Source: a virus
Direction: 5' to 3' (one strand)
Virus genome (UHGV): UHGV-0795596
Length of the DNA: 10,345 bases
Shown here: positions 1 through 10,345 of the stretch, piece by piece
How the letters are laid out: every line of letters begins with the position of its first letter
Numbering within the stretch: the stretch's first letter is position 1
The notes under the pieces: model-generated
Databases searched by the model: none
What the model saw: only the letters and a program-made list of their open reading frames with translations
What the model was told of the DNA's origin: nothing
Made by a program: the position numbers and the translations under genes

Positions 1-31
1 CCCCCACACCATTTACCTAAAGGAGCATTAA

Positions 32-547
32 ATGTCAGTAAATATTAACATGAATCTTTATACTAAACGTGAACGTCAGATTCTGGCGAATCAACCTGGT
101 GTTACGACCATCGACGGTAAACCTATTGACCGTTTAAAAGTTATCGTTGCGCGAAATTGCCATGAACACGATTGGGATATCACCTACTTCCGTTGTTGTT
201 CGGTCGCAAATGCGCTTACTCAACTCTCTAACTACCACTCAGGGCCGCTATTAAAAGACTGGGTTTGGTTAGTGCCAAGAACACCCTCAGCAATTGAGTA
301 TCCCACTGGGCTAGTTTATATTCGCCCCGTTGCTTACCCAGAGCGTCTGAAAGAGTATCTTGAAGTTATCTGGAACCGTCCTCGTAAAGAGCTGGTGACG
401 ATTATTAATTTACTGCAGCAGATCGAAATCCCCGGCGTTTCGAATTTGAAACTCACGTCTCGCGATATTAACCAGGCTTACTGGGAACTGGAGTGGACAG
501 AACCGAAATTCGAAAACACTAACCGTATTTTCTTGCACCGGGGGTAA
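32..547 (+). CDS. hypothetical protein (171 aa), no recognisable domain
   Basis: Intact ORF; ATG at 32 preceded by SD AAGGAG at about 6 nt; stop TAA 545-547 lies 2 nt before the next start. Leader 'tttacctaaaggag.attaaa' recurs almost identically upstream of the CDS at 5149. Confidence 0.7.
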   Translation: MSVNINMNLYTKRERQILANQPGVTTIDGKPIDRLKVIVARNCHEHDWDITYFRCCSVANALTQLSNYHSGPLLKDWVWLVPRTPSAIEYPTGLVYIRPVAYPERLKEYLEVIWNRPRKELVTIINLLQQIEIPGVSNLKLTSRDINQAYWELEWTEPKFENTNRIFLHRG

Positions 548-549
548 AA

Positions 550-831
550 ATGTTAGATTGGTTGTTGGGTTTAATTAACTCACGTCAACAGGAGCTTTAT
601 AAAGAAAACACGCGATTACGGCAGGAGCTTAGTAACAATCGTCAAACCAAACGACAATTAATTCGGATGGTAAAACAACAGGCGCGTTGTATACGTGATA
701 TCGATTATCAGTATCACCGTCTGAATACCTTAGACCCAACAACAAAAGCCCTCGGTGGGACAATCGGACACGCACGGAAAGTCAGTCACGATGCGTTAGT
801 TCGATTAGATACAATAGAAGAGAAACTGTGA
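550..831 (+). CDS. hypothetical small basic protein (93 aa), Gln/Arg-rich, probably helical/coiled-coil
   Basis: ATG 550 preceded by GGGGG (SD-like) at about 5 nt; tightly packed behind the previous CDS. Composition (LRQEL, RQLIRMVKQQ) read by eye. Confidence 0.6.
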   Translation: MLDWLLGLINSRQQELYKENTRLRQELSNNRQTKRQLIRMVKQQARCIRDIDYQYHRLNTLDPTTKALGGTIGHARKVSHDALVRLDTIEEKL

Positions 832-836
832 TTAGC

Positions 837-861
837 TCTCCCTCGGGAACACCGAGGGAGA
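837..861. other. GC-rich hairpin (10-bp stem TCTCCCTCGG / CCGAGGGAGA, 5-nt loop) with no U-tract, between two CDSs
   Basis: Perfect inverted repeat read directly from sequence, followed by 'taaggtgatttac' and the next start. It lacks a T-run, so it is not a canonical intrinsic terminator; it may be an RNA processing or attenuation element. Confidence 0.4.
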
Positions 862-874
862 TAAGGTGATTTAC

Positions 875-1264
875 ATGATACGTTTAGTTTACTTAAAAAG
901 GCGTTTGTCATTAAAAGTCCAACTGTTTGTTAACGAGAAAGTTAAAAACTGGCTGTGCGGTAAAAGGGTACAATATGTCGTTAAAGAAGGCGACTGGTAT
1001 ACGGAGGTTGTGACTTCCCCTAACGGTGAACTTATAAACGTTACTATTCGTGACGTTATGGTTAAGGTTGGTAGGGGTGGCGGTCGGTTGTTTGAATCGG
1101 AAACTATAAGAGTCGCTGCTAAACAATTGAAAGATGGTCGAGTTTTATTCAATGTTACCGCCCAGAAATACTACGACAATTTATTCGAGTGTCAACGAGC
1201 AATGGACAGAATGACCCGTGAGATGCGAAGAATGCACATTACGGAGATCACAATAGGAGTTTAA
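875..1264 (+). CDS. hypothetical protein (129 aa)
   Basis: ORF in the track opens at GTG 866, but ATG 875 has SD TAAGGTG (862-868) at about 6 nt. Stop TAA 1262-1264 overlaps the next start (TAATG). Confidence 0.65.
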   Translation: MIRLVYLKRRLSLKVQLFVNEKVKNWLCGKRVQYVVKEGDWYTEVVTSPNGELINVTIRDVMVKVGRGGGRLFESETIRVAAKQLKDGRVLFNVTAQKYYDNLFECQRAMDRMTREMRRMHITEITIGV

Positions 1265-1575
1265 TGATGGAAAATAAAATCGCGAACACATCGGTACCTG
1301 AGAACATTGTCAATTATATTCTCAGAGGCGGGTTATTAGAAGACAACAAAGAAACGTGCGATAAACTCGTTTCTCAACTACTGCCTATTCGTTCAGAATA
1401 CTGCGAAATCGTTATCTTAGGTTCCGAGTATTGTGTACGCTCTTACTGCCGACGTTTCGAAGCCTTACGCGTACCTCGTACGTTAGGTGGTGTGATCTTA
1501 TTAATCTCATCTTTTCAAGATGCCCATGTGCGTGTGGCGACCTGGATTGCCAGAGGAGGTGACAGTGGTTTTTAA
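1264..1575 (+). CDS. hypothetical Cys-rich protein (103 aa)
   Basis: ATG 1264 overlaps the upstream stop (translational coupling). Several Cys residues (CDK..., EYCEIV, EYCVRSYC) could bind metal. Confidence 0.6.
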   Translation: MMENKIANTSVPENIVNYILRGGLLEDNKETCDKLVSQLLPIRSEYCEIVILGSEYCVRSYCRRFEALRVPRTLGGVILLISSFQDAHVRVATWIARGGDSGF

Positions 1576-1861
1576 ACTAATAGAATTCTTTAAACGTAAG
1601 AAATGCGATGTCTGCGAGATCAGTGAAAAACTTATTGCTACGCAAGATGAACTGATCAAGGTACAGTCGAAATCAATCTCCGAACAATGGGAACTTTATT
1701 ACAAGCTCTGTGCAATATCTGAATTGATCTGCGAAGGTAAGCTATCTAAAGAGGGTGGCCTGGCACTGCTTGAGAAAATCTCAAAAGGTTGTCGTGCCGA
1801 GGTTGAAGGCTATAAAAGTAATTTAGTACGTGAATTCTGGGAGATTATCAATGAATCGTGA
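1565..1861 (+). CDS. hypothetical protein (about 98 aa; 113 aa if the ATG at 1520 is used)
   Basis: Strong SD GAGGAGG (1552-1558) sits 6 nt before GTG 1565 and inside the preceding CDS. The alternative ATG at 1520 would give a 56-nt out-of-frame overlap. Contains CDVC and CAISELIC motifs. Confidence 0.5.
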   Translation: MVFKLIEFFKRKKCDVCEISEKLIATQDELIKVQSKSISEQWELYYKLCAISELICEGKLSKEGGLALLEKISKGCRAEVEGYKSNLVREFWEIINES

Positions 1862-2132
1862 AACTATTGTATTTTGTCAAAACGGTGATGTAAAACAATA
1901 CCGGGGCAAGAAGTTAATTCGTACGTTAGATTATCGCGAAGCAAAACGTTTCGTTGAAGAGTGTGCGTGGTTAATGCATTACGAAGGGAACTATCGTGCC
2001 ATCTTAGAAGCACCGCGTTTAGAACGTGCAGTTGCGCAGATGGCAATAGGTAATCCTAAGAACTGTTACCTGGCCCGTAAGCCCAAATACCTACAGCGTG
2101 TCTCGCTAGGCAGTTTTATTGCGGGTTTTTAA
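1851..2132 (+). CDS. hypothetical protein (93 aa)
   Basis: ATG 1851 with GGGAG (1838-1842) at 8 nt; overlaps the upstream stop (TGA 1859-1861). The track ORF opens at GTG 1830. Confidence 0.6.
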   Translation: MNRETIVFCQNGDVKQYRGKKLIRTLDYREAKRFVEECAWLMHYEGNYRAILEAPRLERAVAQMAIGNPKNCYLARKPKYLQRVSLGSFIAGF

Positions 2133-2161
2133 TAAAAATATTTTCAGATATATATTACCTA

Positions 2162-2185
2162 GGTGAGAGTTCAGTTACTCTCACT
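2162..2185. other. hairpin (GTGAGAGT / ACTCTCAC, 6-nt loop) in an AT-rich intergenic region; possible operator or RNA structure
   Basis: Inverted repeat read from sequence, downstream of AT-rich 'aataaaaatattttcagatatatatt' and 16 nt upstream of SD AGGAG. No adjacent U-tract. Confidence 0.3.
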
Positions 2186-2213
2186 TAACGAAACCATTTT
2201 AGGAGAATATACC

Positions 2214-2708
2214 ATGAACTTCACTAGACTTGATTACACTAACGAATTAGTCGACAAAGAAAAATACAAATTCACGATTGACTTGGGTTACGGGCTGTGG
2301 GACGTAGAAAAAGATATTCTACACAAAGAATTCCGTGAGCAATTCGGTGCATTATTCTGCGCAGGATTCCGTAGAAATTCTATTGATATCGGTTATGGTG
2401 CAACACCGTATAGCGACGAAGAAATGTTTAAGCTGATAACACAGATTATCGGAACTCGTGTGGCTAAACGTTTTAATTATTCTAACGAACTTGTTTCGAA
2501 AGAACATTACAAGTTCACTGTTAGACTACCTGTTCCTCTCTTTAAAGAAGATAAGAATAGACTCTATAAAGCCCTACAAACCGAATTCGGTAAAACGCTC
2601 AAAGTAGGGTTCCGCAGTCGTAGTATCGATATCGGAATTAGCGTAGACGTGTGCAGTGACGATGACCTTTACGAATTAGTTTCGGAAGTTATCGGAAAAC
2701 ACCTCTAA
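2214..2708 (+). CDS. hypothetical protein (164 aa) built from two tandem copies of a roughly 75-aa domain
   Basis: ATG 2214 with SD AGGAG (2201-2205) at 8 nt. Residues about 8-82 and 89-163 align colinearly (Y[TS]NELV.KE.YKFT...GFR.RSIDIG...LV..VIG). Confidence 0.7.
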   Translation: MNFTRLDYTNELVDKEKYKFTIDLGYGLWDVEKDILHKEFREQFGALFCAGFRRNSIDIGYGATPYSDEEMFKLITQIIGTRVAKRFNYSNELVSKEHYKFTVRLPVPLFKEDKNRLYKALQTEFGKTLKVGFRSRSIDIGISVDVCSDDDLYELVSEVIGKHL

Positions 2709-2752
2709 GCGTAAATTAACGCTTCAGCTTGTAAAACCAAAAGGAAAATAAA

Positions 2753-3529
2753 ATGAAAACTATCGAGTTTAAGAATAGTAGTCTTTGGGCATACACGCAC
2801 ATCATTACGAGTTTCCTGAAAAACGTTACTCCACATCTTGCTTATCAGATTTATGGGAATGAGCTCACTATCGGTGGTTTTAACGAGGATGAATTAAAAC
2901 GAGCAAAAGAGTTCATTGACGATGTTCTTCGTGGTGAAGCAACGTGTTTAGTTGCATGTTACGTTGCTAAAGACAAAGGAAGATTAAACGTCATGGCAAT
3001 TTTCAGATCGTTCTCCGAAAAAGTATACGAAGTTGAGAAGATTAGTCATACCGTTTATATTGTTTACTTTAAACGTTCGGCGGAGAAAAACGCTGATAAA
3101 ATTCTGGAGTATTTCGACTGTAACCCGGGGGAAGGTATGGATGTCTATACGCTCGGTTACGATGGAGTACCTCACCGGAATAACCTTATTCGCATTGACG
3201 AACCTTTTTCAGTCAATGACGATTCCACGCCTATAGAGATGGTTCTGGTACACAAAGATCGTTTCGCGCATTACGATTCTGATACTATTCAACGTGTCCT
3301 GAACAACGTTAATATTCAGTTTTCACAAACCGAGCACTTAGTACGTGCATGTCTTAGGTCTAATGGCACAACATCATTTTTCTTCGAACGTCAAACCGTT
3401 TGGCAAACTTATCTGGCTCTGATGGAAGAACTTGATAGGATCGAGCCAGTTCAGGTTGGTGCAAATTGCTTATATTGGATAAAAACAAAAGGGTTCATGA
3501 ATGAAAACGCTCAATTCAGATTTGCGTGA
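2753..3529 (+). CDS. hypothetical protein (258 aa)
   Basis: ATG 2753 with SD AAGGA about 8 nt upstream. Leader 'accaaaaggaaaa' is shared with the CDS at 3951. The 3' end overlaps the next CDS by 29 nt. Confidence 0.7.
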   Translation: MKTIEFKNSSLWAYTHIITSFLKNVTPHLAYQIYGNELTIGGFNEDELKRAKEFIDDVLRGEATCLVACYVAKDKGRLNVMAIFRSFSEKVYEVEKISHTVYIVYFKRSAEKNADKILEYFDCNPGEGMDVYTLGYDGVPHRNNLIRIDEPFSVNDDSTPIEMVLVHKDRFAHYDSDTIQRVLNNVNIQFSQTEHLVRACLRSNGTTSFFFERQTVWQTYLALMEELDRIEPVQVGANCLYWIKTKGFMNENAQFRFA

Positions 3530-3929
3530 TTACATCCGTCAGTACCCAGCCAGTATTCCTGTACTGGCTTCGCTTACGCTTTCAGGTACTGACGTTAACA
3601 TCTTAACGGTGGAACAGTTCCACGAGATAATAAAAACCGCTTATAACTCCATTACCGCAACGTCAGTACGTAAACGTTGCGATTATCCCGACGGGGATTT
3701 CGGCACCGAGATGTTTACAGATTATGCGGTTGCATTTCTGTTAGGGCGACACTGCCTCGATAAACTTAACACTGCTGTAGAAGGGGAAACAGTGACGGAA
3801 ATAGTCAACGCTTGGCAGCAACGTATTCTGAGCGACGCTTACTGCCGACAGGCGTTAAAACGAATGTCCACAACGGCGATTACAAACGACCAGCGTGCTT
3901 TAGAGTTCTTTAAGCACAATTACAGCTAA
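3501..3929 (+). CDS. hypothetical protein (142 aa), paralog of the CDS at 5149-5580
   Basis: ATG 3501 with AAGGG upstream. N-terminal 'DLRDYIRQYPASIPVLA ... EQFHEII.T.Y' aligns with 'DIRNYIRNNPIALGVLA ... EEYQEIVNTNY' in the 5149 CDS. Confidence 0.7.
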   Translation: MKTLNSDLRDYIRQYPASIPVLASLTLSGTDVNILTVEQFHEIIKTAYNSITATSVRKRCDYPDGDFGTEMFTDYAVAFLLGRHCLDKLNTAVEGETVTEIVNAWQQRILSDAYCRQALKRMSTTAITNDQRALEFFKHNYS

Positions 3930-3950
3930 TTTACCAAAAGGAAAAATGAC

Positions 3951-5072
3951 ATGTTTAATATCGAAATTACTCCGCTCGTTAAAACTGAAATCCGTCCGGT
4001 TCCTGAAGCACAGTTACTTGATCAACTTTATCGCATATTCCTGGATAAAGGTGTACATTTCCGTGTAGAGCAGGTCAACGATGAAAGCATCGTGTTCTAC
4101 TGGACTCACTGCAACGATTATCTTTGCGACACTATTGCGGTGGAAATCGGTGAGTTACTCAACCCGGTAGCCGAGAACGCCAAGGTAAAAGCGGCCGAGA
4201 CAGAGCAACCGAAAGTCGAAGAGCAGCAGTGGTCTATAAACAATGAAGACTCGACATACGTAAATCAATATGATGTTGAAACGATCGAGAAAATTAAAGA
4301 GGCATTAAATATCCTCTATCCCGATGCCTTATACATTAGTCAAAAATACGACATGTTAGCTTTCAGGATGAAGGAATTCGATCCTAAGATCATGAAAGCT
4401 ATTCGCATCGTCGTTGCTCTGATCGTCAAAGACGCCGTTCGACTTATTTCGGTTCGTGATATCGGAAAAGAAGACGCAGATGCAGTCATGCGTAGTGCTG
4501 TTCACGAATACAAAGAGAAAATTCGTGGGTCTAATTATGTCGACGGCACTCTAACTGTGCTTGTTGATAATGATCCTGACGTTATTAAATGGTTCGAAGA
4601 ACCGTATTCCTTTACTTACACTGGTCCAGAAGCCGAAGCGATTAATGATACCTTGACAGCTTTCTATCCTACCAAAGTAGAGACTAAACTCGAGGGCGAA
4701 AAACTCACCATTAAATGGAAATGGTGGGACGCTGCTCTTGACGAAGAAATTAGCAACCTCATTAATGAGATTGTTGACAATCGTCTACGTCTTCTGACAA
4801 TCACTACTATTGGGAAAGAAGATGCCGATACGTTTATGCGTGATATCGCTCGTTGGTTTCCTGAGAAAGTCCGTCAGTGGACTTACACAGACAATACACT
4901 TACCATTCTACTCAACTATGAACCCGGTATTATCGGAAAGTTAAAAACTCATCTGCGTGACTTGTGGTCAGTTCGTTTTCTTAAAAATAATGAGCATTCG
5001 TTCGATGCTCTCTTTAGAGAAATATCTTCTGGCGCAGGCTGCGATTGCCCTGCTTGTCAAAAATTTCGTTAA
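3951..5072 (+). CDS. hypothetical acidic protein (373 aa) with an internal duplicated domain and terminal Cys clusters
   Basis: ATG 3951 with AAGGA upstream. Repeats at roughly aa 150-217 and 266-333 share '...IGKEDAD..MR...EK.R..Y.D.TLT.L...P..I'. Cys motifs are C-x4-C (aa 54-59) and C-x-C-x2-C at the C-terminus (GCDCPAC). Followed by an intrinsic terminator. Confidence 0.75.
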   Translation: MFNIEITPLVKTEIRPVPEAQLLDQLYRIFLDKGVHFRVEQVNDESIVFYWTHCNDYLCDTIAVEIGELLNPVAENAKVKAAETEQPKVEEQQWSINNEDSTYVNQYDVETIEKIKEALNILYPDALYISQKYDMLAFRMKEFDPKIMKAIRIVVALIVKDAVRLISVRDIGKEDADAVMRSAVHEYKEKIRGSNYVDGTLTVLVDNDPDVIKWFEEPYSFTYTGPEAEAINDTLTAFYPTKVETKLEGEKLTIKWKWWDAALDEEISNLINEIVDNRLRLLTITTIGKEDADTFMRDIARWFPEKVRQWTYTDNTLTILLNYEPGIIGKLKTHLRDLWSVRFLKNNEHSFDALFREISSGAGCDCPACQKFR

Positions 5073-5096
5073 TTGATGACTTTCTAAATTCATCTA

Positions 5097-5130
5097 AGGG
5101 GTGACAATTCACCCCTCTATTATTGTTTTT
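5097..5130 (+). terminator. rho-independent terminator (stem AGGGGTGA / TCACCCCT, loop CAAT, then T-rich tail)
   Basis: Perfect 8-bp GC-rich hairpin followed by 'ctattattgttttt', 25 nt after the stop of the 373-aa CDS. Confidence 0.7.
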
Positions 5131-5148
5131 ACCTAAAGGAGTATTAAA

Positions 5149-5580
5149 ATGTTTTTCGTATTAAAAGATGATATCCGTAACTACATTCGTAACAACCCTA
5201 TTGCTCTGGGCGTTTTAGCAGGTTTCTGTCGTCCAAATACTGATTTCGATTTAGTTAAGTTAGAAGAATATCAGGAAATTGTGAATACTAACTACATGCA
5301 CATCTGTAGCTGGGGTAAACGTCCTCGCGAAGAGTACCCTGTAGGTGAGTTAGGTGACACTATGCATCGTGACCAGAATCTGATGCACGAATTCGTTGAA
5401 TACACACTGGAAAATCTTAACTATCCGCTTCTGGTCGACACTGTACCAGAAATGGTTGACGAATGGTTAAGTCGTGTTTACAACGATCCTACTGCCAGCA
5501 CTCTACTGAGTCAGATGTCGCAAACTTCTCGTGATATCGACACCCGGACCCTGATGTACTTAGCACACAACGTTCGTTAA
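5149..5580 (+). CDS. hypothetical protein (143 aa), paralog of the CDS at 3501-3929
   Basis: ATG 5149 with SD AAGGAG at 8 nt. Paralogy seen by eye in the N-terminal half. Leader is nearly identical to that of the CDS at 32. Confidence 0.7.
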   Translation: MFFVLKDDIRNYIRNNPIALGVLAGFCRPNTDFDLVKLEEYQEIVNTNYMHICSWGKRPREEYPVGELGDTMHRDQNLMHEFVEYTLENLNYPLLVDTVPEMVDEWLSRVYNDPTASTLLSQMSQTSRDIDTRTLMYLAHNVR

Positions 5581-5587
5581 TCTCACT

Positions 5588-5640
5588 CCGCTATAGGCTT
5601 CGGTCTATAGCGGAATTAATTTTCTTTCCCTTTTCTTTTT
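5588..5640 (+). terminator. rho-independent terminator (stem CCGCTATAG / CTATAGCGG, 8-nt loop, long T/C-rich tail)
   Basis: Perfect 9-bp hairpin at 5588-5613 followed by 'aattaattttctttcccttttctttttt'. Marks the end of the upstream block of small genes. Confidence 0.7.
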
Positions 5641-5746
5641 TGTTATTTTGACACTACTTTGCTTACTCTCTACTCGACTATTCCTATGCTGGCTGAGGGA
5701 TGTAAAACAACCTCTTAAACCTTTTTACTTATTGTGAGTTAACGCG

Positions 5747-6595
5747 ATGTCTCTTACGTCAAAACAGAAACTGCTAAAACTCATCAACACTGAAAACAAT
5801 ATTGTTCCGCCATTGACCTTCAGTGATGTTGATATCGGCGAACCTACTGGTACTGGGGTTGATACCCAGGTGGTTCTGACTTCTAAACTCAAAGGCGATG
5901 AGTCTACTACTTTAACTGTGACTTATCATCGTCGTAATTTGCCCGAATACCTAACAGGTGAGTTGGTATTCGGTAACGACGGTGTTGTAACCGCTGCAGA
6001 TTTGCTTAATGCAATCAACGCAAAATACGATTTAAATATTCTGCCGTCGGATATCATTGATGCGAAAGTTGAAGGTGAAACCCATCAGCTTACCGCTAAC
6101 GAGAAATCCTACGAATGGTGTGGCGAGGTGACACTCACGCTACGCGACCCTATTGATCTGGCTAAATTGTTACCTGTTACTCAATTAGAAAACCTGGTAG
6201 AGTATCCGTCCACTAAGAAAGGTAACGCTGCAGTTTATTCTTACCCAATTGACTTCACCGCAGAAAAAGATTACCTCGATCCGATTACCATTAACGACAC
6301 CGTCGACCTGGCTGAGTTAGCTACTAAGCTGGATAACGTCGTTGACGAGAAATGGGTAAGTGTACCTAAGAACGCTGCTAATAACCTGTACGGTGCTAAG
6401 GTTATCTACGATGGTCCTACCGCAGGTTTCGAAGGCGCAAATACGAAGTTCACACGTGTGTTGGTGCTGACGCTCAGCCCGTTGTGTTCTAACCTGACCG
6501 GTAATCTGTTAATCCATTTTAACGGTACCGATCGTCCAAAGTCGAAGATTGAATTAGCTAAAACTAATTCGGTCTTACCGGGATTCTTAGATTAA
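5747..6595 (+). CDS. hypothetical protein (282 aa), member of a three-gene paralog family
   Basis: ATG 5747 with only a weak SD-like GAG upstream. Its N-terminal roughly 110 aa align with the CDS at 6609 (LI...N...L...V.LG.P...G..T....S.K...T..Y.R...YL...TAADLL..IN..Y.L). Confidence 0.65.
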   Translation: MSLTSKQKLLKLINTENNIVPPLTFSDVDIGEPTGTGVDTQVVLTSKLKGDESTTLTVTYHRRNLPEYLTGELVFGNDGVVTAADLLNAINAKYDLNILPSDIIDAKVEGETHQLTANEKSYEWCGEVTLTLRDPIDLAKLLPVTQLENLVEYPSTKKGNAAVYSYPIDFTAEKDYLDPITINDTVDLAELATKLDNVVDEKWVSVPKNAANNLYGAKVIYDGPTAGFEGANTKFTRVLVLTLSPLCSNLTGNLLIHFNGTDRPKSKIELAKTNSVLPGFLD

Positions 6596-6608
6596 GAGGA
6601 TTACAGTA

Positions 6609-7106
6609 ATGACCAGTCAAGAAACTATCTTCGACCTTATTAAAAAGGCTAACCCAGACGCTGAGCTTGACACCGCCAAAGTCACGCTGGGCGATCCGGT
6701 TGTGACCACCGGTACTTACAATACCGAAATTACGGTTGCGTCAATTAAGAATCTCGGTTACACTAACGAACAAACGTTCCAGTATAACCGCATTGACGCA
6801 GGTTTATATTTCCTGAACGTATTACCGAAGCTGTTGGTAGAATCTGCAACGACTACCGCTGACTTACTGCCCGTCATTAACGAGCAGTACAGCCTAACCC
6901 TTACAGAAGACGACGTGTGGGTAGAGCAGGTCGGCGAGTTACCGTTAGACGGTAGCGCAATCGAACACGGTATTTTCTTCCGCCCTGAATGTTTAACCTG
7001 GGTAGGCGGTTTTACGGTGCGCGTTGCACGTAAAACTGCTGAAGATGCTGAACCTGCGCCAAAAGCAGCTAAAGCACGTACAACTCGTGCACGAAAATCC
7101 AAGTAA
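6609..7106 (+). CDS. hypothetical protein (165 aa), paralog of 5747-6595, with a basic Ala/Lys/Arg-rich C-terminal tail
   Basis: ATG 6609 with SD AAGAGGA at about 9 nt. The C-terminal 'RKTAEDAEPAPKAAKARTTRARKSK' looks like a nucleic-acid-binding tail. Followed by a terminator. Confidence 0.7.
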   Translation: MTSQETIFDLIKKANPDAELDTAKVTLGDPVVTTGTYNTEITVASIKNLGYTNEQTFQYNRIDAGLYFLNVLPKLLVESATTTADLLPVINEQYSLTLTEDDVWVEQVGELPLDGSAIEHGIFFRPECLTWVGGFTVRVARKTAEDAEPAPKAAKARTTRARKSK

Positions 7107-7109
7107 GAT

Positions 7110-7147
7110 TTGGGTGGGGTAAAACCCACCCAACGTTTTTCTTTTTT
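7110..7147 (+). terminator. rho-independent terminator (stem TTGGGTGGG / CCCACCCAA, loop GTAAAA, then T-tract)
   Basis: 9-bp hairpin followed by 'cgtttttctttttt', directly after the stop of the 6609 CDS. Confidence 0.75.
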
Positions 7148-7170
7148 GTGTAAAATGGGAGTTAAACAAA

Positions 7171-10345: not shown

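What the first reader, a model, noticed from the sequence alone, without database searches (positions are those of the whole stretch)
2214..2708. Protein made of two tandem copies of a roughly 75-aa domain
Residues about 8-82 and 89-163 of the 164-aa product align end to end (Y[TS]NELV.KE.YKFT[IV]...L.KE....F......GFR.RSIDIG......D..L..L.S.VIG). The same duplication is visible at nucleotide level between about 2235-2459 and 2478-2702. This indicates a within-gene tandem duplication, giving a pseudo-dimeric single chain that may bind a symmetric target such as a dimeric host protein or palindromic DNA.
Basis: seen in the sequence. Interest (0 to 1): 0.4.

Follow-up and report, generated by a model that had tools for sequence, protein, structure and literature searches.

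The report
Two-domain orphan protein of jumbo phage
A small jumbo-phage protein of unknown function really is two diverged copies of one ~80-residue domain, and near-identical phages carry a one-copy version at the same spot, so a domain pair is probably the working unit; this is a clean but fairly ordinary case of internal gene duplication.

Summary
ORF 2214-2708 (164 aa) holds two gap-free copies of an ~81-residue unit: residues 5-80 against 86-161 are 42% identical (BLASTP E=1e-22; Smith-Waterman z=32.7). The DNA diagonal at offset 243 is 52% identical against a 26% background.

Both halves are predicted to have the same beta-beta-alpha-beta-beta-alpha fold, a generic ferredoxin-like sandwich. 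No relative turned up in Pfam, PHROGs, NCBIfam, PADLOC, PDB or BFVD. An exhaustive scan of 1.84 billion proteins found only this form and an 88-aa single-domain form.

The single-domain form occupies the same locus in 5 of 18 syntenic loci. Their flanking genes are 92-98% identical to the window, yet the cassette is saturated at synonymous sites, so it is an old allele exchanged by recombination. Both halves and the single form are under purifying selection (pN/pS 0.12-0.16).

The gene has its own phiKZ-type virion-RNA-polymerase early-promoter motif (TATATTAC-N4-GTG) and a possible 5' hairpin. The source is a roughly 220-228 kb relative of SPN3US-like phages that encodes a multisubunit RNA polymerase, probably the proposed genus 'Bapsvirus'.

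My best reading is an early-expressed effector that works as a (pseudo)dimer. Target and function are unknown, and pseudo-twofold packing could not be verified. Interest is modest.

The parts
2129..2165 (+). phiKZ-type early-promoter motif (virion RNA polymerase class): TTAATAAAAATATTTTCAGATATATATTAC-CTAG-GTG. The predicted transcription start is G2165.
   Evidence: It matches the published consensus of 201phi2-1 (TTAWTAVAA_HYWTTTRARR_BTATATTACDWHDGTG), of phiKZ (TATATTAC) and of N1M2/OBP (PMC7058600). It also matches the AR9 early consensus AAATATATATTAT-6N-G(+1) (PMC5312081). There is one copy in the window and one per 15-20 kb locus, always before this gene. The core is identical in Erwinia phage Machina. 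In the related complete genome NZ_CP134650.1 there are 12 sites, against 1.2 expected, all on the + strand and all intergenic by my reading of the annotation tables.
2165..2182 (+). Possible 5'-terminal hairpin of the transcript: GAGAGU-UCAGUU-ACUCUC.
   Evidence: Predicted MFE is -8.9 kcal/mol with z=-1.7, which is weak on its own. The stem is kept while the loop differs in L001 and L003. In many of the other promoter copies of NZ_CP134650.1 the GTG appears, on reading the sequences, to be followed by a hairpin of different sequence; this was not folded or counted.
2201..2205 (+). Ribosome-binding site AGGAG, 8 nt before the ATG.
   Evidence: Read directly from the sequence; conserved in L001 and L003.
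2214..2708 (+). Coding sequence of the 164-aa tandem-domain protein, stop codon included.
   Evidence: There are 22 full-length orthologues at 82-92% identity, all 162-164 aa. pN/pS is 0.15.
2214..2465 (+). Domain 1 (residues 1-84; repeat core residues 5-80, nt 2226-2453). Acidic, pI 5.0.
   Evidence: The single-domain AlphaFold2 model has pLDDT 83.8 and pTM 0.74, with elements E4-7, E20-23, H30-44, E48-52, E56-61, H68-82. pN/pS is 0.157.
2466..2705 (+). Domain 2 (residues 85-164; repeat core residues 86-161, nt 2469-2696). Basic, pI 8.75.
   Evidence: The full-length model gives E88-95, E98-104, H111-125, E130-133, E137-143, H149-163. This is the same order as domain 1, in register at +81. 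pN/pS is 0.145.
2707..2724 (+). Weak hairpin AAGCGU-AAAUUA-ACGCUU, overlapping the last two bases of the stop codon. It may mark the end of the transcription unit, but this is uncertain.
   Evidence: MFE is -6.5 kcal/mol with z=-1.4, not significant. The single-domain allele carries a stronger hairpin followed by TATTATTT at the equivalent place.

Best explanation
ORF 2214-2708 encodes a soluble 19-kDa protein of a jumbo phage that infects Enterobacteriaceae and encodes its own multisubunit RNA polymerase. The phage is related to SPN3US-like phages and is probably the proposed genus 'Bapsvirus'.

Shown here:
- The protein is two diverged copies (about 40% identical) of an ~80-residue alpha/beta domain with order beta-beta-alpha-beta-beta-alpha. 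It resembles a permuted ferredoxin-like sandwich and is found nowhere outside this phage group.
- The duplication is ancient, and both copies are kept by purifying selection.
- An allelic 88-aa single-domain form sits in the same slot in otherwise near-identical genomes.
- The gene has its own copy of the AT-rich promoter motif that virion-packaged RNA polymerases of phiKZ-like phages use for early genes.

Inferred:
- The gene is transcribed within minutes of DNA injection from G2165, as a short unit that may carry a 5' hairpin.
- The working unit is a pair of domains. The single-domain allele would act as a homodimer. The tandem allele would be a covalently linked pseudo-dimer whose halves have been free to diverge (one acidic, one basic).
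- Residues invariant in D1, D2 and the single form are Y8, E11, V13, K15, Y18-K19-F20-T21, G51-F52-R53 and I57-D58-x-G60. They lie in the predicted N-terminal hairpin and strands beta3-beta4. I take them to give two equivalent surfaces that bind a host or phage macromolecule during early takeover or counter-defence.
For: - Repeat statistics.
- Same predicted secondary structure in both halves. Confident single-domain model (pLDDT 83.8, pTM 0.74).
- Orphan status: Pfam, PHROGs, NCBIfam, PADLOC and a PDB sequence profile found nothing significant. Foldseek gave best E=0.5 against PDB and 0.07 against BFVD. An exhaustive phmmer scan of 1.84e9 representatives found 2 clusters only. A profile search found nothing further, and there are no paralogues in a complete related genome.
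- Single-domain allele at the same locus.
- Divergence: the upstream neighbour has pS 0.14-0.20 between the window and single-allele loci, and the downstream 258-aa gene 0.11-0.21, while the cassette has pS about 0.75 (saturated) and dN 0.33. Homology breaks just after the ATG and resumes 23 nt before the next gene's ATG.
- Purifying selection: pN/pS is 0.157 (D1), 0.145 (D2) and 0.12 (single).
- Promoter. Review PMC7598289 states that such motifs, centred near -10, are vRNAP early promoters in every RNAP-encoding jumbo phage whose transcripts were profiled.
- Phage type: multisubunit RNAP beta-like subunits (phrog_3295, phrog_3015; Pfam RNA_pol_Rpb2_6) in the related genome. There is 55% aa identity to an SPN3US protein and about 69% nt identity around the endolysin. 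The contig sizes and hosts fit the 'Bapsvirus' (Chimalliviridae) description in PMC12768965.
Against: - No experiment and no homology links the protein to any function.
- Early timing rests on a motif match only. No transcript data exist for this phage group.
- The gene lies among tail-fibre-like (DUF7941), endolysin and other probably late genes.
- The 5' hairpin and the downstream hairpin are not individually significant.
- Inter-domain packing is not confidently predicted (pTM 0.50), so the pseudo-dimer could instead be two independent beads on a 5-residue linker.
- The allele pattern (13 tandem, 5 single) could reflect neutral cassette exchange rather than selection on host interaction.
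Confidence: 0.45

Rival explanations
1. It is a nucleic-acid-binding regulator. The two ferredoxin-like domains would present their open beta-sheet faces, in the manner of RRM, ACT or TBP proteins, to a palindromic DNA site or a structured RNA. It would control phage or host gene expression early in infection.
For: - The fold class is one often used for RNA or DNA binding. This is general knowledge; the generic fold assignment comes.
- Invariant K15, K19, K33, R53 and aromatic Y8, Y18, F20, F52 lie in or next to the predicted strands.
- D2 is basic, pI 8.75.
- The non-significant Foldseek hits include Krr1 KH tandems and IS200/IS605 transposase domains.
Against: - The whole protein is near-neutral (pI 6.3), and D1 and the single-domain allele are acidic (pI 5.0-5.1).
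- No RNP, HTH or other nucleic-acid-binding profile matched.
- All structural matches have E>=0.01 and TM<=0.56.
Confidence: 0.2
2. It is a late morphogenetic or structural accessory protein, for example a tail-fibre chaperone or a minor virion component. On this view it belongs functionally with its neighbours, and the upstream motif is not an early promoter here.
For: - The neighbourhood holds tail-fibre genes (Phage_fiber_2, Peptidase_S74, Gp38), several DUF7941 proteins, a GH108 endolysin and a DUF1353 protein.
- Tail-fibre regions are classic mosaic hot-spots, which would also explain the allelic cassettes.
Against: - The gene has its own copy of a motif that is otherwise rare: 12 sites per 222 kb, each in front of a + strand gene by my reading of the annotation tables. 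Downstream genes include small unknown proteins and an XRE-type regulator.
- No similarity to known chaperones or virion proteins.
- No paralogues were found among the fibre genes.
Confidence: 0.12
3. It is a small-molecule-sensing module like tandem ACT domains. It would bind a metabolite or nucleotide signal at the interface between the two domains, for example sequestering a host immune signalling molecule.
For: - The best whole-chain Foldseek hits, though not significant, are the tandem-ACT regulatory subunits of aspartate kinase (2dt9, 2zho; prob 0.84-0.87, TM 0.30-0.33).
- Phage 'sponge' proteins are typically small, oligomeric and orphan (general knowledge).
Against: - E-values are 0.02 or worse and TM is about 0.3.
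- The strand order beta-beta-alpha-beta-beta-alpha differs from ACT's beta-alpha-beta-beta-alpha-beta.
- No ACT Pfam match.
- The model shows no evident pocket motif, and no coordinates were available to look for one.
Confidence: 0.08

Closest known systems
Tandem ACT-domain regulatory subunit of aspartate kinase (PDB 2dt9, 2zho)
   Same: A chain of about 150-160 residues made of two consecutive small alpha/beta sandwich domains that pair with each other. These are the top whole-chain Foldseek hits.
   Different: The hits are not significant (E 0.02-0.03, TM 0.30-0.33). The strand order differs. There is no sequence or profile similarity. No ligand-binding evidence exists.
Generic ferredoxin-like alpha/beta sandwiches, including de novo designs (4ney, 4rjv, 6wxp) and PH0987 (2phc)
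   Same: A two-layer sandwich of a four-stranded antiparallel sheet and two helices. The best single-domain match has TM 0.53 with rmsd 3.4 A over 68 columns.
   Different: The first strand comes before the beta-alpha-beta-beta-alpha core rather than after it, so the order looks permuted. All matches have E>=0.5. This is a resemblance in fold class, not in family.
88-aa single-domain allele (P0024/P0039; loci L001, L002, L012-L014)
   Same: True homologue: 56% identical to D1 and 41-45% to D2. It has the same promoter, RBS, first residues (MNFT) and genomic slot.
   Different: It has one domain only and ends AKRAI*. Its synonymous sites are saturated against the tandem form, although the flanks are near-identical.
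Early (virion-RNAP) transcription units of phiKZ, 201phi2-1, OBP, N1M2 and AR9
   Same: An AT-rich TATATTAC-type element centred near -10 with a conserved G/GTG at the start. There are several copies per genome, each in front of small genes of unknown function.
   Different: No transcript mapping exists for this phage. About 13 copies were found with a strict pattern, against 31-41 reported for N1M2, phiKZ and AR9.
TATA-box-binding protein, the textbook internal-duplication pseudo-dimer (from general knowledge, not tested here)
   Same: A single chain built from two diverged copies of one alpha/beta repeat.
   Different: The repeat architecture and length differ. TBP did not appear among the Foldseek hits. 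Pseudo-twofold symmetry is not established here.

Membership tests
Internally duplicated (tandem-domain) protein | The two halves are significantly similar in sequence, in register. | tested here: met
   BLASTP E=1e-22, z=32.7, no gaps. A stand-alone homologue hits both halves.
Internally duplicated (tandem-domain) protein | The two halves adopt the same fold. | tested here: met
   The AlphaFold2 secondary-structure elements coincide at an offset of 81 residues for strand 2, helix 1, strands 3-4 and helix 2. This is at the level of prediction only.
Pseudo-dimeric single chain (pseudo-twofold) | The two domains pack against each other around a pseudo-twofold axis. | tested here: inconclusive
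   Full-length pTM is 0.50, against 0.74 for one domain. No coordinates or PAE were returned.
Pseudo-dimeric single chain (pseudo-twofold) | A single-domain relative exists that would have to dimerise. | tested here: met
   The 88-aa allele occurs in 5 of 18 syntenic loci with pN/pS 0.12. Its oligomeric state is not testable with these tools.
Any curated protein family (Pfam, PHROGs, NCBIfam, PADLOC, PDB sequences) | A profile match above threshold. | tested here: not met
   Pfam gave 0 hits. The best PHROG was phrog_24800 at E=0.007, partial. NCBIfam gave E>=0.035, far below cut-offs. PADLOC gave 0. The PDB profile gave E>=0.097.
ACT domain | beta-alpha-beta-beta-alpha-beta topology and an ACT profile match. 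| tested here: not met
   The predicted order is beta-beta-alpha-beta-beta-alpha. There is no Pfam ACT hit. Foldseek TM is about 0.3.
phiKZ-type vRNAP early promoter | An AT-rich conserved element of about 10 nt (TATATTAC type) centred near -10, with a conserved start G. | tested here: met
   TATATTAC lies at 2151-2158 and GTG at 2163-2165. It matches the published consensus sequences.
phiKZ-type vRNAP early promoter | The motif recurs genome-wide in front of operons, in a phage that encodes multisubunit RNAPs. | tested here: met
   In NZ_CP134650.1 there are 12 sites, against 1.24 +/- 1.09 expected. All are on the + strand and all are intergenic by my reading of the annotation tables. RNAP beta-like subunits are present.
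phiKZ-type vRNAP early promoter | The transcript starts there within minutes of infection, independently of new protein synthesis. | not testable with these tools
   Needs dRNA-seq or primer extension with and without chloramphenicol.
'Bapsvirus' (proposed genus, Chimalliviridae; PMC12768965) | Genome of about 220-249 kb found in Salmonella, E. coli and Shigella assemblies, with limited similarity but synteny to Seoulvirus. | tested here: met
   Contigs are 220-228 kb and come from Salmonella, Shigella, E. coli and Enterobacter. Identity to Seoulvirus is about 69% nt and 55% aa. No sequence from the paper was compared directly.

The most novel reading that the evidence does not exclude
The locus is a maintained polymorphism between a homodimeric one-domain form and a fused, asymmetrically diverged two-domain form of the same early effector of a nucleus-forming jumbo phage. 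The two forms would differ in host-target specificity, for example against different alleles of a host factor or defence protein. That would make it a natural, population-level snapshot of dimer-to-pseudo-dimer evolution driven by an arms race.
Probability: 0.15. Interest if true: 0.55.

Novelty: new member of a known kind. Interest (0 to 1): 0.3.

Why it matters
Internal duplication that turns a homodimer into a single-chain pseudo-dimer is a well-known route of protein evolution. Here both states coexist as alleles in one phage population, which is a convenient natural pair for studying that step.

The protein also adds an orphan, probably early-expressed gene to the list of candidate host-takeover or counter-defence factors of chimallivirus-like jumbo phages. 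These phages are unexpectedly common in Salmonella, Shigella and E. coli isolate assemblies. Without a target or phenotype the practical importance stays modest.

Tried and rejected
- Known-family assignment. Pfam, PHROGs, NCBIfam, PADLOC and a PDB sequence profile all gave nothing.
- Fold-based assignment. Foldseek was run with the full-length model against PDB and with the single-domain model against PDB and BFVD. Nothing had E<0.001, so the ACT, KH, RecJ and ferredoxin-design hits were treated as fold-class resemblance only.
- More distant relatives. tblastn against 50,697 phage records found no match. The exhaustive phmmer scan found 2 clusters. The domain-profile search added nothing. An HMM against the six-frame translation of a complete related genome found no paralogues.
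- Recent deletion of domain 2 as the origin of the single-domain allele. Rejected, because the cassette is saturated at synonymous sites while the flanks are not, and no remnant of domain 2 survives in the intergenic DNA.
- Direction of evolution. Was the single form ancestral, or derived by an old loss of D2? This is unresolved. The single form is closer to D1 (60%) than to D2 (41%). Three-point dN branch lengths are D1 0.17, single 0.15 and D2 0.36. That fits either an old duplication followed by loss, or faster change in D2 after duplication.
- Intrinsic terminator after the gene. The hairpin at 2707-2724 is not significant, and the consensus scan found none there.
- Sigma-70 promoter. One weak match (9/12) overlaps the phage motif, which is no more than chance.
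- Chimallin identification. The 612-aa and 652-aa proteins of NZ_CP134650.1 gave no PDB sequence hit. Chimalliviridae membership therefore rests on the RNAP subunits, the SPN3US relatedness and the literature.
- Foreign base composition of the cassette. GC is 0.39, against 0.39-0.46 elsewhere in the window, so there is no signal.

Full report
**1. The observation**

The finding's ORF runs from ATG 2214 to TAA 2706-2708, with an AGGAG ribosome-binding site 8 nt upstream. It encodes 164 residues. The mechanical ORF list also offers a GTG start at 2163, but all 22 orthologues begin MNFT at the ATG.

Residues 5-80 align with residues 86-161 without a gap: 32/76 identical, 50/76 positive, BLASTP E=1e-22. 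The Smith-Waterman score is 168, against 24.4 +/- 4.4 for 2000 shuffles, z=32.7.

At the DNA level, 2235-2459 and 2478-2702 are 54% identical (122/225; shuffles 59 +/- 6.5, z=9.6). The self-diagonal at offset 243 nt stands out at 51.8%, against a background of 26.3 +/- 3.2%. The repeat finder reports the best-kept 46 nt at 74% with spacing 243. Third codon positions are only 40% identical and dS between the halves exceeds 2. This is an old duplication, not a recent slip.

**2. What the domain is**

AlphaFold2 on the 22-sequence orthologue alignment gives pLDDT 73.5 and pTM 0.50. The element order E-E-H-E-E-H appears twice, and elements coincide at +81 residues. I then built an alignment mixing D1 copies, D2 copies and the single-domain relative. 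A model of one domain from it reaches pLDDT 83.8 and pTM 0.74.

The fold is a small two-layer alpha/beta sandwich of the ferredoxin-like class, with the extra strand at the N-terminus. One orthologue (P0020) has a two-residue deletion at residues 15-16, where the D2 model places the turn of the N-terminal hairpin.

Foldseek finds nothing significant:
- Full-length model against PDB: best E=0.0096 and TM<=0.36. The hits are tandem ACT, Krr1 KH and RecJ.
- Single domain against PDB: best E=0.5, TM 0.53.
- Single domain against BFVD: best E=0.07.

Pfam, PHROGs, NCBIfam, PADLOC and a profile search of all PDB sequences are also empty. The domain is an orphan family with a common fold class.

**3. 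Relatives and the single-domain allele**

The word-indexed search of 5.8 billion proteins returned only 82-92% identical orthologues of 162-164 aa, plus two fragments. They lie on contigs of up to about 225 kb from Salmonella assemblies and metagenomes.

The exhaustive phmmer scan of 1.84 billion cluster representatives found exactly two clusters: the tandem form and P0024, an 88-aa protein. P0024 is 56% identical to D1 and 41% to D2, while D1 and D2 are 38-40% identical to each other. It hits both halves independently, at E=1.7e-31 and 4.3e-21.

Its gene occupies exactly the same slot, between the 93-aa and 258-aa genes, on contigs whose other genes are 92-98% identical in protein to the window's. 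I fetched loci through the conserved upstream neighbour, which does not depend on which cassette is present, and through the proteins themselves. This gave 18 syntenic loci, 13 with the tandem form and 5 with the single form (4 distinct single-form DNA sequences).

DNA homology between the two kinds of locus is near-perfect through the promoter, the RBS and the first few codons. It then drops, and resumes 23 nt before the next gene's ATG. No remnant of domain 2 is left in the single-allele loci.

Between the window and the single-allele loci, the upstream neighbour has pS 0.14-0.20 and pN of 0.005 or less. The cassette has pS about 0.75 (saturated) and pN 0.26. The single form is therefore an old allele moved by recombination between conserved flanks, not a recent deletion.

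Both forms are functional by the usual criterion:
- Tandem D1: pN/pS 0.157.
- Tandem D2: pN/pS 0.145.
- Single form: pN/pS 0.12.

Which state is ancestral cannot be settled. The three-point dN branch lengths are D1 0.17, single 0.15 and D2 0.36. That fits either an old duplication followed by loss of D2, or accelerated change in D2 after duplication. A domain HMM finds no further copy in the window or in a complete related genome.

**4. Genomic and regulatory context**

Megablast of the window against GenBank phages matched almost nothing. The exception was the intergenic stretch 2131-2189, which recurs in Erwinia jumbo phages Machina, Huxley and Parshik and in some Salmonella phages. That stretch reads TTAATAAAAATATTTTCAGATATATATTAC-CTAG-GTG.

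It matches several published motifs:
- the early-promoter consensus of 201phi2-1 (TTAWTAVAA_HYWTTTRARR_BTATATTACDWHDGTG);
- the phiKZ core TATATTAC and the OBP/N1M2 motif (PMC7058600);
- the experimentally mapped AR9 early consensus AAATATATATTAT-6N-G(+1) (PMC5312081).

A review states that such AT-rich motifs centred near -10 proved to be vRNAP early promoters in every RNAP-encoding jumbo phage whose transcripts were profiled (PMC7598289). By the AR9 spacing the start would be G2165. That is the first base of a hairpin, GAGAGU/ACUCUC, whose stem is conserved and whose loop varies among loci.

A 222,441-bp circular 'plasmid' of Enterobacter ludwigii (NZ_CP134650.1) is 87% identical to the window over 87% of its length, so it is a complete relative. 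In it, ATATTAY-N4-GTG occurs 12 times against 1.24 +/- 1.09 expected. All sites are on the + strand. Checked against the annotation tables, all are intergenic and lie ahead of a + strand gene. All share the upstream AAAAAT..TCAGATAT context, and many appear on reading to be followed by a hairpin of different sequence. A 13th site, at 196011, has GGG in place of GTG.

That genome encodes multisubunit-RNAP beta-like subunits (phrog_3295 E=4e-254, phrog_3015 E=2e-222; Pfam RNA_pol_Rpb2_6) and a phiKZ-type major head protein. One of its proteins is 55% identical to an SPN3US protein. The endolysin region of the window is about 69% identical in DNA to SPN3US-like Seoulvirus phages.

The window's exact protein is deposited from Salmonella. 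Members of its 90% cluster come from Shigella and E. coli isolates as well, on 220-228 kb contigs. This fits the proposed chimallivirus genus 'Bapsvirus' described from bacterial assemblies (PMC12768965). L011 (CYGL01000001.1, 228.6 kb) is identical to the window in this gene, the upstream gene and the downstream gene.

The gene sits among tail-fibre-like, DUF7941, endolysin and DUF1353 genes. It carries the only early-type motif in each 15-20 kb stretch examined.

**5. How it most likely works**

Shown: a two-copy orphan alpha/beta domain protein, old and constrained in both halves, with a stand-alone one-copy allele and its own vRNAP-type promoter motif.

Inferred:
- It is made immediately after genome injection.
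- The functional unit is a pair of domains, a homodimer for the 88-aa allele and a covalent, asymmetrically diverged pseudo-dimer for the 164-aa allele (D1 pI 5.0, D2 pI 8.75).
- Residues invariant across D1, D2 and the single form are Y8, E11, V13, K15, Y18-K19-F20-T21, L28, K33, L36, G45, G51-F52-R53 and I57-D58-x-G60. Part of this set is fold core and part is a repeated binding surface.

Several features are typical of host-interaction or counter-defence genes but do not prove such a role. It is an early, orphan, small protein. Its locus exchanges deeply diverged alleles inside conserved flanks. It tolerates more amino-acid change than its neighbour (pN 0.045 against about 0 at similar pS).

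Rivals are a nucleic-acid-binding regulator, a late morphogenetic accessory protein, and an ACT-like ligand sensor or sponge. None can be excluded. Pseudo-twofold packing remains untested because the inter-domain prediction is not confident and no coordinates were available.

**6. Comparison, novelty and verdict**

The protein works like other internally duplicated pseudo-dimers and resembles tandem ACT modules in outline, but it fails membership tests for every curated family tried. It is a new, unannotated member of a familiar kind of object. The coexistence of one-domain and two-domain alleles is the one feature of more than routine interest.

The function remains inferred. Interest is 0.3.

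Noticed in passing
window 3951-5072 (+): The 373-aa neighbour also has an internal repeat. Residues about 103-212 against 219-328 are 32% identical over 110 residues with no gaps, E=9e-19. The L003 and L009 versions are 388 aa, and the L003 version is only 70% identical. No family match was found.
   Followed up: partly
window 3501-3929 and 5149-5580 (+); L006 2591-3016: Two paralogous genes of 142 and 143 aa (33% identical, E=5e-25; phrog_8484) flank the 373-aa repeat protein. By eye, gp145 of Erwinia phage Machina looks like a member of the same family, and it sits directly behind an identical copy of the early-promoter motif. The gp145 resemblance was not tested.
   Followed up: partly
L021-L025 (NZ_CP134650.1): 13377, 31120, 40222, 70476, 85261, 90471, 92855, 100527, 141464, 149255, 175845, 196011, 199581: A genome-wide family of about 13 promoter-like sites, AAAAAT..TCAGATA(T/G)ATATTAY-N4-GTG, all on the + strand and intergenic. 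Many appear on reading to be followed by a hairpin of variable sequence that starts at the predicted +1. Downstream genes are mostly small unknowns, plus an XRE-type regulator.
   Followed up: partly
NZ_CP134650.1 (Enterobacter ludwigii, 222,441 bp) and NZ_CP173450.1 (E. coli, 221,873 bp): Both are deposited as circular plasmids of complete bacterial genomes. NZ_CP134650.1 is a relative of this jumbo phage, with RNAP beta-like subunits, a major head protein and tail fibres. For NZ_CP173450.1 only one megablast match (63% of an 1,801-nt query, 85.5% identity) was seen. This fits the 'bacterial assembly-associated' lytic jumbo phages, proposed genus Bapsvirus, of PMC12768965.
   Followed up: partly
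window 1520-1861, 2753-3529, 9773-10303; L001-L005, L009: Other allelic cassettes lie in the same 10 kb. o1520 is only 47-49% identical to its counterparts in L001-L005. The 258-aa gene after the finding is replaced by an unrelated 157-aa gene in L003-L005 and L009. o9773 (DUF7941) is 54-58% identical in four loci but 100% in L005. The surrounding genes are mostly 87-99% identical.
   Followed up: no
window 2725-2739; NZ_CP134650.1 13412, 15695, 70516, 141502, 175883, 200156: A short motif, (TTT)ACGACTTGT(T), or CAGCTTGTAAAACC in the window, lies about 20-25 nt before the ATG in several 5' leaders. It often comes right after a hairpin. The site before the gene downstream of the finding is one of them. 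The heptamer is not enriched genome-wide (29 sites, no strand bias), so its meaning is unclear.
   Followed up: partly
NZ_CP134650.1 about 87,100-87,300 (L022 about 38,100-38,300): An extremely AT-rich, self-complementary stretch (TATATTAT / ATAATATA repeats) lies inside a roughly 2-kb gap without annotated genes (86,429-88,426). It could be an origin-like or packaging-related region.
   Followed up: no
window 5747-6595, 6609-7106, 9773-10303 (+): A series of DUF7941 paralogues. The N-termini of o5747 and o6609 are 28% identical over 105 residues, E about 1e-4. More copies lie upstream in the related loci, next to tail-fibre and Gp38-like adhesin genes.
   Followed up: no

What the first reader, a model, noticed from the sequence alone, without database searches (positions are those of the whole stretch)
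3501..5580. Paralog pair bracketing an acidic, internally duplicated, Cys-motif protein
The 142-aa and 143-aa proteins (3501-3929 and 5149-5580) are clear paralogs (D[LI]R[DN]YIR..P...VLA ... E[QE][FY][HQ]EI..T.Y) and flank a 373-aa strongly acidic protein. That protein contains a duplicated roughly 68-aa unit with an 'IGKEDAD' core and Cys clusters at both ends (C-x4-C near the N-terminus, C-x-C-x2-C at the extreme C-terminus), which could form a zinc site. Acidic, repeat-built proteins in phage early regions are classic candidates for DNA mimics or inhibitors of host defence or nucleic-acid enzymes, and the flanking paralogs could be adaptors. This is a hypothesis from composition and context, not from homology.
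Basis: partly seen in the sequence, partly recalled or inferred. Interest (0 to 1): 0.5.

Follow-up and report, generated by a model that had tools for sequence, protein, structure and literature searches.

The report
Early jumbo-phage repeat protein with Cys-tail
A giant Salmonella/E. coli phage carries a fast-evolving gene of unknown function, probably switched on early in infection; its protein is a chain of five small common-fold modules ending in an almost invariant three-cysteine tail, the gene sits between two copies of a conserved early gene, and nothing found here supports the idea that it mimics DNA.

Summary
The 142-aa and 143-aa proteins are paralogs (33% identity, E 2e-27) of the SPN3US gp135 family (phrog_8484). 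The 373-aa protein has a true internal duplication, but of about 110 aa rather than 68. The C-terminal C-x-C-P-x-C is kept in 119 of 122 homolog cluster representatives (a 120th keeps the three Cys). The N-terminal C-x4-C is not conserved, so a two-ended zinc site is unsupported. Acidity is moderate (pI 4.84, -0.05 charge per residue).

The window comes from a roughly 222-kb SPN3US-like "persistent" jumbo phage. A perfect phiKZ-type early-promoter motif (2142-2158) precedes four genes: the 164-aa and 258-aa ORFs, A142 and B373. They end at a terminator-like hairpin (5097-5116).

B373 is confined to this clade and evolves faster than its neighbours (dN/dS 0.34 against 0.02-0.15), with one hypervariable module.

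Best reading: a non-enzymatic early binding or adaptor protein, and a new ORFan family. Its function is inferred, not shown. Interest is modest.

The parts
2142..2158 (+). Early-promoter-like motif TTTCAGATATATATTAC (virion RNA polymerase type). It is followed by a stable 5' hairpin at 2160-2187.
   Evidence: Zero-mismatch match to the consensus TTTYARRYAKATATTAY. It is the only TATATTAC in the window. The consensus is taken from PMC7058600 Table 2. The same motif lies upstream of the SPN3US gp135 and phiEaH2 gp055-056 homologs, and only 3 copies occur in the 222-kb relative. Hairpin -15.5 kcal/mol, z -5.1.
2214..2708 (+). First gene of the predicted early unit: a 164-aa protein with its own internal duplication. 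Function unknown.
   Evidence: The two halves are 41% identical, E 1e-22. The start at ATG 2214 follows the RefSeq annotation of the ortholog in NZ_CP134650. No family hit.
2753..3529 (+). Second gene: a 258-aa protein in a hypervariable slot. Function unknown.
   Evidence: Only 48% aa identity to the ortholog in a relative where most genes are 90-99% identical. In locus L010 a 157-aa gene (4069-4542) occupies this position, and it showed no profile match to B373. No family hit.
3501..3929 (+). Paralog A (142 aa), a member of the SPN3US gp135 family (phrog_8484).
3951..5072 (+). B373: a clade-restricted 373-aa modular protein.
   Evidence: 253 homologs, all unnamed or 'hypothetical'. An exhaustive profile search of 1.84 billion representatives found only 4 real clusters. 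AlphaFold model: pLDDT 76, pTM 0.48.
3975..4160 (+). B373 N-terminal module (aa 9-70, beta-alpha-beta-beta-alpha). It is the most conserved part of the protein.
   Evidence: Secondary structure. Mean pairwise identity 0.87. dN/dS 0.07.
4167..4250 (+). Acidic, disordered, length-variable linker (aa 73-100).
   Evidence: pLDDT 36-44. Indels in the alignment. Net charge -4.
4257..4586 (+). Repeat 1 (aa 103-212), made of module 1a (hypervariable) and module 1b (IGKEDAD loop).
   Evidence: Module 1a has mean pairwise identity 0.52, minimum 0.11. Both synonymous and non-synonymous sites are saturated against the relative in L003.
4605..4934 (+). Repeat 2 (aa 219-328), made of module 2a and module 2b (IGKEDAD loop).
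5040..5069 (+). C-terminal tail C-D-C-P-A-C-Q-K-F-R, with three near-invariant cysteines and a proline.
   Evidence: Sequence read directly. Conservation. The tail is also kept in a natural one-repeat variant, P0134.
5097..5116 (+). Terminator-like hairpin followed by a T-rich tract. It marks the end of the predicted early unit.
   Evidence: -13.5 kcal/mol, z -3.0.
5149..5580 (+). Paralog C (143 aa), phrog_8484 family, very conserved.
5587..5614 (+). Strong terminator-like hairpin separating paralog C from the head-protein genes.
   Evidence: 12-bp stem. -20.2 kcal/mol, z -6.5.

Best explanation
The window is part of a roughly 222-kb SPN3US-like ('Seoul-like', Chimalliviridae) jumbo phage of the kind found as a persistent episome in Salmonella, E. 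coli, Shigella and Enterobacter isolates.

In relatives, one early promoter drives a single conserved early gene (the SPN3US gp135 family) just upstream of the head 'paralog family B' gene array. In this clade that gene was duplicated into A142 and C143. Clade-specific genes now lie between the promoter and C143. B373 is one of them.

B373 is most likely a non-enzymatic early binding or adaptor protein. It has four parts:
- a strongly conserved N-terminal module, inferred to dock on a conserved partner;
- an acidic flexible linker;
- a duplicated pair of ferredoxin/ACT-like modules, whose first module is swapped between very different alleles (inferred specificity element) and whose second modules carry a conserved IG-x3-AD loop at the beta1-alpha1 turn (inferred binding site);
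- a C-terminal Cys3 tail, which probably binds a metal ion together with a fourth ligand from another chain or partner, or forms a redox or disulfide clasp.

Shown here: the anatomy, the homology relations, the conservation pattern, the rate differences and the promoter and terminator motifs. Inferred: early expression, binding rather than catalysis, the metal, and any host target.
For: Origin:
- 85-87% nucleotide identity to 222-kb 'plasmids' NZ_CP173450 and NZ_CP134650.
- Gene order shared with SPN3US and phiEaH2.
- Persistent Seoul-like phages are described in bioRxiv 10.1101/2024.12.31.630880.

Early unit: promoter motif and terminator-like hairpins. The general rule that such motifs mark early operons comes from PMC7598289.

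Duplication:
- A142 vs C143 is 32% identical, against 22-25% to the single-copy outgroups.
- There are exactly two copies in the 222-kb relative and one match per record in the nine phage records that contain the family.
- The order A-B-C is kept in the most divergent ortholog and in a one-repeat variant.

No catalytic family.

Conservation pattern and rates.

Not a virion component in the best-studied relative: SPN3US gp135 is absent from the virion protein table (Supplementary Table 1 of PMC5694885), which does contain gp138-154.
Against: - No experimental data exist for any member of either family.
- The ferredoxin-like fold is among the commonest folds and says little about function.
- The model's module arrangement is uncertain (pTM 0.48), and the alignment behind it is shallow (32 sequences, mean 77% identity).
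- Early timing rests on a sequence motif, not on transcript data for this phage.
- Three cysteines alone do not make a canonical zinc site.
- The raised dN/dS (0.34) is still purifying selection. The hypervariable module looks like allele replacement by recombination, and linkage to the variable neighbouring slot could contribute to that.
Confidence: 0.4

Rival explanations
1. B373 is a DNA mimic or anti-restriction protein. Its acidic surface would imitate DNA and block host nucleases or other DNA-binding defence proteins.
For: It is acidic relative to the genome (most acidic ~11% of ORFs), is in a predicted early unit, has no enzyme homology, and is repeat-built.
Confidence: 0.07
2. B373 is an ACT-like small-molecule binder: a sensor or a sponge. 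The conserved IG-x3-AD loops at the beta1-alpha1 turn would hold a metabolite or a signalling nucleotide early in infection.
Against: No ACT Pfam model matches, even at E 0.1. Identities are 6-18%, and designed ferredoxins score as well or better. The hypervariable module is hard to reconcile with a fixed small ligand.
Confidence: 0.12
3. The trio serves head assembly, for example as chaperones or scaffolds for the adjacent DUF7941 / 'paralog family B' head proteins.
For: The paralog family always lies immediately upstream of the head paralog array, in the window, in SPN3US and in phiEaH2.
Against: There is an early-type promoter upstream and strong terminator-like hairpins between these genes and the head genes. 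SPN3US gp135 is not in the virion proteome. B373 is absent from SPN3US and phiEaH2, which build the same heads. No conserved protease-site motif is seen in the linker (my reading of the alignment).
Confidence: 0.12
4. The arrangement has no joint function. It would be a by-product of tandem duplication plus insertion of unrelated accessory genes in a recombination-prone slot, with B373 a dispensable 'moron'-type gene.
For: Neighbouring slots are replaced wholesale between relatives. Repeat number varies naturally between one and two. Relatives do without B373.
Against: The order A-B-C is kept down to 52% identity. B373 is under purifying selection. The N module (dN/dS 0.07) and the Cys tail (119 of 122) are tightly kept.
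Confidence: 0.2

Closest known systems
SPN3US gp135 (SPN3US_0135, YP_009153429.1) / phiEaH2 gp056; PHROG phrog_8484, function unknown
   Same: A142 and C143 are full-length homologs (E 1e-9 to 1e-20; profile E ~1e-61). They are the same length, share the same invariant residues (R60, P64, G69, D75; D113, S124, R133 and H140 nearly so), occupy the same position upstream of the head paralog array, and have the same early-promoter motif upstream.
   Different: There are two copies here, 32% identical to each other and 22-25% to the single-copy homologs. They are separated by a gene those phages lack.
ACT / ferredoxin-like regulatory domains (for example SerB 3p96, SpoT ACT 7qpr, GcvR-like 1u8s, aspartokinase ACT domains)
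   Different: No sequence-level match to any ACT model. Identities are 6-18%, and designed ferredoxins score equally well. B373 has five modules in one chain, an acidic linker and a Cys3 tail. No attached enzyme or DNA-binding domain was detected in B373.
DNA-mimic anti-restriction proteins (T7 Ocr, ArdA)
   Same: Small phage- or plasmid-borne early proteins, acidic, non-enzymatic.
Short terminal Cys motifs that bind metal between chains or sense metal or redox state (Rad50 zinc hook, CD4-Lck zinc clasp, CopY C-x-C-x4-C-x-C, Hsp33 C-x-C...C-x-x-C). All recalled from my own knowledge.
   Same: A compact cluster of conserved cysteines at a chain end, with too few ligands to complete a site alone.
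   Different: The spacing (C-x-C-P-x-C-Q-K-x-R at the very C-terminus) matches none of these. No metal has been shown.

Membership tests
phrog_8484 / SPN3US gp135 family (for A142 and C143) | Significant full-length match to the family profile | tested here: met
   E 4.6e-15 and 1.5e-17, covering profile positions 3-126 of 140. tblastn to SPN3US, phiEaH2, Stratton and Asesino covers 91-99% of the query.
phrog_8484 / SPN3US gp135 family (for A142 and C143) | Conserved genomic position: downstream of an early-promoter motif and upstream of the DUF7941 head-protein array | tested here: met
ACT domain (Pfam PF01842, PF13291, PF13740), for the B373 modules | Match to an ACT sequence model | tested here: not met
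   No Pfam family for B373 at E up to 0.1.
ACT domain, for the B373 modules | Beta-alpha-beta-beta-alpha-beta fold | tested here: met
ACT domain, for the B373 modules | Binding of a small ligand at the beta1-alpha1 loop or domain interface | not testable with these tools
   The only supporting fact is that the conserved IG-x3-AD motif lies at that loop.
DNA-mimic proteins (Ocr / ArdA type) | Very high, patterned negative surface charge imitating the DNA backbone | tested here: not met
   pI 4.84, D+E 17.2%, net -0.051 per residue, similar to neighbouring structural genes.
DNA-mimic proteins (Ocr / ArdA type) | Structural or sequence similarity to a known mimic | tested here: not met
DNA-mimic proteins (Ocr / ArdA type) | Binding to and inhibition of a DNA-binding enzyme | not testable with these tools
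   Needs biochemistry.
Structural zinc site (Cys4 or Cys3His within one chain) | Four conserved ligands | tested here: not met
   Only C364, C366 and C369 are conserved. Position 54 is Ser or Thr in 86 of 107 sequences. Position 59 is Cys in 78 of 107. Residue 372 is His in the commonest tail variant but Phe here.
Structural zinc site | Metal actually bound | not testable with these tools
   Needs ICP-MS or a PAR assay on purified protein.
Known anti-phage defence or counter-defence protein families in PADLOC | Profile match | tested here: not met
   No hit for A142, B373, C143 or the two upstream genes.
Virion protein (SPN3US head paralog family B / DUF7941) | DUF7941 profile match or presence in the virion proteome of a relative | tested here: not met
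   DUF7941 hits only the downstream genes 5747-6595 and 6609-7106. SPN3US gp135 is absent from the virion table.

The most novel reading that the evidence does not exclude
A142, B373 and C143 form an early complex specific to the 'persistent' SPN3US-like jumbo phages. In it, B373's swappable module recognises a variable host factor or an immune signal, and the Cys3 tail clasps a metal with a partner chain. Such a complex could contribute to long-term carriage of a nominally virulent, nucleus-forming phage, or to evasion of a defence that acts before the phage nucleus is built. The paralog fold, which has no solved relative, would then be a new adaptor fold.
Probability: 0.08. Interest if true: 0.7.

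Novelty: new member of a known kind. Interest (0 to 1): 0.3.

Why it matters
If B373 turns out to be an early host-interaction factor, it would be one of the few handles on what nucleus-forming jumbo phages do before the nucleus exists. It might also bear on why this clade persists in clinical Salmonella, E. coli and Shigella isolates, where its genomes are deposited as 'plasmids'.

As the evidence stands, it is a well-delimited ORFan family built from a very common fold, plus a conserved early gene family whose confident predicted fold has no solved relative. That makes it a useful annotation and a reasonable target for knock-down screens. It is not a surprise for specialists, because jumbo phages are full of clade-specific early genes.

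Tried and rejected
1. Nucleotide and protein searches of B373 against 50,697 deposited phage genomes found nothing. The family is absent from sequenced phage isolates.

2. An exhaustive profile search of 1.84 billion representative proteins found only 4 real clusters. The two marginal hits (P0135, P0136) are long repetitive proteins that match short FTYTGP-like strings, and I rejected them as spurious.

3. Pfam, PHROGs, NCBIfam, PADLOC and PDB sequence profiles gave no hit for B373. For the paralogs they gave only phrog_8484.

4. I first took P0134 (253 aa) for the upstream paralog. It is in fact an ortholog that has lost one repeat. The true upstream paralog (249 aa, outside the window) has one repeat and no Cys tail.

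5. I tested whether the two upstream genes of the unit (164 aa and 258 aa) are built from the same modules as B373. hhalign gave no support, with all probabilities below 1%.

6. I tested whether the N-terminal module is a third copy of the repeat's first half. The result is only suggestive (P 0.01), although the predicted topology is the same.

7. I compared the sulfatase-type C-x-P-x-R motif (a radical-SAM modification target) with the tail, because radical SAM genes lie about 8 kb away in the relative. The spacing does not fit, judged by reading the sequence.

8. Prohead-protease A-x-E sites in the linker: present here (AAE) but not conserved across the alignment.

9. A Pfam scan of eight large ORFs of the relative, meant to find chimallin, gave no hit. 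Nucleus formation therefore rests on the cited preprint, not on my own test.

10. Rfam and tRNA scans of the window found nothing.
Full report
WHAT THE WINDOW IS

All long ORFs but one lie on the + strand.

- Downstream of the finding lie two DUF7941 / phrog_1037 'virion structural protein' genes (5747-6595 and 6609-7106).
- Next come a GH108 endolysin-like gene, a DUF1353 gene and a second endolysin-like gene.
- The whole window is 85-87% identical at nucleotide level to two circular records of about 222 kb that are deposited as plasmids: E. coli NZ_CP173450 and Enterobacter ludwigii NZ_CP134650.
- Deposited phage genomes share only short stretches at nucleotide level. Gene order, however, is shared with Salmonella phage SPN3US and Erwinia phage phiEaH2.
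- A preprint describes exactly such 'Seoul-like' jumbo phages as persistent, non-temperate infections in Salmonella, Escherichia and other isolates. It reports that they encode chimallin (10.1101/2024.12.31.630880).
- I did not verify chimallin myself. A Pfam scan of candidate ORFs gave nothing.
- The DUF7941 genes correspond to the SPN3US head 'paralog family B', gp138-154 (PMC5694885).

CHECK OF THE OBSERVATION

- The two flanking proteins are paralogs: 33% identity over 137 residues without gaps, E 2e-27.
- The 373-aa protein has pI 4.84 and net charge -19. This places it in the most acidic ~11% of gene-like ORFs of the related element. Charge density is only -0.051 per residue, and several neighbouring genes are equally acidic.
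- The internal duplication is real but longer than reported. Residues 103-212 align with 219-328 at 32% identity with no gap, E 5e-20.
- Most orthologs have about 25 extra residues after repeat 1 that the window copy lacks. By eye they resemble the segment that follows repeat 2.
- Among 122 cluster representatives, the tail C-x-C-P-x-C is present in 119. One exception keeps all three Cys, one lacks the C-terminal end, and one has lost two Cys.
- In the 107 sequences where the N-terminal motif could be located, position 54 is Ser or Thr in 86 and position 59 is Cys in only 78.
- A zinc site that joins the two ends is therefore not a family feature. A three-Cys C-terminal tail is.

THE FLANKING PARALOGS

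- Both match phrog_8484, function unknown.
- The family was found only in SPN3US-like and Erwinia jumbo phages. It has one match per record in the nine phage records that contain it.
- The SPN3US member is gp135, SPN3US_0135. It is absent from the SPN3US virion protein table, which lists gp138-154.
- In the 222-kb relative there are exactly two members, the ones that flank the B373 ortholog.
- A142 and C143 are closer to each other (32%) than to the single-copy outgroups (22-25%). The duplication is therefore specific to this clade, and it is old.
- No cysteine is conserved. The invariant residues are R60, P64, G69 and D75; D113, S124, R133 and H140 are invariant or nearly so.
- The AlphaFold model of C143 is confident (pLDDT 92, pTM 0.84) and all-helical with seven helices.
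- C143 is under very strong constraint: 99% identity to the L003 ortholog and dN/dS 0.02. A142 is less constrained (82% identity).

THE MIDDLE PROTEIN

- There is no match in Pfam, PHROGs, NCBIfam, PADLOC or PDB sequences, and none in 50,697 phage genomes.
- The large protein collection holds 253 homologs. All are unnamed or 'hypothetical', and they come from contigs of up to about 227 kb.
- A filter-free profile search of 1.84 billion representatives found only four genuine clusters. The family is therefore confined to this clade.
- The AlphaFold model has pLDDT 76 and pTM 0.48. It shows five beta-alpha-beta-beta-alpha modules at residues 9-70, 102-159, 163-216, 219-275 and 279-346.
- The model also shows a disordered acidic linker (73-100), a further helix, and the tail.
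- Each sequence repeat consists of two such modules. Profile comparison gives 1a~2a at E 1.6e-10 and 1b~2b at E 7e-19. The N module resembles 2a only weakly, P 0.01.
- Foldseek against viral models gives TM-scores of 0.23 or less, to uncharacterised pithovirus proteins.
- Nothing resembling Ocr, ArdA or any other known inhibitor appears among the listed matches.
- A distant paralog of 249 aa, with an N module, one repeat and no Cys tail, lies just upstream of the window's left end in the relative.
- A natural ortholog with one repeat deleted keeps both the tail and the gene order.

EVOLUTIONARY BEHAVIOUR

I compared the window with the E. ludwigii element gene by gene.

- Most genes are 87-99% identical at protein level, with dN/dS 0.02-0.15.
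- B373 is 71% identical with dN/dS 0.34.
- The 258-aa gene just upstream is 48% identical, with saturated synonymous sites.
- Within B373, the N module is tightly kept (mean pairwise identity 0.87, dN/dS 0.07).
- Module 1a is hypervariable (mean 0.52, minimum 0.11) and saturated at both kinds of site. This looks like exchange of old alleles rather than point-mutation-driven change.
- The order paralog - B373 - paralog - DUF7941 is preserved in the most divergent ortholog, at 52% identity.

TRANSCRIPTION SIGNALS

- At 2142-2158 the sequence TTTCAGATATATATTAC matches, without mismatch, the early-promoter consensus compiled for OBP, N1M2, 201phi2-1 and phiKZ (PMC7058600 Table 2).
- It is the only TATATTAC in the window.
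- The strict 17-mer occurs only three times in the 222-kb relative.
- It also lies 61 nt upstream of SPN3US gp135, and upstream of phiEaH2 gp055-gp056.
- In RNA-polymerase-encoding jumbo phages such motifs mark early operons. Wherever transcripts have been profiled, the motifs proved to be early promoters (PMC7598289; PMC11512511).
- The first convincing intergenic terminator-like hairpin on the + strand after the promoter is at 5097-5116, just after B373 (-13.5 kcal/mol, z -3.0).
- A stronger hairpin follows C143 at 5587-5614 (-20.2 kcal/mol, z -6.5).
- The inferred units are therefore: promoter, then the 164-aa gene, the 258-aa gene, A142 and B373; then C143 on its own; then the head genes.
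- Early expression is an inference from these motifs.

INTERPRETATION

The ancestral layout is an early promoter, one gp135-type gene, and then the head-gene array. Here it has been expanded by duplication of that gene and by clade-specific genes.

B373 combines four features:
- a conserved N-terminal module;
- a flexible acidic linker;
- an allele-swapping module;
- two conserved IG-x3-AD loops at the beta1-alpha1 turn, followed by a near-invariant Cys3 tail.

B373 also matches no catalytic family and has a fold typical of binding or regulatory domains. I therefore consider a non-enzymatic early binding or adaptor protein the most likely reading (confidence about 0.4 for the functional part). 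In that reading, the tail completes a metal site with another chain or forms a redox clasp.

The rivals are these:
- **DNA mimicry** is not excluded, but it gains no support from charge density or fold (0.07).
- **An ACT-like small-ligand binder** is a lead based on the fold and on the position of the motif (0.12).
- **A head-assembly role** is suggested only by adjacency. The promoter type, the terminators and the SPN3US virion proteome argue against it (0.12).
- **An adjacency without any joint function** remains possible (0.2).

COMPARISON WITH WHAT IS KNOWN, AND NOVELTY

- The paralogs are ordinary members of an existing but uncharacterised PHROG.
- B373 is an unnamed family that matches no library used here. 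It is built from a very common fold.
- Neither gene can be filed under ACT domains, DNA mimics, zinc fingers, defence-related families or virion proteins. The membership table gives the tests.
- This is a new member of the broad, familiar class of clade-specific early jumbo-phage genes. It is not a new kind of system.
- The confident paralog model without any solved relative, and the invariant Cys3 tail, are the two points that might repay experiments.

LIMITS

- There is no experimental evidence for any member of either family.
- No multimer prediction was possible.
- The dN/dS values come from a single genome pair.

Noticed in passing
window 2131-2189: The early-promoter motif and the 11-bp-stem hairpin just after it (2160-2187, -15.5 kcal/mol, z -5.1) match intergenic sites at 86-97% nucleotide identity. 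The matches occur in many Erwinia and Salmonella jumbo phages that otherwise share almost no nucleotide similarity with the window, at 1-3 sites per genome. The element may be a conserved promoter plus 5'-leader structure. It has no Rfam match.
   Followed up: partly
window 2214-2708: The 164-aa first gene of the unit is itself an internal duplication: two ~80-aa halves, 41% identical, E 1e-22. It matches no family and shows no detectable relation to the B373 modules.
   Followed up: partly
window 2753-3529; L010 4069-4542: The gene slot upstream of paralog A is hypervariable. The 258-aa protein is only 48% identical to its ortholog in a relative where other genes are 90-99% identical. In a 227-kb metagenomic relative a 157-aa gene occupies this position. 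The 258-aa ORF also overlaps the start of A142 by 29 nt.
   Followed up: partly
L003 5193-5942 (NZ_CP134650 196628-197377), just outside the window's left end: A distant paralog of B373: 249 aa, an N module plus one repeat, and no Cys tail (profile E 1.5e-8).
   Followed up: partly
L011 428-1189; L012 1287-2048: A natural B373 ortholog with one repeat deleted (253 aa). It still has the Cys tail and the same neighbours, so repeat number varies between one and two in nature.
   Followed up: partly
NZ_CP173450.1 and NZ_CP134650.1 (hits H10, H11): Complete genomes of this jumbo phage, about 222 kb each, are deposited and annotated as bacterial plasmids (typed 'non-mobilizable'). Almost all their genes are labelled 'hypothetical'.
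   Followed up: partly
window 7171-7761, 7869-8543, 8521-9036: Two different endolysin-like genes (GH108 with PG_binding_3, and phrog_894) flank a DUF1353 / phrog_1158 gene. The last two overlap by 23 nt.
   Followed up: no
window 9155-9634, minus strand: The only long minus-strand ORF (159 aa) starts with a lipoprotein-type signal peptide and a lipobox (LSLASC). It could be a phage-encoded lipoprotein, for example for exclusion or a spanin-like role.
   Followed up: no
window 12-32 and 5128-5148: A near-identical 21-nt stretch, TTTACCTAAAGGAG(C/T)ATTAAA, lies immediately before the start codons of the first gene of the window and of paralog C. It is a shared ribosome-binding or leader element.
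   Followed up: no
L003 18217-20458 (NZ_CP134650 209652-211893), minus strand: Two adjacent radical SAM genes lie about 8 kb downstream of the locus in the related phage genome. The B373 tail does not fit the C-x-P-x-R modification motif.
   Followed up: partly
protein P0149 (Salmonella phage SPFM10) and P0150-P0155: The SPFM-phage entries of the gp135 family align only in short pieces and look rearranged or truncated compared with SPN3US gp135. This may reflect assembly or annotation problems in those records.
   Followed up: no
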